This document shows, piece after piece, positions 1 through 64,000 of a DNA stretch of 64,000 bases. Position 1 is the stretch's first letter, and the number at the start of each line of letters is the position of its first letter. Position numbers and translations under genes: made by a program. This stretch comes from a virus: IMG/VR virus record IMGVR_UViG_3300045003_000080, positions 1-64,000 of that record. One strand, written 5' to 3'. The notes beneath the pieces were generated by a model. That model made no database searches and was not told the DNA's origin. It saw only the letters and a list, made by a program, of their open reading frames with translations.

Positions 1-1
1 C

Positions 2-136
2 CCAGTCGCAGAGCGCCACGATCTCGTGCGCCGAGTCCTCGCCGGCGATGAGGAGGCGGCCGAGAAGCTGCGCCTCGCGATGGCCGGTCAGTGGGAGTGG
101 CCTAAGAGCTGGCTCGGGATGAAGGAGAACGCATGA
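2..136 (+). CDS. 3' end of the N-terminal half of a split TROVE/Ro60 protein (partial at window edge)
   Basis: Frame +2 reads PVAERHDLVRRVLAGDEEAAEKLRLAMAGQWEWPKSWLGMKENA*, resembling the ERLAAAGMTWEALAGWL segment of actinobacterial TROVE proteins; its TGA overlaps the next ATG (ATGA at 133-136). Confidence 0.6.
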   Translation, partial: PVAERHDLVRRVLAGDEEAAEKLRLAMAGQWEWPKSWLGMKENA

Positions 137-1020
137 GCATCTCGGTGCAGGAGCGGCTGAGCGACGCGCAGGTGTGGGAGGCCCTCATCCCCCATATGGG
201 GTACGCTGCGCTTCTCAGGAACCTGAGGAACTTCGACCAGGCGGCGATCCCGGACAATGTCGCGGCGAAGGTCATAGACCGCCTGACCGATCCGGACGAG
301 GTCGCCCGCTCCCGACAGCTGCCTTTTCGCTTCCTCAGTGCGTACCGGGAGGCGCCGTCGCTGCGTTGGGGCCACGCGTTGGAGGTCGCGCTCGGCCACG
401 CGTGCCGCAACATCCCGAGTTTCCCAGGCCGCACAGCGATCTTGTGCGACACGTCCGCGTCGATGACGGACACCGTGTCGGCCAAGTCGAAGATCAAGCG
501 CGTCGACGTCGGCGCCCTGTTCGGCGTCGCGCTCGCGGCACGTGGCAGTGACGTCACCCTGTGCGGGTTCGCCGACGGGCTGTTCCACCATTCCCTGCAG
601 CCAGGCGGCAGCGTCCTGAAGCAGACCCAGGCGTTCACCGACCGTATCGGTGAAGTCGGGCACGGCACCCAGGCACTCGAAGCCGTCGCAGCCGTCCTCT
701 CGGCTGCACCGCAAACCGGGTCGAAGGCCCCGCTACGCCGAATCGTGCTGATCAGCGACATGCAGACCATGAACGCGCGACGCGGCACCTGGTACTGGAT
801 GCGCAACCCCGGCCAGCACAACGACACCGTCTCGGCGCTGGTCCCGAAGCACATCAACCTGTTCGGCTGGGACCTCGCCGGCTACGCGAACACCCAGATC
901 GACACGAGCAAGCCGGGTCGGTTCGAGTTGGGTGGGTTCTCGGACAGGTGCTTCACGATCATGTCGATGCTCGACCAGGGCATCGGATCCGGCTTCCCCT
1001 GGGAGAACACCAATGCCTGA
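133..1020 (+). CDS. TROVE/Ro60 (Rsr-like) C-terminal half with vWA domain
   Basis: WEALIPHMGYAALLRNLRNFDQA and SRQLPFRFLSAY TROVE motifs; vWA MIDAS DTSAS and IVLISD; RBS AAGGAG at 122-127. Confidence 0.85.
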   Translation: MSISVQERLSDAQVWEALIPHMGYAALLRNLRNFDQAAIPDNVAAKVIDRLTDPDEVARSRQLPFRFLSAYREAPSLRWGHALEVALGHACRNIPSFPGRTAILCDTSASMTDTVSAKSKIKRVDVGALFGVALAARGSDVTLCGFADGLFHHSLQPGGSVLKQTQAFTDRIGEVGHGTQALEAVAAVLSAAPQTGSKAPLRRIVLISDMQTMNARRGTWYWMRNPGQHNDTVSALVPKHINLFGWDLAGYANTQIDTSKPGRFELGGFSDRCFTIMSMLDQGIGSGFPWENTNA

Positions 1021-1375
1021 CGAAGTCGACTGGGAAGAGTACGCCCGCCACGTCGAGACCGCCTTGGAACGCGCCCGCGTCCGGGCGAACAAAGCCGGCG
1101 ACGAATGCCACAACAAGTGGATCAAGAGTCACAATAAGTTCGACCAAGGCCAAGCCGAGATCGCGTACTGGCTGCGCGACATGATCGACGACCTGCGTGC
1201 CGAAATGAAAATCGGCCCCGGTTACCAGACAATGCCCCGAAGCGGCACCACGTACTGGAAGCAGACCGCGTACATCGGGTGGCAGAAGAACGACGCCTAC
1301 AACGTTGACCTACGCCGAGCCCAGGAACGTATCCGCCAACTCGAAGACCAACTCGACATCGCGCTCCACCAATGA
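1013..1375 (+). CDS. hypothetical phage protein
   Basis: ATG at 1013 after GGAG, overlaps the upstream stop, high-GC codon usage. Confidence 0.7.
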   Translation: MPDEVDWEEYARHVETALERARVRANKAGDECHNKWIKSHNKFDQGQAEIAYWLRDMIDDLRAEMKIGPGYQTMPRSGTTYWKQTAYIGWQKNDAYNVDLRRAQERIRQLEDQLDIALHQ

Positions 1376-1686
1376 CCAGACGCGACCTCGACCAACTCTT
1401 CTTCAAGGTCACCCTCGCGATCCTCGCCGACGACGGCACCGACCAGGCGAAAACCACGGCCATCACGGTCCTGCTCCAAGAACTCTGCGCCATCGGGTGG
1501 GACGCCGACACCATCGGACAATTCGTCGGCGACCCACTCGTCATCACCGCCAGCCGACAGTTAGAACGCACCTTCTGGTGCGGCCACGAAAAACACTGGG
1601 CATCAGGCGGCTGGTCATGGTGCGACCTCGAATTCGGCCACGACAGCGACCACATGGACGAAGAAAAACGATCATGGACGAACTAA
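1372..1686 (+). CDS. hypothetical protein
   Basis: ATGA-coupled 104-aa ORF. Confidence 0.65.
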   Translation: MTRRDLDQLFFKVTLAILADDGTDQAKTTAITVLLQELCAIGWDADTIGQFVGDPLVITASRQLERTFWCGHEKHWASGGWSWCDLEFGHDSDHMDEEKRSWTN

Positions 1687-1862
1687 CACCGCGCCCAGCA
1701 GAAGAATGCTGGGCGCGGTTCTGGGAAGTCGTCGGAGCTGCCGTGTACCGACACCTCCGGGACACGGCAGCCACCGATACGACAACTACGCAGCAAGATC
1801 AGCCCAGTGAGGGACAATCTCGATCCGAGATGCCTGTTTGCCAGGCGTCCGAAGAACCGTGA
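1674..1862 (+). CDS. small protein convergent on the integrase (possible directionality factor)
   Basis: MDELTPRPAEECWARFWEVVG...; overlaps the integrase 3' end; function is a guess from position only. Confidence 0.4.
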   Translation: MDELTPRPAEECWARFWEVVGAAVYRHLRDTAATDTTTTQQDQPSEGQSRSEMPVCQASEEP

Positions 1863-3396
1863 TATGACGGATCACTTGGGCGAGCGCTAAGTGACGGTCA
1901 TGCTCGTTGAGACTCGGCCAGTAGTCGAGCATTGACTTGATCTTGTCGGCCGGAGGCGGTCCCCCACTGGCGACGGCTGCTTGAACTTTGCTTTTGCGGG
2001 CTTGCTTGAGGGAGAGGTCCGTCAAGAGTTCTTCGCGCGTGTTGCGGAACTCGTCCAGATCTATCGCCTCGGCGAGGTACGCCTGCTTGTTTCGGCCCAG
2101 CTTCCGCTCCAGAGCGGCAATGTCTTGATCGAGGGCGTCCAGTTCGGTACTGCGCTCATCCTTGCGCATGGCCTTCTCGTAAGCGGCGCGTGCGCTGCTG
2201 TCGGGCGAGGCGAAACTCTGCAGCCACGCGAGCACCTGCCCTTCTGCGTTCGGCAGCATGATTGTCGGTCCTCGTAGCGCGAACTCTTCCTCGCGCGCAG
2301 GGCATCGGAACTGGATCTTTCGTCGTCCGGCCCGGTAGAACGGGTGGGCGTGCATGGGACGGTGGCAGGGTTGCCCGTCATCTCGTACGTCTCCGCACCG
2401 GAGCAGCCCCGACAGAGAGTACTTCCATACCTGTTCGCTTGTCCGGTGGGCCGTCGGCTGCTTGCCGTCCAGGAGCTTGGATTTGTAGGCCGCCCACAGG
2501 TCGAGGGAGATGAGGGGTTCATGGAGGCCAGGTTCCCAAAGATCGTATTCGTCGGGGCGGCCAGTTGGGGGATGGGGCATCGTGGGGTTGCTGCGACCGT
2601 GCAACAGGCCGGCCGCGAAGCCGGTCTCCATGATCTGACGCCAGTCCCTAGCCCTGAGTACGTTCCCACGGAGTGAGCGGATGCCCCGCTCGTGCATGTC
2701 CTTCGCGATAGAGGCCAAGCTGTCGCCCTGTAGGGTCCAGCGTTCGTACGCTTCGGCGAGCGCTGGACCCCGCACGGGGTCGATTTCGAAGACACCCTTA
2801 CAGTTGTCGCAGTATTTGAATGCGTGCGGATTTTCCGAACTCCGCTCACATTTTGGGCATCGCTGATATCCGAATCGCGCCTGGCCAGTGTGCGGCAGGC
2901 CATTTCGTCGGCGTCTTTGATGGGTTTCGCGCCAACTCATGCCGATGACGTCTGATTCGAGTTCGTCCATGCTGAAATACATACGGAGGAAGAACGCGCC
3001 ATATGGCGTAGAAGTATCGATTGGCTGAGTGGCGGAAACGAGAAGTCCACCGACAGCGTTAAGGCGGTCGTTGTGGGCGCCGCATGCGGTGGCGTTTCTG
3101 CCGAAGCGCGAGAACTTCCATACGACGATTTTCTTTGCTTCGCCGTCGCCAACGCGTCCGATTGCTTCGGCGATACGTCGCTTGGCGAAGGAACGGCCAG
3201 ATTTGTCGGTCTCGATGATGTACTCAGTGATGCCGTGCCCAGTCCGCGCGGCCCACTCGTCGATGGCGTGCCTCTGCTGTTCGGGGGAGACCGTGCGTTC
3301 GTGCGCGAGACTGACGCGGATGTAGGCAATCGCGAGTTGGGACGGGTCGAGCGGTGTAGGTACTGCGTCGGCAGGCGGGGCGAGGTTGACCGGCAT
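1786..3396 (-). CDS. large serine recombinase (integrase)
   Basis: YIRVS catalytic Ser, KFSRFGRN, recombinase domain, LSGLLRCG...C...FRC Zn-ribbon, C-terminal coiled coil. Confidence 0.95.
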   Translation of the reverse strand: MPVNLAPPADAVPTPLDPSQLAIAYIRVSLAHERTVSPEQQRHAIDEWAARTGHGITEYIIETDKSGRSFAKRRIAEAIGRVGDGEAKKIVVWKFSRFGRNATACGAHNDRLNAVGGLLVSATQPIDTSTPYGAFFLRMYFSMDELESDVIGMSWRETHQRRRRNGLPHTGQARFGYQRCPKCERSSENPHAFKYCDNCKGVFEIDPVRGPALAEAYERWTLQGDSLASIAKDMHERGIRSLRGNVLRARDWRQIMETGFAAGLLHGRSNPTMPHPPTGRPDEYDLWEPGLHEPLISLDLWAAYKSKLLDGKQPTAHRTSEQVWKYSLSGLLRCGDVRDDGQPCHRPMHAHPFYRAGRRKIQFRCPAREEEFALRGPTIMLPNAEGQVLAWLQSFASPDSSARAAYEKAMRKDERSTELDALDQDIAALERKLGRNKQAYLAEAIDLDEFRNTREELLTDLSLKQARKSKVQAAVASGGPPPADKIKSMLDYWPSLNEHDRHLALAQVIRHITVLRTPGKQASRIEIVPHWADLAA

Positions 3397-3679
3397 CGTG
3401 TCCTCTCAAGGCGGCTGACCTGCAAGATTCTAGTACGCGGCTGGTGACTATGCTTACCCAGTCATACCCACCGGCAGTACACGATTGAAGCAGGGCTTCG
3501 AGGACTTCCGCAACTCCCTGCGCTTGCGGGTCGTCTGGGTGGTCGTCGAGCAGGTCCAGCAGGTACTCAGCCTGTCGAGCGGTGAGCTGTGGGGGCCGTC
3601 CTTCGGTTTCTTCGATTAACTGATCCACAGCTGCTTTAACACTTCGTTCGAAGCGTTCTTGGGGGGTAAGTGCTCGCAT
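3224..3679 (-). CDS. hypothetical protein upstream of the integrase
   Basis: ATG preceded by leader CAGCCAACCAAGCCAGGGAGCACACC, shared with early genes; C-terminal part overlaps the integrase and is doubtful. Confidence 0.55.
   Translation of the reverse strand: MRALTPQERFERSVKAAVDQLIEETEGRPPQLTARQAEYLLDLLDDHPDDPQAQGVAEVLEALLQSCTAGGYDWVSIVTSRVLESCRSAALRGHDAGQPRPACRRSTYTARPVPTRDCLHPRQSRARTHGLPRTAEARHRRVGRADWARHH
3433..3480. other. candidate attP site
   Basis: Imperfect inverted repeat CTGGTG-N2-TATG...CATA-N2-CACCGG centred at 3457/3458, just upstream of the integrase start. Confidence 0.35.
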
Positions 3680-3896
3680 GGTGTGCTCCCTGGCTTGGTT
3701 GGCTGTTGCCAGATTAGTACTACAGCGCTTGGTGTGTTGGGGTAGTGTTCGTTTCCGTGACCCCTTCCTTATTTTTCTTCCTTGGCAGGTTTCTGTTGTG
3801 GGGGCGTGAGTGGCGGCATCTTCCTCGTGATTGGTTAGTGGCGTCGGCTGCGTTAACGAGTTGATGGTGGGCGTGGTTCTTCAGGCGTGGTGGGAA

Positions 3897-3941
3897 TTTT
3901 CATCACGCAGACTTGACGTAATAAGAGAGCGCAGGTAGCTT
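3897..3941 (+). promoter_or_regulatory. conserved early promoter/operator, copy 1
   Basis: TTTTCATCACGCAGAC-TTGACG-17 nt-TAGCTT. Confidence 0.75.
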
Positions 3942-3946
3942 AGGTG

Positions 3947-4189
3947 ATGGACCCGCAAGTCGGCGACAAAATCAACCAGTTGTCAGACGCCGTCGAACTC
4001 CCCGTCAAAACAATCCTCAAACAACCCGACGGCCGAACCTGGATCATCCACGCCGACCGGCAACTCCACTCCGGCTCCGACCTAGCCCCCATCCCCCTCG
4101 ACGGAGGCGCCGAAGCCGAAACAGCATTCGAGCAGATCAAACCCCTGCAAATCTTCCACATACCCCTTGCCCGGGAAGGCGGTGATTGA
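3947..4189 (+). CDS. hypothetical protein (probably leaderless)
   Basis: ATG 5 nt after the -10 hexamer. Confidence 0.6.
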   Translation: MDPQVGDKINQLSDAVELPVKTILKQPDGRTWIIHADRQLHSGSDLAPIPLDGGAEAETAFEQIKPLQIFHIPLAREGGD

Positions 4190-4576
4190 GTGGAGTGGGT
4201 CAACGTCCGCCTGTTGATCTTCTCGATCATTGGTGGCCTGACAGCGACAGCCGACGGCGCAGTCGCCGCAACCTACAACCCGACGTCGCTCGACCCAACG
4301 GTCGTGTTCTGGCTCGTGACCGCGTCGATGCTCGTCGTCCTCGCGACCGTGTTCGTGGCGCTCGGCGCCCTTAAGCCGTACACCAGTCTCCACATGGCGT
4401 TGTGGTCGATCGCGTGGCTGCTCGGCGCCCTGAACGCCGGCGTGTTGGTCGCTGTGGTGTCGCAGCGTGCGCCGCACGGGGTCGCGTCGGCGCTGGGCGT
4501 GTTCGTCGGTCTCGTCGTGTTCGGCGTCGGCGAACTCGTGCTGTACCCAGCAGGGAAGGGCGGCCGACGTGGCTGA
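4190..4576 (+). CDS. membrane protein
   Basis: About four hydrophobic segments. Confidence 0.65.
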   Translation: MEWVNVRLLIFSIIGGLTATADGAVAATYNPTSLDPTVVFWLVTASMLVVLATVFVALGALKPYTSLHMALWSIAWLLGALNAGVLVAVVSQRAPHGVASALGVFVGLVVFGVGELVLYPAGKGGRRG

Positions 4577-4877
4577 GCGTGAGCTGCGTGGCTGGCAGTA
4601 CTTCCTTGCGGTTAGGCGGTTGACGCGTGCCGAGCCTGGTACGAGCTACCACTTGTTCCTTTACGCGATCTGTAGTGGCTTCGTCGCTACGGCGTCGTCG
4701 TTGGTGTTCGCGGCTTTTGTCGCGACTCCGCTAGGGCCGGCGCACACTTGGCAGGTCGGCGTGGGCGCGCAGGCGGTGGTCTTTGGCCTGTCGTATGTGC
4801 CGTATTCGCGGTGGCAGAAGCGTCGTTTCGACCAGTGGAAGGAGCGTCTTCGTGCTCGCGGTGTTGACTACCTCTGA
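4569..4877 (+). CDS. membrane protein
   Basis: GTG start overlapping the previous stop; two hydrophobic segments. Confidence 0.6.
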   Translation: MAERELRGWQYFLAVRRLTRAEPGTSYHLFLYAICSGFVATASSLVFAAFVATPLGPAHTWQVGVGAQAVVFGLSYVPYSRWQKRRFDQWKERLRARGVDYL

Positions 4878-5817
4878 CCTGGTTGTTCCGGCCGACCGGG
4901 ACCTGGTTGCTGATGCGACGGCTGCGTGGTTGGCGTCGAAGAAGCCGACGACGCGTGACGCGTATCGCAGGGACTTGGCGTCGTGGGAGGGGTTTTGCTG
5001 GCAGCGTGGTGTTGACCCGTTGTTGGCGCGTAAGCCGGACGCGGATTTGTTTGGTGCGTGGTTGCAGGACCCGGAGAACCCGCGTCGGATTAGTGCTACG
5101 AGTGCGGCGCGCAGGATGGCGGCTGTGTCGTCCTGGTACCGGTACCTCGTGCGGTGTGACCTGCATGATCGGAACCCGTTCGCGGCTGCTGAACGCCCCA
5201 GGATCGACAAGGATTATTCGGCGACGGCGTGGCTGGACCAGGCCGGCGCGCAGGCGATGATCGACGCGGTCGAGGCGCAAACGAACGACACGAGGCTGCG
5301 TGACATCGCGATGATTCGGCTGATGTTGCAGCTCGGGCTGCGTGTCAGCGAGGTTTGTGGTTTGCAGGTGTCGGCGCTCGGGATGGTGAACGGGCAGCGT
5401 GTCCTGACCATCGTGGGCAAGGGGGGAAAGAGGATTACTCGTGTACTACCGGAGTCGGCGTGGCACGCCGTTGAGGCGCATCTCTTGGAGAGGTGTCAAC
5501 GCGCGAACGTTCGCTCGGTATACGCCTTGGGAGGACCCTTGTTGGCGACACGGGGCGGCAAGCCGGTCGACCGGCAGGAGGCGTTTCGCCTGGTCCGACG
5601 GGTCGCAGTGCGTGCGCGTGTGCCTGATCCGGGGTCGATGAGCCCGCATGCGCTGCGGCACACTTTCGCCACCCTGGCGACGGAGCGCGGCGCGGATCTG
5701 GATGATTTGCAGGACGCGATGGGGCATGCTGATCCGCGTACGACGCGCCGGTATCAGCGTGCGGCACGCCGGTTGGACCGGGACCCGGCGAACCTGGTTT
5801 CGGGGGCGTTGGTGTAG
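4864..5817 (+). CDS. tyrosine recombinase (XerC/D-like)
   Basis: LGLRVSE (R), GKGGK (K), HALRH, LQDAMGH, TTRRY (Y) catalytic residues. Confidence 0.95.
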   Translation: MTTSDLVVPADRDLVADATAAWLASKKPTTRDAYRRDLASWEGFCWQRGVDPLLARKPDADLFGAWLQDPENPRRISATSAARRMAAVSSWYRYLVRCDLHDRNPFAAAERPRIDKDYSATAWLDQAGAQAMIDAVEAQTNDTRLRDIAMIRLMLQLGLRVSEVCGLQVSALGMVNGQRVLTIVGKGGKRITRVLPESAWHAVEAHLLERCQRANVRSVYALGGPLLATRGGKPVDRQEAFRLVRRVAVRARVPDPGSMSPHALRHTFATLATERGADLDDLQDAMGHADPRTTRRYQRAARRLDRDPANLVSGALV

Positions 5818-6025
5818 CGGCTGCGATGTACATCCCAACGTGTGAGTTTGGTGTGAAGATCCACATGGGTGCGGGCGGGCCTCCGTGCAGGAGGCTCGCC
5901 TGGTTCGTGCTGTGGGTGGACGATTGCAAGATGGCTATCGCCCTGTGTCACGGCCACTGGCATCTGGTGACTGACGCGTTGGACCCGGACGACGAGGCCG
6001 GCCAGTAGTCGGGGGCGATACCCCC

Positions 6026-6700
6026 ATACGGGCGCAATAGCGGGCCGAAAAGGTGCTATAGCGCTAGCGTTAGCGCTCGCTATTAGGCGGCTCGGTGAAA
6101 AGCTCCCACTTTCACGCGGGTGGGTGCGTGGAGAAGCTAATGGCTCCCCCGTTTGGGGGAGCCTTCCTTGCGTTTTAGGGGCCGGTGCGCCGAAGGGCGA
6201 GCTTCTGGGTTTTGCTGCGTCTTTGGTGTTTTGGGCGCCTGGTGCGACGGGATGCGACGTGCAGATGGTGGTGCGTATTTGAGTTGGCGGCGCGCCACAC
6301 CAGGCAAGGATCATGCTATCAAAGCGGTGTGGGTGGGCAGGGGTGTGGTGTGCCGAGTCGTGGGCCTCGCTTGTGGTAGCGCTTTTATAGCGCTTTCAGG
6401 TTTTTGAGCCGGTCGGCGCCGCGCCCCGGGCGGGGGCGGGGCGGCTGTTCTCCCCTGCTCTGCGCCGGCGTGGTGGCGCCTGGTGTTTGTCGCGGGTTTG
6501 TCGTGTTCTTGCGTTGATCTGTTGCAATTGTTTGCGCAGGTCACAGGGCCTCCTTTCGGCCGGCTGGCGGGTTGTTGTGGGCTCAGTGAAACGGGTTGGT
6601 GGGTGGCTTGTCAAGGGTCCGTGTTTTCATCACGCAGACTTGACGACGTTAGGGAAGCGTGTACGGTGGAGGCGACCAACCAGCCACCAACGAAAGGGGC
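6026..6700. repeat. non-coding block, degenerate copy of 17238-17900
   Basis: Shared ordered anchors ATACGGGCGCAAT, TAGCGCTAGCGYTARCGCTCGCTATTAG, CGGTGAAAAGCTC, TCATGCTA, AGCGCTTTCNGGTTTTT, then the promoter motif. Confidence 0.75.
6624..6667 (+). promoter_or_regulatory. conserved early promoter/operator, copy 2
   Basis: TTTTCATCACGCAGAC-TTGACG-16 nt-TACGGT. Confidence 0.75.
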
Positions 6701-6705
6701 CAACC

Positions 6706-7125
6706 ATGAGCTACGCCGACGCCATCGCCAACACCACCGAGCAGGAGCGCGACGGCTTCGAATACCGGTGGTGGCTGGAGCCCGACAACGAGACCCGCTA
6801 CCCGGGAGAGGCCCCCAACCCCGACGACACGGACGCGTGGGCCAAGTGGTCGAAGGACTACGACCGGTGGCGCGACGCCTGGCAGTTCGTGTTTGTGTGC
6901 GGCGAGATGCGGCACGTTGCTACCAAACTTGTCGTCGCGTCTGTGTGCGTCGGGGGGACTGCCGCCGGCTGGGTGACGCCGAGCACGTTCACGGGCCTGC
7001 CGGAGATCCTTGCCGAGATGCGGGCGGCCATGCTCGCCGAGATGCACGGCGAGGTTGCGCAGAAGGCGAAGGACTTCCGCGACGTGGCGGAGCTGTTGGA
7101 TTCGTTCGTTCCCGACGAGGGCTAG
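6706..7125 (+). CDS. hypothetical protein
   Basis: ATG after GAAAGGGG, downstream of the promoter motif. Confidence 0.75.
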   Translation: MSYADAIANTTEQERDGFEYRWWLEPDNETRYPGEAPNPDDTDAWAKWSKDYDRWRDAWQFVFVCGEMRHVATKLVVASVCVGGTAAGWVTPSTFTGLPEILAEMRAAMLAEMHGEVAQKAKDFRDVAELLDSFVPDEG

Positions 7126-7127
7126 CC

Positions 7128-7172
7128 TTTTCATCACGCGCACTTGACGATGTTAGACCGTACGCGTAACGT
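7128..7172 (+). promoter_or_regulatory. conserved early promoter/operator, copy 3
   Basis: TTTTCATCACGCGCAC-TTGACG-17 nt-TAACGT. Confidence 0.75.
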
Positions 7173-7209
7173 ACGAGCCACCAACCCAGCGAGAACAGGA
7201 GCGCGCACC

Positions 7210-7764
7210 ATGGGCGACGTAATCCCCGAGATTGAACTCAACGAGACACCGCTACGCGACATCGACCCCGAACGCTTCGGCGAAGAACTGATCGGCAGCT
7301 GGGGCGAACTCGACGTCAAGATCGAATACACGCCGAACGGAAGCACCGTCTACATCTGTGGCCGCGAGGGCTGCAACATCGACGTGACCAGCGACGGCGA
7401 GCCCTCCGGCCCGTACGAGCGCGACGTACAACAGGAACGGTGCCACGCACACCCCGACTACGACGACGAGACAAAGCCCGCGCCGCACCTCGTCACCGTC
7501 GCCCCACTCGGCTGGCTCGACACCATCCGTGTCCAGACCGACCCCGAACACGACGAGGCCGTGATTACGATCACGATCGACAGGCACCCGATCATCATGT
7601 CCGTCGCCCGGGTGAACCGCACCGAGCCGAGCGACACCGCGAAGCTTCTGCTCGACGTCCCCCACCCCGACCGGGACTTTCAGTCGTACACGCTCACGCC
7701 GCCGGTCGCCGACCAGCCGGCGACCGGCAAATACATCATCGGCGACCGCCCGGCACGCCGTTAA
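7210..7764 (+). CDS. hypothetical protein
   Basis: ATG after AGGAG. Confidence 0.75.
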   Translation: MGDVIPEIELNETPLRDIDPERFGEELIGSWGELDVKIEYTPNGSTVYICGREGCNIDVTSDGEPSGPYERDVQQERCHAHPDYDDETKPAPHLVTVAPLGWLDTIRVQTDPEHDEAVITITIDRHPIIMSVARVNRTEPSDTAKLLLDVPHPDRDFQSYTLTPPVADQPATGKYIIGDRPARR

Positions 7765-7773
7765 GCACGGCCA

Positions 7774-7841
7774 GGCGCGCAGGCCCCCGGGTTTTGGGGG
7801 CGCCCTTCGGGGTGTGCCGGGTTCGAGTCCCGGGCGCGCCG
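7774..7841 (+). ncRNA. tRNA-like structured RNA
   Basis: 7-bp acceptor-like stem GGCGCGC/GCGCGCC, canonical T-arm CCGGG-TTCGAGT-CCCGG, two further hairpins, no canonical D plus anticodon arms. Confidence 0.6.
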
Positions 7842-7875
7842 CTTCCCACCCCTTCAACTGATCGGAGCGCCCCCC

Positions 7876-8469
7876 ATGGGCGAAGAGAGTAAGCGCCGCG
7901 AGTACGGCCAGATGACGGATGTTCAGATGGGCGCCCTGATGTGGGCGACGCAGAACCCTGTGTTCCTCGACGATAAAGGGCTGTATGTGCCCGCCCCGCA
8001 CCTGAAGCCGGGTACTCCGGAGTTTGACGATGTGGTGAGCAGCCGGCCGAAAGCGCCGACGTTGGCGACGCTGGTTCCCAGGGGTTTCGTCGCGAACACC
8101 CTGGGTCAGCGTGTCGGCCCGACCGCCAAGGGGCGGCACAAGTTGGCTTTGCACCTGCGCCGACCGGAAAACCGCATCCCCTACTACCTGCCGGCGTCGG
8201 AGATCCAACCGGGCGCGTTGATCGACTTGGGGTTTGACCCGGTCGCGGTCCCGGACCGGGACGCTCCGAACGTGTACGAGAGCGAGTTCTCACGGGTACT
8301 CGACCCGGCCGACGACCCGTCGGTGATGCCTCTGAACTGGTCAGACGGTGAGGTCCCGCTCTGGATCGAGACCGGCGCCGACGACGTGATCATCTTCCCG
8401 GCTGGGCACCTGATTCGCCAGGTCGGCGAAGTCATCGGCGACCGGGTGACCACATGGGACGGCGCGTGA
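7876..8469 (+). CDS. hypothetical protein, paralogue of the C-terminal half of 8657-9952
   Basis: GGAG RBS; TLATLVPRGFV...VGPTAKG resembles a winged-helix motif. Confidence 0.75.
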   Translation: MGEESKRREYGQMTDVQMGALMWATQNPVFLDDKGLYVPAPHLKPGTPEFDDVVSSRPKAPTLATLVPRGFVANTLGQRVGPTAKGRHKLALHLRRPENRIPYYLPASEIQPGALIDLGFDPVAVPDRDAPNVYESEFSRVLDPADDPSVMPLNWSDGEVPLWIETGADDVIIFPAGHLIRQVGEVIGDRVTTWDGA

Positions 8470-8660
8470 CAGAAGACGACGCGCTAGAGCGCGCCGAAGA
8501 CGCCGACCCGACACAGGTCGAAATCGAATACACGGACTGGCGCCCTGATGGGCTGGCTTTTCTTCACGGAGCCCGGGGCGCATGGGCGACTGACCCCTAC
8601 ATCATTGCGCGCGCTGTTGAACTGTTGCGCGCCCAAAACGAGAAAGAAGGTAATGCGTGA
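8466..8660 (+). CDS. hypothetical protein
   Basis: GTGA-coupled at both ends. Confidence 0.55.
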   Translation: MTEDDALERAEDADPTQVEIEYTDWRPDGLAFLHGARGAWATDPYIIARAVELLRAQNEKEGNA

Positions 8661-9952
8661 CTGCTGTTGCGATGTCTGGTCCGCTCACCCGGGCCGACCG
8701 GTACGAGCGGCCCGCGACCGACCCGAACAAGGCTGACCGTGCGCTTGTCGGCGCGTGGATGGCGCTTGCGGCTGTTATCGGCGTGATGGCGACGCTGATC
8801 GCCCTGGGCGGCATGGTGCTGTCGTTTCGCGCCGTGTCGGTGGAGATGGTTCCGGCGTTCGGCGCCCGGTTCGCCTGGTTGGTGCCCGTCGTGGTTGACC
8901 TCGCCGTGTTCGTGTTCTCCGGCGTGGATCTCGTGTTGGCGCGCATGGACATGGGGCACCCGCTCGCCCGGTGGACGGTGTACGGGGCGACCGGGGGCAC
9001 GGTGTATCTGAACTGGAACGCTGGCGGGAACATCGCCGGCCGCGTCGCGCACGTCCTCATGCCCTCGATCTGGGTTGTGTTCGTGGAGCTGATGCGGCAT
9101 ATCGTGCGCCGGCAGGTGGGCCTCACGACCGGGAGTCTGCGCGAGCCGATCCCGGTCGCCCGGTGGCTGCTGTCTCCGGTGCCGACGTTCCTACTGTTCC
9201 GGCGCATGGTCCTGTGGCGGGTGAACGACTACACGCGCGCCCTGGAGATGGAGCGGCGCCGGCTCGGGGCGGTGTCGGTGCTGCGCGAACACGGGGGGCG
9301 CCGGCGTGTGTCGCTTCTGCTGCGCCGTCAGATCACCTGGGGCGAGGTGGACGCCGAGCAGGTGCGTGCGGCGCTGAACCCGGCGCCGAAGGTCGCCGAC
9401 GTGTCGACGATGGGCGGCGACTCGCAGTCGCGTGGGCTCTCGGAGATCCCGCAAGTGCACGAGACGCACATGCGCACGAGCGAGGCCCAGTACGCCGGCT
9501 TGGCGTGGGTGGCGGCAAACACGGTCATGCTCGACGGCGCGTCGCGTCTTCGCCTGGTCCCGGGCGTGCCGCTCGTGGGGGACGTTCCCGACGGGCGCAC
9601 CCTGCGATCGTTTTTTGATCGCGGCTTGGTGGCGAAGACGCCGAACCGGCCGGTTGGTCTGACGGTCAAGGGTGTGGGGGTGCTCGGGTATCACACGCAC
9701 AACACGGCTGACGTGCCGCATTACCGGGCGGCGTGTGAGTTGGGGCGTGATGTGGTGGTGGAGTTGGTGGCGCCGGATGGGGGGTTGCGTTCGGGGCCGG
9801 TGGTGGGTGTGAACCGGGTGGATGTGAGCGGCACCACGCTGCATATCGACGTGGTGGGCGGGGGTGTGGAGGTGCTGACGTTCCCGCATGCGCATTTGTT
9901 GCGTGTGGTGGGGGTTGTGGTGGATGGTTCGCCGGTTCGTTGGGTGAGCTAG
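8657..9952 (+). CDS. DUF2637-like membrane protein with C-terminal fused domain
   Basis: LSFRAV...AWLVPVVVD...TVYLNW...AHVLMP and IPVARWLLSPVPTFLLFRRMVLW pattern of DUF2637/Spd-type proteins. Confidence 0.75.
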   Translation: MTAVAMSGPLTRADRYERPATDPNKADRALVGAWMALAAVIGVMATLIALGGMVLSFRAVSVEMVPAFGARFAWLVPVVVDLAVFVFSGVDLVLARMDMGHPLARWTVYGATGGTVYLNWNAGGNIAGRVAHVLMPSIWVVFVELMRHIVRRQVGLTTGSLREPIPVARWLLSPVPTFLLFRRMVLWRVNDYTRALEMERRRLGAVSVLREHGGRRRVSLLLRRQITWGEVDAEQVRAALNPAPKVADVSTMGGDSQSRGLSEIPQVHETHMRTSEAQYAGLAWVAANTVMLDGASRLRLVPGVPLVGDVPDGRTLRSFFDRGLVAKTPNRPVGLTVKGVGVLGYHTHNTADVPHYRAACELGRDVVVELVAPDGGLRSGPVVGVNRVDVSGTTLHIDVVGGGVEVLTFPHAHLLRVVGVVVDGSPVRWVS

Positions 9953-9959
9953 CCCCTTT

Positions 9960-10004
9960 TTTTCATCACGCACACTTGACGATGTTAGAGGGTGCGAGTA
10001 GTTT
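9960..10004 (+). promoter_or_regulatory. conserved early promoter/operator, copy 4
   Basis: TTTTCATCACGCACAC-TTGACG-17 nt-TAGTTT. Confidence 0.75.
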
Positions 10005-10050
10005 TTGCAGTGCACCACCAAGCCAACCAAAACGCGAGGAGCACACCACC

Positions 10051-10194
10051 ATGAGCCAGAAGACCAGCCACCGACGCACCGCCACACGCAACGCCGCCAC
10101 CCTCGTGCGCGTCCTCCACAAGGACGCCCCCGTCATCCTCAACGACGCCGACACCCTCGCCGACCTCACCCGGCGCGCCCACCCCAGCCGCTAG
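10051..10194 (+). CDS. small hypothetical protein
   Basis: ATG after GAGGAG. Confidence 0.55.
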   Translation: MSQKTSHRRTATRNAATLVRVLHKDAPVILNDADTLADLTRRAHPSR

Positions 10195-10206
10195 GAGCCC
10201 GACGAC

Positions 10207-10713
10207 ATGACCCAGCCCCTCACCCCGCCCGAGGTCGCCGACCGGCTCACGTTCATCGGCCTGCACGCCTCCCGGTTCAACGACTCGGAATACGGACAAG
10301 CCCGCGACGGCCTGTGCATCAGCCAGACGGAGTACGGCATGCCCTGGGCGGCCTACTGCAACGAGGTGCCCGACTACCGGTCACTACACTGCATGGAACA
10401 CGGGCGCGAGATCCGGCAGCGCGAGGGCCGCAACGCGTTCGGCCTGGACATCTACCCACTGTATCCGGGTGCCGTCGCAATCGAGAGCGTTGCCGAGCTG
10501 CGCGCTGTTGCAGATGCGATCGGCCTCAAGGACCACGAGCCCGACGAGCAGGACAACTCGGCGACCGTGACCGGTATCAAGCTCGACAACGCCACCGGCG
10601 TGACCGGCCCCGACTACGTCGTGTACCTGCGCCATGACGGCCCCGACGACGCACCCCAAATGTGGGCCGTGAACCTCTCCGACCTCATCAGCTGGGCCCG
10701 GCACGGCGCCTGA
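10207..10713 (+). CDS. hypothetical protein
   Basis: AGGAG RBS. Confidence 0.75.
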   Translation: MTQPLTPPEVADRLTFIGLHASRFNDSEYGQARDGLCISQTEYGMPWAAYCNEVPDYRSLHCMEHGREIRQREGRNAFGLDIYPLYPGAVAIESVAELRAVADAIGLKDHEPDEQDNSATVTGIKLDNATGVTGPDYVVYLRHDGPDDAPQMWAVNLSDLISWARHGA

Positions 10714-10799
10714 CGCCCTGAGTACGTCCCGACGGGGGCCGCACCCCCCGTCGGGGCCACCCGGGAATCAGACCACCAACCAGGAAGCGAGTCAAGACG

Positions 10800-11234
10800 A
10801 TGGCACCCGAACGGCCCCGCATCTACCCGCACCAGACGGCGCACCAGGCGCCCGCGAACGAGCTGCGCCTAGAGTTCACGTCGCCTTTCGGTGGCGGCCA
10901 TCTCACCCTGGCCAACACTGATGACGGCCGGTTGTTGTTCGACGTGACCCGGCAGGACTCAACCGTGATTGTTCGGGTCGCTGGTCAGGGGTTCGACCCG
11001 CGCCCGGTGATCGCGTTCATGAACGCGCACCCCTCCCGGTTCAGCGACCACGAGTTCCGGCACGCTGCCTCCGGCAAGTGTCTGTGGCTGCACGAGTACG
11101 GCGCCGGCAACTCCGAACTTTGCGTGTACGGCGCCGTACAGGGGTCGCTGTACTGCGCGCACCACCGTGACGCCTTGACCGACTCGAACCCCAACACGTT
11201 CGGCGTGAAGATCCCCACCGACAACGAGAACTGA
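10800..11234 (+). CDS. hypothetical protein with Cys/His-rich C-terminus
   Basis: C...C...YCAHH motif. Confidence 0.7.
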   Translation: MAPERPRIYPHQTAHQAPANELRLEFTSPFGGGHLTLANTDDGRLLFDVTRQDSTVIVRVAGQGFDPRPVIAFMNAHPSRFSDHEFRHAASGKCLWLHEYGAGNSELCVYGAVQGSLYCAHHRDALTDSNPNTFGVKIPTDNEN

Positions 11235-11244
11235 GGAAACGATC

Positions 11245-11523
11245 ATGATGCACCCTGCGCCTGGCGCGTCGTGGCGCGAACGCGCTGAGAGCGCCAACCG
11301 TGCCGCCCGGTTCCTGCCACAAGTGGACGACGACACGTTGCCCATGATCGAGGTCGCTGGCGTGCAGGTATACGCGTACCTCGACCCGGATGACCTGGGC
11401 GTGGTCCGTGTCTCGGTCAACCTTGACACTCCGGACGCTGATCTTTTCGGCTCGGGGAACGTGCCTCTCCGGGTGGATGTTCAGGACGCGACCGTGTACG
11501 ACAGCGATCCGATCCGGCCCTGA
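11245..11523 (+). CDS. hypothetical protein
   Basis: GAGG RBS. Confidence 0.7.
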   Translation: MMHPAPGASWRERAESANRAARFLPQVDDDTLPMIEVAGVQVYAYLDPDDLGVVRVSVNLDTPDADLFGSGNVPLRVDVQDATVYDSDPIRP

Positions 11524-11629
11524 CCCCCAGAACGTGGCCGGCGTGCCCCCCGCGTCGGTCAGCGTTCGGGTTTTAGTCCGTGTCACACCCCCCAGCTTTA
11601 ATATGGTATCCGTGCTAGGAGGCACCCCC

Positions 11630-12028
11630 ATGACCATCCCACCGGGCTACGAGGTCCAGCCCTTCTGCTCCGTCGCGTACCTGCCCGGCGAATTCGAATG
11701 GTACGACCAGGACGCCGCACTCCAAATCATCAAGGGCCTGCCCCAGCTCGCGGAGGGGTGGGAGCGGGGCAACTCGCCCACCCCGTACACGGCTCTGTTC
11801 CGGACGCGAGGCGCGTGGCTGTTCGTCGGCGTCCAGAGCATCAGCGACGGTTACGCCTTCGACGCACACGCACAGCTCTACTACGGCGAAAACCCGGGCG
11901 TGAGCACGAACCACCTCATCCACGACGTCCGCACCCCCGAACGGCGTACCGAAGCCATCGCCGAAGCCGCTACCCACCTCACAGCCTGGCTCGACCAGCA
12001 GCTACCCGCGTTCCTGGGCGGCAAGTGA
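11630..12028 (+). CDS. hypothetical protein
   Basis: AGGAGG RBS. Confidence 0.7.
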   Translation: MTIPPGYEVQPFCSVAYLPGEFEWYDQDAALQIIKGLPQLAEGWERGNSPTPYTALFRTRGAWLFVGVQSISDGYAFDAHAQLYYGENPGVSTNHLIHDVRTPERRTEAIAEAATHLTAWLDQQLPAFLGGK

Positions 12029-12381
12029 TGGCAGCGACCGAGACCAGGCGCCGCGTCACCGAGCTGACCCCACCTGAACTGTGCGAGCGGGCCGGCAAGC
12101 AAACCCGTGCGTGGCATGACGACGTTCCCGCCACCGCGTACGGGCGCGCCGACGTCAGTAACGCAGCGCTGCGCGTCACGGGCGCACTCGACGACCTGAC
12201 CTACTGGTCCACCGTCTACACCGCACTCGGCGACAGTATCAAGTTCTACAAGATGTATAATCTGCGCCCGACGGTCACAGACGACGACGTCGCCAGGACC
12301 CAGCGCAAGGCACTCAGCGCCTACAACGTGTGGCAGACCCGCATGCGCGACCTACGCCGCGCCACCGAAAGGGCGCGCTGA
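12028..12381 (+). CDS. hypothetical protein
   Basis: TGATG coupling. Confidence 0.65.
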   Translation: MAATETRRRVTELTPPELCERAGKQTRAWHDDVPATAYGRADVSNAALRVTGALDDLTYWSTVYTALGDSIKFYKMYNLRPTVTDDDVARTQRKALSAYNVWQTRMRDLRRATERAR

Positions 12382-12878
12382 TGACCCTCACCACTGCCCA
12401 GCTCGCCGACCTTCGTGGCATCGTCGCGAAGCGCATCGGCGCGCCGGAGATCACCGAAGATCGGATGATCTGCCCGGCATGCGGGGGCGACGACTACGGG
12501 CCCAACATGCAACCCGGCGAAATGGACGTGTGGACCGTCGACAACCGGTTGCCGCTCTGGCTGCGCGGTGTGTGCGTCGATTGCGGGCACGTCCAGGAAC
12601 CAACCAGTTTCCACGTGATCGAAGCGGCCCCCGAGCATGTGCGTGAACTGTGGCTCGCCCCGGACGACTGGGTGCTGTGGCTGAATGCCCCGTTTCACGA
12701 GCTGCCCCGCCTAGAGCTTGCCTCGCGCCATGACGCGCTCAGGCCGTTCATCATCGCCGAACGACACCACCTGTTCGAAGTAATGCGCATCCACCCGGCG
12801 CTTGCGCTGGACAGCGACATGACGCGGCTACTCGACGGCTGGCAAGAAGACATCGCCGAACACTTCCCCCTCTTCTAG
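12381..12878 (+). CDS. Zn-ribbon protein
   Basis: CPAC...CVDC; TGATG coupling. Confidence 0.7.
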   Translation: MTLTTAQLADLRGIVAKRIGAPEITEDRMICPACGGDDYGPNMQPGEMDVWTVDNRLPLWLRGVCVDCGHVQEPTSFHVIEAAPEHVRELWLAPDDWVLWLNAPFHELPRLELASRHDALRPFIIAERHHLFEVMRIHPALALDSDMTRLLDGWQEDIAEHFPLF

Positions 12879-12886
12879 GAGCCCCC

Positions 12887-13180
12887 GTGACCGACACCGA
12901 CAATCTTCCCCTGATCGAGGCGTCTGACCTGCGTAAGTTGCTCGACGCGACGTGCGAAGACCCGGTTCTGTACCTCAAAGAGAGCGCCGACGGGGGCGAC
13001 CTGGGCGTGTGGGCGGAAGCCTACGTTCCGCATCCGTCGATCATCGTGCGTCAGTCCGAACTGTTGGACATGCTCACCGGCTGCGCCCCGGAACCGATCA
13101 CCACCGATGACCTGAAGTGGGCGGCCGAACAGCTACAGGACAACGTCGAACAAGCCGAACCCTGCCCCGACAACGACTAG
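12887..13180 (+). CDS. hypothetical protein
   Basis: AGGAG RBS, GTG start. Confidence 0.7.
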   Translation: MTDTDNLPLIEASDLRKLLDATCEDPVLYLKESADGGDLGVWAEAYVPHPSIIVRQSELLDMLTGCAPEPITTDDLKWAAEQLQDNVEQAEPCPDND

Positions 13181-13191
13181 GAGACGCCACC

Positions 13192-13437
13192 ATGAGCCGC
13201 AAAGAAGACGACCGCCGCGACCCTGAGCTGAAAGAGATCGTCGCGGAGTATGAGCGCCTGTCCGGCGACACCGGGTTTCACCTCTACACCTCGTATCCGG
13301 TGGAGACCGGTTCCGGCCGCTACCAGTTCCAAGGGAACGAGCGCGTAGAAATCGGCGTCGCCGAAGCGATCATCTACGCGCAACAGGCCCTCGCGCACGC
13401 CAAGGCACACGGCACCCCCTACCGGCCCTTCGGGTGA
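13192..13437 (+). CDS. hypothetical protein
   Basis: AGGAG RBS. Confidence 0.65.
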   Translation: MSRKEDDRRDPELKEIVAEYERLSGDTGFHLYTSYPVETGSGRYQFQGNERVEIGVAEAIIYAQQALAHAKAHGTPYRPFG

Positions 13438-13497
13438 TCGCCGCCCCCTGTGATGCATAAGACGCCTTATCCACGACAAGCCGAAAGGGGAACCAAC

Positions 13498-14067
13498 ATG
13501 AACGAGGCAGCGCAGGACAAACGCGCCGTTATCTACGCGCGTGCGGCCAGCACGCTAGCCCTCAGTGAGCAGATGGCTGCGTGTCGGTTGTTCATCCTGG
13601 AGCAGGGTTGGACACCCGTCGGGTTCTGGAGTGACGCGGCGATGCCGAAAGACACTCTCCCGGACGGCCTCACGCAGGCGTGCAACTGGGTCCGCGACAA
13701 CGGCGTCCCGCATTTCGTCGTCCCCCACCTCGATCGGCTCGGACGCAAACCGGACCAGTACCGGCGTTCCCGCGACGCGATCGAGGCCACCGGCGCGAAG
13801 ATCCATTACGCGAGACTCACCGTGACCCTGTCGGAGGAAATGCCCGGCGACGTGTTCGCCGTGCGCGTCCGTGACGAGATCATCGCGACCCTGGTCCCCA
13901 GCGACGAAGGCGTCATGGACTGGTACCCGAAGGGCTCCGACACCGCGCAGGCCGTCACCTTCGGTGAACTACAAGACCGGCTCTACGAGTTTGGGGGCGA
14001 CGTGTTCTACATGGACCTCGCCGGCAACCCGAAGCCGGTCGTGCCCCGCCCCAAGGCCGACGCGTGA
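13498..14067 (+). CDS. serine resolvase-like catalytic domain protein (possibly inactive)
   Basis: RAVIYARAAS...EQMAACR...FWSD...HLDRLGR; the canonical YARVS is altered. Confidence 0.75.
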   Translation: MNEAAQDKRAVIYARAASTLALSEQMAACRLFILEQGWTPVGFWSDAAMPKDTLPDGLTQACNWVRDNGVPHFVVPHLDRLGRKPDQYRRSRDAIEATGAKIHYARLTVTLSEEMPGDVFAVRVRDEIIATLVPSDEGVMDWYPKGSDTAQAVTFGELQDRLYEFGGDVFYMDLAGNPKPVVPRPKADA

Positions 14068-14483
14068 CCGACGCCACGCAGTGGCCGTCGCTCGCGGAGA
14101 TCGGCCAGGACCCGAACCCGTTTTCGGACATCGTCAAGCAGATGCGCGACGCTGGCACCCGGCTGCGCTACTCGTACGCGCAGGATTCCGAAGGCGACCC
14201 GGACAGGTGCACGTTCGAGGTTTACGAGGTCCCGCACCCCGAACGAACCGTCTACCTCGTCTTGGTCACCTGGGGTCAGTCCAGTGCCACCGTCTACACC
14301 GACCGTGCCGACGCCGAAACCGAGTACCGCACCACCGTCACGACGATGCTCGCCGACTCCGACCCGGGCGGAGATGTCTACGTAGACGCAGCCGAGTGGG
14401 GACTTCCCCACGCCGAACTAGACCAGATCACCGACAGCGTGGACTACCTCAACAACCCGGAGAGAGACGATGCCGACGCCTGA
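14064..14483 (+). CDS. hypothetical protein
   Basis: GTGA coupling. Confidence 0.7.
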   Translation: MTDATQWPSLAEIGQDPNPFSDIVKQMRDAGTRLRYSYAQDSEGDPDRCTFEVYEVPHPERTVYLVLVTWGQSSATVYTDRADAETEYRTTVTTMLADSDPGGDVYVDAAEWGLPHAELDQITDSVDYLNNPERDDADA

Positions 14484-14601
14484 TCCGAACGGCACCGCGC
14501 CGCCAGCCGACGACGCGGCGAAACGCCGCCAGGGAAACGAAAACATCGTTAACGACGTCACGAAAAACCCGCACGGGTCCGACGAGCCGAAAGGGCGATG
14601 A

Positions 14602-15024
14602 ATGACCAAGATCACGACGAGTGGTCAGCTTCGCGCGCTGCCGGAGTACACGCCTCTCCAGGACCAGGCCGGCCGCGAATGGGTGAAGGCGGGTGGGAGG
14701 CTGTACCAGCTCGGGCCGGGGCCGTCCATCGACATACCGAACAGCGACACCCTGATCGGCGACCAGTACGCGCCCCTCACCGTGATCACGGACGCGCCCC
14801 GACCCCAGTCGGCGCGGCTTCGTGTTGAGCTGGCGGAGCTGCCGTCTCTCGTGGGCGCGCTGGTCGCCGACCGCACCGGACACGTGTGCACCGTCCACCC
14901 GGACGGCCTCATCACATGGGACGGGCTGCGCGTCCCCTACGCGACCAGCGTCATCGAGGGGCTGGCGCCGTTCTACCTCATCACCCAACCGGGTGAGCAA
15001 TCGAAGGGGGAAACCACCGAATGA
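14602..15024 (+). CDS. protein with two LxxLPxxxxxxDxxGxxW-type repeats
   Basis: LRALPEYTPLQDQAGREW and LPSLVGALVADRTGHV. Confidence 0.7.
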   Translation: MTKITTSGQLRALPEYTPLQDQAGREWVKAGGRLYQLGPGPSIDIPNSDTLIGDQYAPLTVITDAPRPQSARLRVELAELPSLVGALVADRTGHVCTVHPDGLITWDGLRVPYATSVIEGLAPFYLITQPGEQSKGETTE

Positions 15025-16172
15025 CCAACAAGAGCGGCCCGATCGAGGGCGACTGGCACACGTCGCACGAAAGGCTCGCCGCATCGATCGAGGGCGCCTA
15101 CCGGGAGCGGCGCGCAGCCGAAACCCGACAAGAAGGGGGAACCATGTACCCGATGCGCCGCTTCCGCATCGAACTCGCGACCGAAGACAGGGACGTCACC
15201 GCGACGTCTTACCAGCTCGCGAACGGGATGTATCACTTCTACGGGCCGCCCCTCCCCGGCCTCGTCACAAGCACGCCCCGCCACAGTGTCCGGGCCGAAA
15301 ACGTGCTCGCCGTGTACGAGATCGACGACGCGCCGGCCACGCCGACACTCATCATGTCGGAGACCGACCTGCGCGCGCTGCCCATGGGGCTGATCGTGTC
15401 CGACGCGCGCGGACTGCGCGCCGAAACGTACATGACCCCGTACGGCGCCGACGCCCAGTTCTACATCAACGGCGCCCCGATCGACGCCCTGTATCCGCTC
15501 ACCGTGAACGCCGTCGACAACGCCGTCCGGCTGTGGTCGATGCCGGATGACGTCCGGTTCACAGACGCGGCCGGCCGCACGTGGGTCACGTGCTACGTGA
15601 ACGGCGTCTCGGCTGCCGTGATGCTGCCGGGCGGCAAGGATCAGGGGGTGTGGGTGGTCACGGAAGACAGCAACATGAACCTTCCGTTCCCGTTCACGTT
15701 CGCCGGCTACCCGATCACCGACGACGACACGGTGACCACCCGCCACATGGTGGCCCACTCGTTCGACACACTGTGGGGGCTCCCCGTCGGGCTGAGCCTG
15801 ACCGACCAGGGCGGCCACACCTGGCGCACCGTCGAGCACATGGGCGCCACCGGGATTCAGTACGTGGAGGACGGGCAGGTCGGCGAAGTCGTGTACGCGG
15901 GCAACTACCATGCGGCGTTGCCGGTGGACACGTCGGAGCTGTTCCCGTTCACGGTGGACACGTTCGACGGGCCCGGTGATCTGCTCCGGCTCGGCGCGGA
16001 CGTGAACCTGCGCGACGGCGACGGCGCCATGTGGAAGACGTACACGGGAGAGAAGGCGGGCGTGGGGCTGATGCCGGTTGCGCCTGGTTCGGATGAGTGG
16101 CACTGGCTGAACCCGGCTGATCCGGCGGTTCTGGATGGTGGGTTGGTGTACCCGTTCACCTACGTACCGTAG
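15021..16172 (+). CDS. protein with four LxxLPxGxxxxDxxGxxW-type repeats
   Basis: Repeats visible in translation; alternative start at 15145. Confidence 0.75.
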   Translation: MTNKSGPIEGDWHTSHERLAASIEGAYRERRAAETRQEGGTMYPMRRFRIELATEDRDVTATSYQLANGMYHFYGPPLPGLVTSTPRHSVRAENVLAVYEIDDAPATPTLIMSETDLRALPMGLIVSDARGLRAETYMTPYGADAQFYINGAPIDALYPLTVNAVDNAVRLWSMPDDVRFTDAAGRTWVTCYVNGVSAAVMLPGGKDQGVWVVTEDSNMNLPFPFTFAGYPITDDDTVTTRHMVAHSFDTLWGLPVGLSLTDQGGHTWRTVEHMGATGIQYVEDGQVGEVVYAGNYHAALPVDTSELFPFTVDTFDGPGDLLRLGADVNLRDGDGAMWKTYTGEKAGVGLMPVAPGSDEWHWLNPADPAVLDGGLVYPFTYVP

Positions 16173-16209
16173 TACTGTACGACTGTCGCGCGGCTTGCGG
16201 CACAGAACG

Positions 16210-16245
16210 AAGCACCCCCCGGCATACGCGTCGGGGGGTGCTTTC
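16210..16245 (+). terminator. intrinsic terminator
   Basis: AAGCACCCCCC/GGGGGGTGCTT stem followed by TC. Confidence 0.7.
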
Positions 16246-16250
16246 GTGTG

Positions 16251-17190
16251 CGGCCCGGGGCGTTGGCGCTATGGGGTGCGAGGCCAGGTGGGGCTCCGGG
16301 CCAGCGTAGGGGGGCCCTGTGCGTTGCACTCATGGGAGGCGAAAGACATTTGGCACGGGGCCCGGCTTTTGGGGTTCCGGGCTGGCGTGATATGGGCGTC
16401 GCCGTTTCGTCGAGCCCGGAACCAGTCGGATAATAGCAGAAAGCCCCGTGCGCGGGTCCTTCGGGGAGCGGGACGATAGGGGGCACAGGGCTGACTCTGG
16501 TAGCCCCGGGCGCCTCTACTATGGGCGGCAGTCGAAATCTGACCCGGGGACTAGTCGGATGATAGCAGGAGGCCCCGAGCGGCACTACTCCGGGTGAACG
16601 TCCCTGGAATGGCTCGGGGCCCGCCTGCGCACCCCGTGCGGTTCCCATGAGGGCGGCGACGATGCATCGGCGCGGGGCAGTCAGGGTGTCCCGGGCGATC
16701 TGGCATTGGGCGGCGAAACATACCCGACCCGGGACGAGCATACAATAGCAGACGGCCCCGTGTGCGACCTCAACAGGGTGACGTGAGGGGTTCGACACGG
16801 GGCCGGCGTGCCTCAGGCGTTCAACACAGGGGCGCCGGAAGTGATTCGACCTGGGGCAAGTCTCGCGGCCCCGGGCGCATCCGCTATGGGTAGCGATATG
16901 TTCGAGGCCCGGGACCGATCCGATAATAACAGCCCTGTGCGGGACTCAATCGGGTGAACGGGCACTCATTGGCACAGGGCCAGCTCTGGGGTCCCGGGCG
17001 AAGAACTGACGGGTAGGCGTCTGAGACTAGGCCCGGGACTGTCAGATAATAGCAGAGGGCTCGGCGCGCAATCTGACAGGGCGACGGATGCTCTACGACG
17101 CCGAGCCCAGCTCTCGGGGTCCCGGGCGAAAGAACTACGGTGAGCGCTGGAACAGGGGACCAGGACCAGCGCATACGATACCATACGGCG
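16251..17190. repeat. array of 5 clear plus 2 degenerate structured repeat units (~125-185 nt period)
   Basis: Each unit has a CCCGG-centred inverted repeat, a GATAATAGCAG-like linker and a second GC-rich hairpin. Confidence 0.75.
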
Positions 17191-17244
17191 CCAATCGCAG
17201 GGGGATACGGGCCCCATACGGCGCCAATCGCAGGGGGATACGGG
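17181..17244. repeat. 31-bp direct repeat x2
   Basis: CCATACGGCGCCAATCGCAGGGGGATACGGG at 17181 and 17214. Confidence 0.9.
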
Positions 17245-17900
17245 CGCAATTACAAAAACGAAACCACCCCTAGCGCTAGCGCTAACGCTCGCTATTAGAC
17301 GACTCGGTGAATCGGTGAAAAGACACCACCACGCCCGGTGAAAAGCTCGCGCCCCCACGCCGTCACCCGAACGGGGGAAGCCCCGGGCCGGCGCGCGAAG
17401 GATGGTCGAAAAACGCAGCGACGTCAGCACACCGGCCCTTGCGGGCACCAGCCTGACGGGGAGCACCGCCCACGCGGAGCCACTATGGGCACCACTGAAA
17501 CGCTGGCGTGGACGGTGGCGGCTCCCCCCAGACACACCTACGCTATCACATCATGCTAACGACCAGGGCAGAGCTTGAAGCCGCTAGCGCTCAGCGCTAT
17601 ATCAGCGCTTTCCGGTTTTTCAAACACGGCGCCTCCCGGGCGCGCGCCGGCCACCCCGCCCGCGTCGGCCGGCGCCGGCAGCCCCCGCCTCGCACACGCG
17701 CGAGCGCGCGAGGGTATGTCAACGCCGGCGTATCAAGCTGCGAGTGTCAACGGCTTGACACGGGGCGCTTGGGTCCAACTTCACACGTTGCCAGACGCGG
17801 GGCACCCATGGCAAGGGGCACTTTTTCATCACGCAGACTTGACAATGTTAGGGAACGTGAGACGATCGAGGCTCCGCACAACCCACCGACTAAGGGGCGA
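17238..17900. repeat. non-coding block, degenerate copy of 6026-6700
   Basis: Same ordered anchors as 6026-6700. Confidence 0.75.
17823..17866 (+). promoter_or_regulatory. conserved early promoter/operator, copy 5
   Basis: TTTTCATCACGCAGAC-TTGACA-16 nt-GACGAT. Confidence 0.7.
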
Positions 17901-17902
17901 CC

Positions 17903-18442
17903 ATGGGACGCGCACCGATCATCGAAGACAGGTACTACGCCGACCGGACTAACCCCCTGATCATCGTGCGGCCCTGGTCCGTCGAACCGCGCGCCGTACA
18001 CCTTGACGTTATCCACCGCATGCACCGCGACCAGGCGCCCGACGACACCATGGGCAAAAGCGCGTTCCGGGCACAGTTCAAACTCATCACGCCCGAACCC
18101 CCGTGCGACCCTGCCCGCTACTACACCGTAGACCTTTGCCAGTGCTGCATGGTCATGCTCGCGAACGGCGACGGATGCCAGTGCGGAGACGACACACGCC
18201 AGCATCCGGCCGGACTCATGGGCAACCTGGTCGACGAGGAGATCACGCTCGGCGCACTCGCAGAGGAGCACGACAGCAAGTGTCCGGTCAACGTCTACGG
18301 GTCACACTCGCCCCTGCCGGGCGAATTCGAATGCGACTGCGAAACTGACACGTTCTCGGGCGTCCCGTGCGACGGATGCGGCACTCACCTCGCAGGGGAA
18401 CGCCGCAAGGCAACCGGTTGGGTCAAGGCTCCGGCTGAGTAG
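17903..18442 (+). CDS. Cys-rich hypothetical protein
   Basis: AAGGGG RBS; CQCC and CDGC motifs. Confidence 0.75.
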   Translation: MGRAPIIEDRYYADRTNPLIIVRPWSVEPRAVHLDVIHRMHRDQAPDDTMGKSAFRAQFKLITPEPPCDPARYYTVDLCQCCMVMLANGDGCQCGDDTRQHPAGLMGNLVDEEITLGALAEEHDSKCPVNVYGSHSPLPGEFECDCETDTFSGVPCDGCGTHLAGERRKATGWVKAPAE

Positions 18443-18502
18443 GCGTCCGGGCCACACGGCGCGCCGTGTGGTAACCGGTCGGTACTCAGAAAGGGAACGA
18501 TC

Positions 18503-18853
18503 ATGCGTCCATGGGATGAGAAAGCGAAACCCTACCGGGCAGCAGCCGAAGCGGCATTCAACGCGTTTCAGGCAAACCGCACGCCCGAAAACGACACTGC
18601 ACTAGCTGAAGCGCGCGCCGCATGGTTCGAATACCAGCGCACCGAAATCGAAGTCGGATACTCGCCTAAGCGTATCCACTTTATGGAGCCTGGAAAGCGC
18701 GAGCGACGCGAAGCACTATGCGGCGCAATGATCGAAGCGCGCTCCATCATGACCTATAAGGCATGGCGTAATGCAATCCCGAACCCACGCCGACTCATGT
18801 GCGAGAAATGCATGAATCACCCGAAAGCCGTAGAACAGAATGGGGACTACTGA
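18503..18853 (+). CDS. hypothetical protein
   Basis: AAAGGGA RBS; H...LCG...CEKC. Confidence 0.7.
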   Translation: MRPWDEKAKPYRAAAEAAFNAFQANRTPENDTALAEARAAWFEYQRTEIEVGYSPKRIHFMEPGKRERREALCGAMIEARSIMTYKAWRNAIPNPRRLMCEKCMNHPKAVEQNGDY

Positions 18854-18855
18854 TC

Positions 18856-19305
18856 ATGAGCGACCTCGAATTGATCATGGCGGACGTGACGCGCTCATGG
18901 CGCACCGCCACACCGATTTACGACGGAACCGCGCGCGCCATTGCAGCCGGATTCCATGGCGGAAACAATGAGGCTTTCACCTCATTCTCGAGCACCGGTG
19001 CCATTCTGGCGGATTTTATCGCCGAGATTCAGGCAGAATCCGCTTTCGTCGAACGGCACGCGCACAACTTCGACCCACACAAGCGCGTCGGAGACCTGGG
19101 GACCGCGCGCCAAAACCTCGCCATGCTCGCCAAACTGGCGGAGTATGCCGCATTCTACGGCACGCGTGGGCCCGTCGAACGCTGGTCGCATGTCTGGGCT
19201 GACAAGCTGGCCCCGGAAGACGAATACAACGGTTGCGGAACGTGTGGCGGGAAGGGGCCGCGACATGAGCCGAACTGTCCAGAGCAGCCGGAAGACGGCG
19301 ACTGA
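18856..19305 (+). CDS. hypothetical protein
   Basis: Follows the previous gene closely. Confidence 0.7.
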   Translation: MSDLELIMADVTRSWRTATPIYDGTARAIAAGFHGGNNEAFTSFSSTGAILADFIAEIQAESAFVERHAHNFDPHKRVGDLGTARQNLAMLAKLAEYAAFYGTRGPVERWSHVWADKLAPEDEYNGCGTCGGKGPRHEPNCPEQPEDGD

Positions 19306-19388
19306 CGGACACCTTTGCCTGCCTACCGGCCGTGTGGTCGGTATGGCGGGAATGGGTGTCTGACTGGCAGGCACACGAAGGGGGAAAC

Positions 19389-19601
19389 ATGATCGTTAAG
19401 GCGCTGTTGCGCGACTACTTCGGACCGCTCGTGATCGCACTCGCCGTGCTGGGCTCCGCTATCGGCGCCGGGTACCTGATCACCCACACGACCGTCTACA
19501 ACGCGCCCGGTAACGCGGGAATCGTCATCGGCGTGCCGTGCGTGAACGTCGGTTTTGAGTGGCGAGGCACGCCCGGACCGATCGTGGACACCTGCGACTA
19601 G
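19389..19601 (+). CDS. small membrane protein
   Basis: AAGGGGG RBS; one hydrophobic helix. Confidence 0.6.
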   Translation: MIVKALLRDYFGPLVIALAVLGSAIGAGYLITHTTVYNAPGNAGIVIGVPCVNVGFEWRGTPGPIVDTCD

Positions 19602-19638
19602 ACTCGACACGCGGCTTGACAGGATAGGAGAGCACGAC

Positions 19639-19887
19639 ATGAGCAGCAAAGACACGGAAGTCGTGAAGACGATCGAAAGCCTGAAGCGCGCAAACAACAG
19701 CGTGAACGGCAATCCGTCATGGATCGTCACGTGCACGGACGGAACCGTGCTGCGTACGCAGTCCGACGCGAGCGTCAGCTACGCGCTCGATAACCCGAAC
19801 TTCCGGAACGTGCCCGTACGGTTCACCCTTACGGCAGCCGGACGGATCAGGTACGCCAAACCGGAACCGGGCGCCGACGCTGTTTAG
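19639..19887 (+). CDS. hypothetical protein
   Basis: AGGAG RBS; SVNGNPSW motif. Confidence 0.7.
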   Translation: MSSKDTEVVKTIESLKRANNSVNGNPSWIVTCTDGTVLRTQSDASVSYALDNPNFRNVPVRFTLTAAGRIRYAKPEPGADAV

Positions 19888-19952
19888 CGGCATCCATAAC
19901 TGAATATTGGCCCGTGTGGTCGCCACGCGGGCGGTAACGATTCGGTATCGTC

Positions 19953-19995
19953 TTTCATCACGCAGACTTGACAGAGTTAGCGGAGGTGAGACGAT
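19953..19995 (+). promoter_or_regulatory. conserved early promoter/operator, copy 6
   Basis: TTTCATCACGCAGAC-TTGACA-16 nt-GACGAT. Confidence 0.7.
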
Positions 19996-20031
19996 ACCCG
20001 GGCGACACCAGCCAACCAAAGGGAGCACACC

Positions 20032-22002
20032 ATGCGCACCGCAACCGTCAACGGCATCAGAGCAGCACTCCGCGCACGCGGAATCACCGTGCTCAATGCG
20101 AACGACACACGCGCGTTCACGTGGAACAGCGAAACCGGAAACGCACTCACAGACGGCGCAACGGTGATCACCGTAACCGCGTACACTCCCACGCCCGACA
20201 GCATGGCCGCACCGGTCCAGATCAAGGTCTACGCGCAACGTGACGCGGACGCTGAGGCACTGGCGCGGCGCGTCTCTGACACGCTGTCCGACTACACCGG
20301 ATACGGGCTCTGGCCATACAACGCGGACGACTACACCGACACACAGACCACCGACCAGACTGAGAACGACGCTCCGACGCGCCCACGTTATGGCGTGCTG
20401 CACTCCGCGATCGACGGATACTACATCTGGGATTCGGTCGAGTTCACGGAAGTCCGCGCCGAACCGCACGACGGCACCGTGCGTATCTGGCGCACCGATA
20501 ACAAGTCGGTAGCCGACGAGTACGCCGCACGACTCAACAGCGAACCGAACGGCCCGGACACAGCGCCGTTCAAACTTGGCCAGACAATCAAGGTCAAGGC
20601 GGACGCGCTTTCCCCTTACAAGGGGCAGATCGGCCGAATCGAAGTTGTCCACCCTGTCGAGAACCGGCGCCACGATTACGACGTGCGCATTCCGGGCGTT
20701 GACCACTACGTGCTGTTCAACGCGCGTGACCTCGAACCGATCAGCGCCGATGAACTCCGCAAACTCCAAGACGAGGCAACCGAAATCGGTATCTCGCGCG
20801 GTTGGGATCACGCGAACTTTGTGAACGCGTACGGGGGAGAATTGCACGGGCATGTGGACGTCCCGTTGACGTACGCGGTTATCGACTGGTCGTTCTACCG
20901 CTCCGGATTCGAAACCGGCATTGACCGCTACGAAAACGGCCAGTGGCAAGACGGAACCTCACGCGATGACGAGGGAGACGACACGGGAACGGAGCCCAGT
21001 GCGCAGCACTGCGCCACGATCGGACACGGTGACCGGATCGGCACACACCGACTCCTCATGCTCATGGAAGACGGAACCTGGTCACTCGACCGCGTGTGCG
21101 CCACATGCGACCGGTACTACCAAACGTATGCGGGGAAAGTTGGCCCGCACGCACTCGCTATCCCCGTACCGACCGACCGGACCACGCTCACGGTCGGCTA
21201 CGTACCCGACATGGCCATAAGCGTTTGGCCCGTCGAAACCACCGACGGCGACACCCGCTACGGGCACATGCTCACACTCGGTCGCGACACCCTATACGCC
21301 GGCGTTGACATCAGCATCCCTGCAACCCAACACTCCGCACACGCCGCATTCGCCGTAGCCGCACGCATCATCGCGCAAGCGGATCACGCCGACAGTAGCG
21401 ACTACGGCACACGAGACGGCGACTGCCCGGAACACGGCAAGCCTTACACCGAGTGCGGGACCTATCGGCGCGTCTACATGTACGCCGACAGCTTGGGCAT
21501 GTGGCGGGAAGACTGGGCAGGCGAGCACGGCAACGTGTGGGATTCACTCGGGTACGTCGGACACTTCGAAGCGATCATGCACGACAACCACGACGTGTTG
21601 ATCGGTTTCGGGAAGGTCAACGGCATCACGCCGCACGAAATGATCTCCCAATACTTCGAACTCGTCGGCGCCGAACCGAGCGACGCGCAACGACACGGAT
21701 ACATCACCTGGGCAAAGATCATCGGCGCCGAACACGGCGCGCACGTCGTCAACTTCCTACACGTAGGCGACGCGAACGACGCGCAACAGATCATCGACGC
21801 GGGAACCGACACGATCATTCCGGCCGTGCAAGACGCGTTCGACTACGCCGACCAGGCCAACACGTACGGGCCGGATGACCTACTCGGGGAACTCGACCTC
21901 GAAGCGGACGCGGATCACACGCTGTGGAACGCGTACAACGACGCGTATCGGGACCAGGCCATGCGGGACATGATCGAACGGGCACGGGACTACCTCGCGT
22001 GA
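20032..22002 (+). CDS. large multidomain hypothetical protein
   Basis: 656-aa ORF, AAAGGGAG RBS. Confidence 0.8.
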   Translation: MRTATVNGIRAALRARGITVLNANDTRAFTWNSETGNALTDGATVITVTAYTPTPDSMAAPVQIKVYAQRDADAEALARRVSDTLSDYTGYGLWPYNADDYTDTQTTDQTENDAPTRPRYGVLHSAIDGYYIWDSVEFTEVRAEPHDGTVRIWRTDNKSVADEYAARLNSEPNGPDTAPFKLGQTIKVKADALSPYKGQIGRIEVVHPVENRRHDYDVRIPGVDHYVLFNARDLEPISADELRKLQDEATEIGISRGWDHANFVNAYGGELHGHVDVPLTYAVIDWSFYRSGFETGIDRYENGQWQDGTSRDDEGDDTGTEPSAQHCATIGHGDRIGTHRLLMLMEDGTWSLDRVCATCDRYYQTYAGKVGPHALAIPVPTDRTTLTVGYVPDMAISVWPVETTDGDTRYGHMLTLGRDTLYAGVDISIPATQHSAHAAFAVAARIIAQADHADSSDYGTRDGDCPEHGKPYTECGTYRRVYMYADSLGMWREDWAGEHGNVWDSLGYVGHFEAIMHDNHDVLIGFGKVNGITPHEMISQYFELVGAEPSDAQRHGYITWAKIIGAEHGAHVVNFLHVGDANDAQQIIDAGTDTIIPAVQDAFDYADQANTYGPDDLLGELDLEADADHTLWNAYNDAYRDQAMRDMIERARDYLA

Positions 22003-22015
22003 CGGATCGTGGGGG

Positions 22016-22043
22016 AACGGTGCCTCACCGCGAGGCACCGTTT
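22016..22043 (+). terminator. intrinsic terminator abutting the promoter motif
   Basis: AACGGTGCCTC/GAGGCACCGTT stem. Confidence 0.6.
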
Positions 22044-22084
22044 CATCACGCACGCTTGACGATGTTAGAGCACGGTGGTTGACT
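22041..22084 (+). promoter_or_regulatory. conserved early promoter/operator, copy 7
   Basis: TTTCATCACGCACGC-TTGACG-ATGTTAG; weak -10. Confidence 0.65.
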
Positions 22085-22115
22085 GGACACCAAGCCAACC
22101 AAGGGAGCGCAAACC

Positions 22116-22595
22116 ATGATCATTCAGCCGCAAAGCACACACATCGTGGACTCACGCACACGCGTACTCGCCTACCGCTCCCCATGGGAACAGCGCGAGG
22201 CAGCAGACTACGCGCGCGCGGCTGGTTACCAGGTCGAGTACGTGGCGACGACCGGCATCAAGATCCACAAGCCGACGATCATGGAAAAGCAACGCGCCTA
22301 CTGGGCAGCACATCCCGTCGCGCGCCGCGTCACCCTCGTGTGCGCACTCGCCATGATCCCGTACGTCGGCTGGGCCATGATCGTCTACTACGCGTGCAAA
22401 TGGCGCCGGGAACACCTCCGCAACAGGCCCAGCGCGGCCCACACGACGCGCCAGACACGCCGACAGACCACACGGCCAGAAACACACACCGCACGCCCAC
22501 ACGCCACCATACGCCCCGGACTCGGCGCAGCACCGACCAGGCCCAGCGCATACACACACAACGGCGAAACCCTCGAATGCGAATGGGCCGCGTGA
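22116..22595 (+). CDS. membrane protein
   Basis: AAGGGAG RBS; hydrophobic segment. Confidence 0.65.
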   Translation: MIIQPQSTHIVDSRTRVLAYRSPWEQREAADYARAAGYQVEYVATTGIKIHKPTIMEKQRAYWAAHPVARRVTLVCALAMIPYVGWAMIVYYACKWRREHLRNRPSAAHTTRQTRRQTTRPETHTARPHATIRPGLGAAPTRPSAYTHNGETLECEWAA

Positions 22596-22597
22596 TC

Positions 22598-22879
22598 ATG
22601 GCCAAACGTGGACAACGCTACCCCTACCGTGTCGTATTCGAATACCCCAACGGCGTAAAAGCACGCAACGTCGCGGGCAGCCTGGTCGAAGCCGCATCAG
22701 AAACGGCCGGACTCCTGAGACGCGGCGCCGAGGTCACCCTCATTGAGGTCAACCCTGAGACGCGCGCCGAGACGACGCTACACAGCTTCACGCCCGACGA
22801 CATGCCCGAACCGGAAGACGACGACTACCCCTACAGGGGCGACACAGACCACGTACTCAAAATGATCAAGGGAGAATGA
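22598..22879 (+). CDS. hypothetical protein
   Basis: MAKRGQRYPY...; coupled to the next gene. Confidence 0.65.
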   Translation: MAKRGQRYPYRVVFEYPNGVKARNVAGSLVEAASETAGLLRRGAEVTLIEVNPETRAETTLHSFTPDDMPEPEDDDYPYRGDTDHVLKMIKGE

Positions 22880-23355
22880 TCATGAGCACCTATGTCCTCA
22901 TCGGCGCACAACGCGACGGAACGCGCATCGCCGTCGAAGCACGACACGAAACCCAAACCAGCGACTACACCACCACCCAACACGAACAGCGCACCGGACC
23001 GCACGCCAGACTCGCGCTCTCCGTACTCGGCTGGTATGGACTCACCAGCGACCCAGACACGGCCGGACAGGTGGGCAACATGCTCGCCGACATCACACGG
23101 CCAGCCGGAACCCTCACCCACGCAGACATCAAACGACTCGCCGAAATCTGGGACCGGTGGCACCTCAATGACAGGCGCGCCGCATGCGCACACATGGAAC
23201 TGCCCGACGATCCGTCATACGACGCGCGCCGAGACATCACCTGCCCCGAAACCGGGTACCGCTACGGCCACGCATGGCTAGTTGAGCCCCTGCCTGACGG
23301 ACTCTGGGACGAAGTCCGGGCAATCCTCGCCAAAGGCGAAAAACTAGACAACTGA
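22876..23355 (+). CDS. hypothetical phage protein
   Basis: IWDRWHLND...CPETGYRYGHAWLVEPLP motif. Confidence 0.75.
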   Translation: MIMSTYVLIGAQRDGTRIAVEARHETQTSDYTTTQHEQRTGPHARLALSVLGWYGLTSDPDTAGQVGNMLADITRPAGTLTHADIKRLAEIWDRWHLNDRRAACAHMELPDDPSYDARRDITCPETGYRYGHAWLVEPLPDGLWDEVRAILAKGEKLDN

Positions 23356-23368
23356 CGTACCCCACACC

Positions 23369-23400
23369 AGGCCCAGCCGTGTCGACGGCTGGGCCTTTCT
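23369..23400 (+). terminator. intrinsic terminator
   Basis: AGGCCCAGCCGT/ACGGCTGGGCCT stem then TTCT. Confidence 0.75.
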
Positions 23401-23448
23401 GCTACCCACATGTCAACAGGCGAATATCGATTTGTCGACAAAGACAGA

Positions 23449-23824
23449 ACTGGAGTACCCCAACTGGAGTACCTGAATAGAACCATTCACCCGACCGACC
23501 AACCTGAATAACAACACCCCACCTGCATACCTGCACACATGCGCAGATGAGAACACCCCACCCCCAACACAAAACAGCAATGTCTATAAGATGACTGCCA
23601 AGGATAGGGCTAGAAGGGGGGAAGGGGCAACGCTCACGGCCTGCGGGTAGCTGTTGGCTACCCTACCATGGGTCGGTCGGTGGCGGGGGCGCTGCGTTGG
23701 TTCTGGCCATGATCAAGGATCTTGGTTTTGTGCCACTGGAGTACCCCAGTTGGGGGATGCCAGCTACTGGCTGTGCGTATAAGTAACGCTGTGTAGCTGA
23801 ATGGAGTACCCCAATGGAGGTACT
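23449..23824. repeat. iteron-like direct repeats TGGAGTACCCCA
   Basis: Perfect copies at 23451, 23737 and 23802; partial copies at 23465 and 23815. Confidence 0.8.
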
Positions 23825-24404
23825 GATTTGCTGCTGCCGGGCCCACTCCCACGCCCTCGTCTATGGTATGACCAGCTCTGTAGCCTCATGATCACAACAT
23901 AATCGGAGTTATGTAGTACTGCGCCCGGCTCGAAACGTAGGGCAGGGGGGAATCCCTAGCGATTCCAGCGAAGTGCACCCCGTACCCGTGCGCGTCGGTG
24001 CGTCTGTCGAGCCGTACCCGCCACCTCGCCGGCGATCATGCTGTGTATCAACCAGCTGTCGCCGGCGAGTCCACGCGTTGATATCAATGTCAGGGGGTCA
24101 GCGCTCATAGGCGATCATGGACCACGCACAGCCCGCTTCCCGCGTGTGTTTTTCCCCTCTTTTCCGGCTATGGTAATAGCGTGAGATGGTGTGAGAAGTG
24201 CGCCGAGCGCCTCTCCCTTTCCTTTTTATTTAATCCCACCTCCTACCGCTACCGAACAGATGTTTCATTCTTTGTTCACAGGCTGCGTGGGCTTTGGCTG
24301 GTGGTGTTGTCCACCTTCTTCTTTCTGGCTATGGTATTTCGTTGCTATGGGTGTGGCCGACGTGCGCCGGCCCTGTTTTTCTTTAATCCCACCCCTCACG
24401 TCTT

Positions 24405-24420
24405 TAGAACATCAGTTCGA
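24405..24420. promoter_or_regulatory. LexA SOS-box-like site
   Basis: TAGAAC-ATCA-GTTCGA versus the actinobacterial consensus TCGAAC-N4-GTTCGA; weaker copy at 24252-24267. Confidence 0.6.
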
Positions 24421-24573
24421 TACGTTCGGCGTGCGGGCGGCTGCCGGGTGTTTCGTGAGGGGAAAACGGTCAAAACCCTGTCCTCAGCGTCTCGCTGGGC
24501 ACCATGCCCGGCAGCCACTGTGTATATGTCGTGGTGTCGGGCGAACGTTGGGTTTCCGGCTATGGTATGACGC

Positions 24574-24891
24574 ATGAATTCTCCTGTGTCTGACGCCTCG
24601 TCGTCGGAACTCGCCCGTGAGCGGTGGGTGTCTGTCGTGTGTGATGTGTTGGCGGAGCATCCGGAGTGGGCTGGCGTGACGGTGGGCGCGATGCAGCAGG
24701 GGCTTCTGGACGCGTTGGATCGGCGTTCGGAGCGCTTGTCGACGGTGAGTCTGGGTCTGTACGAGGCGCTGAGCACGCGTCCGGGTGTGAAGCGGCGTCG
24801 CCGGGACGTGATCGTGGACGCGATTAAGGCGAGCAACTTCCATCCGACGAAGTGGTCGGCTGAGATGCTCGCGAGGGGGGAGCGGCTGTGA
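24574..24891 (+). CDS. hypothetical protein (leaderless)
   Basis: TATGGT 7 nt before the ATG. Confidence 0.6.
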   Translation: MNSPVSDASSSELARERWVSVVCDVLAEHPEWAGVTVGAMQQGLLDALDRRSERLSTVSLGLYEALSTRPGVKRRRRDVIVDAIKASNFHPTKWSAEMLARGERL

Positions 24892-25094
24892 GTCAGTGGT
24901 TTGGTGGTTCGGGTTGGTGTCCGGCGACGGATGTGTGGGAGCACGTGGCTGTGCCGGTGGGGGAGCGGTGTGTGTGCGGGGAGCTGATCGGGGAGGGCGA
25001 TGAGGGGTTCGTGTTCCCGAACATCCCGGCCGAGTTCACGGTTTGGCATCGTCGGTGTTGGGAGGCGCAGACGCCGGCGCCGCCTGCGCGTTGA
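24888..25094 (+). CDS. small Zn-binding-like protein
   Basis: GTGA coupling; CxC...HxxC. Confidence 0.55.
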   Translation: MSQWFGGSGWCPATDVWEHVAVPVGERCVCGELIGEGDEGFVFPNIPAEFTVWHRRCWEAQTPAPPAR

Positions 25095-25193
25095 GTTCCT
25101 GCTGTGGGATGACTGTGGCCCCCTGCTTGAGCGGGAGGCCACAGGTGTTGTGTTACTACACAGCAATGCTGTCACAACGACCTTCATACGGTA

Positions 25194-25513
25194 TCACGCG
25201 CCTGGGGTTGGGGGGAGTGGCGCCCTGTCGGTGGTGTCGTGGGTGTTGTAGTAGTGGGCGAGTGCGGTGATCTCTTCCCGGGTGTGCGTGATGTAGCTGT
25301 CGTCTTCGTTGGGCGAGTCGTTGCCGGTCTGGTACGTCTCGGTTGTGCGGCTGCCGAGTGGTTCCCGGTAGATGGTGATGAGCCGGTAGCAGTCGGGGGT
25401 TCGTTGTCGGGTGGGAGTGTGCCGGTGTGGCAGACGCGGTGGTCGCCTTTGTAGGCGAAGCCCCGGGCGGGTTTGCCGCAATGGGCGCATGGGGTGGGTT
25501 CGTGGTTGGTCAT
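25194..25513 (-). pseudogene. frameshifted Cys/His-rich gene
   Basis: MTNHEPTPCAHC...RVCH...EP appears to continue as PDCYRLITIYREPLG in another frame across a C5 run (25395-25399); GAAAGG RBS. Confidence 0.5.
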
Positions 25514-25571
25514 TCGTTGGGGGCGCCTTTCTGTTTTTGGGGTTTGCTCACCCCTCCATGACGGCGATGAT

Positions 25572-25898
25572 ATGACTATGGAGCAGTGTTGGTGTGGCCG
25601 TGACCTCCCCGTGCGTCGCGGCAGGGTCGGGCGGCACTCCGAGTGGTTCCACACGCGCCTTCGTTTCCTGCTTGAGGGGCGGCTTGTGGTGCGGCTTGGC
25701 GATGAGGCCGACCTGGTGTTGCGGCGTGCGGAGACGATGACGGACAAGGCGTTTATCACGATGGCGTTGCCGATCGTGGGTGGTTCGACGTGGCATGGGC
25801 CGATGCCGCCTGGTGTGGATCCGGCCCGGGTGGCGTCGTGGCGTGCGGCGCAGGCGACGGTTCCGTTTGGCGAGAGGGTTCGTGTCGTTGACTCGTAG
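25572..25898 (+). CDS. hypothetical protein
   Basis: MTMEQCWCG... Confidence 0.55.
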   Translation: MTMEQCWCGRDLPVRRGRVGRHSEWFHTRLRFLLEGRLVVRLGDEADLVLRRAETMTDKAFITMALPIVGGSTWHGPMPPGVDPARVASWRAAQATVPFGERVRVVDS

Positions 25899-26337
25899 TG
25901 ATGTGTGGTCGGCGTTGGCGAGGCAGTTGGCGGATGTGCGGCGTGTGCGGGGGTTGGGTGTGGTGGAGGTGGCGGCGCGTGTGGGGGTGCCGACCAGTCG
26001 ACTGGAGGAGTGGGAGGCGGGGGTGGGGTCTCCGTCGGTGTCGGAGTTTGTGGATTGGACGCTGGTTGTGGGGTGTGAGTTGGTGGTGCGGCCGAGTTTG
26101 AGGCGGGGGCGGGGTTCGGCTGCGATGGGTGCGTGGGAGCAAATCGTCAAGGTGTTGTCGGCCGAGTTGCCTTCGTATGGTGGGTGGTGTCCGTCGGAGC
26201 AGAAGTTGGCGGAGCGGTTCGGTGTGAGTCGGGGGATGGTGCGTCGCGCGTTGGAGGTGTTGCAGGGGCGTAGGTTGGTGGAGCCGGTGTGGGGGCGTGG
26301 GTGGCGTGTCCTCCACCCCGATGCTGCTACTGTATGA
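25888..26337 (+). CDS. XRE-HTH plus GntR-type winged-helix fusion regulator
   Basis: EVAARVGVPTSRLEEWEAG (XRE) and PSEQKLAERFGVSRGMVRRAL...GRG (GntR). Confidence 0.8.
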   Translation: MTRSDVWSALARQLADVRRVRGLGVVEVAARVGVPTSRLEEWEAGVGSPSVSEFVDWTLVVGCELVVRPSLRRGRGSAAMGAWEQIVKVLSAELPSYGGWCPSEQKLAERFGVSRGMVRRALEVLQGRRLVEPVWGRGWRVLHPDAATV

Positions 26338-26615
26338 CGACCGTCCCTTCCATACTTCCAGCGTTCAGCCAGTAGTCGATCCGAGGGGGCGCTTGCCGGT
26401 CTCGTCCCGGTTCCCATACCGTGAACGCAGGCGTCCCCCTATTGCATAACGGTGCCCTAATGACGACCGGGGGACGCCACACCCCCAGTTTCGTGTTACC
26501 ATCGGTGTGCGGCCATGGTGCCGCTTCCGAGTCTGGTTGGCTTGGAACTCGCGGCCCTCGAATCCCTCACCGGTCGGGGGCCGCGACCCTTTCCCCTCCC
26601 GTTCGAGGAGCCCCC

Positions 26616-26816
26616 GTGTCTCCGTATGCGCGCGTGATGCTGCCGGTCGTCGTGGCGAGTTTCGGCGTGGGGTGTCTCGCTGGCGCCGCCACGCGGGGTC
26701 CGGTGTATATGCCCGTGATGATTACGGTCGCGGGCGTCGTCGCGTTTGTCCTGGGGTATTGGTCGGACTGGTTGTCGGCGTGGTGGCGCAGTTGGATCGC
26801 GAAGCGGAGGGCGTAG
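26616..26816 (+). CDS. small two-helix membrane protein
   Basis: GAGGAG RBS, GTG start. Confidence 0.6.
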   Translation: MSPYARVMLPVVVASFGVGCLAGAATRGPVYMPVMITVAGVVAFVLGYWSDWLSAWWRSWIAKRRA

Positions 26817-27484
26817 TGGCGTCGTTTTACACGGCTGATCTGCATTTCGGCCACGCGAACATCATCAGCTTGTGTGATCGTCCGTTCGCTGACGTCGGCA
26901 AGATGGACGAGGGGCTTATCAAGAGGTGGAATGAGGTGGTGGGCCCCGACGACACGGTGTACGTGGTCGGGGATGTGGCGTTGTCGCCGAAGCAGCTGAG
27001 CCCTGTGTGCCTGTTGAATGGGCGCAAGATCCTGGTCGCCGGTAACCACGACAGCTGTCATCGGATGCATCGCGGGTGGCGGCGTGCGGTGCCGGTGTAT
27101 ATGGATGCTGGGTTTGTGTCGGTGGTGGTGGGGGGTATCGTCACCGATCATGATCTTGGCGGGGGTGTGGTGGTGGATCTCGCGCATCTGCCGTATGCGG
27201 GGGATTCGCGTCCGGAGGATCGGTACGCACGGTGGCGCCCCGAAGATCGTGGCAATGTGTTGCTGTGTGGGCACGTCCATACGGCGTGGGCGGTGAGCGG
27301 GCGGCAGATAAACGTGGGTGTCGACGTCCACGACTACTGCCCGGTGTCGCAGGAGCGGGTGCGGGAGTTGGTGCTCGCGGTTGGCGCCTCACCGCCAGCA
27401 ACGTGTTACGATAGGACTTGCTGGTGCGAGGGCTCTCCACACCTGCAATCGAGCGCACCAGCACAGCCACCCCTCTCCGCCTAG
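26816..27484 (+). CDS. calcineurin-like metallophosphoesterase
   Basis: ADLHFGH, VGD, GNHD, HLP, CGHVH motifs. Confidence 0.92.
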   Translation: MASFYTADLHFGHANIISLCDRPFADVGKMDEGLIKRWNEVVGPDDTVYVVGDVALSPKQLSPVCLLNGRKILVAGNHDSCHRMHRGWRRAVPVYMDAGFVSVVVGGIVTDHDLGGGVVVDLAHLPYAGDSRPEDRYARWRPEDRGNVLLCGHVHTAWAVSGRQINVGVDVHDYCPVSQERVRELVLAVGASPPATCYDRTCWCEGSPHLQSSAPAQPPLSA

Positions 27485-28000
27485 CTGGGGGAGGGTGGGC
27501 TACCTGCCGACCTAGACCCCACGTGTCTATTGGTTGATGGTCGGCGACTCCGGTTGCGGTCAACCGGAGGACAGAACCCTCACCCCCCTACGCGCCGCTC
27601 ACGGGGTGGGGGTTCTGTCGCGTTCCGCTTCCCCCCGCACACACAACGTGCTATTGTCGTATTGCTGGTCGGGTTGGTGCGAGTCAGACTCCCGACCCGC
27701 CAGTGTGACCGTCGCTCCTTTTCCACCCCCAAGGAAGCGCGCGATGGTTACTCACCGGAAGCCCTAATCCCGCCAGGATTACTTCCGGAACCTCCCCGGG
27801 CTCCCTCTCGACCCCCGAAGAGAGGGAGCCCTTTGGTGTCTGTGGCCTGTTTTCGGGAAACCGCCCCCAACCCCAACCGGCGATGCTACGGTGTGATTGC
27901 TGGTTCGGGGTGATGGCGCCGCACCGCCTCCCCCGGAAAGGTGTGGCCTGTCGCTCTCTCGGGGAGCACTGGTCACGGGCCCCGGATGGGGGGACACTGT
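27404..28000 (+). ncRNA. candidate cluster of small structured RNAs starting GCUGGU
   Basis: Three TGYTAYNRT extended -10 motifs, each followed 4-5 nt later by TTGCTGGT and stem-loops. Confidence 0.4.
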
Positions 28001-28195
28001 CCAGGGCCGCACATGGCCCCCTCCCCGACGACCGAGGAGGGGGCCTTCGCACACCACGAATGTGCTACCGTATGACTGTTCCCCGCCCCTTCGACGTTGT
28101 GAAAAGGGCGGGGGGCTTGGGATATGCCGCGCACCGGCCCCCCCGCTCCTGGATCAGCGAGGGGGCCACACGCATCCGTGCGGGAGGTCAACACC

Positions 28196-28822
28196 ATGAC
28201 GACGTCGACCCTCACCCCTGCCTACACCGAACTCGCCGCCAACCTCAAGCACCTCGACGACACCCGCAAGGCCACCAAGGCATTACGACGCCTCTGGGTG
28301 CTGTCCAACGCAACCTGTTGGCGCTGCAAAAAGCAGATCAAACTGTCGAAGGCCACCCGCGACCACATCATCCCCCGTGCGCTCGGTGGCACGAACAAGC
28401 CCTCCAACCTGCGTTTAGCTTGCTACCCCTGCAACAACGGGCGCGGCAGTCAGCTGCCCGACCGTCCCGTTCCCGATCCTGTAGCTGGCGTCCCGGGCTT
28501 CCTCGCCTCTCACGGCAAGCTTCCACGGGGGGGCGCGAGAGACTACAACACGGTGGCGAAGTTGTACCGGGTGCGAGGCGGCAGGTGCTGGTTGTGCGAC
28601 GACCCGGTCCTGATCGACGAGGTGTGCCGTTCACGCATCGACATAACTAAGGGCTGGGCGATGGCGAACCTGCGCCTGGCGCACTGGGCGTGTGAGGCGC
28701 GGCGCGGCAAGACGAACAACGCGTGGAAAACGCATCTTTGGCGGTCACGCGCAGCTCGGCCGGCTGTCCGGTTGCGGGTGCGGCGTCGTGCCGCCCACCT
28801 CAAGACTCGTGTTATCGTATGA
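28196..28822 (+). CDS. HNH endonuclease with a second, degenerate HNH domain
   Basis: CWRC...TRDHIIP...NLRLACYPCN; second CWLC...NLRLAHWAC. Confidence 0.88.
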   Translation: MTTSTLTPAYTELAANLKHLDDTRKATKALRRLWVLSNATCWRCKKQIKLSKATRDHIIPRALGGTNKPSNLRLACYPCNNGRGSQLPDRPVPDPVAGVPGFLASHGKLPRGGARDYNTVAKLYRVRGGRCWLCDDPVLIDEVCRSRIDITKGWAMANLRLAHWACEARRGKTNNAWKTHLWRSRAARPAVRLRVRRRAAHLKTRVIV

Positions 28823-29042
28823 ACGCACTGCACGAGGTGCTGGGCAAGTAGCGCCCAAGTCGGCCCTTCCCCCCGGACCGGGAAGGGCCGACACCACAAC
28901 CAGTGCTCTCCCCAGCCTTCTCACGACACCCATACTGTCTCCGGGAGAGCACCCCAAACCGGGCGCGGCTCTCCGGACTCTTTTCGACACCCCGTGATGC
29001 TGCGAGAGCCGCACCCACCCCCATCAGTAGTATCATCCGCTC

Positions 29043-29423
29043 ATGCCCACTCCCCGTGAACGGCTCATCGCCACAATCGTCGAAGCCCTCCGCGACACCA
29101 CCGAACTCGGCTACGAAGACCGCGCCGAACGCATCCTCAGCGCATTGATTCAGCCAAGCCTCCACGACTACGCCCTCACCGTGCTCGCCTCCTCCGACGA
29201 AGCACTCGGCACCCACCTCGACCTCCTCGAAGAGTGGTACCGGTGGTGGACCAACCCCGAGTACCTCTCGGCGACCCTCCCGAACAAGCTCCACAGCCGC
29301 ACCTGGACCGCGCTCGCCGTCGCCGGCCGCAACACCGTCATGGACGAATGCCGCCACATCATCGGCGACAACCAACCAGTTGACACGAACACGCCCACCA
29401 GCGACGACCCCGCCCCCGAGTGA
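29043..29423 (+). CDS. hypothetical protein (leaderless)
   Basis: TATCAT 6 nt before the ATG. Confidence 0.7.
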   Translation: MPTPRERLIATIVEALRDTTELGYEDRAERILSALIQPSLHDYALTVLASSDEALGTHLDLLEEWYRWWTNPEYLSATLPNKLHSRTWTALAVAGRNTVMDECRHIIGDNQPVDTNTPTSDDPAPE

Positions 29424-30289
29424 GTACACACGTGGACGCAACCACCACCCAAATACACGACTACTTCGACAACAACACCACCGAATGGGACCGGCTACGC
29501 AACGACATCCCCGGCCGGGTCTCCCACGAAATCCACCGACGCTTCCTCGACGAACACCTCACCCCAGGCATGCGCGTCCTCGAAATCGGCGCCGGCCCCG
29601 GCACGTTCACCCACCACCTCGCCCAAGCCGGCGCGAAAATCGTCGTCACCGACCTCTCCCGTCGGCAACTCGCCGAGAACCAACGCCGCATCACCGAAGC
29701 CAGCCTCGCCCACAACATCACCGCCTGGCGCACCGCCGACATACGCGACCTGTCCCACTTCCCCACCAGCGCATACGACCTCACCCTCGCCTACGGAGGA
29801 CCCCTCTCCTACGTCTTCGAAGACGCCCCGGTCGCGATGGCCGAACTACTACGCGTCACCCGCCCCGGAGGAACAGTCGTCGCCTCCGTCATGTCCACAC
29901 TCGGCGCCCACCGCTACTACATGCGCGCCGTCATCGAAGAAACCCTCGGACACGGCACCGACATCACCGACAAAATCTGGCGCACCGGCGACCTACGCCC
30001 CATCCAACCCACCGGCCACGTCTGCCAAATGTACCGAGCCGACCAGATCCTCGACCTCGTCGCACACGCCGGCGCCGAAACCACCGCGATCAGCGCGTCG
30101 AACTGGGCGTCACTCGCCGACCCCGACGCCCTCGCGCGACTCGAAGCCCACCCCCACCACTGGGCGCGGTTCCTCGACAACGAAGCGTGGGCGTGCCGCC
30201 AGCTCGGCGCCCTCGACGGAGGCACCCACATCCTTTTCGCCGCCCGGCAGGCAACCAAATCGACGAAAACCGTCAACGCATTGCCATGA
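29420..30289 (+). CDS. class I SAM-dependent methyltransferase
   Basis: VLEIGAGPG, VTDLS, ADIRDL, LLRVTRPGG. Confidence 0.92.
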   Translation: MSTHVDATTTQIHDYFDNNTTEWDRLRNDIPGRVSHEIHRRFLDEHLTPGMRVLEIGAGPGTFTHHLAQAGAKIVVTDLSRRQLAENQRRITEASLAHNITAWRTADIRDLSHFPTSAYDLTLAYGGPLSYVFEDAPVAMAELLRVTRPGGTVVASVMSTLGAHRYYMRAVIEETLGHGTDITDKIWRTGDLRPIQPTGHVCQMYRADQILDLVAHAGAETTAISASNWASLADPDALARLEAHPHHWARFLDNEAWACRQLGALDGGTHILFAARQATKSTKTVNALP

Positions 30290-30493
30290 ACGCGCAGGTC
30301 AACGCGGGTTTTGCAGAAACCGACGACGAAGCAGTGTGACCGTTCCTCGCCGTACGCCCTTGACCTGCGTAAACGCTTTGTGAGGCCCCAGCGTTTAACG
30401 TCCACACGTTGACTTGTGGCCTAAAAATCAATAGGCTAAAGGGGAGGGCGGGCGGAGACACTAACATTGTGGGGGTCAAAAACGGGCCCCAAA

Positions 30494-30509
30494 ATTGGTC
30501 TAGACCAAG
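30494..30509. promoter_or_regulatory. DasR/GntR-HutC-type operator (dre-like)
   Basis: Perfect 14-bp palindrome TTGGTCTAGACCAA in an intergenic region. Confidence 0.6.
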
Positions 30510-30554
30510 TATAGCAGATGGCTGATATACCCAGGTTGCGCGTATGATCACAGC

Positions 30555-30944
30555 ATGGGCCGTCCCCGTATCCACCCGAAACCCACCACCCTGCGCGCCA
30601 GTGTGAACTACCTGGTGCCCTGGGACCGCGACGGCAACCTGTTGCGTAACACCAAAGGGTTGCCACGCGACCAGGTCGTGTGGCGGATGAACGCCCAGTT
30701 CAAAGCCACGTTACGGCCAGTGTCGATCCACTGGACCGAGTACGAAACGTCGGGCAACCAGCACGACTGGTACGAGTTCCGCGACTACTACGACCACGTG
30801 TACCCGATGTTCCGGGACCAGGTCGACGAGCTGCGCGCTACCGGGCACGGCGACCGGCCGTCGGTGTACGGGATCTGGGACGTCGCCAAAGCGGCGTCCG
30901 ACGGGGTCCTGTTTTTCGGGGTGCGGCTGGTGGCGATCCTGTGA
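30555..30944 (+). CDS. hypothetical protein (leaderless)
   Basis: TATGAT 6 nt before the ATG. Confidence 0.7.
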   Translation: MGRPRIHPKPTTLRASVNYLVPWDRDGNLLRNTKGLPRDQVVWRMNAQFKATLRPVSIHWTEYETSGNQHDWYEFRDYYDHVYPMFRDQVDELRATGHGDRPSVYGIWDVAKAASDGVLFFGVRLVAIL

Positions 30945-31273
30945 CGTACGAGGAACGCGACGAGAAGTCCGGTGCCCCGCATTGCGATCCGTCTGTTCTC
31001 CACCCGCCAACGGTTTGCCGCTACTGTGATATGTATCCGGATTGGCAGGCGATGCGGGAACGCGCCCGGATCAACTACACCGGCGAGAACGACCCCGACA
31101 AGGCGCCGTGTCCGAGCCTGTATTTCCGGTCGGCGCAGCGCCGCGACCAGTGGGGTGGTAACCGGGCTGTCCCACACGGGCAGCAGCCGCCACCCATGTG
31201 GACGTGGGGCATGTCGCGGCCTGCCGACGATGACGATCCGCCTCGTCGGCGCAGGTGGTGGCGTGGTGCCTGA
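30941..31273 (+). CDS. hypothetical protein
   Basis: GTGA coupling; HCD...H...CRYC. Confidence 0.65.
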   Translation: MTYEERDEKSGAPHCDPSVLHPPTVCRYCDMYPDWQAMRERARINYTGENDPDKAPCPSLYFRSAQRRDQWGGNRAVPHGQQPPPMWTWGMSRPADDDDPPRRRRWWRGA

Positions 31274-31472
31274 CGTCACGATCGAGTTCTTCGGTGGGCC
31301 GCTCGACGGGCAGGTCACCGACTGGTTCGACCCGGTGCGGCCTGTGTACTCTTTCGCGCCGAACAGGATGAACCACAAGTATGTGCGCGCCGGCACGCAG
31401 GTCGTGGGGCGCCCGGTCCGGTACCAGTACGTCGGCATGGTCACGGGCGACGAGGCGATGCGTGGGGAGTAA
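31266..31472 (+). CDS. small hypothetical protein
   Basis: FFGGPLDG motif common in small phage proteins. Confidence 0.6.
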   Translation: MPDVTIEFFGGPLDGQVTDWFDPVRPVYSFAPNRMNHKYVRAGTQVVGRPVRYQYVGMVTGDEAMRGE

Positions 31473-31513
31473 CACGTTGCCACACAAACCAGTTGAGTCG
31501 TATCATCCTACGC

Positions 31514-31978
31514 ATGAGTAAGGCTGCTCGACCCATCACCCTCGTCCGAGCGATCTGCACCAGCACCGCCTGCCCCTCCCAGTGGGACGCCTGGGACGCC
31601 GAAGGCCGCTACTACTATCTGCGCTACCGACACGGCTACGGCAGCGTCGAATCAGCCGAAAGCGAAGAGGTCTGGGACAAGCGCTTCGAAAACCTGCAGT
31701 GGGACGAACAGGAGAAGGTCTGGCGCGGCGAAGACCCCGTCACCCTCGAAGCCACCTTCGAACACGGCCACCCCCTCGACGGCCACATCAGCCTCGAAGA
31801 CTTCGCGCAGCTCGCCGGCATCACCCTCGCCGCCAACCTCGACACCACCGGGTTTTGGCGGCATATCCACAACCAGCTCAGCGAAGAGTTCAAGGACGAC
31901 CCGGGCGCACTCGCCCGAGCCGACCAACTCCTGGGCGGCATCGATCTCGACACCGGCGAAGCCATATCCACCAATTGA
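31514..31978 (+). CDS. hypothetical protein (leaderless)
   Basis: ACPSQWDAW...YLRYRHG; TATCAT 7 nt upstream. Confidence 0.75.
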   Translation: MSKAARPITLVRAICTSTACPSQWDAWDAEGRYYYLRYRHGYGSVESAESEEVWDKRFENLQWDEQEKVWRGEDPVTLEATFEHGHPLDGHISLEDFAQLAGITLAANLDTTGFWRHIHNQLSEEFKDDPGALARADQLLGGIDLDTGEAISTN

Positions 31979-32026
31979 CAATCCTCGGCGCCTGCGAGAT
32001 CCTCCGGTTGACTCGTCTCCCCGGAG

Positions 32027-32233
32027 GTGCTGGTGCCGGACTTGACGTATCTCTTCACGATCCGGCAGATCGCCGAGTTCTTCGACGTCCCAGCCCAGCC
32101 CCTGTACCTGGCAGCCTCACGGGGGAAGGTACCCCGGTACGGGCGACGCGGCGACTACCGGTACGACCTCGAGGATTTCTACCCGTTAATACAGGGCCTC
32201 GCGCGGCGTCTCGCCGATCTTGACAGCGCATGA
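32027..32233 (+). CDS. small HTH (excisionase/MerR-like) protein
   Basis: TIRQIAEFFDVPAQPLY...RGKV...YRYDL. Confidence 0.55.
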   Translation: MLVPDLTYLFTIRQIAEFFDVPAQPLYLAASRGKVPRYGRRGDYRYDLEDFYPLIQGLARRLADLDSA

Positions 32234-32473
32234 CCACACGTTGATAATTTCTGACTGACCCCGTGTGCCTTGTCCCGGGAGGCGTCATGCCTGTGCGCGC
32301 CTCGAAAGATGGCCGGCTGCCCTGGGGTGTCGTGGACTGGTCGCACGCACCGATGGCTCGGATGGGGATCTCCGGCCTGTGTGTGCACTGTGGGGAGCCC
32401 GCGTACCTTCGCCACCCGTTGACGAACCAGCCGTGTCACAAAGTCTGTGACGACGTGTATGATCGTCATACAC

Positions 32474-32554
32474 GGCAGGTTGCCCGAGCGGCCAATGGGA
32501 GCGCGCTGTAAACGCGTCGCGAAAGCTACCCAGGTTCGAATCCTGGACCTGCCA
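32474..32554 (+). tRNA. tRNA-Tyr(GTA)
   Basis: Cloverleaf with long variable arm; loop CT-GTA-AA. Confidence 0.92.
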
Positions 32555-32555
32555 C

Positions 32556-32626
32556 GTCCGAGTGGCCGAGAGGCAAGGCAGCAGCCTGCAAAGCTGCGTA
32601 CGCGGGTTCGAATCCCGCCTTGGACT
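32556..32626 (+). tRNA. tRNA-Cys(GCA)
   Basis: Loop CT-GCA-AA; U73 discriminator. Confidence 0.9.
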
Positions 32627-32631
32627 CCCCT

Positions 32632-32706
32632 GGGCGTGTAGAGCCAACTGGTAGAGCAGCGACGCTTAAAACGTTGTGGTTGCCGGTTCGAATCCGGCCG
32701 CGCCCA
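32632..32706 (+). tRNA. tRNA-Leu(TAA), bldA-type anticodon, weak D-stem
   Basis: Loop CT-TAA-AA; T-arm GCCGG-TTCGAAT-CCGGC; short variable loop. Confidence 0.75.
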
Positions 32707-32707
32707 C

Positions 32708-33277
32708 ATGAACACCCTGACAGCGAACATCAACATCGCGAAAGCACTCGCGGCCAGTGAGCATCCCTACGCGCGCGGCAAAATCATCAGCGACGACCCG
32801 AACGCCCCCAACGGCGCCGGCTCGCCCGAAGGTATTGACTACGTCATCCTGCCCGACCGGTCCGTGCAGTGCAGTGTCGGCTGGTCCCCGCACGTCCAGG
32901 ACGGCGTCATCACTCACTTCTACCAGGACGACAACCAGGTCGAAGGCATCCTCTACGACGTCCCCGAGTTGAACCACCACCCCACCGTCCTAACCAACCT
33001 GCCCGACGGCTCACCGGTGCGCGTCGACAGGGACATCGCCCACATCCTCAAGGCACTGTGGGCGCAGGGCGTCGAAACGTTCGCGTCCTGCCAAGGCGGC
33101 TGCCCCGGTGACGGCAGGCCGGCGAACCTCGCGATGATCGGCTACTACACCTGCGACGAGAACACGGTGCGCGAGTTCTTCAAAGACTTCCCGTACGCCG
33201 AGTTCGAGGATGGCGGCTTCAACACCCGGTTCGTCTGGTTCCAGACGCCCCTCCCGTGCCCGGCGTGCACCCCATGA
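32708..33277 (+). CDS. hypothetical protein
   Basis: C-terminal VDRDIAHIL...GVETFASCQG motif. Confidence 0.7.
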   Translation: MNTLTANINIAKALAASEHPYARGKIISDDPNAPNGAGSPEGIDYVILPDRSVQCSVGWSPHVQDGVITHFYQDDNQVEGILYDVPELNHHPTVLTNLPDGSPVRVDRDIAHILKALWAQGVETFASCQGGCPGDGRPANLAMIGYYTCDENTVREFFKDFPYAEFEDGGFNTRFVWFQTPLPCPACTP

Positions 33278-33325
33278 ACGGCGCTGGGCAGAAGTATCAC
33301 ACCCCGCGATAGTACGATCCGACGT

Positions 33326-33973
33326 ATGGATGACTTTCCCCGCCTCGAACTACGCACCAAACGCCTCATCCTCACCACCGACGCCGCCCACCTGCTCGAA
33401 CTGGCCGAACTCGCACGCGCCGGCATCCACGACCCCGAAGTACAGCCCTTCAGCACCATGTGGACCGACGTCACCCCCGACGAGCGCCTCGAATCAGTCA
33501 TCGACTGGCACCGCACCCGACGCGAAACCTGGGACGAAAACGACTGGACCCTGCCGTTCTTCGTCCTGCACGCTGGCGCCGTCATCGGCACCCAATCCAT
33601 CAGCGCCGACAACTTCGCGATCCTGCGCACCGTACGCACCGGATCATGGCTCGGACAACGCCACCAGGGCCAAGGGTTCGGCACCGAAATGCGCACCGCC
33701 ATCCTGCACTTCTCGTTTGTCCTGCTCGGCGCCTACTACGCCATGACCAGCGCCCACGACAACAACGCCGCATCCAACGGGGTGTCACGGAAACTTGGCT
33801 ACCGGCACAACGGAATCAGCCGCGTCGTCGTACGGGGCGGCCCCGTCACCGTGCGGCACTACATCATGACGTACGCCGACTGGGAAGGCCGCGAATCGGA
33901 CATCGCCATCGAAGGCGACCTCAACGCGCTCACACGCGCATGCGGTGTCCCCCCCCACGGCACCCTACGATGA
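33326..33973 (+). CDS. GNAT acyltransferase (RimJ/RimL-like; leaderless)
   Basis: LRTKRLIL, HQGQGFGTEM, NAASNGVSRKLGY. Confidence 0.92.
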   Translation: MDDFPRLELRTKRLILTTDAAHLLELAELARAGIHDPEVQPFSTMWTDVTPDERLESVIDWHRTRRETWDENDWTLPFFVLHAGAVIGTQSISADNFAILRTVRTGSWLGQRHQGQGFGTEMRTAILHFSFVLLGAYYAMTSAHDNNAASNGVSRKLGYRHNGISRVVVRGGPVTVRHYIMTYADWEGRESDIAIEGDLNALTRACGVPPHGTLR

Positions 33974-34246
33974 TCGTGTGCGCGTAGAACAACACCATTA
34001 CATCTCCACCGCCTGCCAACACGGCATCCACACCCGGTGCGCCCGCACCTGCAAATTCTGCGACGCACCCTGCCGATGCGGCTGCGACCACGACGAACGC
34101 GACGACGAGGAACTACATGAAGCGCTCGCCCGGTTCCTCTGGGAAAACGACGCCTGGAACGACCTGACCTCGCACCCGCGAGAACTCGCCGACCAGATCG
34201 TCGGGTTCCTGTGCCGCATCCCCCCGTCCTGCCGGTAGGAGGATGC

Positions 34247-34438
34247 GTGCGCCTGATCGTCACCAACGGCGCCCAGGCAGTCGACATCACCGTCAAAGGC
34301 GGCGGCGTTAAAGCATTGATACGAGCCGAGAAGGTCGCGCGCCGACTCATGCGGCAATCCGCGAAGACGGCTGCCACCACCCAGCCGTTCGGGTTCACCG
34401 TCCGCTCCGACACCGCACTCGCCGACACCGACGAATAA
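34247..34438 (+). CDS. small hypothetical protein
   Basis: AGGAGG RBS, GTG start. Confidence 0.55.
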   Translation: MRLIVTNGAQAVDITVKGGGVKALIRAEKVARRLMRQSAKTAATTQPFGFTVRSDTALADTDE

Positions 34439-34440
34439 GT

Positions 34441-34469
34441 GTGACGACCCCCGGGATTCGTGGTATAAG
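34441..34469 (+). promoter_or_regulatory. candidate promoter for the peptide genes
   Basis: GTGACG-17 nt-TATAAG with TG extension. Confidence 0.5.
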
Positions 34470-34499
34470 AGTGGTGTCAGTTCCTTCCAGAGGAGCGCA

Positions 34500-34664
34500 G
34501 TGACACCACCCACCCCTACCGAGGCTGCCGTGATCACGCGGATCCCGGACGTGCTGGGGCAGCCCCTCGGCAAGCCGACGCCCGCCACTGCGGCGATCCG
34601 CGACAGGATCCTGCAGAAGAAAAGCACCGAAGTACCAGTCGCCGCCTTCCAATCGTCGATCTAG
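34500..34664 (+). CDS. FxSxx-COOH family precursor-like peptide 1 (54 aa)
   Basis: MTPPTPTEAAVITRIPDVLGQPLGK...EVPVAAFQSSI*; GAGGAG RBS. Confidence 0.85.
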   Translation: MTPPTPTEAAVITRIPDVLGQPLGKPTPATAAIRDRILQKKSTEVPVAAFQSSI

Positions 34665-34672
34665 AGGTTGAC

Positions 34673-34852
34673 ATGTCAGCCGCCACCGAAACCCCCATCC
34701 CGTCGCAGGTCGTCGACCTGCGCCAAACGCCGCTCCGCCAACTCGTCAGCGACCGCGAACCCGGCAAAGCGGCCCGCGACGCAGTCGCACGAATCGCGCC
34801 CCCCGACCAGACATCAAAGGTCCCAGTCGCCGCCTTCAACTCATCCCTGTAG
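34673..34852 (+). CDS. FxSxx-COOH family precursor-like peptide 2 (59 aa)
   Basis: MSAATETPIPSQVVDLRQTPLRQL...KVPVAAFNSSL*; GAGG RBS. Confidence 0.88.
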   Translation: MSAATETPIPSQVVDLRQTPLRQLVSDREPGKAARDAVARIAPPDQTSKVPVAAFNSSL

Positions 34853-34861
34853 GAGCCGCAC

Positions 34862-35068
34862 GTGACCACCCTCGACGAAACCCCCGTCGCCGCATCGTCG
34901 ACCGAAGAGATGTGGGGCACGCCGGAAACATGGCGAATGCCAGACGCGGGCGACACGCCTCTCGGCCAAGCTGGCACGGGAGAACAGCGTGACGCCGTCG
35001 CGCGACTCGTCCGGAAAGACAAGGGCAGCAGCGCCGTCCCGGTCGCCGCGTTCAACGCCTCACTGTAA
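34862..35068 (+). CDS. FxSxx-COOH family precursor-like peptide 3 (68 aa, FNASL variant)
   Basis: ...MPDAGDTPLGQ...RDAVARLV...AVPVAAFNASL*; AGGAG RBS. Confidence 0.8.
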   Translation: MTTLDETPVAASSTEEMWGTPETWRMPDAGDTPLGQAGTGEQRDAVARLVRKDKGSSAVPVAAFNASL

Positions 35069-35078
35069 ACAGCACAAC

Positions 35079-35152
35079 GGGCCTATAGCTCAACCCGGCA
35101 GAGCACCTGCTTTGCAAGCAGGGGGTTCGGGGTTCAACTCCCCGTGGGTCCA
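35079..35152 (+). tRNA. tRNA-Ala(TGC)
   Basis: G3-U70 pair; loop TT-TGC-AA. Confidence 0.93.
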
Positions 35153-35228
35153 CGGGACGGTGCGGCCACGCTCCGGGAGCAGACGCCGCGCAAGCGGCCC
35201 CACGAGCTGCTGAAATGTGGGTGGCAAC

Positions 35229-35303
35229 GCCCTGTTAGCTCAGCCGGCCGAGAGCGGCTCCCTCGTAAGGAGCAGGTCCGGGGTTCGACTCCCCGACGGG
35301 GCT
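35229..35303 (+). tRNA. tRNA-Thr(CGT)
   Basis: Loop CT-CGT-AA. Confidence 0.9.
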
Positions 35304-35356
35304 CGTGGTACTGTAGGATTACATCAAGCGGTGAGGGCGAAAGCCCGGCCGCCCGG

Positions 35357-35430
35357 TGCGGGGTGGCGCAGCTCGGTAGCGCGAAGGGCCCATAACCCTT
35401 GTGTCGCAGGTTCAAATCCTGCCCCCGCCA
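35357..35430 (+). tRNA. initiator tRNA-fMet(CAT)
   Basis: 1:72 mismatch, three G-C pairs closing loop CC-CAT-AA. Confidence 0.9.
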
Positions 35431-35529
35431 CTAAGGCGCCGTCCCTCTTGGCCCGTGGGGATTCAACGCCGACAAAGCCTGAGGTCCGAACTCAGTGCGC
35501 GCCCCGCAAGGGGAAACGGGCCTGCCAAA

Positions 35530-35604
35530 CGGAACGTGGGGTAGCCCGGCCGCCCGCCAGCTTTGGGAGCTGGTTCTACGCAGGTTCGAATCCTGCCGTT
35601 CCGA
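35530..35604 (+). tRNA. tRNA-Pro(TGG)
   Basis: C1-G72; loop TT-TGG-GA. Confidence 0.88.
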
Positions 35605-35618
35605 CAACAACTTGATAT

Positions 35619-35693
35619 GGCCCTATAGCCCAATTGGCAGTAGGCGACGGTCTGAGGGGCCGTACAGTGCAGGTTCGAGTCCTGCTAGGGCCA
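35619..35693 (+). tRNA. tRNA-Leu(GAG), short variable loop
   Basis: Loop CT-GAG-GG; A73. Confidence 0.85.
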
Positions 35694-35694
35694 C

Positions 35695-35767
35695 GCTGAT
35701 GTGGCCCAGTCGGTAGGGCGTCTCCTCGCCATGGAGAAGGTCACGGGTTCGATCCCCGTCATCAGCT
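35695..35767 (+). tRNA. tRNA-Gly(GCC)
   Basis: Loop TC-GCC-AT; U73. Confidence 0.88.
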
Positions 35768-35771
35768 CTAT

Positions 35772-35846
35772 GGTCCCGTGGAGCAGCTTGGAGTGCTCGA
35801 CTGCCCGTCAAGCAGTAGGTCGCGAGTTCGAATCTCGTCGGGACCG
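35772..35846 (+). tRNA. tRNA-Asp(GTC)
   Basis: Loop CC-GTC-AA; G73. Confidence 0.9.
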
Positions 35847-35862
35847 CTCTACACTGGTTGAT

Positions 35863-36063
35863 ATGGCGAACTTTTTTCATCACGCTGGGGATGTCCTGCA
35901 CGAGGCCCTGCATTCGCTTGGCGACGAGTTCGACAAGGTGTTGGCGGAGCTTAGGCGCGCTGAGCAACCGGCTGTGCACGATGCGGAAGCGGCTGTTGGT
36001 GAGGCTGTGAAGGCTGCTGAGACTGTTGCAGAATCGGCAACTTCGGGTGTCGTCAACAAGTAG
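35863..36063 (+). CDS. small hypothetical protein (leaderless)
   Basis: TACACT 7 nt before the ATG. Confidence 0.6.
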   Translation: MANFFHHAGDVLHEALHSLGDEFDKVLAELRRAEQPAVHDAEAAVGEAVKAAETVAESATSGVVNK

Positions 36064-36085
36064 ACGCCATTAGTACTATGGCGCT

Positions 36086-36502
36086 ATGGGACCACTCTTC
36101 ACGGGTGACGTGCCCGTGCTACTCGACGTCGACCTTGACCCCGATCAACGGCAACTAGTTGCCAAGGTGATCGGCGACATGCCACCAGCCGATTGGTTGC
36201 GCGGGGTGATTCTGCGTGCCGCACTGTGGCAGGTAGCCGTCCGAGAGTTGCGCGAAGGCGACCCGCAACGCCACGACTGGACGTCGGAGAATCTGCCGAC
36301 GTGCCTTGTCGAGATCCTTGACGCCCAGGCGGGGAAGCTTCATTCGCCCGGTGGCGCGGTGCGCAGGTGTCTCGCGGATATCCTCAACGTGTACGACGGG
36401 ATGATGATCTACGACGACGGTGTTGCTGAGGCGCACGAAGAGATGTGGCGGGGGAGTCTGAGCACGAGCGAGTTCGTCGACGCGAAGGCGCGCCGGCCGT
36501 GA
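36086..36502 (+). CDS. hypothetical protein (leaderless)
   Basis: TACTAT 6 nt before the ATG. Confidence 0.65.
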   Translation: MGPLFTGDVPVLLDVDLDPDQRQLVAKVIGDMPPADWLRGVILRAALWQVAVRELREGDPQRHDWTSENLPTCLVEILDAQAGKLHSPGGAVRRCLADILNVYDGMMIYDDGVAEAHEEMWRGSLSTSEFVDAKARRP

Positions 36503-37062
36503 GTGACGGCTTGTTGTTCGTCGGTGTCGACGGGGTGTTGAACCCTTGGGACGTGCCGCGAGGCCGCGAGCTGCCTGGTTATGAAACGTTCTACCGGTAT
36601 CGCGAGTTCAACCCGGGTGGTTATACCGCTCCTACGGTGTGGGGGCTTGGCCCGGTGCAACGTGGCGGTACGCGTGTGCGGTTGAACCGGGAACACGGCT
36701 GCATGTTGCGTGAGGTTGCGGAGCGGTGGAGTCTGGAGTTGGTGTGGGCGACGTGGTGGGGGGATGACGCGCCCCGGTTGATCGCGCCGGTGCTCGGGTT
36801 GCCGGAGATGCGGGTGGTGCCTCTTTATCCAGGCACGAACCGTCCTGGCGAGAATTGGAAGCGTTGGGCGGTGAACTCGTTCGCGGATGGTCGGCCTTTC
36901 GGGTGGTTGGATGACGAGTTCGGTGCCGGTGACTATGTGTGGGCGGCGAACCGGCAGTTGAAGAAATGCATTCCGACGTTCGTGTGGAATGTGGATCCCA
37001 GGGAGGGTTTGACGTGGCAGGCCGTTAAGATGGTCGACACGTACTTCTGGGGCCTGTCGTGA
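36499..37062 (+). CDS. HAD domain protein (RNA-repair-associated type)
   Basis: LFVGVDGVLNP (first Asp replaced by Gly), LVWATWW, FGWLDDE. Confidence 0.8.
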   Translation: MSDGLLFVGVDGVLNPWDVPRGRELPGYETFYRYREFNPGGYTAPTVWGLGPVQRGGTRVRLNREHGCMLREVAERWSLELVWATWWGDDAPRLIAPVLGLPEMRVVPLYPGTNRPGENWKRWAVNSFADGRPFGWLDDEFGAGDYVWAANRQLKKCIPTFVWNVDPREGLTWQAVKMVDTYFWGLS

Positions 37063-37397
37063 GCGGCGAGGGGAAGCTCGTTCGGGATGGCGTTGCAGGG
37101 GTTGTGGGGGAGCGCGGTTTGGTGCCGGTTTTCCGGCATGCGCGTAGCGATGATGAGCATGGGCGTCTGCTTCGGTTGAAACTCGTTGAGGAGGTCGGTG
37201 AGGCTGTTCTTGCAGGTCCGGAGGATCTGCTTGAGGAGCTTGCGGATGTGGTTGAGGCGTGCTTGGCGCTGGCCGATCTCCATGGGTTTACGCCTGAGCA
37301 GGTCTTCGACGAGACCGATAATAAGCGTGCTCGTTTGGGTGGTTTTGGCGCTGGAACGGTTCTGTTTTGGCGTGATACTTGCAATAACATTACGTAA
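37059..37397 (+). CDS. MazG-like nucleoside triphosphate pyrophosphohydrolase
   Basis: KLVRD, KLVEEVGE, EELADVVE, KRARLGGF. Confidence 0.88.
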   Translation: MSGEGKLVRDGVAGVVGERGLVPVFRHARSDDEHGRLLRLKLVEEVGEAVLAGPEDLLEELADVVEACLALADLHGFTPEQVFDETDNKRARLGGFGAGTVLFWRDTCNNIT

Positions 37398-37414
37398 TAT
37401 CGTACACTGCGCGC

Positions 37415-38068
37415 ATGACAACCCTCCAAACCTCCGATGCCCCACCAGCATCCGGAGATGACAACACGTTGGTGCTCCCGCACCACATCGACTTCCGCGC
37501 CACCATGCACACGGTCTGGAAGCAGCTACGCGACAAGGCCAGCACCGAAGGCGAACCCTACGAACACAACGGTGTCAATGGGTTCAGCTGGAAAGGCCAC
37601 TTCGTCGCGATCGTCAGGGCCGCCTACCCCGAGCACGACGCCATGAAAATCCAGATCGCCATCGGCGCGCCCATAAAGAAGCTCGGAGTCGTCGCCAAGC
37701 TTCGCGGTGGAGGCGCAGCAGGCGCAGTGCCTGCCGAGTGGTGGGTCGCCGACAAGTGGCCCGAGGGCGAGCCGACGACACGCTGGGACGACGACGAGTC
37801 GGAGTCAGAAGTCGAGGCCGAGACCGCCACCACGCCAGTGCCGGCTGTAGCCGCACCGGCCGCCCCGGGTGGCACCTTGGACGAGCTGACGCGCATGCTC
37901 GCCGCACACATCAACAACAAGGCGCGCGAGAAGACGGAAGGCGCACGCAAGGGCCTGGTCGAGCTGCGCAACAGCCTCGAAGACACGCGCGACAGGATCA
38001 ACGACACGATCAGCGAAATCGACGCGATGATCGAAGACCTCGACGCGCAGGACGGCGACCCGCGATGA
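37415..38068 (+). CDS. hypothetical protein with C-terminal coiled coil (leaderless)
   Basis: TACACT 6 nt upstream; paralogue of the next gene. Confidence 0.75.
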   Translation: MTTLQTSDAPPASGDDNTLVLPHHIDFRATMHTVWKQLRDKASTEGEPYEHNGVNGFSWKGHFVAIVRAAYPEHDAMKIQIAIGAPIKKLGVVAKLRGGGAAGAVPAEWWVADKWPEGEPTTRWDDDESESEVEAETATTPVPAVAAPAAPGGTLDELTRMLAAHINNKAREKTEGARKGLVELRNSLEDTRDRINDTISEIDAMIEDLDAQDGDPR

Positions 38069-38709
38069 CCACGTGCAACACGCAGACCCCACTGCCCCCC
38101 CTGCCGAGCGTCCCGAGTGAGAACTACCAGGCCGCGACGGTGCACGTGTGGGCTACCATGCGGGCAAGGGCCACGACGCCGCGCGAGCACGGCAAAGTGC
38201 CAGGGTACGTAGTCGACTACTCGCTGGTGGAGACCATCCGGGACCTGTGGCCGGAACTGCGCAAGCGTCAGAAGGAACTGGCTGCCGCGCAGGGTTACAT
38301 CGGCCTGCAGCTCAAGAGCACACACCGTGCGGCGTTCCTGGACCGGCGCTCTGGCCAGTGGTGGGTTTCCGCCACCTACGACGGCTCACCCGAACAGCCC
38401 GCGCCTGCGCCCGAGCTGGCGCCTGTCGTCGAAGCCGCGCTCCCGGCGCCGGTCGCCAAGGCCGTACCCGAGCCGATCGTGGCGGGCCCGGCGCCTGCCG
38501 TGTCGCCCGATCTCGATTTGGCCGAGCTGCTCGGGCCGATAGTGGAAAAGATCGGTGGCGACCTGAGGGCGAAGAACGCGGTGCTGAGCGCGGCGCTGGC
38601 GGAGGAGAAATCCAAAAACGATGCGCTGCGCAAGTGGATCAGGGAGCTTGTCGATGAGCAGCGCTTGCACGCCCAGAAAGGCGAAGAGATCCTCGAACTC
38701 ACCGCCTAA
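38065..38709 (+). CDS. hypothetical protein with C-terminal coiled coil
   Basis: ATGA coupling; paralogue of the previous gene. Confidence 0.75.
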   Translation: MTTCNTQTPLPPLPSVPSENYQAATVHVWATMRARATTPREHGKVPGYVVDYSLVETIRDLWPELRKRQKELAAAQGYIGLQLKSTHRAAFLDRRSGQWWVSATYDGSPEQPAPAPELAPVVEAALPAPVAKAVPEPIVAGPAPAVSPDLDLAELLGPIVEKIGGDLRAKNAVLSAALAEEKSKNDALRKWIRELVDEQRLHAQKGEEILELTA

Positions 38710-38760
38710 TACTTATATACGACTGTTGCTGCGTGCTCGTGGGGAACGTACCCTGCGAGC

Positions 38761-39237
38761 ATGCCCGTGCTTGTCACTCTCACGCCCACCGAGTCGCGTG
38801 CCGCGATCCTGACCGGTGCGGAGCGTCAAATCGACGCGCTCACGCGCGGCCTGCGCGACCGGGCGGGCACGAGTGACGACACGTGGACACTGCATATCGA
38901 GGGCGCGGCCGGCGAGATGGCGGCAGCGAAAGCGTTGGGCCGCTACTGGCAGATGCCTGTGTCGACGTTCAAAAAGGGCGGCGATGTGGGGGAGTTGCAG
39001 ATACGCACCCGCTCGCAGCACAACTACGATCTGATCGTGCGCGACGACGACCGCGACGGCGACCTTTTCGTGCTCGTCACGGGGCGTATTCCCCGGTTCG
39101 CTGTACACGGGTGGATACGGGGTGGGGATGCGAAACGCGCTGAGTGGCGCAAGCAGTACGACGCACACGAGCCGGCGTTTTTCGTGCCTCAGGGGGAGTT
39201 GCGCCCTTTGGTGGAACTGGAATCGCCGGTGAGGTGA
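38761..39237 (+). CDS. putative PD-(D/E)XK-like nuclease-fold protein (leaderless)
   Basis: GAAGEMAAAKALG...GGDVG..QIRT; fold is inferred. Confidence 0.6.
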   Translation: MPVLVTLTPTESRAAILTGAERQIDALTRGLRDRAGTSDDTWTLHIEGAAGEMAAAKALGRYWQMPVSTFKKGGDVGELQIRTRSQHNYDLIVRDDDRDGDLFVLVTGRIPRFAVHGWIRGGDAKRAEWRKQYDAHEPAFFVPQGELRPLVELESPVR

Positions 39238-39479
39238 GGGCGGGGGCCCCTGCGCCTGCGAATTACGCCGGTCCCTCTCGGCGTGTGCAGGGACCCCCGA
39301 CAGTCACATGGTAGCAGAAAAGGCGCAGGCCCCCGTGTGGTTCGACGCGGCCGGCAAGCCTACGTCGCACAGGGGCCCTCGTGCATCAGCCAGGCAGGCT
39401 GCAACGGAACCAAGCACACAGTAACACAGAACGTCCGCCCCGTTCGCAGGGCGGTTCTCCGTGATGGAGATACGGCGAG

Positions 39480-39815
39480 ATGCCATCAGAACGAATCACC
39501 AAATCGCACGCCGACGACCACATCGACATGGTTGTCGGCTGGGGCAAAGGGCTCGGCGGCGACTCCCTGAACGGCCCGCTCACGCCCTACGTGCGGCTAT
39601 TCCCATGCATCGCGCCAGTGGTGCGTGACGAAGTGACGTACAAGGTGCGTGGCGGCGTCTATGTGCAACCCGATAGGGAGGACGCCCACCTGCTGGGCCT
39701 AGAACCGGGCGAGGGCGTGGGACCGGCGCAGATGCGCCTGAACCGCGCGCAGGTCAACCGCCTCATCCGTGTGCTTCGAAAAGCACGCGACCAGGCGTTC
39801 GGCCGCGACGAGTAG
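39480..39815 (+). CDS. hypothetical phage protein
   Basis: GGAG RBS; LNRAQVNRLIRVLRKARDQAFGRDE C-terminus. Confidence 0.7.
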   Translation: MPSERITKSHADDHIDMVVGWGKGLGGDSLNGPLTPYVRLFPCIAPVVRDEVTYKVRGGVYVQPDREDAHLLGLEPGEGVGPAQMRLNRAQVNRLIRVLRKARDQAFGRDE

Positions 39816-39819
39816 ACGC

Positions 39820-39871
39820 CGAACACCCCCACCCGTGCGTGGTTCTGCCAGGCGGGTGGGGGTGTTCGTTT
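39820..39871 (+). terminator. intrinsic terminator
   Basis: 16-bp stem CGAACACCCCCACCCG/CGGGTGGGGGTGTTCG then TTT. Confidence 0.8.
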
Positions 39872-39928
39872 GGACTTGGCGGGGCTGTCATCCGCCACTG
39901 CGAATGGTAACACTTATTCGGGGGGTGT

Positions 39929-42250
39929 GTGGGGCTACCGGGAAACGTCAACACCATCACCGTCACCGGCTCGTACTACGACTTTCAAGGCAACCCCCTG
40001 GCTGGCAGCGTCACGTTCATCGCATCAGCCGGCCCGCTCGCTGACCCCGGCGCACCCGCGTTCCTGAGCCCGGTCACCGTCACCGCGACCCTCGTGAACG
40101 GCAAATTCAGCACCGTCCTGCCGTGCACCGACAACGCGACGCTGTCTCCGAACGGGTTCGTGTACACGGTCATCGAAACGCTGCCCGGCACGTCCCGGTC
40201 ATACATGATCTCCCTGCCGCACTCGCTCGGTTCGAGCGTCGATCTGGCGACCGTCGCCCCCGTGACCACGCTGCCGACAGTGTCCCCATACGGGGTCCTC
40301 GCGCTTAACAACACGTGGACGGGAACGAACACCTTCAGCAGCCCGGTGGTACTCGGCACGACCACGATCGCGACCCCCCCCGGAACCACGACCGTGTTTT
40401 TGCGCGGCGACGGCACGTGGCAGGTCGCGGGTGTGCAGATCGCCGGCGACCTGGGCGGCAGCACCGGCAACCCGCAAGTGGTCTCCACGCACTTGTCGGC
40501 GCCGCTCCCGCTCGCGCAGGGTGGCACGAACGCGGCGAGCGCGAGCGCGGCACGCACCCAACTCGGCGTCGCCTACGACACCACGCCAGCCGACTACCAG
40601 CCCGACGGTGTCGCGGGCGCCGGAGCGAACGGCCTGGTCGCCGACTCCGGACACATCCACCCGCTCCAGGCGCACCAGTTCAACGTCAAAGCGTACGGCG
40701 CCAAAGGCGACGGGAAGATCGTTCACGACGGGGCGATGACCGCGTCCAGCGCGACCCTGGCGTGTACGACGTCGACCCCGTTCACGGCCGGCGACGTCGG
40801 CAAGAGCATCATCGTGCGCGGCGCCGGCCCGACGGGCGTCACCACGCTGGTCACGACGATCTCCGGGTTCACCGACTCCGGGCACGTCACCCTCGCCGCC
40901 AGCGCGTCGACCACCGTGTCCGCCACGATCGTGGCCTGGGCGACCGACGACACGGCAGCGTTCAAGCAGGCTGTCAACGCGGCGACGACGTTCGCGCAGG
41001 CGTCCCCGGCCGGATACGCCGAAGTCGTCGGCGTCCCCGGCATCTACGGGATCTTCGGCGCGCTGGTCACCGGTGGGTCGACGTTGGGCAACGCACAGAT
41101 CCCGTTGCCGATCGTCGCCACGACCGTCAACAAGGTGACGCTCGTCGTCAAGTGCCTGGAGTCGGCGACGGCTGCGACTGGGGCGCACTGGCAGCAGACA
41201 CAGTTCCAGTCCACCGCGATGACGCTGCTGTCGGGTGGGGTGTTCGCCAGCTCGGGCGCGCAGGGCTCCTCGGTCACGGCAGCCGGGAACCCGGCGATCA
41301 TCGGTGGGCCGACCCAGCCGAATCACTACGGTGATTCAAACCTGGTGTATTCGAACATGAACGCCGTGTTGCAGAACGTCACCCTGGTCACGCCCCTGTC
41401 GGCGTCGGGGTGGAACTACTGTGGCGCCGACTTCTCGGGGCTGAGCCAGGCCACGATCCGGGACGTGAACGTGACGGTCACCGGCACGTACGTCGCGAAC
41501 GACTTCAACAGCCCGGCGAACCTCGCTAGTGGTTTGTCTAAAGGCATTTTGATGCCCGCGAACGGCAACAACGACATTTGCGATATTCAGAACTTGTCGG
41601 TGTGGGGCGGCTACACCTGGGCGCTTTTCGCTACCGAGCACACAGTGATCCGTAACGCCCGGCTGCTGTACTGCTGGAGCGCTCTGACAGCCGTCGGCAA
41701 CTATTTCAACAGCGTCAGCGCGGGCCACGCGATCTACGGCGACCAGATCAGCGTCGAAGGCTGTATCTACAACATTTACATACTCGGGCAGGGTGCGTCC
41801 GGAATCGGCCCCTACCTGGACATTGCCCAAATGGACACGGAATCGCCCGCGCCCCGGCTGCGCGACGACAACTCCGGCGCTCTGGCCACCGCTCAGGGCA
41901 CCGTCAAGTTAACCGGCTTGTACACAGCGTCTTCAATCCAGACCGACGCCGCGACCACGCTGCAGATCATCAACGGCCAGCAGCCGCCCGGCGTCGTCAC
42001 CGCCCCGACGTACACGCTCGGCACAGCGTTCCAGAACACATTCTGGCGGCCTGCCACCGTGATCCTCGCAGGCGGCACCGTGACGTTCGTGAAGATCGGC
42101 GCGACCATGGGCGGCCCGTCGGCGCCGACGATGAACACGGTGTGGACCGGGGCGCTGTCCGGGACGCTCACTGTGTCGCTGCCCCCGGGCGGCTGGCTGG
42201 AAATCGACGGCAGCGTGAAACCGACCACCAACACGTGGATCCTCAGCTAG
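39929..42250 (+). CDS. tailspike/tail-fibre-like protein with pectate-lyase-like beta-helix
   Basis: FNVKAYGAKGDG and TDDTAAFKQAV motifs, FLRGDGTW, Gly/Thr/Asn-rich. Confidence 0.8.
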   Translation: MGLPGNVNTITVTGSYYDFQGNPLAGSVTFIASAGPLADPGAPAFLSPVTVTATLVNGKFSTVLPCTDNATLSPNGFVYTVIETLPGTSRSYMISLPHSLGSSVDLATVAPVTTLPTVSPYGVLALNNTWTGTNTFSSPVVLGTTTIATPPGTTTVFLRGDGTWQVAGVQIAGDLGGSTGNPQVVSTHLSAPLPLAQGGTNAASASAARTQLGVAYDTTPADYQPDGVAGAGANGLVADSGHIHPLQAHQFNVKAYGAKGDGKIVHDGAMTASSATLACTTSTPFTAGDVGKSIIVRGAGPTGVTTLVTTISGFTDSGHVTLAASASTTVSATIVAWATDDTAAFKQAVNAATTFAQASPAGYAEVVGVPGIYGIFGALVTGGSTLGNAQIPLPIVATTVNKVTLVVKCLESATAATGAHWQQTQFQSTAMTLLSGGVFASSGAQGSSVTAAGNPAIIGGPTQPNHYGDSNLVYSNMNAVLQNVTLVTPLSASGWNYCGADFSGLSQATIRDVNVTVTGTYVANDFNSPANLASGLSKGILMPANGNNDICDIQNLSVWGGYTWALFATEHTVIRNARLLYCWSALTAVGNYFNSVSAGHAIYGDQISVEGCIYNIYILGQGASGIGPYLDIAQMDTESPAPRLRDDNSGALATAQGTVKLTGLYTASSIQTDAATTLQIINGQQPPGVVTAPTYTLGTAFQNTFWRPATVILAGGTVTFVKIGATMGGPSAPTMNTVWTGALSGTLTVSLPPGGWLEIDGSVKPTTNTWILS

Positions 42251-42258
42251 GAGGACTC

Positions 42259-42459
42259 GTGGCCGACGCGCACGCACGGCAGCCCACCAGTATCGAGGTG
42301 TTCGCGGTCGTGACCCGCGCCGACGGCACCGTCCAGGACCAGGGCCTCGTGTCCGCGACATACTCGTGGCGTAAACCGATCAAGAAACTGCTGTGGCCCC
42401 TGCGTAAACGACAGGCGGACCGGCGCATCAAAGCCTTCAACCCGGAACGTGAGGAGTGA
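42259..42459 (+). CDS. small virion-associated hypothetical protein
   Basis: AGGAGG RBS; VVTRADGTVQDQG. Confidence 0.6.
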   Translation: MADAHARQPTSIEVFAVVTRADGTVQDQGLVSATYSWRKPIKKLLWPLRKRQADRRIKAFNPEREE

Positions 42460-42465
42460 ACCCGG

Positions 42466-43089
42466 ATGGCAGCCGTCCTCACAACCAAAGGGCGCGACAT
42501 TCTAACCAATCGTATTAAAGCCGGTGGCACTGAGCCGCTCAACGTCGGCTGGGGCAACAATCCAAACACATTGACGGCTGCGAACACGGACGTCGCCCTG
42601 TTCAAACCGGCAGCTGAAGCCCGCGTCGCGGGCACCTCGACGCAGCAGACGACGACCACCACCAACGACACATATCAAGTGGTTGCGACGATCACCTCGT
42701 CCTCGGGGCAGACGATCGCGGAGGTCGGCCTGTTCGACTCGACGAGCGTCCCGTTCTCCACGACCTGGGCGACAGCGCCGACGACGACATCGGGCACCAC
42801 GGGCACGTTATCGGCGTCGTACACCCCGGCGAACAACACGTATATCCAGTCTCGTACTGAGGTCATGCAGGTCACGGCCGGTACGGGGACCACGAGTGTG
42901 ACGGTGGTGCGGGCGGCGAACGGGTCGACGGCGACGACGAGTTCGAACGGTGACACCACGACGAGCGGGAACGTGCCGGGCAGCTCGACGATCACGGGCG
43001 GGAGCATGTTCCTGCACGCGGACCACGGCGCCAATACTTTGAATAATGGTGATAGTATAACTTATACGATCAAAATCAGCTTCTCGTAA
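42466..43089 (+). CDS. putative structural protein (tail-collar-like)
   Basis: LTTKGRD...IAEVGLF...LNNGDSITYTIKI. Confidence 0.7.
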   Translation: MAAVLTTKGRDILTNRIKAGGTEPLNVGWGNNPNTLTAANTDVALFKPAAEARVAGTSTQQTTTTTNDTYQVVATITSSSGQTIAEVGLFDSTSVPFSTTWATAPTTTSGTTGTLSASYTPANNTYIQSRTEVMQVTAGTGTTSVTVVRAANGSTATTSSNGDTTTSGNVPGSSTITGGSMFLHADHGANTLNNGDSITYTIKISFS

Positions 43090-43101
43090 CACGGGGGGCG
43101 T

Positions 43102-43800
43102 GTGGCGATCGCGTTCGACAACACCGGATCAGCCTTCAGCAACGCCGCCACGAGCCTTTCGATTGACATCACGGCAGCCGCCACCGGCGCCTGGGTGTAC
43201 GCGTATTTCCAAATCGGTGGCTCGGAACCCAACGGTGTGACCCTGGCCGGCTGGAACAAACTCATCGACCAAAACGAGCCCAATAGCGGGTCACATTTCG
43301 CCATGTTCCGGCGCGTGAAACAGTCCGGCGACACCACGTTCTCGGCGAGTTTCCAATCCTCGCAATCGGTGGTGGCCGCCTGGTCCAGTTACACGGGTTT
43401 GAATTCGGACGTCCCGGATGAGGGTTTCCAGGGAGCGTCGCAGCAGTCGACGACCTCCTCCTACACCACGCCCACCGGCACCCCTGTGGATAACACGAGG
43501 TGGGCGCTCGCTGCCGTGGGCGCCCGGTCTACCGTCAGCGCCGAAACGTGGACAGCGCCCGCGTCACTCACCCTGCGCGTCCAGGCAGTGAACACGGCGT
43601 CACGCTGGGACCCAGTCGCGATCGCGGATTCCAACGGGGCTGTGGCCGCGTCGGCGCAAAGTTACACGTTCACACTCTCGGCGTCTGAGGCGCATGGTGG
43701 CAAGGTTCTGGGTTTCCTCGTTCCGTCTACGGCGACGGACCCCGCTTATCCGCCCCCGATTTTCGAACGGCAGGCCCTTCCGCGTGCCGCAACCTGGTAG
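43102..43800 (+). CDS. putative structural protein
   Basis: Beta-rich Ser/Thr/Ala composition within the virion block. Confidence 0.7.
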   Translation: MAIAFDNTGSAFSNAATSLSIDITAAATGAWVYAYFQIGGSEPNGVTLAGWNKLIDQNEPNSGSHFAMFRRVKQSGDTTFSASFQSSQSVVAAWSSYTGLNSDVPDEGFQGASQQSTTSSYTTPTGTPVDNTRWALAAVGARSTVSAETWTAPASLTLRVQAVNTASRWDPVAIADSNGAVAASAQSYTFTLSASEAHGGKVLGFLVPSTATDPAYPPPIFERQALPRAATW

Positions 43801-43808
43801 GGAGGGGT

Positions 43809-44306
43809 GTGGCAGGTCTTTATATCGCCACGACGGGCGCGATGGCGACGACGGCTGCGAGCGTGAAACTGGCAACGGGTACGTCGATTAAGACGCTGTT
43901 GCAGGTGGCTTCGTCTGCGACGCGGCCTTTGTTTGTCGTCGAGTGGGGTATTTCTTTCGACGGTAATACGGCGCAGACCCCGATCGAGTGCGAGCTGATT
44001 CAGACGGATGTGGCGGCGACGGTGACGGCACACGTCGCAGCAGGTGTACAACCATACGATGACCCCAATGCTCCGGCGAGCACCGTCACGTTGGGCACGG
44101 CAGCCACCGGCTACAACGCGTCCGGCGAAGGCTCGACCACCACCACCCGGTACGCCGACCTGCAGCTTGTGCCGCCCACGACGCAGTACATCAAGCAATG
44201 GCCCCTTGGGCGCGAGTTCCAGTTGCCCGTGTCGAAGTTCCTGAGGGTGAGGGTGACGGCAGCGAACACGGTGAACGCGTACGCGTACGTCATATGGCAG
44301 GAGTGA
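43809..44306 (+). CDS. putative structural protein
   Basis: Within the virion block. Confidence 0.7.
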   Translation: MAGLYIATTGAMATTAASVKLATGTSIKTLLQVASSATRPLFVVEWGISFDGNTAQTPIECELIQTDVAATVTAHVAAGVQPYDDPNAPASTVTLGTAATGYNASGEGSTTTTRYADLQLVPPTTQYIKQWPLGREFQLPVSKFLRVRVTAANTVNAYAYVIWQE

Positions 44307-44329
44307 CAGGGCCCTGATACGGGGGTTGT

Positions 44330-45283
44330 GTGTCGAGGTTCTTCCGCTCCCACCCGTCGAGTTTCCCCGGGCACACGGCTGGCGCGCACGTCCTGATCGG
44401 CACCCCGATCGTGAGCGCGGGGGCGCAGAACTTCAACGTCACCGTCACCGCCACGTCCACCTCGTCGGCGACGCTGACCCGGGCGATCGCCAAGACTCTC
44501 AGCTACGCCAGCACGTCGATCACGACGGTGACGCGCGGCGTTGCCACGACCCGGACCGCCAGCAGCTCCGGGGCGCCGACCCTCATCCGCAACGTCGGGC
44601 TGACACGCAGCTACGCTTCGACCAGCGCCGTCACCCTGGCGCGCGCGCTCGCGTTGACGCGCACCGTCGCGGCCTCCTCGTCGGCGACGCTCACGCGCGC
44701 GCTCGCATTCACCCGCACGGCGACGTCGACGTCGACCGCGACATTCACGCGCGGCGTGGGCGTGGTGCGTTCGTACGCGTCGACCAGCACAACCAGCCTG
44801 ACGCGCGCTCTCACGAAGACGCTCACCCTCGCGGCGACGTCGACCGGGTCGACGCTGCGCAACGTCGGCAAAACCCTCACCGGGTCGTCGACGTCGACCG
44901 GGTCGGCCGCGTTCGCCCGCGCCTACTTCCGCACCCTGACCTACGCCGCGAGCAGCACGGCCAGCCTGACGCGCGCCGCATCGCTCACCCGCGCCTACGC
45001 GGCAGCCGGCACCGCCAGCGCTGGGCGGGCCCTGGCGAAAACCCTGACCTGCGCGGCGTCGGGCACGGCGTCGTTCACACGCGGCTACGGCAGGATCCTC
45101 ACGGTCGCGGTGTCGTCACTGGCGACACTGATCCGCGTCGTCGTCCCGAAACCCGTCCCGGTCCGTATCCGCACCTGGCCGCCCCAGGCGAAATGGGTCG
45201 CGTGGCCGGCGTTGACGGTGTGGCGTGTCGCGGCCCCGGTCGCGAAATGGCTGTCGCAGCCTCCGATGAGCGACGACACGTAA
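44330..45283 (+). CDS. Thr/Ser/Ala-rich ~17-aa repeat protein
   Basis: Repeats such as LTRALAFTRTATSTSTAT. Confidence 0.75.
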   Translation: MSRFFRSHPSSFPGHTAGAHVLIGTPIVSAGAQNFNVTVTATSTSSATLTRAIAKTLSYASTSITTVTRGVATTRTASSSGAPTLIRNVGLTRSYASTSAVTLARALALTRTVAASSSATLTRALAFTRTATSTSTATFTRGVGVVRSYASTSTTSLTRALTKTLTLAATSTGSTLRNVGKTLTGSSTSTGSAAFARAYFRTLTYAASSTASLTRAASLTRAYAAAGTASAGRALAKTLTCAASGTASFTRGYGRILTVAVSSLATLIRVVVPKPVPVRIRTWPPQAKWVAWPALTVWRVAAPVAKWLSQPPMSDDT

Positions 45284-45293
45284 GGGGGGCGGC

Positions 45294-45611
45294 ATGTTGC
45301 AGCTCTCCTCGCTCGCGACCGCCTACGTGCGCATCCCCGTGTACGCGGATCAGCTCGGCGTCGTGGTCGACCCGTCGGCGTACACGGTGACGATGGCGTT
45401 CATCTCCGGCCCGTTGAATCCGGGTGCGGGAGATTGGAAGACGGCGTCGTGGACGACGACGGCGCAGGGCCAGCACGTCGCCCAGTGCCTCGTCGGACCC
45501 ACCGGGGGCACGATCACCCTCACGGCTGGGTTGACATACAACGTGTGGATCCAGATCGCCGCAACCCCCGAAACAGTGATCATCAACACCGGTCAGATGC
45601 AGGTGGTGTAA
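45294..45611 (+). CDS. putative structural protein (BppU-like beta domain)
   Basis: AAGGGGG RBS; YNVWIQI. Confidence 0.65.
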   Translation: MLQLSSLATAYVRIPVYADQLGVVVDPSAYTVTMAFISGPLNPGAGDWKTASWTTTAQGQHVAQCLVGPTGGTITLTAGLTYNVWIQIAATPETVIINTGQMQVV

Positions 45612-45871
45612 ACGACGGTGGCCCGGCCCTGTTTGCCCAGGACCGGGCCGGTAGTCCGTGCCACCGGTTGGACGATGCACGGACTCTAAGCGCGGCCCGG
45701 AAGGCGACACAGGCGGAGCTTAGGACGTGGTGTTCGGGTGTCGAGTCCCTAAGCACCACCATTAATCATACAGCACTGGGGCCGCTCCCACTGACGAAGG
45801 AGCGGCCCCAGGCGGTGCCCGGAGGTCTCACGTCTGGGCACCGGAAATCATACAGCACGTGGGGGTGTGTG

Positions 45872-46552
45872 ATGGACGAACCGGTGACGCTCGACGCGCT
45901 GATGCCACGTCGGCGCCTGAAGAAAAACACCGACGTCGACGAACTACCCGACCCGACCGACAAGGCTCCCCGTCCGGCCCTGGACGAGCTGGCCCGGGTG
46001 TACCGGGACGCCGAAGCCCTCGAACTGCGCGCGAAACACTACACGTACGACCAGATCAAAGACGCCCTCGACTACGACAACGTCGAACAGGCCCGCGAAG
46101 CCAGCCGGCGCGCCTCCGAACGACTGCGCCTCCTCCATGAGGACGATCAAGAGGCTGTCACCCTGGAGCTGGCCCGCTACGACGCGATGGCGCGCAAACT
46201 CCTGGAGATCCTGGAACGCAAACACTACGTGATCTCCAACAGTGGCCGTGTCGTCGAAGACCCGGAAACCGGGGCGCCCCTGATCGACTCGGTCGCGGAG
46301 ATGCAAGTCATCGACCGGCTCACCACCCTGAGCAAAGAACGCCGCAAGATCCAAGCCCTCGACAAACCCTCAACGACAAGGGTCGAAGTCCACACGGTCG
46401 ACGAGTTCGACCGGGAGATCGAGCGCCTTTTGGGAATCCTGGCCGACAACACCCGGCCCCCACGCCAACTACCCCCGGCACCGGAGCCGACGGTGACGGC
46501 TGAGCAGATCGTCGACGCGGAAGTCGTCGAAGAGGCCACCGACTCCGAATAG
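45872..46552 (+). CDS. probable terminase small subunit
   Basis: ALELRAKHYTYDQIKDALDY HTH and ERRKIQALDKP; directly upstream of TerL. Confidence 0.75.
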   Translation: MDEPVTLDALMPRRRLKKNTDVDELPDPTDKAPRPALDELARVYRDAEALELRAKHYTYDQIKDALDYDNVEQAREASRRASERLRLLHEDDQEAVTLELARYDAMARKLLEILERKHYVISNSGRVVEDPETGAPLIDSVAEMQVIDRLTTLSKERRKIQALDKPSTTRVEVHTVDEFDREIERLLGILADNTRPPRQLPPAPEPTVTAEQIVDAEVVEEATDSE

Positions 46553-46560
46553 GAGGCGCG

Positions 46561-48084
46561 GTGACCGTCAACTATGGTGAACCGGACGAGTGGCGCACCT
46601 GGTCCAAAGAAGACAAAAAACTGTTCATCGAACGGTTGCGCGCGAAAGCGGCCGACCGCGACGAGCGCCCCTACTACCGGATGGCGCGGCCCAAGCAGCT
46701 GCCCCCCGACCACCCGCGCCACCACTTGCCGGACGCGAACGGGTTCTCGTGCGGCTGCGACGGGGTCGACGACGACTGGGTGATCTACCTGATCATGGCT
46801 GGTCGTGGCCTGGGCAAGACGTGGACGGGCGCGAACTGGCTGGTCGCGCAGGCGCTTCGGTTCCCGAAAACGGAGTGGGGTGTGTTCGCCCCGACGTTCG
46901 GCGACGTCCGCAAGGTGTGTATCGAAGGCACTTCCGGGATCCGGGCGGCGTTGCGCGAGGGTGAGGAGAAGCAGTACCGGCGCAACGAGCTGCAGATCGT
47001 CCTGTCCAACGACAGCGTGATCTACGGGTATTCGGCTGACCAGCCCGAGCGTGTGCGTGGCGCGAACTTGTCAGGGGCCTGGTGTGATGAAATCGGGAGT
47101 TGGCGGTATTACGAAACATGGTATGAGGGTTTAGTCCCGGCCCTGCGTATCGGCGAGAAGCCCCGGGTCCTGGCCACCACCACCCCCCGCCCCACCCGGC
47201 TGCTGCGCGACCTGATGGGCCGGGGCGACGGCACCGTCCACGTCACACGCGGATCAACCTGGGAAAACGCCGCCAACCTGTCCGGCACCGCCCTCGCTGA
47301 GCTGAAACGCCGCTACGAGGGCACCCGGCTGGGCCGACAGGAACTCGAAGGCGAACTACTCGAAGACATCGAAGGCGCCCTCTGGTCACGCAGCATGATC
47401 GACGAAGCCAGGGTGCGACAGGAAGACGTCCCCCAGCTGCTGCGCGTCGTCGTCGGCGTCGACCCGGCCGTCACCGGCTCGGAAACCAGCGACGAGACCG
47501 GGATCGTCGTCGTCGGCGAAAGCCTCGACGGCCACGCCTATGTCGTCGGCGACTACTCCGTGAAAGGCTCCCCGGACACGGCGATGCGCCGGGCGGTCGC
47601 CGCCTACCGCGAACACCAGGCCGACTGCCTGGTCGCCGAGGTCAACCAGGGCGGGGACTACATCGGGACTTTACTTCGCACTGTTGACCCGAACATCCCG
47701 TACCGGCAGGTGCGCGCCATGCGCAACAAGCAGGTGCGCGCGGAACCCGTCGCCGCACTGTACGAACAGGGCCGGGTCCACCACGTCGGGGTGTTCCCGG
47801 AACTCGAAGACCAGATGGTGACCTGGCTGCCCGGCAGCCGCCAGTCCCCGGACCGCGCCGACGCGTTGGTGTGGGCGTGTAGCGAGTTGCGCGGCCTGGG
47901 CACCGGCGACTGGCACGACGCGTACGGGATCGTCATCTGCGAGGGCTGCGACCACCGCTTCATGAGCGAACTGCACCCGCACGTGTGCCCCAGGTGCCGC
48001 ACCCGGTGGACCCAGCCCGACCCGCCACCGCCACCCCAGCAGCAGGAACCCATCGACGAGGGGAACGTGTCCTATGGCGGCTGA
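46561..48084 (+). CDS. terL: terminase large subunit
   Basis: Walker A AGRGLGKT, Walker B AWCDE, TTTP, nuclease VVGVDPA and SPDRADA. Confidence 0.95.
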   Translation: MTVNYGEPDEWRTWSKEDKKLFIERLRAKAADRDERPYYRMARPKQLPPDHPRHHLPDANGFSCGCDGVDDDWVIYLIMAGRGLGKTWTGANWLVAQALRFPKTEWGVFAPTFGDVRKVCIEGTSGIRAALREGEEKQYRRNELQIVLSNDSVIYGYSADQPERVRGANLSGAWCDEIGSWRYYETWYEGLVPALRIGEKPRVLATTTPRPTRLLRDLMGRGDGTVHVTRGSTWENAANLSGTALAELKRRYEGTRLGRQELEGELLEDIEGALWSRSMIDEARVRQEDVPQLLRVVVGVDPAVTGSETSDETGIVVVGESLDGHAYVVGDYSVKGSPDTAMRRAVAAYREHQADCLVAEVNQGGDYIGTLLRTVDPNIPYRQVRAMRNKQVRAEPVAALYEQGRVHHVGVFPELEDQMVTWLPGSRQSPDRADALVWACSELRGLGTGDWHDAYGIVICEGCDHRFMSELHPHVCPRCRTRWTQPDPPPPPQQQEPIDEGNVSYGG

Positions 48085-48268
48085 CGCCCCGTACACCTGG
48101 CTGAAACTCAAGTACCGCACACAGCGCACGGTCAAGCAGAACAAGAGCACCGCGACGACCGGGGTGTCCCGAAAGACCCACACCGTCAAGCAGCCCACGC
48201 AGCCGGCACGCCCGATGATGCTCGTCGTCGACGGTGGGACGGGAAGGCGTAGGTGGGTTCGTGACTGA
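48074..48268 (+). CDS. small basic protein
   Basis: Overlaps the TerL stop. Confidence 0.5.
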   Translation: MAADAPYTWLKLKYRTQRTVKQNKSTATTGVSRKTHTVKQPTQPARPMMLVVDGGTGRRRWVRD

Positions 48269-48431
48269 CCAGGTCGATCCGCTCCAGGACGGGGCGCCGA
48301 CGCCGTTGATGCAGGGCGCTGCCGTGATGCACGAGAGCTTCAAAGCCTACGTGGCTGCCGGGTTCACGGAAGCTCAGGCGATCGCGATCGTGACGCAATT
48401 ACTGATCGCCGCAATGAAGTCACAGGGCTAA
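48261..48431 (+). CDS. small hypothetical protein
   Basis: HESFKAYVAAGFTEAQA motif common in phages. Confidence 0.6.
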   Translation: MTDQVDPLQDGAPTPLMQGAAVMHESFKAYVAAGFTEAQAIAIVTQLLIAAMKSQG

Positions 48432-48440
48432 CATTCATCT

Positions 48441-49097
48441 ATGGAACATCCGCGTGGAACGGTGGCACAGATGGTGCACGACTTCGTCGACCTGGAACGA
48501 CGCGTCAGGGAACTGGAGAACGCGATCCGGGACGGCGACGCCCGCCTGAAAGCCGCCTACACGCCCACCCCGGCCAAGGACCGCGACAGGGGCGAATACC
48601 TCGACCAGCTGAACGAGCTGTACGAGAAGCTCGCCGCCAAACGCGCCGCGATGAACCTCACTCGCACCACCGACGAAGCCGAAACAGTCGTCGAAACCAG
48701 CGTCAAGGTCAAGACGAAGCCAGCGAAGTGGGCGGACGTCACCCCGCCAGCCGAAGTGAACGAAACCTACAAGTACGACCGGCTCACCGCCTACCAGGAC
48801 CCAGGACTGTACACCGTCACCTGGGAAGACCCGGAAAGCGGCGTGAAGGTCACGTCCGTGCCGAGCCGTTCCCTCACCGACGCCCGAGCCAGCGCCAAAG
48901 CCCTGTACGAAGTCGCCCTGGCCGAACACTTCAAATCGTTCAAACCGGCCTACTGGTTCACGGTCAACGAGTTCAAGCGGCTACGCGCGCAGACCTACGC
49001 CAACCACAGCGAGTGCATGCGCGCTCTGCACTCCACCACCTCCTACGAGCGCGCGTTGGCGTGGCTGCTGAACAGGGATGTGAAACTCAAGGCATGA
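48441..49097 (+). CDS. hypothetical protein (leaderless)
   Basis: TAACAT 6 nt before the ATG. Confidence 0.7.
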   Translation: MEHPRGTVAQMVHDFVDLERRVRELENAIRDGDARLKAAYTPTPAKDRDRGEYLDQLNELYEKLAAKRAAMNLTRTTDEAETVVETSVKVKTKPAKWADVTPPAEVNETYKYDRLTAYQDPGLYTVTWEDPESGVKVTSVPSRSLTDARASAKALYEVALAEHFKSFKPAYWFTVNEFKRLRAQTYANHSECMRALHSTTSYERALAWLLNRDVKLKA

Positions 49098-49570
49098 ACG
49101 AGCGGCCCCGGTTCGCGGACATCGAAGCGCTGCGTGTCGGGGTCGCTGCCGCCCAACGTATCCCCAAGGGCGGGGCGGAGCGGCGCCGGCTACGCGACCG
49201 GGCGGGCGTCTCGCTCGCGGACCTCGCCGAGTTGGTTGGGGTCTCCGCGCAGACGCTGCTTCGGTGGGAACGCGGCGAGCACGTCCCGGCCGTGCACGCG
49301 GTCGCCTACGCCCAGGCCCTCGACGCGCTCACCCCGCCCGAGTCGACTGAGCTGACGGCTGAGGACCGGGCGGACATCCGGGCCAAGTTCCAGGCCGGGC
49401 AGGGCTGCGCGCACTGTGGCGGCTACCACGTCCACGCCTGCCCCCGCGTCAAACGGTTCGCGTTCCACACCAACGAGGCGATCGCAGAGGTCGAGTTCTG
49501 GCCCGACGGGAAATGGCCCACCGGTTCGATCATCTGGCCCGAAGACGTCGTCGACCCGGACGACGAGTAG
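49094..49570 (+). CDS. XRE-family HTH protein with C-terminal Cys/His domain
   Basis: SLADLAELVGVSAQTLLRWERG; CAHCGGYH...C. Confidence 0.8.
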   Translation: MNERPRFADIEALRVGVAAAQRIPKGGAERRRLRDRAGVSLADLAELVGVSAQTLLRWERGEHVPAVHAVAYAQALDALTPPESTELTAEDRADIRAKFQAGQGCAHCGGYHVHACPRVKRFAFHTNEAIAEVEFWPDGKWPTGSIIWPEDVVDPDDE

Positions 49571-49609
49571 CGCGGCATCGCGACAATTGAATACACGGGG
49601 GGCGACGGT

Positions 49610-52600
49610 ATGGCGGGGAATGCTCGTGCTGTGGCGCGTGCCGCCCGCGCCGTGGGAAGCGGTGTCGCGTCGGGCAACGCGCCGGGCGGTTTCGGGGGAG
49701 TAGCCAGCACGGTGGGCACCCTGGGCACCACCCAGAATCCGTCGCCCCTGATCAGCTCGTATCAGCAGTGGACACAGGGGCGCCCTTACGGGATCGGGCT
49801 GCCCCGCGACCCGGGCACGTTCTTGGCCGGCGCGTTCGGACCGTTGACGCCGATCGAGCCGGTGGGTATCGACGCCCCGGACCCGAGCACGGGGCGGCCT
49901 GAGCCGCGCAGGTATACGTATTTGCCCGGCTGGAACATGCCGGTCGGCGAACCGGGCTCCGAGGGTCTCAAGCTCGCCCCATTCGCCGCTTTGCGTTCCC
50001 TCGCCGACCAGTACAGCGTCGCCCGCGCGTGTATCAATGTTCGCAAGCAGGAGATTCTGGGCTTGGAGTGGGACATCATGCCCACCCGCGACGCCGAGAA
50101 GAAAATGCGTGGACGCCCGTCCCTACACAAGGATTTCCAGGAGCGCCGCGCCGAAGCAGTCGCTTTCTTCCAGAACCCTGACCCGGGCAAGTACCGGGGC
50201 TACTCGGCGTGGCTGTCGGCGCTGCTCGAAGACGTGTTCGTGATCGACGCCCTGACGGTCTACTTGCAGCCGACCCGTAAGAAGGGCAAGGGGCTGCTCG
50301 GCTCCGACTTGGGTGCGCTGTGCCTGATCGACGGCTCGACGGCGCGCCCCCTGCTGGATATCCAGGGTGGTACGCCTCAGCCTCCGAATCCGGCGATTCA
50401 GATTTACAACTACGGTGTGCCCAGGGTCGATCTGATGACGGCGATCGACGGCGCCGAATACAACGAGATGAAAGAATCTCTGCTGGCCGAGTACCGCTCC
50501 GACCAGGTGCTTTACCTGCCGTACACGCCACGCACCTGGACGCCTTACGGCTTTTCGCTGGTGGAGAAGGCGCTGGTGCCGATCATCGCCGGATTGCAGC
50601 GCCAGCAGTACCAGCTCGGCTACTTCTCAGAGGGTTCAATTCCAGGAGTGTTCATCAGTTCGGGTGACCCGAACGCGACCCCGAACCAACTGCGCACCTT
50701 GCAAGATGCTTTAAATGCAATGGCTGGCGACCCGATGTGGAAGCACCGCATCATCGTCATCCCAGGTGGCAGCCGCATCGAACCGATGCGCCCGACACCG
50801 CTCGCCGACGCGTTCGACGAGATTGTCATGAACCAGGTACTCATGGCTTTCGATGTGATGCCGATGGAACTCGGCATCACCCCCCAGGTCGCCGTCACAC
50901 CCAGCCCTGGTGCGGCGAACCAGATGGCGAAAGCATCCGCGCAGGTCAACCAGCGTAAAGCCCTGCGCCCCCTGCTGATGTGGCTCAAGCAGACCCTGTT
51001 CGACTACGTCCTCCAGGTCGTATGTGGACAGGATGATATGCAGTTCATGTGGGCCGGGCTCGAAGAGGGCCAGGAACGCGAATCGTTGATCGACAACCTC
51101 ATCGACCAGGTCGGCCACGGCATGATGAGCATCGACGAAGCGCGCGTCGAGATCGGGGAACAGCCCTGGGGTCTGCCCCTCACCTCCGACCCGGTGTGGG
51201 CGACACAGATGGGCGTCGTCCCACTCGGCTCGATCGACCCGCTCACCGGGCGCCCGGCCGCAATGCAACCGATGCTCCCCGGGCAGGCCGGCCAGGCCGG
51301 TGGCACGGGGGCACCCGGCATCCCAGCGCCGGGCGGCGTCAACCAGATCCAGGCAGGCAACATCGTCGCGTCGCAGAAAGAGCCGTCGCCGGCGAAACCC
51401 GTCGCCGACGCACAGGACCAGGCGCGCGCCAACCAGGCCACCGGCACCCCGTCGCACACGCAAAACGCCAACACCCCGATGAAACCGACGAATGTCAAAG
51501 CCGCGATGCGGGAACTGTCCCTGATCAAGGCCCGGCTGGAGAAAGGGCGCAGCGTCGACGGGTGGCGGTACGACTTCGTGCCCCCGCATGTCGCAGCCGA
51601 ACTGGCCGAGAACATGCAGTCGATGGACTGGGTCGAAGCGATCGGCAAAGCGCGTGCCCGGTTGGCCGGGATCGCGGACGCGGACCGGCGCGACCAGGTC
51701 GTGGCACCCATCGCGAACCGGGTCGCCTCGCGGCTCGGCGCCCTGGCGCGCGGCGTGAAGGACGGCTCCGAAAGCCGGATCGCGATGATCGACGACGGCA
51801 CGCAGGTCATGCGCGACGGTCTTCGCGAAGCGATCCTCGCCGGCGCGCGCGACGCGTTGTCGCGGCCACGCGCGCACTCGACGAAGGCCGACGATGACGA
51901 CGACGAAGCCGAACGGGACATCGACGCGATCCTGTCCGGCCCGTACGGCGACTACCTGACCGGCCTGGCCGATCAGCGCGCAGGAGACCAAACCAACTTC
52001 CTGACAGGGCTACTGCAGGATGTGCTGGTCGCCGGGCTGATCCAGGACATCCTCGACGCGCTCGGCTGGCGGTTTGACCTGTACGGCGACCAGGCGTACG
52101 AGGCGTACAACATGGGCTACGGCCTGTCACTGTTCGCCGACAATCCCGACCAGTGGATTCAATGGCAGACCACCAGCGCCCAGCCGTGTGTGCTGTGCGC
52201 GGCCCGTGACGGCAACACGTACAACGCCGACACGCTGCCCGGCTGGCCCGGCGATGGCGGATTCGGTGGCACGTCCGTGTTGTCGGCGTCGGGCACCGGG
52301 ATCTGCATGGGTGGTCCACGCTGCAAATGCATCCTGATCGCCGTCTCCGACGGTCAGGTCGCGGTCGGCACGAACACGCAGGGCGACGAGGAGCCGGGCA
52401 CGCTCGGCCGGGTGATCGCGGCAGCAGTGCGCGCCTACCAGGCCGGGACCCGTGCGTCGAAGGGTGCGCAGGAGATCACCCACCATGATCACGGCGACCA
52501 CCACACGCCGGACATCACCCACCACGTGTACGCGTACCTCGCCCGCCACTACCCGGCCAGCGAACTGGAATGGGTGAAGAAAGCGGTCTGGCGCGGCCCG

Positions 52601-52993
52601 AGCCATGTGCCACTCGAAGACATCAGCATGGCGCACCGTGAAGGCGGCGCCCGCAACCCCGACAAGGTGCGGCTGATCGCCCACGCGATCGCCGACGGGC
52701 ACAAACTCGACCCCATCGTCCTGGTAAGCGAACCCGGCCACGACCAGTATCAAATCGCCGACGGCTGGCACCGCACAGCAGCCATCAAACAGTCGGGCGG
52801 CAAGAGCGCACTCGCGTTCATCGGGAAACTGCCCGACGACTCGTTCAGCGCAGCCGCGATGGGCCGATCCAAGCTCAACAAGGGCACGGACGTGGTCGTC
52901 GACCTGCGCAGCACGACGGTGATGAGCGACGCGGACATCGCGGAGTTGGCACGCAAGATCGGCAAACGCCTGGGAGACGCATCAGGAGGCTGA
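49610..52993 (+). CDS. portal protein fused to MuF-like and ParB/Srx-like domains
   Basis: Portal motifs PYGFSLVE, YFSEGSIP, MMSIDEAR; CVLC...C.GGPRCKC; LDPIVLV...IADGWHR. Confidence 0.85.
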   Translation: MAGNARAVARAARAVGSGVASGNAPGGFGGVASTVGTLGTTQNPSPLISSYQQWTQGRPYGIGLPRDPGTFLAGAFGPLTPIEPVGIDAPDPSTGRPEPRRYTYLPGWNMPVGEPGSEGLKLAPFAALRSLADQYSVARACINVRKQEILGLEWDIMPTRDAEKKMRGRPSLHKDFQERRAEAVAFFQNPDPGKYRGYSAWLSALLEDVFVIDALTVYLQPTRKKGKGLLGSDLGALCLIDGSTARPLLDIQGGTPQPPNPAIQIYNYGVPRVDLMTAIDGAEYNEMKESLLAEYRSDQVLYLPYTPRTWTPYGFSLVEKALVPIIAGLQRQQYQLGYFSEGSIPGVFISSGDPNATPNQLRTLQDALNAMAGDPMWKHRIIVIPGGSRIEPMRPTPLADAFDEIVMNQVLMAFDVMPMELGITPQVAVTPSPGAANQMAKASAQVNQRKALRPLLMWLKQTLFDYVLQVVCGQDDMQFMWAGLEEGQERESLIDNLIDQVGHGMMSIDEARVEIGEQPWGLPLTSDPVWATQMGVVPLGSIDPLTGRPAAMQPMLPGQAGQAGGTGAPGIPAPGGVNQIQAGNIVASQKEPSPAKPVADAQDQARANQATGTPSHTQNANTPMKPTNVKAAMRELSLIKARLEKGRSVDGWRYDFVPPHVAAELAENMQSMDWVEAIGKARARLAGIADADRRDQVVAPIANRVASRLGALARGVKDGSESRIAMIDDGTQVMRDGLREAILAGARDALSRPRAHSTKADDDDDEAERDIDAILSGPYGDYLTGLADQRAGDQTNFLTGLLQDVLVAGLIQDILDALGWRFDLYGDQAYEAYNMGYGLSLFADNPDQWIQWQTTSAQPCVLCAARDGNTYNADTLPGWPGDGGFGGTSVLSASGTGICMGGPRCKCILIAVSDGQVAVGTNTQGDEEPGTLGRVIAAAVRAYQAGTRASKGAQEITHHDHGDHHTPDITHHVYAYLARHYPASELEWVKKAVWRGPSHVPLEDISMAHREGGARNPDKVRLIAHAIADGHKLDPIVLVSEPGHDQYQIADGWHRTAAIKQSGGKSALAFIGKLPDDSFSAAAMGRSKLNKGTDVVVDLRSTTVMSDADIAELARKIGKRLGDASGG

Positions 52994-52994
52994 T

Positions 52995-53792
52995 TTGTGC
53001 CTCACCTGCGGTTGCGGCTTACCGAACAGCTCCCATCATGATCCACGCCATTTCATCCTTCCGGAGCTGGTCGCGGCTGCTCAGGCAGCCGGGATCAGCC
53101 CGGAGGAAGCGGCCGACAACGTACCCCGGACGTTGCGGTCGGCGTTGGGTGATCCTGCGCACGCGTTCGCGTCCCAACTCACCCTGCCGACGATCGTATT
53201 CGACGTCGACGACACGTTGGCGTTCACCGTCGAAGCCGAACTCGTCGCCCTCAACGCCACCTTCGACGAGAACTACTCGATCAGTGATGTCACCGACTAC
53301 GACTGGGACCTGAACCTGCCGAAAAAGCAGCGCAAATGGCTCAGCGACCAGCACCAGCAGCCCGACCTGCACGAGAACCTCGCCCCCGACTGGCGGGCGA
53401 TCGACACCGCGCAGCTCGCGCAGAAACTCGGCTACCCCCTCTGGGTGGCTACCGAACGCCCACCTCAGTTGCAGCGCACCACCGTCACGTGGCTTGAACG
53501 GTGGGGTTTGCAGCCCGACGGCGTCGCCGACGTGGGGCCCGGCAACAAACCGTTGTGGATGCACAAGTGGTTCGGCCCCGACTCGCCGGCGATCCTCATC
53601 GACGACAAACCGGTAGCCGAGTACCTGATCCCCGGCCCCGGAATCGAACTGTGGGCGCCCCCGGTGTGGACGCGCCGTTTCCCACCCCAGCCGGGCGTGA
53701 CCCGGCTCGAATCCTGGCAGCAGGCCCGCGACCTGCTGATTTCGTTCTTTGATGCCCCGGCCCCCTTAGAGGCGGGCACCGTCTACTCGTAA
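52995..53792 (+). CDS. HAD-family 5'-nucleotidase-like protein
   Basis: IVFDVDDTL, VATER, ILIDDKP; N-terminal CxxCxC. Confidence 0.75.
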   Translation: MCLTCGCGLPNSSHHDPRHFILPELVAAAQAAGISPEEAADNVPRTLRSALGDPAHAFASQLTLPTIVFDVDDTLAFTVEAELVALNATFDENYSISDVTDYDWDLNLPKKQRKWLSDQHQQPDLHENLAPDWRAIDTAQLAQKLGYPLWVATERPPQLQRTTVTWLERWGLQPDGVADVGPGNKPLWMHKWFGPDSPAILIDDKPVAEYLIPGPGIELWAPPVWTRRFPPQPGVTRLESWQQARDLLISFFDAPAPLEAGTVYS

Positions 53793-53801
53793 GGGAGCTG
53801 T

Positions 53802-56441
53802 GTGGCGAAGCTGCTCGACGCCGCCAACGACGAAAAGGTTCATGTCAGCTTCGATATCACCAAGTTCGAGGATGACGCCGACGGCAATCTGGTGGTCTAC
53901 GGCAAGGCCACAGACGGTTCCGTCGACACCGACCAGCAGATTGTCGACCCGGAATGGTCGGCCAAGGCCATCAACGACTGGCTGAACGACGGGGGCACGC
54001 TCCGTGTGCAGCACTCGCCGAAGCTATACCCGGCTGGGCGTGGCCTAGAGGTCGAGACCACTCCGAACGGCCACTATGTCAAGGCGCTCGTGGTCGAGCC
54101 GACCGCGCAGCGTTTGGTGAAGTACGGCGCTCTGCGTGCGTTCTCGGTGGGCATTGCGCACCCGGTGATCGAACGTGACATGTCCGGGAAGGCCCGGGGC
54201 GGCATCATCCGGGGCAACGACAAGACGTCGATCTGTGAGATCAGTCTGGTCGACTCGCCAGCGAACAAGAACTGTGGCTTCACGATCGTGAAGTCGGAGG
54301 ATTCCGACGCGCCGTGGGAGTTCGGCGACCTCGACGCTCTGCTGGAGAAGAACGTGAGGACGCAAGTCGCCAAGGGCCAGCCGGAAGACCGGCAGGACAC
54401 GCAGGAAGCCGGCGAAAACGAGGACGAGGCGAGCGAGGGCAACGCCGACGACCCGGACTCCGACGAACCTCAGGGCCCTGCGTCCAAGGGCGCGGAAGCG
54501 GATTGGCGTGCGGAGCGTCACGCCTGGTTGCAGCGTGAACCGAAGCGCGGCGACGCAGCCGACGGCACCCAGTTCTTGGCCAAACGCGCGGCGTGGCAGC
54601 GCTGGTGGGCTGAGGGTGAGCAGCAGGGCCTGACCGACGACGGCTACCCGACGTGGGCGGCCAAGCGGGACATGGACCCGAATGTCGGTGGCGGCACGGA
54701 CCGCGACAAGATCCCGGCCGAAGATTTTGCCGGTAAGGACCGGTCGTTCCCGATCGTCACCCCGGGCGACGTGTCTGACGCGGCGTCAAGTCTTGGACGT
54801 GCAGGGGCGGGCAACTACTCGACCGACCAGATCAAGTCGAACATCATCCGTATCGCCCGGCGCAAGGGGCAGGCGTTCGTCGACGCCCTCCCGGACGCGT
54901 GGAAAGACGGTGGCACCGGCGCGGACAGCGACAAGGCCGCGAAGCCGAAGGCGAAAGCGGTCCAGTGCCAGGACTGCAACACCTACAACAAGGGCGGCAG
55001 CACCAAGTGCAAGGGGTGCGGCAAGCCGATTGGCGACGACGCGTCGGAGAAGCAGCCTGCTGAGAAGCTTGACGTGACCGACGGTGTGGCGAAGGCGGGT
55101 GGGAAGACCTGCCCGAAGTGCTCCAAGGTGTACCACGCCGACAGCAAGATCAAGTTCTGCAAGAAGTGCGGCACGAAGCTGCCGGCCGGGTCGACGAAGA
55201 TGGACGAGGCCGACGCGGAGAAGACGCGCCGCGCCCTGCCAGCCGACACCCGCCCAGCCGGCACGCACCGTGAACCGGACGGCACCAGCACGATCGAGGT
55301 GCTCGAACCGCAAGCGGGTCTGGGCACCGACCCCGACTCGACCCCTGACAAGGTGCCCGCGTCGGTCAAGTCGGCCCCGTCGTACGCGGTGGTGCGCGCC
55401 CACGACGCCCTGTGCGCCGCCTACCACGCCGACGACGTGCTCGCCGTTTACCCGACCCTGAAGTCGATCACCGACGCGGTCGACCCCGGCTACTGGGAGA
55501 CCCTGGCAGCCGAGAAAGCCGAAACGGGCGACGTCAAAGGCGCGAACGAACTCGTCGCACTCGCCAAGGCGGCCAAGGCCCTGAAGGCTGAGGATGCGGA
55601 TCTCGTCGCCGACGCCCGCATGGCCCTGTACAAGTCGTTCACGTCGATGTATCCGACAACGAATATCAAGCCGTCGAGCGACGCGGTGCGGCCCGGCATG
55701 TTCAACCGGCCGTACATCTCCACCGGGCACGCCCCGCTCAACGCCGGCTCGTCCGGACCGAGCGTCAACGTGCCACCATCCACCCACGTCCCGGAACCAG
55801 GCGACTTCACCCGGGGCCCCCTGACGGCTGGTGAGCAGCGCCCGTCCCCGGGCAACAAGGCAGCAGCAGGCGGCAACAACCCGACGGGCAGCGTCGACAC
55901 GGGCGCCGTGCGCACGTACTACGCGGCCCGAGCCCGTGACGCCGCCCACAACATGCTGGCAAACCTGCACGACAGCATCGCTGTGCGCTACCCGGACACC
56001 TGCGTGCTCGCCCCGGCGAACGCGGCCATGCCATCCCGGATGGGCGCCACGAACGTGCCCGCGCACGCCAGCGTCGCCGCGACCAAGCCCGCACCGGGCG
56101 AGAAGAACGAGGTCGCGGACCTCGTCAAGTCCCTCGTCGCCGAGCACACCAGTGCACTGCGCGACGAGTACGAAACCCAGATCACCGCACTCAAAGCAGA
56201 GATCAACGAATTGGGCAAGCAGCCCGACCCGGCCCAGGCCCCACCAAGGGGAGCGGTCAGGAAGGCAGTCGAGGCCGACGCCACTCCCGTGGAGAAGGCA
56301 GCCGTCGACGCCCAGCGTGCCGAGAAGGCAGCCCAGGAACGCGACGCCTACGTCGCGTACCTCACGTCCATGACCCAGTCGGGTGACCCGACGGTGCGGC
56401 AGGACGCCGAAGCCGTCCTTCTCAAGTACCTGACTCCCTGA
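53802..56441 (+). CDS. prohead protease/scaffold fusion
   Basis: VYGKA, VQH, AFSVG, EISLVDSPAN (HK97-type protease); Zn-ribbons; C-terminal helical scaffold. Confidence 0.85.
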   Translation: MAKLLDAANDEKVHVSFDITKFEDDADGNLVVYGKATDGSVDTDQQIVDPEWSAKAINDWLNDGGTLRVQHSPKLYPAGRGLEVETTPNGHYVKALVVEPTAQRLVKYGALRAFSVGIAHPVIERDMSGKARGGIIRGNDKTSICEISLVDSPANKNCGFTIVKSEDSDAPWEFGDLDALLEKNVRTQVAKGQPEDRQDTQEAGENEDEASEGNADDPDSDEPQGPASKGAEADWRAERHAWLQREPKRGDAADGTQFLAKRAAWQRWWAEGEQQGLTDDGYPTWAAKRDMDPNVGGGTDRDKIPAEDFAGKDRSFPIVTPGDVSDAASSLGRAGAGNYSTDQIKSNIIRIARRKGQAFVDALPDAWKDGGTGADSDKAAKPKAKAVQCQDCNTYNKGGSTKCKGCGKPIGDDASEKQPAEKLDVTDGVAKAGGKTCPKCSKVYHADSKIKFCKKCGTKLPAGSTKMDEADAEKTRRALPADTRPAGTHREPDGTSTIEVLEPQAGLGTDPDSTPDKVPASVKSAPSYAVVRAHDALCAAYHADDVLAVYPTLKSITDAVDPGYWETLAAEKAETGDVKGANELVALAKAAKALKAEDADLVADARMALYKSFTSMYPTTNIKPSSDAVRPGMFNRPYISTGHAPLNAGSSGPSVNVPPSTHVPEPGDFTRGPLTAGEQRPSPGNKAAAGGNNPTGSVDTGAVRTYYAARARDAAHNMLANLHDSIAVRYPDTCVLAPANAAMPSRMGATNVPAHASVAATKPAPGEKNEVADLVKSLVAEHTSALRDEYETQITALKAEINELGKQPDPAQAPPRGAVRKAVEADATPVEKAAVDAQRAEKAAQERDAYVAYLTSMTQSGDPTVRQDAEAVLLKYLTP

Positions 56442-56465
56442 CACGACAACCCCGAAAGGGCTTGT

Positions 56466-58274
56466 GTGACCGTTACGTACGACGCCCCGTCGCCACAAGC
56501 GGTGACGGCCGGGCTGGTGGCTGACGCCTCCAACTTCGAAACCCCGAACCAGATGCTCGCCGGTAAGATGCCGGCGCTTGTCAAGGGCATGGGATACGCC
56601 CGCCCAGGCGGGAACGCCATCACCCAGGACGACGACAAGATTTTCCAGCAGTCGATGCGCGCCGAGATGGCGCTCACCAAGGCTGTTCGGACTGGTCTGA
56701 ATGATCCACAGTCAGTTATCAAGGGCCTGTCTCCGGACTTCTCGAACCAGTTCGGCGCGTTCCTGAGCAACACCCCGCAAAATTACGCGATGCAGAACAT
56801 GCTCGGGCAGCTGTCCGGGCAGATCAGCGACTTCATCGGCCGTAGCATCACCCTGACGAGCCCACTTTCGACCGGACTTGTCCCTTTTGACCTCGTTGCC
56901 CCTTCGAGGTTGATCTATCCTGTATATTCGCCTATTCGCAACAAACTCCCACGTGTTCCTGGCCAGGGCACGTCGCGCCGGACCAAGGTGCTCACCGGCA
57001 TCTCCGGCAGCCAGACTGGTGCTTCTGGCGGTAAGTTCCTCGACCTGGGCATCCCGGAGCTTGTCTCCAACACGTCCAGCATGCAGAACTGGCCATTGAA
57101 CCTCCCCGGAACCGGTGTTCAAGACTCTCTAGACCTGAATGTTCCTTACCGTTTTTGGGGACTTACTGAAAGTTTGTCCTGGCTTGCCCAGTTTGCGGGT
57201 CAAGGGTTTGAGGATATTTCAGCCCTTGCTAATCTCATCCTGCTTCAGGAGTTCATGCTCAGCGAGGAGGCCGCGCACCTCGCAGCCACCTCCACGAACC
57301 TGGGCACCCCAAGCAACCCGACGCTGACCGCACGGTCAGCGAACTCCGGCGAGACCGCATTGTCGGGCGTTACCACCAACGTGTTCGTCAAGGTGAGTGC
57401 GCTCAACTGGTTCGGTGAGACCGCGACCCAGGCGTCCGGCGCATCCGTCGCCTGGTCGTCCGGCCAGGTCGTGGACGTCGCGATCTCCCCAGTCGCTGGC
57501 GCGATGTGGTACCGGATTTATGTCACCACTGGTGCATCGGCAGGTACGTACTACCTGATGCAGGACAACGTCGGGGGCTTGAACTTCACGCTCCAGGGCG
57601 CGCTGCCAACGTCCGGCACCAACCCGGCGACGGGTGACACCGGCACCGGCAACGGCAACCGGCAGGAAGGCATCATCCCGGTTGTCGCCGGCCACTCGCA
57701 GGGCTCCAACCAGGTGTACCCGGCCAACTGGCAGGGTGGTTACATCAACCAGGCGCTCGGCGACACCCTCCACATCACGAACATCAACACGATGTTGCAG
57801 GGCTTGTGGGATGGCGTGGGCAGCTTCCGTGCCGACCCGGTCGAGCTGATCGGCGAGGGCGGCGACCTGATGCGCCTGAGCAACGACATTGTGCAGTCTG
57901 GTACGACCACTGCTTACCGTCTGTTCATTGAGCAGGCTGACGTGGCCGGAGTCCGGGCCGGGGCAGCCGTGTCGGAGTTCCAGAACCCGATCACTCGCAG
58001 CATGGTCAAGCTGTTGGTTCACCCGTGGCTGCCTCAGGGCACCCTGCTCGCGATGAGCTACACGCTCCCGTTCGCGTGGAGCAACGTCGCGAACGTGTGG
58101 GAGTTCGTCACGGTCCAGGACTATTTGTCCATTTCGTGGCCTGTAGTGGATGCGTCCTTTAGGTACAGCATGTTTATGTATGGGGCACTTGTGGCGAACG
58201 CCCCGCAATATTGCGGGATCCTTCAGGGCATTCAGAAGTCTGACCGTTCCGGCTCGACCGGCACCTGGTCGTAA
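56466..58274 (+). CDS. major capsid protein with inserted beta-sandwich-like domain
   Basis: Position after the protease; PIRNKLPRVPG; KLLVHPWLPQG. Confidence 0.8.
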   Translation: MTVTYDAPSPQAVTAGLVADASNFETPNQMLAGKMPALVKGMGYARPGGNAITQDDDKIFQQSMRAEMALTKAVRTGLNDPQSVIKGLSPDFSNQFGAFLSNTPQNYAMQNMLGQLSGQISDFIGRSITLTSPLSTGLVPFDLVAPSRLIYPVYSPIRNKLPRVPGQGTSRRTKVLTGISGSQTGASGGKFLDLGIPELVSNTSSMQNWPLNLPGTGVQDSLDLNVPYRFWGLTESLSWLAQFAGQGFEDISALANLILLQEFMLSEEAAHLAATSTNLGTPSNPTLTARSANSGETALSGVTTNVFVKVSALNWFGETATQASGASVAWSSGQVVDVAISPVAGAMWYRIYVTTGASAGTYYLMQDNVGGLNFTLQGALPTSGTNPATGDTGTGNGNRQEGIIPVVAGHSQGSNQVYPANWQGGYINQALGDTLHITNINTMLQGLWDGVGSFRADPVELIGEGGDLMRLSNDIVQSGTTTAYRLFIEQADVAGVRAGAAVSEFQNPITRSMVKLLVHPWLPQGTLLAMSYTLPFAWSNVANVWEFVTVQDYLSISWPVVDASFRYSMFMYGALVANAPQYCGILQGIQKSDRSGSTGTWS

Positions 58275-58282
58275 CCCGTTCC

Positions 58283-58313
58283 GGCAGCCGCCCACACCAC
58301 GTGGGCGGCTGCC
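58283..58313 (+). terminator. stem-loop after the capsid gene
   Basis: 13-bp stem GGCAGCCGCCCAC/GTGGGCGGCTGCC. Confidence 0.6.
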
Positions 58314-58334
58314 CGTTCCATGTAAGGGAGCTGT

Positions 58335-58643
58335 GTGACCGCACCTGCCGGCACGCTCGCGTACCGCACTTATGTCACTCTCAGCGCTGCCGGGAACAGC
58401 AACGGCGACGCGACCACCATCAGCAACGCCTTCAACGGCGTGATTTACCCAGCTGTGTCGGGTACTGCCGCGACCGCGTCCGCTTCGGGCGCCGTGGTGA
58501 CGATCTACTGGCCAGATTCGACCATCAAGATGGCCCGCGAGCTGGTGCGTGACTTCGTCGCGCAGCAGATCGTGGGCATGGCGGCGAGCCTGAACGCTGC
58601 CGTCACGAATATTCAGTGCTTCACCGAGATCAACATGTCGTAG
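58335..58643 (+). CDS. putative virion protein
   Basis: AAGGGAG RBS. Confidence 0.65.
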   Translation: MTAPAGTLAYRTYVTLSAAGNSNGDATTISNAFNGVIYPAVSGTAATASASGAVVTIYWPDSTIKMARELVRDFVAQQIVGMAASLNAAVTNIQCFTEINMS

Positions 58644-58694
58644 CCGGGCGGCCCCCACGGGGGTCGTTCCGCTTCTCGCGGAAGGGGCACACTC

Positions 58695-59222
58695 GTGCCA
58701 GATAGCGCTTTTAACGCGCAGGGCACCCCGGTTGCGGGCGGCTACGCGCAGCCGGGCCCGGGTATCACGGAAGAACTCGTTGTTCTCGGCGACCGGTCAG
58801 GCAACTCCTATGTGTCGACGGGGACGTCGGGGACGACGACGTACCTGGGCACGTCGGCGTATCGGGATTCGATCATCACGGTGCAGAACGGTGGTAAGGC
58901 CACTGCGCCGACTGCCGCGACGGTGCTCGCGACCGTCACCCCGGGCACTGCCGGCAAGTGGGAGTGCACGATCACGCTCGCGGTGACCGGTACGACGGTC
59001 GCGGCGACCGACTCGAACAATTTCGCGATCAACCAGACGTCGACGGCTGTGATCAGCCCCGTGCCGTTCCCTGTCAACGGCACCACTGGGTCTACTGCGA
59101 TTGTCACTCAGACGGTGGTGCTGAACCTGTCGGCTGCGGACACGGTGAACGTGACGGCGATCGCGAACGCCACGGCCAGCAGCATCTATTCGGCGTCTGT
59201 CGTCGCTCGCCGGGTGGGTTAA
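58695..59222 (+). CDS. putative virion/decoration protein
   Basis: Thr/Ala/Val-rich beta protein. Confidence 0.7.
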   Translation: MPDSAFNAQGTPVAGGYAQPGPGITEELVVLGDRSGNSYVSTGTSGTTTYLGTSAYRDSIITVQNGGKATAPTAATVLATVTPGTAGKWECTITLAVTGTTVAATDSNNFAINQTSTAVISPVPFPVNGTTGSTAIVTQTVVLNLSAADTVNVTAIANATASSIYSASVVARRVG

Positions 59223-59225
59223 ACC

Positions 59226-59501
59226 ATGACGGTCGGCAGTCAGCAGTATTCCGTGTCGACCACTGCCGTGCTCATCGGCAGCGCGCCGGCCTCGTCCCAG
59301 GTGGGGCCGGTCGGTGCGCTGCTGGTGCTCGCGGACGCGACGGTCGATGCGTATGTGGGCGGCGCGAATGTGTCGTCCACCAATGGGATGAAGGTCACGC
59401 ATGCAGTGACGGCTCCCGTGCCGATCACCCTGTACCCGGGCGACACCGTGTACGCGATCACCGCGTCGGGCACGGCGACGCTCGGGGTCCTGCAAACGTA
59501 G
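59226..59501 (+). CDS. putative virion protein
   Basis: YVGGANVSSTNG...GDTVYAI. Confidence 0.65.
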   Translation: MTVGSQQYSVSTTAVLIGSAPASSQVGPVGALLVLADATVDAYVGGANVSSTNGMKVTHAVTAPVPITLYPGDTVYAITASGTATLGVLQT

Positions 59502-59509
59502 GGGGTTTG

Positions 59510-59782
59510 GTGTCGAAGATCGCGCTGCCTGACGGGTGTATGGGGCTTGATTTCGCGGACGGGACTCGGGTCGACGCGGATGGTCGGGGCCGGGTGGACG
59601 TGCCCGAGTCCTACGCCCGGCAGATCGGCAAGTCCTGGTACGGGTCGGCCGGTGTGATGGCCGGCGGCGAACGGTTCAGTTTCGGGACGAAGAAAAGCCG
59701 GCTGTGTCGCCCCTGTAAACGCGCGTGGAACGCGTGGTCGGAAACCTGCCCCCGGTGCGGGGCTGAAACGACGGAGGAATAG
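59510..59782 (+). CDS. Zn-ribbon protein
   Basis: CRPC...CPRC. Confidence 0.65.
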   Translation: MSKIALPDGCMGLDFADGTRVDADGRGRVDVPESYARQIGKSWYGSAGVMAGGERFSFGTKKSRLCRPCKRAWNAWSETCPRCGAETTEE

Positions 59783-60229
59783 ATGACGGCGTATGCGCCG
59801 ACGGATGTGCGCGCGACCAGTGCGGTCGCGGGCGGTTGCGGTGAGGGTCACCTGGTCGAGCCTGTCGCGGGTGGTGGGCGCGGGGTGACGTGCGCCCTGT
59901 GTGAGCCGGGGCTGCTGAAGTTGTGGGGGTGGGCGGGTTCACCCGAAGGGGTGAAGCTGACCCCGGATGAGGTCGCGGTGCTCGAAGACTCCAAAGCTCA
60001 GGGGCTCGCGGCGCAGGCTTTGGCCGCTAAAGCAATCGGGGAGAGGCTTGCGGCGACGGTTCTTTCGGACGCGATCGCGCCTGCCTCGTCTGTGGCGGCG
60101 TCGCCGGAGAGCGTCTCGAAGACGGACCTGGCGAAGCTGATCGCGCAGTTGGACCCGGCTGAGCGTGACGAGCTGCTCAAGGGCGTGGGTGTCAAGCGCG
60201 GCCCTGGTCGCCCACCGAAGACGGCGTAA
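59783..60229 (+). CDS. hypothetical protein with AT-hook-like tail
   Basis: GGAGG RBS; KRGPGRPPK. Confidence 0.7.
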   Translation: MTAYAPTDVRATSAVAGGCGEGHLVEPVAGGGRGVTCALCEPGLLKLWGWAGSPEGVKLTPDEVAVLEDSKAQGLAAQALAAKAIGERLAATVLSDAIAPASSVAASPESVSKTDLAKLIAQLDPAERDELLKGVGVKRGPGRPPKTA

Positions 60230-60475
60230 TGGGTCGGCCTGGCGGGCTGTGTGCGCTGTGCGGTGGTCCTCAGCGTGGGCGCGCCGGGCGTCGCGCGGAC
60301 ATCGTCGCGTACTGCCAGGCGTGTGGTGCGGGTGTGTGTACCCGGCATGTGCGTTTTTCGGACGGCCGGTGGGTGTGCGCGAGGTGTGAGCGCAACGGTC
60401 AGTAAGCGCCGATTTGAGCGTTACAGAAAAAGCGAGGCGTATCGCCTCCCCGGCCCGAGGAGGTGATGCCACTAT

Positions 60476-61450
60476 ATGCCTGTCTACAGTCCTACAGACA
60501 CTCCGGTCTCAGGGCCTGGAACTCCCTACGTGACTCCCGCAATGCTGCGTTCAGCAGCAACAGGCATTTCTTAGTCCTGGAAGACGATAGGTGGGGATGG
60601 GACGACGGCGCCGTCGGCGCAGCAGCAGTACGCGGAGCAGCTGAACATCTGTCACCGGGCGTCGTCGGTGGCGTCTGGGTATGTGAATCAGCCGCTTCAC
60701 GCGACGATCGACACTGAGCAGCTCACCGGGCCTGGCACGTTCCGGTTTCAGTTGGAGAACGGGACGGGTCGGGCGTGGTTGTTGTTGTCGCGGTCGCCGG
60801 TGACCTCCGTGCTCGGGGGGCAGATCACGCCGGCTGCCGCGTTCCCGCCCCAGTGGACCGCGTTGGCGGCGAATCAGTTTCGTATCGCTCAGCCGGTGAT
60901 CGGGGTGTATGGGACGACGTCGCCGGGTGGTTCCGGTGATGGCGGGCAGGCGGTGTATCTGGCGCCGGGCAATGCGACCTGGTTGTTCGGGCGTAACGCA
61001 TACGACGTGCAGGTCACGTATATCAATGGTTGGCCGCACACGTCGTTGACGGCGCCGGCGACGGCTGGCGCGAGGTTGATCACTGTGGATGACTGTACGG
61101 GGTGGGGGCCCCCGGCCGGGATGAGTAGTGGTGCGACCGGCACCTTGTACGACGAGGGGCAGCAGGAGGTGGTGACCTGTGTCGCGGCGTCGGCGACGTC
61201 GGGGCCGGGTGTGTTGTCGTTGGCTGCGCCCTTGAACTACGCGCACTCGTATGGGGTGTTGTGTTCGACGCTGCCTGGGTCGATTCAGCAGGCGACGATC
61301 TACCTGGCGGTGGCGCAGGCGTTGGCGCGTGGCGCGACGGCGACGAGCGTGCAGGCGATTCCCGGGTCGATGGTTGGTCAGGGTGCGAACATGAAGGATT
61401 TCGAGGACGCGGGCAAGCGGATCTTGCACACGTACCGGCGCGTCATCTAA
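60476..61450 (+). CDS. head-tail adaptor-like protein interrupted by an in-frame TAG at 60572
   Basis: GAGGAGG RBS; MPVYSP...ATGIS*SWKTI... is in frame with ORF 60668-61450. Confidence 0.65.
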
Positions 61451-61460
61451 GGGGGCGAAG

Positions 61461-61964
61461 ATGCCCCTGCAGTCGATGCAGCAGTACCTGAGGAACTTGT
61501 TGGATCAGACGCCTCTTCCGCTCGGTGAGGGTGTGCTGACGGCGCAGATCACGCCCCCGGATCCGGGGGACGGCATGGTGCCCACCGTGTACATCTGGGG
61601 GTCGGTGGCGCAGGAGCGGCGCCAGTCGATGCCCCGGGCGCAGCCGGGCCTGTATTCGACGGGCGGCTTCAAGACGATCGAACACAAGATCGATCTGTGG
61701 TTGGTGTGGTACGGGTACGCGGACGACGCCCTCGCGGACTCCCAGTTCCCGGCGATGATCGACACGGTCACAGCCGTTCTTCGTAACACGTTGATGCCGG
61801 TGTACAACGTCGTCGACCCGGTGTCGGGCGCGGGCTCCTCGATCCTCGCGATCGGGGAGAAACTCGAATGGGATTACGCCCCCGTTCATTCGACGGCTGA
61901 CCAGCGCATCCTGCGCTACGTCGCGAAGATCACGTGCACGGTCGAGGAACTTCTCCAGGCTTAG
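61461..61964 (+). CDS. putative tail terminator/neck protein
   Basis: Synteny. Confidence 0.65.
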   Translation: MPLQSMQQYLRNLLDQTPLPLGEGVLTAQITPPDPGDGMVPTVYIWGSVAQERRQSMPRAQPGLYSTGGFKTIEHKIDLWLVWYGYADDALADSQFPAMIDTVTAVLRNTLMPVYNVVDPVSGAGSSILAIGEKLEWDYAPVHSTADQRILRYVAKITCTVEELLQA

Positions 61965-61971
61965 GGGGCGT

Positions 61972-62442
61972 GTGGCCGACCCGATGCTGCGCCACACCAT
62001 CACCGGGGACTCCGGTGCGATCACCCGGATCCAGAAATTCCAGGCGATCATGGCGATGGTCGCGTGGGCGGACCGGTGGGGCCCAGTCGTCGCGGCCGAG
62101 CTGCGCCACGAGGCGCCCGTGCAGGGCCGGTACAAGCCGGTCACCGGGGGAGCGCTGCGCGACTCGATCAAGTGGGAGCGGCGCAGCGCGTTCGGTGGGG
62201 TCGCCCTGGTGTTCCACACCGATGTCCCGTACGCGAAATACGTGCTCGAAGGCACACCCGCGCACTACATCCCGGCCTCGAAGGAATGGCTGCGCTGGGA
62301 GGACTTCTCCGGCGTGCAGTGGCGCCACTTCGGCGTGAACCACCCGGGAGCGGCGAAAAACCCGTTCTCGCGCCGTGTCGCGGACCGGGTGGTGCCCGAG
62401 ATGGCCGATTCCCTTGCCGAGATGTTCAGACAGGAGCTTTGA
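61972..62442 (+). CDS. HK97 gp10-like neck protein
   Basis: EAPV...GALRDSI...YAKYVLEGT...HPG..KNPF. Confidence 0.8.
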   Translation: MADPMLRHTITGDSGAITRIQKFQAIMAMVAWADRWGPVVAAELRHEAPVQGRYKPVTGGALRDSIKWERRSAFGGVALVFHTDVPYAKYVLEGTPAHYIPASKEWLRWEDFSGVQWRHFGVNHPGAAKNPFSRRVADRVVPEMADSLAEMFRQEL

Positions 62443-62443
62443 C

Positions 62444-62704
62444 GTGCCTTCCAAGACGCGCGCCGTGCCCGCCCCCGACGCCGAGCCTAACGACACCGAG
62501 CTGAGCGACACGGCGCCGGATCCGGACGCGTATGTGCTGCTCGACTACACCGGCGACCCGTTCGTGATCAACCCGTACGGGGAGTTGCGCGCCGGCGACG
62601 TCGTGGCGGCGCGCCCGCACCTGGTGCCAGGGCTGCTGGCGGGCGGGAGTTTCGCCGTCCGCTCGGATCCGCGCCCTGACGCGGAGCAGATCCGCACCCC
62701 GTAA
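62444..62704 (+). CDS. hypothetical protein
   Basis: AGGAG RBS. Confidence 0.55.
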   Translation: MPSKTRAVPAPDAEPNDTELSDTAPDPDAYVLLDYTGDPFVINPYGELRAGDVVAARPHLVPGLLAGGSFAVRSDPRPDAEQIRTP

Positions 62705-62735
62705 CGCCATAACGCTATGCATGTAAAGGAGCTGT

Positions 62736-63956
62736 GTGCCAACTACTGTTGTCGAGCGTTATGGCTCGTTGTCCGCTACGGGGGTTGCGAAGGAGGCCAC
62801 GTTCGGGACGCCCGTGACGCCTCCGACGGGCGGTTTCGTTCCGATGACGGGCAACGAACTTCAGCTTGACGTGGGCCTGTTCAGCCCGAAGGTGATGTTC
62901 GGGCAAAGGGATCTCAACACTTTCCCACTCTATGGGCAATACAAGATCGCTGGCGCGTTGAACGCGCCTTTGTTCCCGACGAACGGGGCATCGCTGATCG
63001 CGGGCGCGATCGGCCCGGACGCGCAGGCCGGGTACGGGGTGACGGGCACGTCGGGGTCGGGGTCGACGACGCTGAACGGTGGCGTGAGCGCGGGAGCGAC
63101 CACGATCGTCGTGACGTCGGCAGCCGGGTTCTCGAACAACCAGGTCATCCAGATCGATGTGAACAACACCAGCACGCCAACGACTGCCGAATGCCGCAAG
63201 ATCACCAACATTTCGAGCAACACGCTCACGCTCGACAGCGCGCTGGGTTACGCGCACCTGACCGGTGTCGCCGTGATCGGGGTGATCGCCCCGTACACGC
63301 ACTCGATCCAGCAGGCCAACACGCTTAGCTCGTTCACCGTCGAAAAGAACCTGGGCGGGTTCGAGTCGCTGCAGTTCGCCGGCTCGCGTATCAATAAGTT
63401 CAATATCTCGACGCAGAACGGTGACACGGAGGCGACGTTCAGCGCCGACCTGGTCGCGAAGTCCAGCGCGGTGCTGGTCACGCCGACCACGATCTCGATC
63501 ACGAACGAGAACCCGTTCGTATTCGCTGAGGCGACCGTCAGCCTGTTCTCGCAGAACGTGCTGCAGGCCACCGACTTCTCCATGGACATCGAAAACGGGC
63601 TCGTCAGCACGTATACGTTCAACTCCAGCCACAACCTGCAGTTCCTCACCCCGGTCACCCGGCGCGTGTCCGGCAAGGTCGACGTCGTCTTCACGAGTCT
63701 CGACGACGCGACGTGGGGCTACTACACGGCGATGGTCAACGGCACCAACGGCGCCCTCACGTTCACCCTCGCGCACCCCTCCTCGGGCGGCACGATCGTG
63801 TTCACCCTGCCGAAGGTGTACCTGAAGCTCGCGACCGACGCCGTGAAGATGGAAGGCGTCATCATGACAAGCCTTTCCTATGAGGCGTTCCTGAACCTGT
63901 CCACGCTGCAGACGATCTCCGCGACGGTCACCGACTCCGCGTACCTGCCCTTCTAA
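62736..63956 (+). CDS. major tail tube protein
   Basis: GVAKEATFGTPV, SFTVEK, FSMDIENGL; synteny. Confidence 0.85.
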   Translation: MPTTVVERYGSLSATGVAKEATFGTPVTPPTGGFVPMTGNELQLDVGLFSPKVMFGQRDLNTFPLYGQYKIAGALNAPLFPTNGASLIAGAIGPDAQAGYGVTGTSGSGSTTLNGGVSAGATTIVVTSAAGFSNNQVIQIDVNNTSTPTTAECRKITNISSNTLTLDSALGYAHLTGVAVIGVIAPYTHSIQQANTLSSFTVEKNLGGFESLQFAGSRINKFNISTQNGDTEATFSADLVAKSSAVLVTPTTISITNENPFVFAEATVSLFSQNVLQATDFSMDIENGLVSTYTFNSSHNLQFLTPVTRRVSGKVDVVFTSLDDATWGYYTAMVNGTNGALTFTLAHPSSGGTIVFTLPKVYLKLATDAVKMEGVIMTSLSYEAFLNLSTLQTISATVTDSAYLPF

Positions 63957-63970
63957 AACCTGGAGCGCCA

Positions 63971-64000
63971 ATGGGTTTCCTCGACGATTTCGCGACGCCC
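63971..64000 (+). CDS. start of a probable tail assembly chaperone (partial)
   Basis: GGAG RBS, MGFLDDFATP; synteny. Confidence 0.45.
   Translation, partial: MGFLDDFATP

Follow-up and report, generated by a model that had tools for sequence, protein, structure and literature searches.

TIGR-Tas systems (TIGR, tandem interspaced guide RNA) were described in 2025 (Faure et al. 2025, PMC12045711), and a 2026 preprint reports their cataloguing around tas genes only (Xu et al. 2026, 10.64898/2026.09.09.750476). [quoted passage not shown] For the present analysis we took as characteristic of a stem-loop TIGR array a variable, palindromic stem of at least 5 bp, two spacers of 8-12 nt (typically 9 nt), a box C of CCA, CGA, CTA or CAA, a box D of TG or CG, a block of ~9 nt between the spacers, an associated and usually adjacent tas gene (encoding a Nop-domain protein), homology to tas-adjacent units, and the stem-base CUU.

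The stretch analysed here, referred to as the window, comprises 64,000 nt (positions 1 to 64,000 of IMG/VR record IMGVR_UViG_3300045003_000080) of a 120-kb soil phage genome, and contains a series of tandem hairpins, array 1, at 16250-17170. Array 1 represents a known type of system (TIGR-Tas) in an unusual remote layout, and is very probably a stem-loop TIGR array whose minus-strand hairpin guide RNAs would serve a remote TasA in trans on DNA sites. It resembles the PlTasA and BlTasA arrays in its tandem hairpins with variable but palindromic stems, in the two ~9-nt spacers lying between box C and box D (CG), and in the ~9-nt loop block; as in those systems, a nuclease-less Tas protein is encoded in the same genome and the setting is phage or actinobacterial. 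It departs from them in its distance of ~26 kb to the single tas gene, in an orientation that opposes both its neighbouring genes and the array next to tasA, in being the largest array of its genome, in allowing any base at the third position of box C (CCN or YCN instead of CCA), and in having a conserved linker of 11-16 nt every two to three units and no clear CUU at the stem base. Expression and binding by TasA are predicted for array 1.

With the dual-repeat TIGR arrays (TaTasR, SpTasH) array 1 shares the dual-spacer logic, boxes C and D around 9-nt spacers and a Nop-domain effector, but it lacks their conserved edge and loop repeats and their 36-nt period, stems taking the place of the edge repeats, and the phage effector has neither a RuvC nor an HNH domain. 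An analogy with archaeal box C/D sRNAs was drawn by Faure et al. (PMC12045711). The two have in common a terminal stem, a pair of guide segments and paired boxes bound by a Nop-domain protein; in array 1, however, no RUGAUGA/CUGA K-turn boxes were seen and Rfam gave no match, and TIGR guides target DNA. No CRISPR-type repeats (near-identical, 23-50 nt) occur in array 1: its direct-repeat families are 60-81% alike and overlap the stems, and TRF reports only a 33-bp pair. A guide array that is separate from its effector gene, and presumably acts in trans, has precedents among orphan or remote CRISPR arrays and among phage mini-arrays; the anatomy of these is unrelated, the units of array 1 each carrying two short guides and the effector belonging to another family. 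The description of the locus as not CRISPR-like in an initial annotation is therefore correct for anatomy and misleading for function, since the array is a guide-RNA array.

Organisation of array 1

Array 1 is the largest array of the phage genome. The genes on either side of it are both plus-strand, and the array is on the other strand. It consists of 15 equivalent copies of one ~52-nt hairpin, designated H15 to H1 in minus-strand order, with individual units of ~46-53 nt and a period of 53-69 nt: H1 (16252-16302), H2 (16312-16363), H3 (16373-16423), H4 (16443-16491), H5 (16500-16552), H6 (16571-16621), H7 (16632-16677), H8 (16687-16736), H9 (16753-16805), H10 (16809-16858), H11 (16866-16917), H12 (16932-16980), H13 (16990-17040), H14 (17057-17108) and H15 (17117-17168), the last with a degenerate stem. 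All 15 match a model built from the plus strand of array 1 (R1; E 7.9e-9 to 1.3e-5). A solitary sixteenth copy on the same strand, H16 (17462-17519), is located upstream of the array in the minus sense and is canonical (CCA-N9-TG ... CCA-N9-CG). The initial annotation recognised five two-hairpin units and two degenerate ones; the stem pairs, linker and loop motifs that it named are all present, but the hairpins at ~16312, 16632 and 16809, together with H16, had been overlooked.

Read on the minus strand, a unit runs in the order stem, box C (CCN or YCN), 9-nt spacer, CG, 3-5 nt, CCN, 9-nt spacer, CG, stem. This grammar parses 13 of the 15 units on the minus strand and none on the plus strand. 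The 26 parsed intervals have CG as box D in 25 cases and TG in one; the first box D of H5 is TG, and the last box D of H3 is AG. Spacers are 9 nt long in 23/26 intervals (8 nt in one, 10 nt in two), and the block from box D to box C' measures 9 nt in nine and 10 nt in four of the 13 parsed units. Box C is more relaxed (CCA in 8 intervals, CCG in 6, CCT in 5, CCC in 3, TCG in 3 and TCA in 1), its second position always being C, its first C or T and its third free; both intervals of H2 have the canonical form CCA-N9-CG. The pattern CCN-N9-CG is enriched on the minus strand (32 occurrences vs 14.6 ± 3.2 in shuffled sequence), while the strict pattern CNA-N9-YG shows no enrichment (10 vs 8.6 ± 2.9). 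The plus-strand loop motifs (TA)TGGG and GGGYGA(A)CG both correspond, as complements, to a single minus-strand block, CG, 3-5 nt, CCN. The minus strand, and not the plus strand on which the array was originally read, is most likely the functional one, an assignment based on homology.

The stems are 9-11 bp long, and the covariation reported initially is borne out. In an alignment of the array 1 units (A1), 83.6% of cells pair compared with 71.2 ± 1.9 in shuffles, 8 of the 11 stem pairs have changed on both sides, and none of 500 shuffles reaches any of five measures; slid controls pair in 20-52% only. Spacers are as dissimilar to each other as shuffled sequence, with a mean mutual identity, out of 9 positions, of 2.33 (A-A), 2.14 (B-B) and 2.28 (cross) vs 2.35 ± 0.14. 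Wobble pairs proved uninformative for assigning the strand, with five A.C vs four G.U pairs, plus three U.G junction pairs, in the proposed RNA sense of array 1, and eight G.U vs five A.C in relatives. Among the linkers the stem-base CUU is exact in H10 only, in a count made by eye that depends on the assumed stem start; CU precedes several other array 1 stems, and many units of relatives start with CTT or CTC.

A linker of 11-16 nt recurs after every second or third hairpin. The copy at 17041-17056 reads GATAATAGCAG on the plus strand and CTGCTATTATC on the minus strand, and the other four long linkers are near 16424-16442, 16553-16570, 16737-16752 and 16918-16931. Each long linker contains a -10-like hexamer and may represent an internal promoter or a processing site. 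A role as a general phage promoter was rejected, as four of the five genome-wide matches to CTGCTATNNT fall in array 1 itself. An IUPAC pattern of the linker gave nine single matches in viral contigs, which we attribute to chance because none of the nine was accompanied by an R1 match.

Several other elements flank the array. A 12-bp perfect, GC-rich hairpin at 16210-16243, at the minus-strand 3' end of array 1, is the terminator-like hairpin of the upstream plus-strand gene, in agreement with the initial annotation; the terminator scan reports it for the plus strand only, and it possibly acts in both directions. A terminator-like hairpin with a T-run follows H16 directly in the minus sense (17419-17434, minus strand, terminator scan), and a second is present at 17326-17341. 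Between H16 and H15 there are two copies of a 33-bp perfect tandem repeat (17181-17246, TRF), and after these an AT-richer stretch in which the array promoter could lie; a sigma-70 scan detected no minus-strand promoter for array 1.

No coding frame accounts for the hairpins. The open reading frames over the array have flat GC across codon positions (0.62-0.69) compared with a GC3 of 0.79-0.89 in real genes here, none of four has a Pfam match, and the spacing of the units is not a multiple of three, so that the stretch is non-coding; the initial annotation had named a conserved coding frame as one of the outcomes that would count against it. None of ten proteins searched against PHROGs and Pfam (nine neighbours within ~6 kb and a 383-aa gene), and none of the genes across the window searched against Pfam, explains the array. 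The 383-aa neighbour is without similarity to Tas proteins and has no relative in viral contigs or metagenome contigs. The linker periodicity and recurring classes of stem suggest that array 1 may have grown by block duplication; the spacers retain no residual similarity.

The tasA gene and homologous arrays

The phage genome contains a single tas gene, at genome positions 109191-109970 and ~26 kb from array 1. The 311-aa ORF matches TaTasR (PDB 9MTY, as assigned in 10.64898/2026.09.09.750476) in phmmer with an E-value of 1e-9 and TasH with 0.04, and a TasA family profile gives 5.7e-29 and 1.3e-11 respectively. Fewer than 80 residues precede the Nop match, and RuvC and HNH domains are absent; without a nuclease domain the protein is TasA-like. 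Its clade comprises 848 homologues at E≤1e-5. A second array lies directly upstream of tasA, and array 1 is inverted relative to it. The box C of this tasA-adjacent array is equally relaxed (CCG 6 and CCA 2 among five parsed units), which suggests that the relaxation is characteristic of this TasA. Elsewhere in the genome both strands carry additional scattered units, in groups at ~26.4, 28.9, 93.4 and 99.8-101.9 kb.

Homologous units are found beside tasA in other genomes. R1 has 42 matches at E≤1 in eight tasA loci of other viral contigs, all 42 of them beside or inside tasA and antisense to it, and the same pattern is repeated in a locus of a Solirubrobacterales MAG (L095). A locus on an Actinomadura chromosome (L094) is not counted as a further one because its R1 coordinates are exactly those of L086, and the two are apparently the same provirus. 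In an alignment of the foreign units (A2) 93.6% of cells are paired and 11/11 pairs covary. A model built from foreign tasA-adjacent units only (R2) matches six units on array 1, all on the minus strand. The strongest match is to H11 (33.1 bits, E 1.5e-4), with H2, H8 and H5 at E 0.0031, 0.0043 and 0.006, and H16 is matched with E 9.6e-4; R2 also matches the tasA-adjacent array of the phage, on the plus strand. Scores reach no more than 33 bits in array 1 compared with 36-55 bits for most units of the relatives, on which R2 was trained. Of the outcomes named as adverse by the initial annotation, a match to a known family is observed; the units are homologous to arrays beside tasA.

Four relatives that carry TasA have 36 of their 37 units next to tasA. 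Five relatives identified by TerL lack TasA; none of the five has a match to R1, and the one searched with R2 (G001) has no match to that model either. No match to the region was recovered by blastn ('distant' settings) among 50,697 phage records. In Rfam only tRNAs pass the gathering threshold across the window, and at E≤10 the best hits in 16100-17450 (E 1.3 and 4.2) are far below it; these empty searches reflect the absence of a TIGR model from Rfam.

Predicted function and alternative readings

We propose that array 1 would be transcribed from the minus strand and its transcript cut, or initiated, into hairpin RNAs of ~50-60 nt, in each of which the covarying 9-11-bp stem would hold two 9-nt guide segments flanked by box C (CCN or YCN) on the 5' side and box D (CG) on the 3' side. 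The hairpin RNAs would be loaded in trans on a dimer of the single nuclease-less TasA, encoded ~26 kb away, and the loaded protein would be directed to DNA sites of 18-20 bp, at which each strand would pair with one of the guide segments. Judging by the published TasA proteins, binding may repress transcription without cutting, and host genes or rival mobile elements are the candidate targets.

The remote, inverted location without an adjacent tas gene could also be that of a relic, an array left by an old tas locus or a duplication that is decaying and no longer loaded on TasA. The degenerate third position of box C, the poor stem of H15, the lower scores against the foreign model and the fact that the units of relatives stay beside tasA would all fit with this. 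We nonetheless regard decay as unlikely: it would, if neutral, erode stems, spacer length and box D, yet the stems of array 1 are maintained by compensatory changes and the 9-nt spacers and the CG of box D are kept in nearly all parsed intervals; moreover, the tasA-adjacent array of the phage itself has the same relaxed box C, and array 1 is the largest in the genome. Protein sponges of the CsrB/RsmZ type consist of many tandem hairpins with a short conserved loop motif, and the idea of a sponge goes back to the initial annotation. A structured plus-strand RNA of this kind would use its G-rich loops, as sponge or decoy, to capture a small RNA or an RNA-binding protein of the host or the phage. 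The plus strand is G-rich, every one of its loops contains an invariant GGG, the two flanking genes share that strand, the plus-strand linker has a -10-like GATAAT ~7 nt before the next stem, and the plus-sense stems contain a few G.U pairs. A terminator-like hairpin, however, stands 7 nt ahead of the first plus-strand unit, no unit parses on the plus strand, and all 42 homologous units are antisense to the plus reading and co-directional with tasA. The conserved letters are the exact complement of box C and box D at a fixed 9-nt spacing around sequence as variable as random, which fits guides and not repeated binding sites, and the array differs from CsrB/RsmZ further in lacking GGA loops and an Rfam match, so that a sponge appears very improbable.

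Covariation alone cannot separate RNA from single-stranded DNA, and the hairpins could act at the DNA level, as ssDNA initiation or origin-associated sites or as cruciforms, with inverted arrays flanking an origin so that identical hairpins would be exposed by both on the template of the lagging strand. Across the record ends, array 1 is inverted with respect to the tasA-adjacent array, and the 33-bp tandem repeat and AT-richer stretch adjoin array 1, as such a role might predict. An origin function leaves unexplained why homologous arrays are always beside or inside tasA in one orientation, and further units are scattered on both strands; published stem-loop arrays of the same architecture are reported to be expressed and bound by TasA as RNA (PMC12045711; 10.64898/2026.09.09.750476). 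We consider a DNA-level role extremely improbable. The general idea of a multi-copy structured non-coding RNA is upheld by architecture and homology, while the specific suggestions made with it (protein sponge, antitoxin, anti-defence RNA or ssDNA hairpin sites) find no support, grammar and homology pointing to stem-loop TIGR guide RNAs.

Proposed remote guides and possible targets

If array 1 is a stem-loop TIGR array used in trans, then this complete phage genome illustrates that most of the guides available to a TasA can be encoded tens of kilobases away from its gene, on the opposite strand and with terminators of their own, with extra units scattered elsewhere. A further, rather doubtful, extension is that the phage TasA is run mostly on trans guides, from the remote array of 15-16 units together with the small groups, each an independent transcription unit; the linkers would then be internal promoters, with a -10-like TATTAT 6-7 nt before the next stem, and primary transcripts would start at the stem base without 5' processing.

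A full-text literature look-up found no remote or orphan TIGR arrays in print; supplementary tables or TIGRSafari may already list the tas locus or remote arrays of this contig, and 'distal', as used in the text of Xu et al. (10.64898/2026.09.09.750476), applies to stems only. Were the layout general, tas-centred searches would miss guides, and the 'arrayless' tas loci of the same authors could be accounted for by remote arrays, should these be common, with tas-centred catalogues under-counting guides. Xu et al. (10.64898/2026.09.09.750476) also ask whether tigRNAs are co-transcribed with tas or have their own promoters; if the layout is general, own promoters would be the only answer for remote arrays. 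The locus further illustrates how hairpins first flagged as strange and covarying can be traced to a family of recent description for which Rfam has no model.

Searches for targets covered phage DNA only, as 18 nt carry too little information for gigabase searches, and joined spacer B to the reverse complement of spacer A in either order, leaving a gap of 0-2 between them; no target emerged. With 20 units, the genome of the phage itself yielded nine matches at ≤3 mismatches, within the 5-10 obtained with re-paired spacers. Against eight phage records (~800 kb), 34 units gave no match at ≤1 mismatch and 15 matches at ≤2 mismatches, compared with 7-12 in the null. If guide use of this kind is general, a complete genome with ~35 guide pairs would lend itself well to the discovery of natural targets after the host has been identified. 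No RNA run contains the stretch; it occurs in only two sequencing runs, both of soil-metagenome DNA, which may be the source of the record.

Structure of the hairpin array

The region from 16250 to 17170 (array 1) contains 15 hairpins of a single type, in which GC-rich stems of 9-11 bp enclose loops of ~30 nt and successive starts are 53-69 nt apart, and we consider it very probable that this is a stem-loop array of tandem interspaced guide RNAs (TIGR). The 15 units align nearly gap-free with MAFFT; 83.6% of stem cells in this alignment pair (71.2 ± 1.9 in shuffles), 8 of the 11 pairs are altered at both positions, the alignment surpasses each of 500 shuffles on all five measures, and sliding the partner by 1-3 columns lowers pairing to 20-52%. 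The covariation proposed in the initial annotation is thereby supported, and every stem and loop motif that it named is present, as is the GATAATAGCAG linker. Its two-hairpin unit is a partial view, because a long linker comes after only one hairpin in two or three. On either strand that linker contains a hexamer resembling a -10 element, at a distance of 6-7 nt from the next stem, and it may be a promoter or a processing site. It is a particular feature of array 1: of its five matches in the whole genome, four fall within the array, and a pattern search of viral contigs gave no meaningful match.

The four ORFs crossing the array have flat GC across codon positions (0.62-0.69), compared with GC2 near 0.48 and GC3 of 0.79-0.89 in four real genes of this genome; none of the four matches Pfam, and the unit spacing is no multiple of three. 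The stretch is therefore non-coding, as had been claimed, and the feature as a whole is real. The Rfam search that had been called for found nothing in the array region, nor did blastn against phage records. Near the start of the non-coding gap (16173-17902) is a hairpin of 12 perfectly matched base pairs (16210-16243); it is terminator-like, stands 7 nt ahead of the first unit in the plus sense, and corresponds to the terminator reported before the array. Beyond the array is a perfect 33-bp tandem repeat of two copies (17181-17246), each with box-like intervals in the minus sense (YCC-N9-TG, CCG-N9-CG), which may be a degenerate or nascent unit.

Relationship to TIGR arrays

Stem-loop TIGR arrays, as presented by Faure et al. 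(PMC12045711) and Xu et al. (10.64898/2026.09.09.750476), are tandem hairpins with variable yet palindromic stems, and each unit has two spacers of about 9 nt flanked by box C (CCA, CGA, CTA or CAA) and box D (TG or CG), with an inter-spacer loop that is mostly 9 nt long. The array 1 units, read on the minus strand, follow this layout with a looser box C, and a single parser applied to both strands accepts 13 of the 15 on the minus and none on the plus. Of the 26 intervals in the parsed units, 25 have CG as box D and one has TG, and 23 have a 9-nt spacer; the block from box D to box C' is 9 nt in nine units and 10 nt in four. Box C is less orthodox (CCA 8, CCG 6, CCT 5, CCC 3, TCG 3, TCA 1), and it is CCN-N9-CG that is enriched (32 occurrences versus 14.6 ± 3.2 in shuffles), not the strict published box motif. 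Spacers agree with one another at 2.33 and 2.14 of 9 positions (2.35 ± 0.14 shuffled), and such constant boxes around random-like spacers are what a guide array looks like. The (TA)TGGG and GGGYGA(A)CG loop motifs of the initial annotation, read there on the plus strand, complement box C' and the block made up of box D and the loop.

R1, a covariance model based on the plus-strand sequence of the 15 units, recovers all of them and has weaker matches in two further regions of this genome, 93432-93487 and, on the other strand, 108466-109144; it has none in the five nearest TerL relatives, which do not share the genes flanking array 1. The second of these regions adjoins the sole tas gene (tasA), homologues of which are present on eight other viral contigs (38-49% identity). 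Run with filters off over these eight loci (61.5 kb), R1 gives 42 matches at E<=1, every one of them antisense to tasA; they are packed just upstream of it, with some inside or after the gene. In the tasA sense these units read stem-CCA-N9-CG-ACAC-CCA-N9-CG-stem, and 93.6% of their stem cells pair, with all 11 pairs covarying. At five loci (L086, L088, L090, L091 and L093, ~4346-4555 of each) units lie within the tasA coding sequence, an arrangement that Xu et al. report for BlTasA; we saw no similar unit inside the tasA of this genome.

A second model (R2), trained only on the 42 foreign units, matches six array 1 units, exclusively in minus orientation, the best scoring 33.1 bits (E 1.5e-4). 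In plus orientation it matches three units of the tasA-adjacent array. It also recovers the 93.4-kb site and picks up new sites at 17464-17517 (minus, E 9.6e-4), 28901-28954 (E 4e-4), 26385-26438 and three at 99.8-100.8 kb. These matches show that array 1 is homologous to tas-adjacent TIGR arrays. By this homology its RNA sense would be the minus strand, and the context agrees: in that sense the hairpin at 16243-16210 marks the end of the array, and a solitary unit (17519-17462) is followed by two terminator-like sites. A wobble-pair test leaned neither way.

The Tas protein and the genomic layout

The genome, an IMG/VR virus record from a soil metagenome, is 119,829 bp long with a GC content of ~65%; the window is its first 64 kb, and coordinates are shared. 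An exact 127-bp repeat common to both ends is consistent with a circular assembly of 119,702 bp unique length. It encodes TerL, a portal, ten tRNAs, a TROVE plus vWA (Ro60-like) gene at the record start (133-1020, plus), a large serine integrase (1786-3396) and a further short resolvase-domain ORF (13450-14067, plus); a DUF2637 gene lies at 8657-9952 (plus).

Outside the window, the tasA-adjacent array (108463-109144, plus, ~11 units) has more irregular spacer lengths, and a recurring ACCTCC-containing linker ahead of several of its stems resembles an anti-Shine-Dalgarno sequence. Directly after it is tasA (109170-110090, plus, with a likely ATG start at 109170), a 311-aa ORF (L083:2656-3591) with no Pfam match. 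Against solved structures it matches 9MTY_A (E 1e-9, residues 79-192 and 241-265), which Xu et al. identify as TaTasR, and TasH chains (E 0.04); with a profile built from 28 homologues these values become E 5.7e-29 and 1.3e-11. The product is predicted to be TasA-like: fewer than 80 residues precede the Nop match, too few for a RuvC or HNH domain. At E<=1e-5 the family comprises 848 proteins, all unnamed or 'hypothetical'; those with an organism name are all Actinomycetota, and homologues are found on the chromosome of an Actinomadura and in a Solirubrobacterales MAG. A profile search of this genome in six frames detects a single tas gene, and the 383-aa gene adjoining array 1 has no Tas similarity.

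Stem-loop TIGR arrays are a kind known since 2025, and it is the remote, inverted and partly dispersed layout that is unusual; we found no description of such a layout in a limited literature search. Array 1, the largest of the genome, lies ~26 kb from tasA across the record ends (from 110090, through the unique length of 119,702 bp, to 16250), and its orientation is the reverse of that of the tasA-adjacent array and of both flanking genes. Scanned genome-wide with a strict grammar, the true strands yield 27 units, and the reversed sequence, which keeps hairpins and flips boxes, yields three. Outside any array are tigRNA-like units on the plus strand at 26383-26440, 28903-28952 (fully canonical, CCA-N9-CG-ACAC-CCA-N9-CG with a 9-bp stem) and 28961-29016; beyond the window, a two-unit mini-array (93382-93484, minus) and three or four single units (99846-101878, plus) share the grammar of array 1. 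In four TasA-bearing relatives (two ~110-kb proviruses and records of 82 and 53 kb), 36 of 37 R2 units at E<=0.01 are within ~1 kb of tasA, the exception being a marginal match (E 0.0067); R2 was trained on these relatives and matches their adjacent units by construction, so the informative part is the absence of remote units. The TasA-less TerL relative G001 has no R2 unit.

Possible function and targets

The most likely role of array 1 would be to direct TasA to DNA and so repress genes of the host or of rival elements, by analogy with published TasA proteins, which are reported to bind DNA and repress reversibly in a guide-dependent manner without cleavage (Xu et al.), and with the pairing of one spacer to each DNA strand (Faure et al.). 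The main remaining doubt is that the array may no longer be in use. In this genome and seven related or TasA-bearing phage records we found no target: no match has one mismatch or fewer, and up to two mismatches give 15 matches versus 7-12 for re-paired spacers. A guide has 18 informative letters, with which wider searches would yield noise, a difficulty also stated by Xu et al. The best guide-pair self-match, of the tasA-adjacent unit at 108745 to 6387-6405 (16 of 18 positions, 1-nt gap), is not significant, ~0.6 such matches being expected by chance. The non-coding gap also contains two clusters of AGCGCT palindromes (17270-17289 and 17586-17612), possibly operator sites; one tasA-adjacent spacer matches them at 8 of 9 positions, which we take as chance.

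What the first reader, a model, noticed from the sequence alone, without database searches (positions are those of the whole stretch)
34500..35068. Three tandem phage-encoded FxSxx-COOH RiPP precursor-like peptides with no maturase
Seen: a compact unit with a candidate promoter and three RBS-led ORFs of 54, 59 and 68 aa ending VPVAAFQSSI, VPVAAFNSSL and VPVAAFNASL, with shared leader motifs (IPDVLGQPL / VVDLRQTPL / MPDAGDTPL and AIRDRI / DAVARI / DAVARL). Two are below the ORF-track cut-off. No radical SAM or HEXXH enzyme is in the window, and the unit runs straight into the tRNA cluster. Known: actinobacterial FxSxx-COOH (FxsA) peptides are substrates of FxsB radical SAM/SPASM cyclophane synthases and are encoded with FxsC and a large NTPase-TPR protein (FxsT), an architecture reminiscent of immune systems. 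Inference: the phage carries diversified mimics that are matured by, saturate or silence the host Fxs system, i.e. peptide-decoy anti-defence or hijacked signalling; the FNASL copy lacks the Ser at the FxS position and may be a non-modifiable inhibitor.
Basis: partly seen in the sequence, partly recalled or inferred. Interest (0 to 1): 0.92.

Follow-up and report, generated by a model that had tools for sequence, protein, structure and literature searches.

The report
Three orphan FxsA peptide genes in phage
A complete soil actinomycete phage carries three tandem copies of a small peptide gene that bacteria keep beside a ring-forming enzyme in a predicted suicide-type immune locus, but none of the enzymes, so it probably feeds look-alike peptides into that host system.

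Summary
Three Shine-Dalgarno-led ORFs (54, 59 and 68 aa; 34500-35068, + strand) sit 8-10 nt apart and end 10 nt before a seven-tRNA array. They lie in a complete 119.8-kb phage with terminal repeats.

They are real FxsA (FxSxx-COOH) precursors. All three hit TIGR04268 just below cut-off, as do 4 of 10 host peptides that lie beside fxsB. An HMM built only from host peptides scores them 27.6-43.3 bits, against 8.0 or less for shuffles. pepA is 89% identical to the FxsA heading a full fxsA-fxsB-fxsC-fxsT locus in an Actinocrinis MAG (dN/dS 0.21).

The phage has no radical SAM, HExxH, FxsC or FxsT gene. Seven other viral records also carry orphan fxsA; none has FxsB.

The "FNASL is a non-modifiable inhibitor" idea fails: FNASL-type peptides sit beside their own FxsB in candidate hosts.

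Interference with the host Fxs TIR/ParA-TPR module is the best reading but remains inference. The phage encodes integrases, so lysogenic conversion is a live rival.

This scan has noted phage-borne orphan FxsA before, in at least 18 other genomes. I found no paper on it in the open-access library. What is new here is the diversified triple cassette and the near-identical host counterpart.

The parts
34441..34469 (+). Candidate promoter only: GTGACG, 17-nt spacer, TATAAG, with TG one base upstream of the -10 hexamer
   Evidence: Read by eye (9 of 12 consensus positions). It is NOT reported by the promoter scan, which found 0 sites in 33000-37000, because the last base of the -10 hexamer is G. 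Unconfirmed.
34500..34664 (+). pepA: FxsA-type precursor, 54 aa, GTG start, C-terminus FQSSI; SD GAGGAG at 34490-34495
   Evidence: - ORF.
- TIGR04268: 21.1 bits, E 2.6e-4.
- Host-only HMM: 28.6 bits.
- 89% aa and 86% nt identity to the FxsA upstream of FxsB in an Actinocrinis MAG.
- dN/dS 0.21.
34673..34852 (+). pepB: FxsA-type precursor, 59 aa, ATG start, C-terminus FNSSL; SD AGAGG at 34663-34667
   Evidence: - ORF.
- TIGR04268: 21.1 bits, aligned over profile positions 1-44 of 44.
- Host-only HMM: 43.3 bits.
- Precomputed Pfam hit PF27839.1; this family is not in the local Pfam copy.
- Best host identity: 51%.
34862..35068 (+). pepC: FxsA-type precursor, 68 aa, GTG start, C-terminus FNASL; SD AGGAG at 34851-34855
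   Evidence: - ORF.
- TIGR04268: 17.6 bits, E 3.5e-3.
- Host-only HMM: 27.6 bits.
- Best host identity: 46%.
- The FNASL type occurs next to FxsB in G003 and G004.
35079..35847 (+). Seven-tRNA array (Ala, Thr, Met, Pro, Leu, Gly, Asp) starting 10 nt after the pepC stop; probably the same transcription unit (inference)
   Evidence: ARAGORN. No terminator-like site on the + strand between 34400 and 36495.

Best explanation
**Shown.** pepA, pepB and pepC are functional, host-derived FxsA (FxSxx-COOH triceptide) precursor genes. They are carried without any modifying enzyme by a complete 119.8-kb phage that is probably temperate. Its likely hosts are Actinocrinis/Actinospica-like actinomycetes. 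These bacteria keep fxsA at the head of an fxsA-fxsB-fxsC-fxsT locus.

**Inferred mechanism.**
1. The cassette is transcribed with the downstream tRNA array.
2. The peptides keep the leader elements that the host maturase reads, so host FxsB binds them and most likely modifies them. FxsB is a radical SAM/SPASM cyclophane synthase fused to an aKG-HExxH hydroxylase.
3. The phage thereby controls the peptide input of the host's Fxs TIR/ParA-NTPase-TPR module.
4. Most likely this keeps that predicted suicide or alarm system quiet during infection or lysogeny. It could do so by supplying the ligand when host expression fails (antitoxin-like supply), or by out-competing the host precursor (decoy).

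Three diversified copies would cover the several FxsA types found in the host clade.
For: **Identity**
- 3 of 3 ORFs hit TIGR04268 as their top NCBIfam family among 18,950 models.
- 4 of 10 host FxsA validated by an adjacent FxsB also score below the 28-bit cut-off, including the Actinocrinis one at 17.6 bits.
- A host-only HMM (79 sequences, closest homologue excluded) gives 43.3, 28.6 and 27.6 bits. The best of 900 shuffles is 8.0 bits and the best unrelated phage segment is 10.6 bits.
- A profile of the three peptides finds 18 further 46-61-aa peptides of the same architecture among 1.84 billion representatives.

**Host origin and selection**
- pepA is 89% aa and 86% nt identical to the FxsA of Actinocrinis MAG contig G003:C306, and homology stops at the ORF borders.
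- That locus encodes FxsB (537 bits), FxsC (177 and 127 bits) and FxsT (866 bits).
- dN/dS is 0.21, from 13.8 synonymous and 9.2 non-synonymous differences over 53 codons.

**Dependence on the host**
- The phage has no PF04055, TIGR04269 or TIGR04267 match, and no FxsB/C/T by tblastn below E 0.4.
- In bacteria, 110 of 120 motif loci have FxsB within the 8-kb block. In 106 of those 110 it is downstream on the same strand, and in 105 it is within 300 bp.

**Recurrence**
- Seven other viral records carry fxsA-type ORFs, one of them two in tandem.
- 0 of the 8 viral records examined has FxsB. Only two of the seven have a TerL related to this phage's.

**Leader retention**
- 10 of 12 orphan viral or metagenomic peptides keep D-x4-[PT]-[LIFV]. 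An 11th keeps it if its full ORF is used.

**Host clade has the system**
- FxsB is over cut-off in 4 of 4 Actinocrinis/Actinospica genomes. Their adjacent peptides end FQSFI, FNASL, FQSDI, FNASI and FNSSL.
- The phage integrase gene is 69-70% nt identical over about 880 nt to genes in two Actinocrinis genomes. In 5 control genomes of other genera the integrase region matches over at most 165 nt.

**Immune context from papers**
- FxsC is read as an active TIR and FxsT as ParA plus an inactive TIR, both functionally uncharacterised (preprint 10.64898/2026.10.19.760177, passages).
- FxSxx peptides are coupled to conflict systems (PMC7159879, section 24).
- The FxsT ATPase matches the PADLOC candidate PDC-M28B at 82 bits.
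Against: - No expression data exist for the cassette.
- No experiment shows that Fxs is antiviral or that FxsA regulates FxsT/FxsC. The sign of the effect (silencing or arming) is unknown.
- All three scores are below the curated TIGR04268 cut-off.
- Only pepA has a close host counterpart. pepB and pepC reach only 51% and 46% identity to any context-validated host peptide in hand.
- FxsB enzymes of the host clade do not group by the C-terminal type of their peptide: 7 of 12 inner forks are unresolved. 'One phage peptide per host system' is therefore unsupported.
- The leader motif is loose: 354 of 3000 shuffled leaders show it.
- The host is inferred, not shown.
- The phage encodes integrases, which suits a lysogen-benefit role equally well.
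- One other fxsA-bearing phage (G001) has its own radical SAM/SPASM gene about 10 kb away, though it is not FxsB-like. Host dependence may not be universal.
Confidence: 0.55

Rival explanations
1. Lysogenic conversion. The prophage expresses extra FxsA precursors that host FxsB matures into more alarm or antiviral peptide, or a broader set of them. This arms the lysogen's Fxs system against superinfecting phages rather than silencing it.
For: - The phage encodes a tyrosine integrase (100 bits) and a large serine recombinase (85.5 bits).
- The authors of the ParA preprint suggest that the FxsAB peptide may itself be antiviral, or a diffusible alert.
- The peptides keep leader and core under purifying selection, as expected for real substrates.
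Against: - The host already encodes its own fxsA at every fxsB locus examined, so the gain from extra copies is unclear.
- Nothing shows that the cassette is expressed from a prophage.
- The cassette sits in a tRNA/late-gene-oriented block about 29 kb from the integrases.
Confidence: 0.2
2. Passenger or Fxs-independent genes. The peptides were captured from hosts and either have no function in the phage or act on some target unrelated to Fxs.
For: - pepA looks like a fairly recent capture: 86% nt identity confined to the ORF.
- No phage partner gene is evident.
- pepB and pepC have no close host match.
Against: - dN/dS is 0.21.
- Three intact copies each have their own SD site.
- Orphan fxsA recurs in seven other viral records, including phages without a related TerL.
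- Both the FxsB-type leader and the invariant VPVAAF core are retained.
Confidence: 0.12
3. Ordinary self-contained RiPP cluster. A phage enzyme of unrecognised family matures the peptides, so the host Fxs system is not needed.
For: - Many phage ORFs have no family assignment.
- Another fxsA-bearing viral record (G001) has a 300-aa radical SAM/SPASM protein about 10 kb from its peptide.
Against: - The complete genome has no radical SAM at E<=1, no HExxH hydroxylase and no FxsB.
- 0 of 6 other fxsA-bearing viral records has any PF04055 match.
- The G001 enzyme is only 28% identical to FxsB over 129 aa, and FxsB is not among its top 25 NCBIfam hits.
Confidence: 0.05
4. Artefact: host DNA mis-assembled into a viral contig, or chance ORFs.
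For: - The record comes from a soil metagenome.
- The ORFs are short.
Against: - The genome closes with direct terminal repeats at 100% estimated completeness.
- Homology to the host stops at the ORF borders, and no fxsB follows.
- Phage tRNA arrays flank the cassette.
- The codon-position GC pattern and the HMM scores exclude chance ORFs.
Confidence: 0.03

Closest known systems
FxsA / FxSxx-COOH precursors (NCBIfam TIGR04268; MscA/SjiA) with the FxsB/MscB radical SAM/SPASM cyclophane synthase
   Same: - Size of 54-68 aa.
- Leader with D-x4-P-L and a basic-hydrophobic patch.
- Invariant VPVAAF core, with the F-x-[SA]-x-x end at the extreme C-terminus.
- pepA is 89% identical to a context-validated member.
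- MscB is reported to link C4 of Phe to C-beta of Ser at i+2 (PMC11002830 passages).
   Different: - There is no fxsB, HExxH, fxsC or fxsT next to them or anywhere in the replicon. In bacteria, fxsB follows within 300 bp in 105 of the 110 FxsB-containing loci.
- Three diversified copies lie in tandem.
- They are carried by a phage.
- Scores are below the curated cut-off.
Fxs TIR-ParA 'apoptosis' system (FxsC/FxsT) and the VMAP-linked peptide-processing systems described by Kaur et al. 2020 and the 2026 ParA preprint
   Same: The phage peptides are homologues of the peptide component of this predicted immune or conflict system.
   Different: - The papers describe bacterial loci and call them functionally uncharacterised.
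- In the section and passages I read, no virus-encoded peptide component is mentioned.
- Their supplementary tables could not be opened.
Phage-encoded mimics of labile host immune regulators, such as antitoxin mimics like T4 Dmd or phage pseudo-ToxI (recalled from my own knowledge, not from a call)
   Same: Proposed logic only: the phage supplies the small regulatory component of a host suicide system so that the system stays off.
   Different: - Here the mimic would be a RiPP precursor that needs a host enzyme to mature.
- No toxin-neutralising activity is shown.
Arbitrium AimP and other phage-encoded signalling peptides
   Same: A small phage-encoded precursor peptide that is processed by host functions (review PMC12360287 passage).
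   Different: - Arbitrium phages encode their own receptor, AimR. This phage has no recognisable receptor or TPR partner.
- The only known partner genes are in the host.

Membership tests
FxSxx-COOH / FxsA precursor (TIGR04268) | Small stand-alone peptide of roughly 40-80 aa | tested here: met
   54, 59 and 68 aa. Context-validated host members are 41-77 aa.
FxSxx-COOH / FxsA precursor (TIGR04268) | F-x-S-x-x at the extreme C-terminus | tested here: met
   pepA ends FQSSI and pepB ends FNSSL. pepC ends FNASL, with Ala at the S position. That literal mismatch also occurs in host peptides directly upstream of FxsB in G003, G004 and G006.
FxSxx-COOH / FxsA precursor (TIGR04268) | Score at or above the curated HMM cut-off (28 bits) | tested here: not met
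   Scores are 21.1, 21.1 and 17.6 bits. Calibration: 4 of 10 host peptides with FxsB within 300 bp also fall below it (17.6, 22.6, 23.8, 24.1 bits). The cut-off therefore misses true members of this clade.
FxSxx-COOH / FxsA precursor (TIGR04268) | Full-length similarity (leader plus core) to FxsA peptides validated by gene context | tested here: met
   - Host-only HMM: 43.3, 28.6 and 27.6 bits, against 8.0 or less for 900 shuffles.
- pepA is 89% identical to the L116 FxsA.
FxSxx-COOH / FxsA precursor (TIGR04268) | Encoded next to fxsB | tested here: not met
   The complete phage has no FxsB and no radical SAM at all. This is the point of the finding: the genes are homologues out of their usual context.
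FxSxx-COOH / FxsA precursor (TIGR04268) | Modified by FxsB (Phe C4 to C-beta of residue i+2 cyclophane; beta-hydroxylation by the HExxH domain) | not testable with these tools
   Needs co-expression and mass spectrometry. The chemistry is known only from the review passages and a reference title seen.
Complete Fxs system / self-contained RiPP gene cluster | Maturase (FxsB), HExxH hydroxylase, TIR-like FxsC and ATPase-TPR FxsT in the same replicon | tested here: not met
   - TIGR04269: 0 matches.
- PF04055: 0 at E<=1.
- TIGR04267: 0 at E<=1.
- tblastn with Actinocrinis FxsB/C/T: nothing below E 0.4.
Phage anti-defence decoy or regulator mimic (functional class, not a sequence family) | Neutralises a host defence system when expressed | not testable with these tools
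   No isolate, host or phenotype is available. No RNA run was listed (see Tried and rejected).

The most novel reading that the evidence does not exclude
The FxsA-derived cyclophane peptide is the 'all is well' ligand of the Fxs TIR/ParA-STAND-TPR suicide module. Phages have repeatedly stolen the precursor gene, here as a three-member panel covering the FxsA types of the host clade. The host's own FxsB then keeps making the silencing ligand after host gene expression collapses. That would be the first viral RiPP-precursor mimic that depends on a host maturase. It would also assign a regulatory role to a whole RiPP class that currently has no known biology.
Probability: 0.3. Interest if true: 0.9.

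Novelty: new variant of a known kind. Interest (0 to 1): 0.76.

Why it matters
- **Fxs biology is open.** The papers I read call the Fxs locus functionally uncharacterised, and its immune role is only predicted. The biology of triceptides is also largely unknown.
- **Independent evidence of conflict.** Phages of several lineages repeatedly capture only the peptide gene and keep it under purifying selection. That places FxsA at a phage-host interface.
- **A direct experimental handle.** The natural peptide variants pepA, pepB and pepC can be tested against host FxsB, FxsT and FxsC.
- **A new way for viruses to use RiPP chemistry.** The phage would carry the substrate and borrow the enzyme.
- **A gap in annotation.** 4 of 10 context-validated host FxsA peptides fall below the curated TIGR04268 cut-off, so cut-off-based annotation will miss such genes.

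Tried and rejected
**Searches and analyses that gave nothing**

- **INPHARED phages.** tblastn with pepB, pepA and a Kitasatospora FxsA found no match at E<=10. With such short queries only close relatives could pass, so this says little. Nucleotide searches around the cassette and the portal region found no related phage. The portal protein is at most 31% identical to any listed phage.
- **The search for homologous proteins with pepB.** It returned only pepB itself.
- **The search for related loci in genome contigs.** 141 pattern matches but 0 confirmed by its tblastn step. That step was too strict: the DNA-pattern scan then returned 120 loci, 110 of them with FxsB.
- **'One phage peptide per host FxsB clade'.** The FxsB tree of 15 rows does not group by peptide C-terminus. 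7 of 12 inner forks are open and 1 is starred. One row, L022, was dropped because its HSP was under 300 aa. Idea rejected as unsupported.
- **fxsA always sits in a tRNA array.** Among the nine other viral or metagenomic loci fetched, tRNAs lie within the fetched stretch in 2 (L140, L145). The other seven (L004, L005, L137, L138, L139, L142, L144) have none. It is not a rule in this sample.
- **Promoter.** The scan found none.
- **Pfam and PHROGs on the three peptides.** Nothing relevant.
- **Complex prediction.** FxsT residues 470-1310 with pepA (alignment A2): no verdict, score 0.00. This is no evidence either way.
- **Expression.** No RNA holder was listed. Only two soil-metagenome DNA runs hold the stretch, and both may be the source sample.
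- **Metagenome scan.** Two more peptides were found. L144 lies at a contig edge, so its context is unreadable. L145 has no FxsB in the 2.1 kb downstream.
- **G001's radical SAM/SPASM as a phage FxsB.** Rejected: 28% identity over 129 aa, and FxsB is not among its top 25 families.
- **PADLOC.** There was only a partial hit, of the FxsT ATPase domain to PDC-M28B, plus a generic radical SAM hit. FxsC had none.
- **Literature.** Searches returned no paper on phage-encoded FxsA or triceptide precursors. For some searches I saw listings only. Subscription journals are not covered, and supplementary files, such as the source data of PMC7159879, were closed.
Full report
**What is there.** The window is the first 64 kb of a 119,829-bp virus record with direct terminal repeats and 100% estimated completeness. 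It encodes a portal, a large terminase and a minor tail protein, and it has ten tRNA genes in two arrays. No near relative exists in the GenBank phage collection.

At 34500-35068 on the + strand lie three ORFs of 54, 59 and 68 aa. Each has a Shine-Dalgarno sequence. They are separated by 8 and 9 nt, and the last ends 10 nt before tRNA-Ala. Their codon-position GC pattern is that of the phage's real genes. The long antisense ORF that overlaps them has the non-coding pattern.

**What the peptides are.** All three hit NCBIfam TIGR04268 (FxSxx-COOH cyclophane RiPP peptide) as their top family, at 21.1, 21.1 and 17.6 bits against a cut-off of 28. These are the only three matches in the phage genome.

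I calibrated the cut-off on ten bacterial peptides that have FxsB within 300 bp downstream. Six pass and four fail, at 17.6-24.1 bits. One of the failures is the peptide that heads a textbook Fxs locus.

I then built an HMM from 79 context-validated host peptides, leaving out the closest homologue. It scores pepB at 43.3, pepA at 28.6 and pepC at 27.6 bits. The best of 900 shuffles reaches 8.0 bits. The best unrelated segment among 1,262 six-frame segments of the phage reaches 10.6 bits.

A profile of the three peptides searched against 1.84 billion representatives gave 21 hits at E<=0.001. Two are the window's own peptides. One is a 1,990-aa protein that I did not examine. The other 18 are peptides of 46-61 aa with the same leader and C-terminal core.

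**Where the family normally lives.** Most are from Kitasatospora, Micromonospora, Streptomyces, Streptosporangiaceae and Actinocrinis/Actinospica. A few are obvious false positives.

- In 110 of the 120 loci the same 8-kb block holds an FxsB homologue (tblastn, E<=1e-10).
- In 106 of those 110 it is downstream on the same strand, and in 105 it is within 300 bp.
- Misses include blocks cut off by the fixed 8-kb windows.

**The host counterpart.** One locus, L116, comes from a contig of an Actinocrinis MAG (G003:C306). It encodes a 55-aa peptide that is 89% identical to pepA. At nucleotide level the identity is 86% over 157 nt, and this is the only similarity between that 8-kb locus and the whole phage. 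Downstream follow:

- FxsB: radical SAM/SPASM, 537 bits, fused to an aKG-HExxH hydroxylase domain, 172 bits.
- FxsC: TIR-like N-terminal domain, 177 bits, and the FxsC C-terminal domain, 127 bits.
- FxsT: a 1,311-aa protein with a KGGVGR-type ATPase, 148 bits, and the FxSxx-system TPR region, 866 bits.

Between pepA and this host gene I count 13.8 synonymous and 9.2 non-synonymous differences over 53 codons. That gives dN/dS 0.21, so the gene has stayed under purifying selection.

All four Actinocrinis/Actinospica genomes examined have FxsB above cut-off, with 2, 1, 1 and 2 copies. The peptides directly upstream end FQSFI and FNASL in G003, FNASL in G004, FQSDI in G005, and FNASI and FNSSL in G006. 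The phage's FQSSI, FNSSL and FNASL therefore fall within the repertoire of this clade.

Host assignment has a second, independent hint. The phage's tyrosine integrase gene is 69-70% identical over about 880 nt to genes in two Actinocrinis genomes, and partly identical in Actinospica. Five control genomes of Kitasatospora, Micromonospora and Streptomyces show integrase matches of at most 165 nt.

**The orphan state.** The complete phage has no radical SAM domain at E<=1, no FxsB and no HExxH hydroxylase. tblastn with the Actinocrinis FxsB, FxsC and FxsT finds nothing below E 0.4.

**It recurs in other phages.** Seven other IMG/VR records carry fxsA-type ORFs: G001, G002, G007, G008, G009, G010 and G011.

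- G008 has two different copies in tandem, ending FNASL and FQSYI.
- None of the 8 records searched has FxsB. The eighth was a false-positive pattern hit.
- None of six has any radical SAM.
- G001 has a 300-aa radical SAM/SPASM protein about 10 kb from its peptide, but it is not FxsB-like.
- The one peptide near a contig end, in G011, is followed by a small membrane ORF and a non-FxsB ORF.
- Only G009 and G010 have a TerL related to this phage's, at 45-46% identity. The gene is therefore found in more than one phage lineage.
- Two of these records are at least 98% complete (G001, G010).

**What the literature says.** I saw the following.

- A review states that MscB, which is in the FxsB family, links C4 of Phe to C-beta of Ser at i+2. 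It also states that HaaB links His to C-beta of Ala (PMC11002830, passages).
- A perspective lists FxsB among the cyclophane formers (PMC10114670, passage).
- Kaur et al. 2020 (PMC7159879, section 24 read whole) tie FxSxx peptides, a radical SAM/SPASM enzyme and an AP-ATPase-TPR/TIR protein to conflict systems. They suggest that the processed peptide is a toxin or a signal.
- A 2026 preprint (10.64898/2026.10.19.760177, passages) reads FxsC as an active NAD-degrading TIR and FxsT as ParA plus an inactive TIR. It calls them functionally uncharacterised and suggests that the FxsAB peptide is antiviral or an alarm signal.
- None of these passages, and none of my seven searches, mentions phage-encoded FxsA.

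**Interpretation.** Three things are shown. The genes are real, conserved FxsA homologues. They are phage-borne. They are separated from every enzyme that defines the system.

The rest is inferred. Leader and core are both retained under purifying selection, and the only known reader of that leader is FxsB. The peptides are therefore most likely bound, and probably modified, by the host enzyme. Their product or their competition would then act on the Fxs module.

I favour silencing of a suicide or alarm response, by ligand supply or by decoy, at about 0.55. The integrases keep a lysogen-arming role alive at about 0.2.

My own idea that each phage peptide addresses a distinct FxsB clade got no support from the FxsB tree.

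**Earlier notes of this scan.** A word search returned 21 earlier findings of phage-borne orphan FxsA in at least 18 other genomes. These are unchecked AI notes and I do not count them as evidence. One gave me the MscA/MscB name that led.

Three things are particular to this window:

- the diversified triple cassette;
- the 89%-identical host counterpart inside a complete Fxs locus;
- the evidence against the FNASL-inhibitor idea.

Noticed in passing
L006:1078-1983 (-) = G001:C1 about 151.4-152.3 kb: A 202-kb viral record that also carries an orphan fxsA encodes a 300-aa radical SAM/SPASM protein about 10 kb from the peptide. It is not FxsB-like; its best NCBIfam hits are generic peptide-maturase families, all far below cut-off. 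Its substrate is unknown.
   Followed up: partly
window 1786-3396 (-), 4783-5817 (+), 13450-14067 (+): The phage encodes a large serine recombinase, a tyrosine integrase and a further resolvase-domain protein. The integrase gene is about 70% nt identical over about 880 nt to genes in two Actinocrinis MAGs. This suggests a temperate lifestyle and related prophages in that genus.
   Followed up: partly
window 33326-33973 (+): A GNAT acetyltransferase gene (PF13302, 52.7 bits) lies about 500 nt upstream of the cassette. A review passage notes that escape from an anti-phage lanthipeptide in Streptomyces maps to phage GNAT genes. No link to the cassette was tested.
   Followed up: no
window 36445-37062 (+): This ORF has a near-threshold match to the HAD domain of 'Swiss Army Knife' RNA repair proteins (PF18143, 26.1 bits against a cut-off of 27.5). 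It lies just downstream of the tRNA array.
   Followed up: no
L138 (G008:C1 about 13.86-14.23 kb): Another viral record has two tandem, different fxsA-type ORFs, ending FNASL and FQSYI. Tandem diversified arrays are therefore not unique to this phage.
   Followed up: partly
window 133-1020 (+) and L140:3282-4052 (-): The vWA/Ro60-like ORF at the left end of the phage has a 38%-identical homologue in G010, a complete 55-kb fxsA-bearing phage with inverted terminal repeats. Short nucleotide matches to this gene also occur in Kitasatospora and Streptomyces genomes.
   Followed up: no
L146:3631-7566 (-), FxsT of the Actinocrinis MAG: The N-terminal ATPase of FxsT matches the PADLOC candidate defence protein PDC-M28B (82 bits). 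FxsC has no PADLOC match.
   Followed up: no
L142:13788-13946 (+) (G011): In this viral record the orphan fxsA is followed directly by a 52-aa ORF that looks like a two-helix membrane protein by eye. A preceding 123-aa ORF overlaps the start of fxsA. No equivalent was seen in the window.
   Followed up: no
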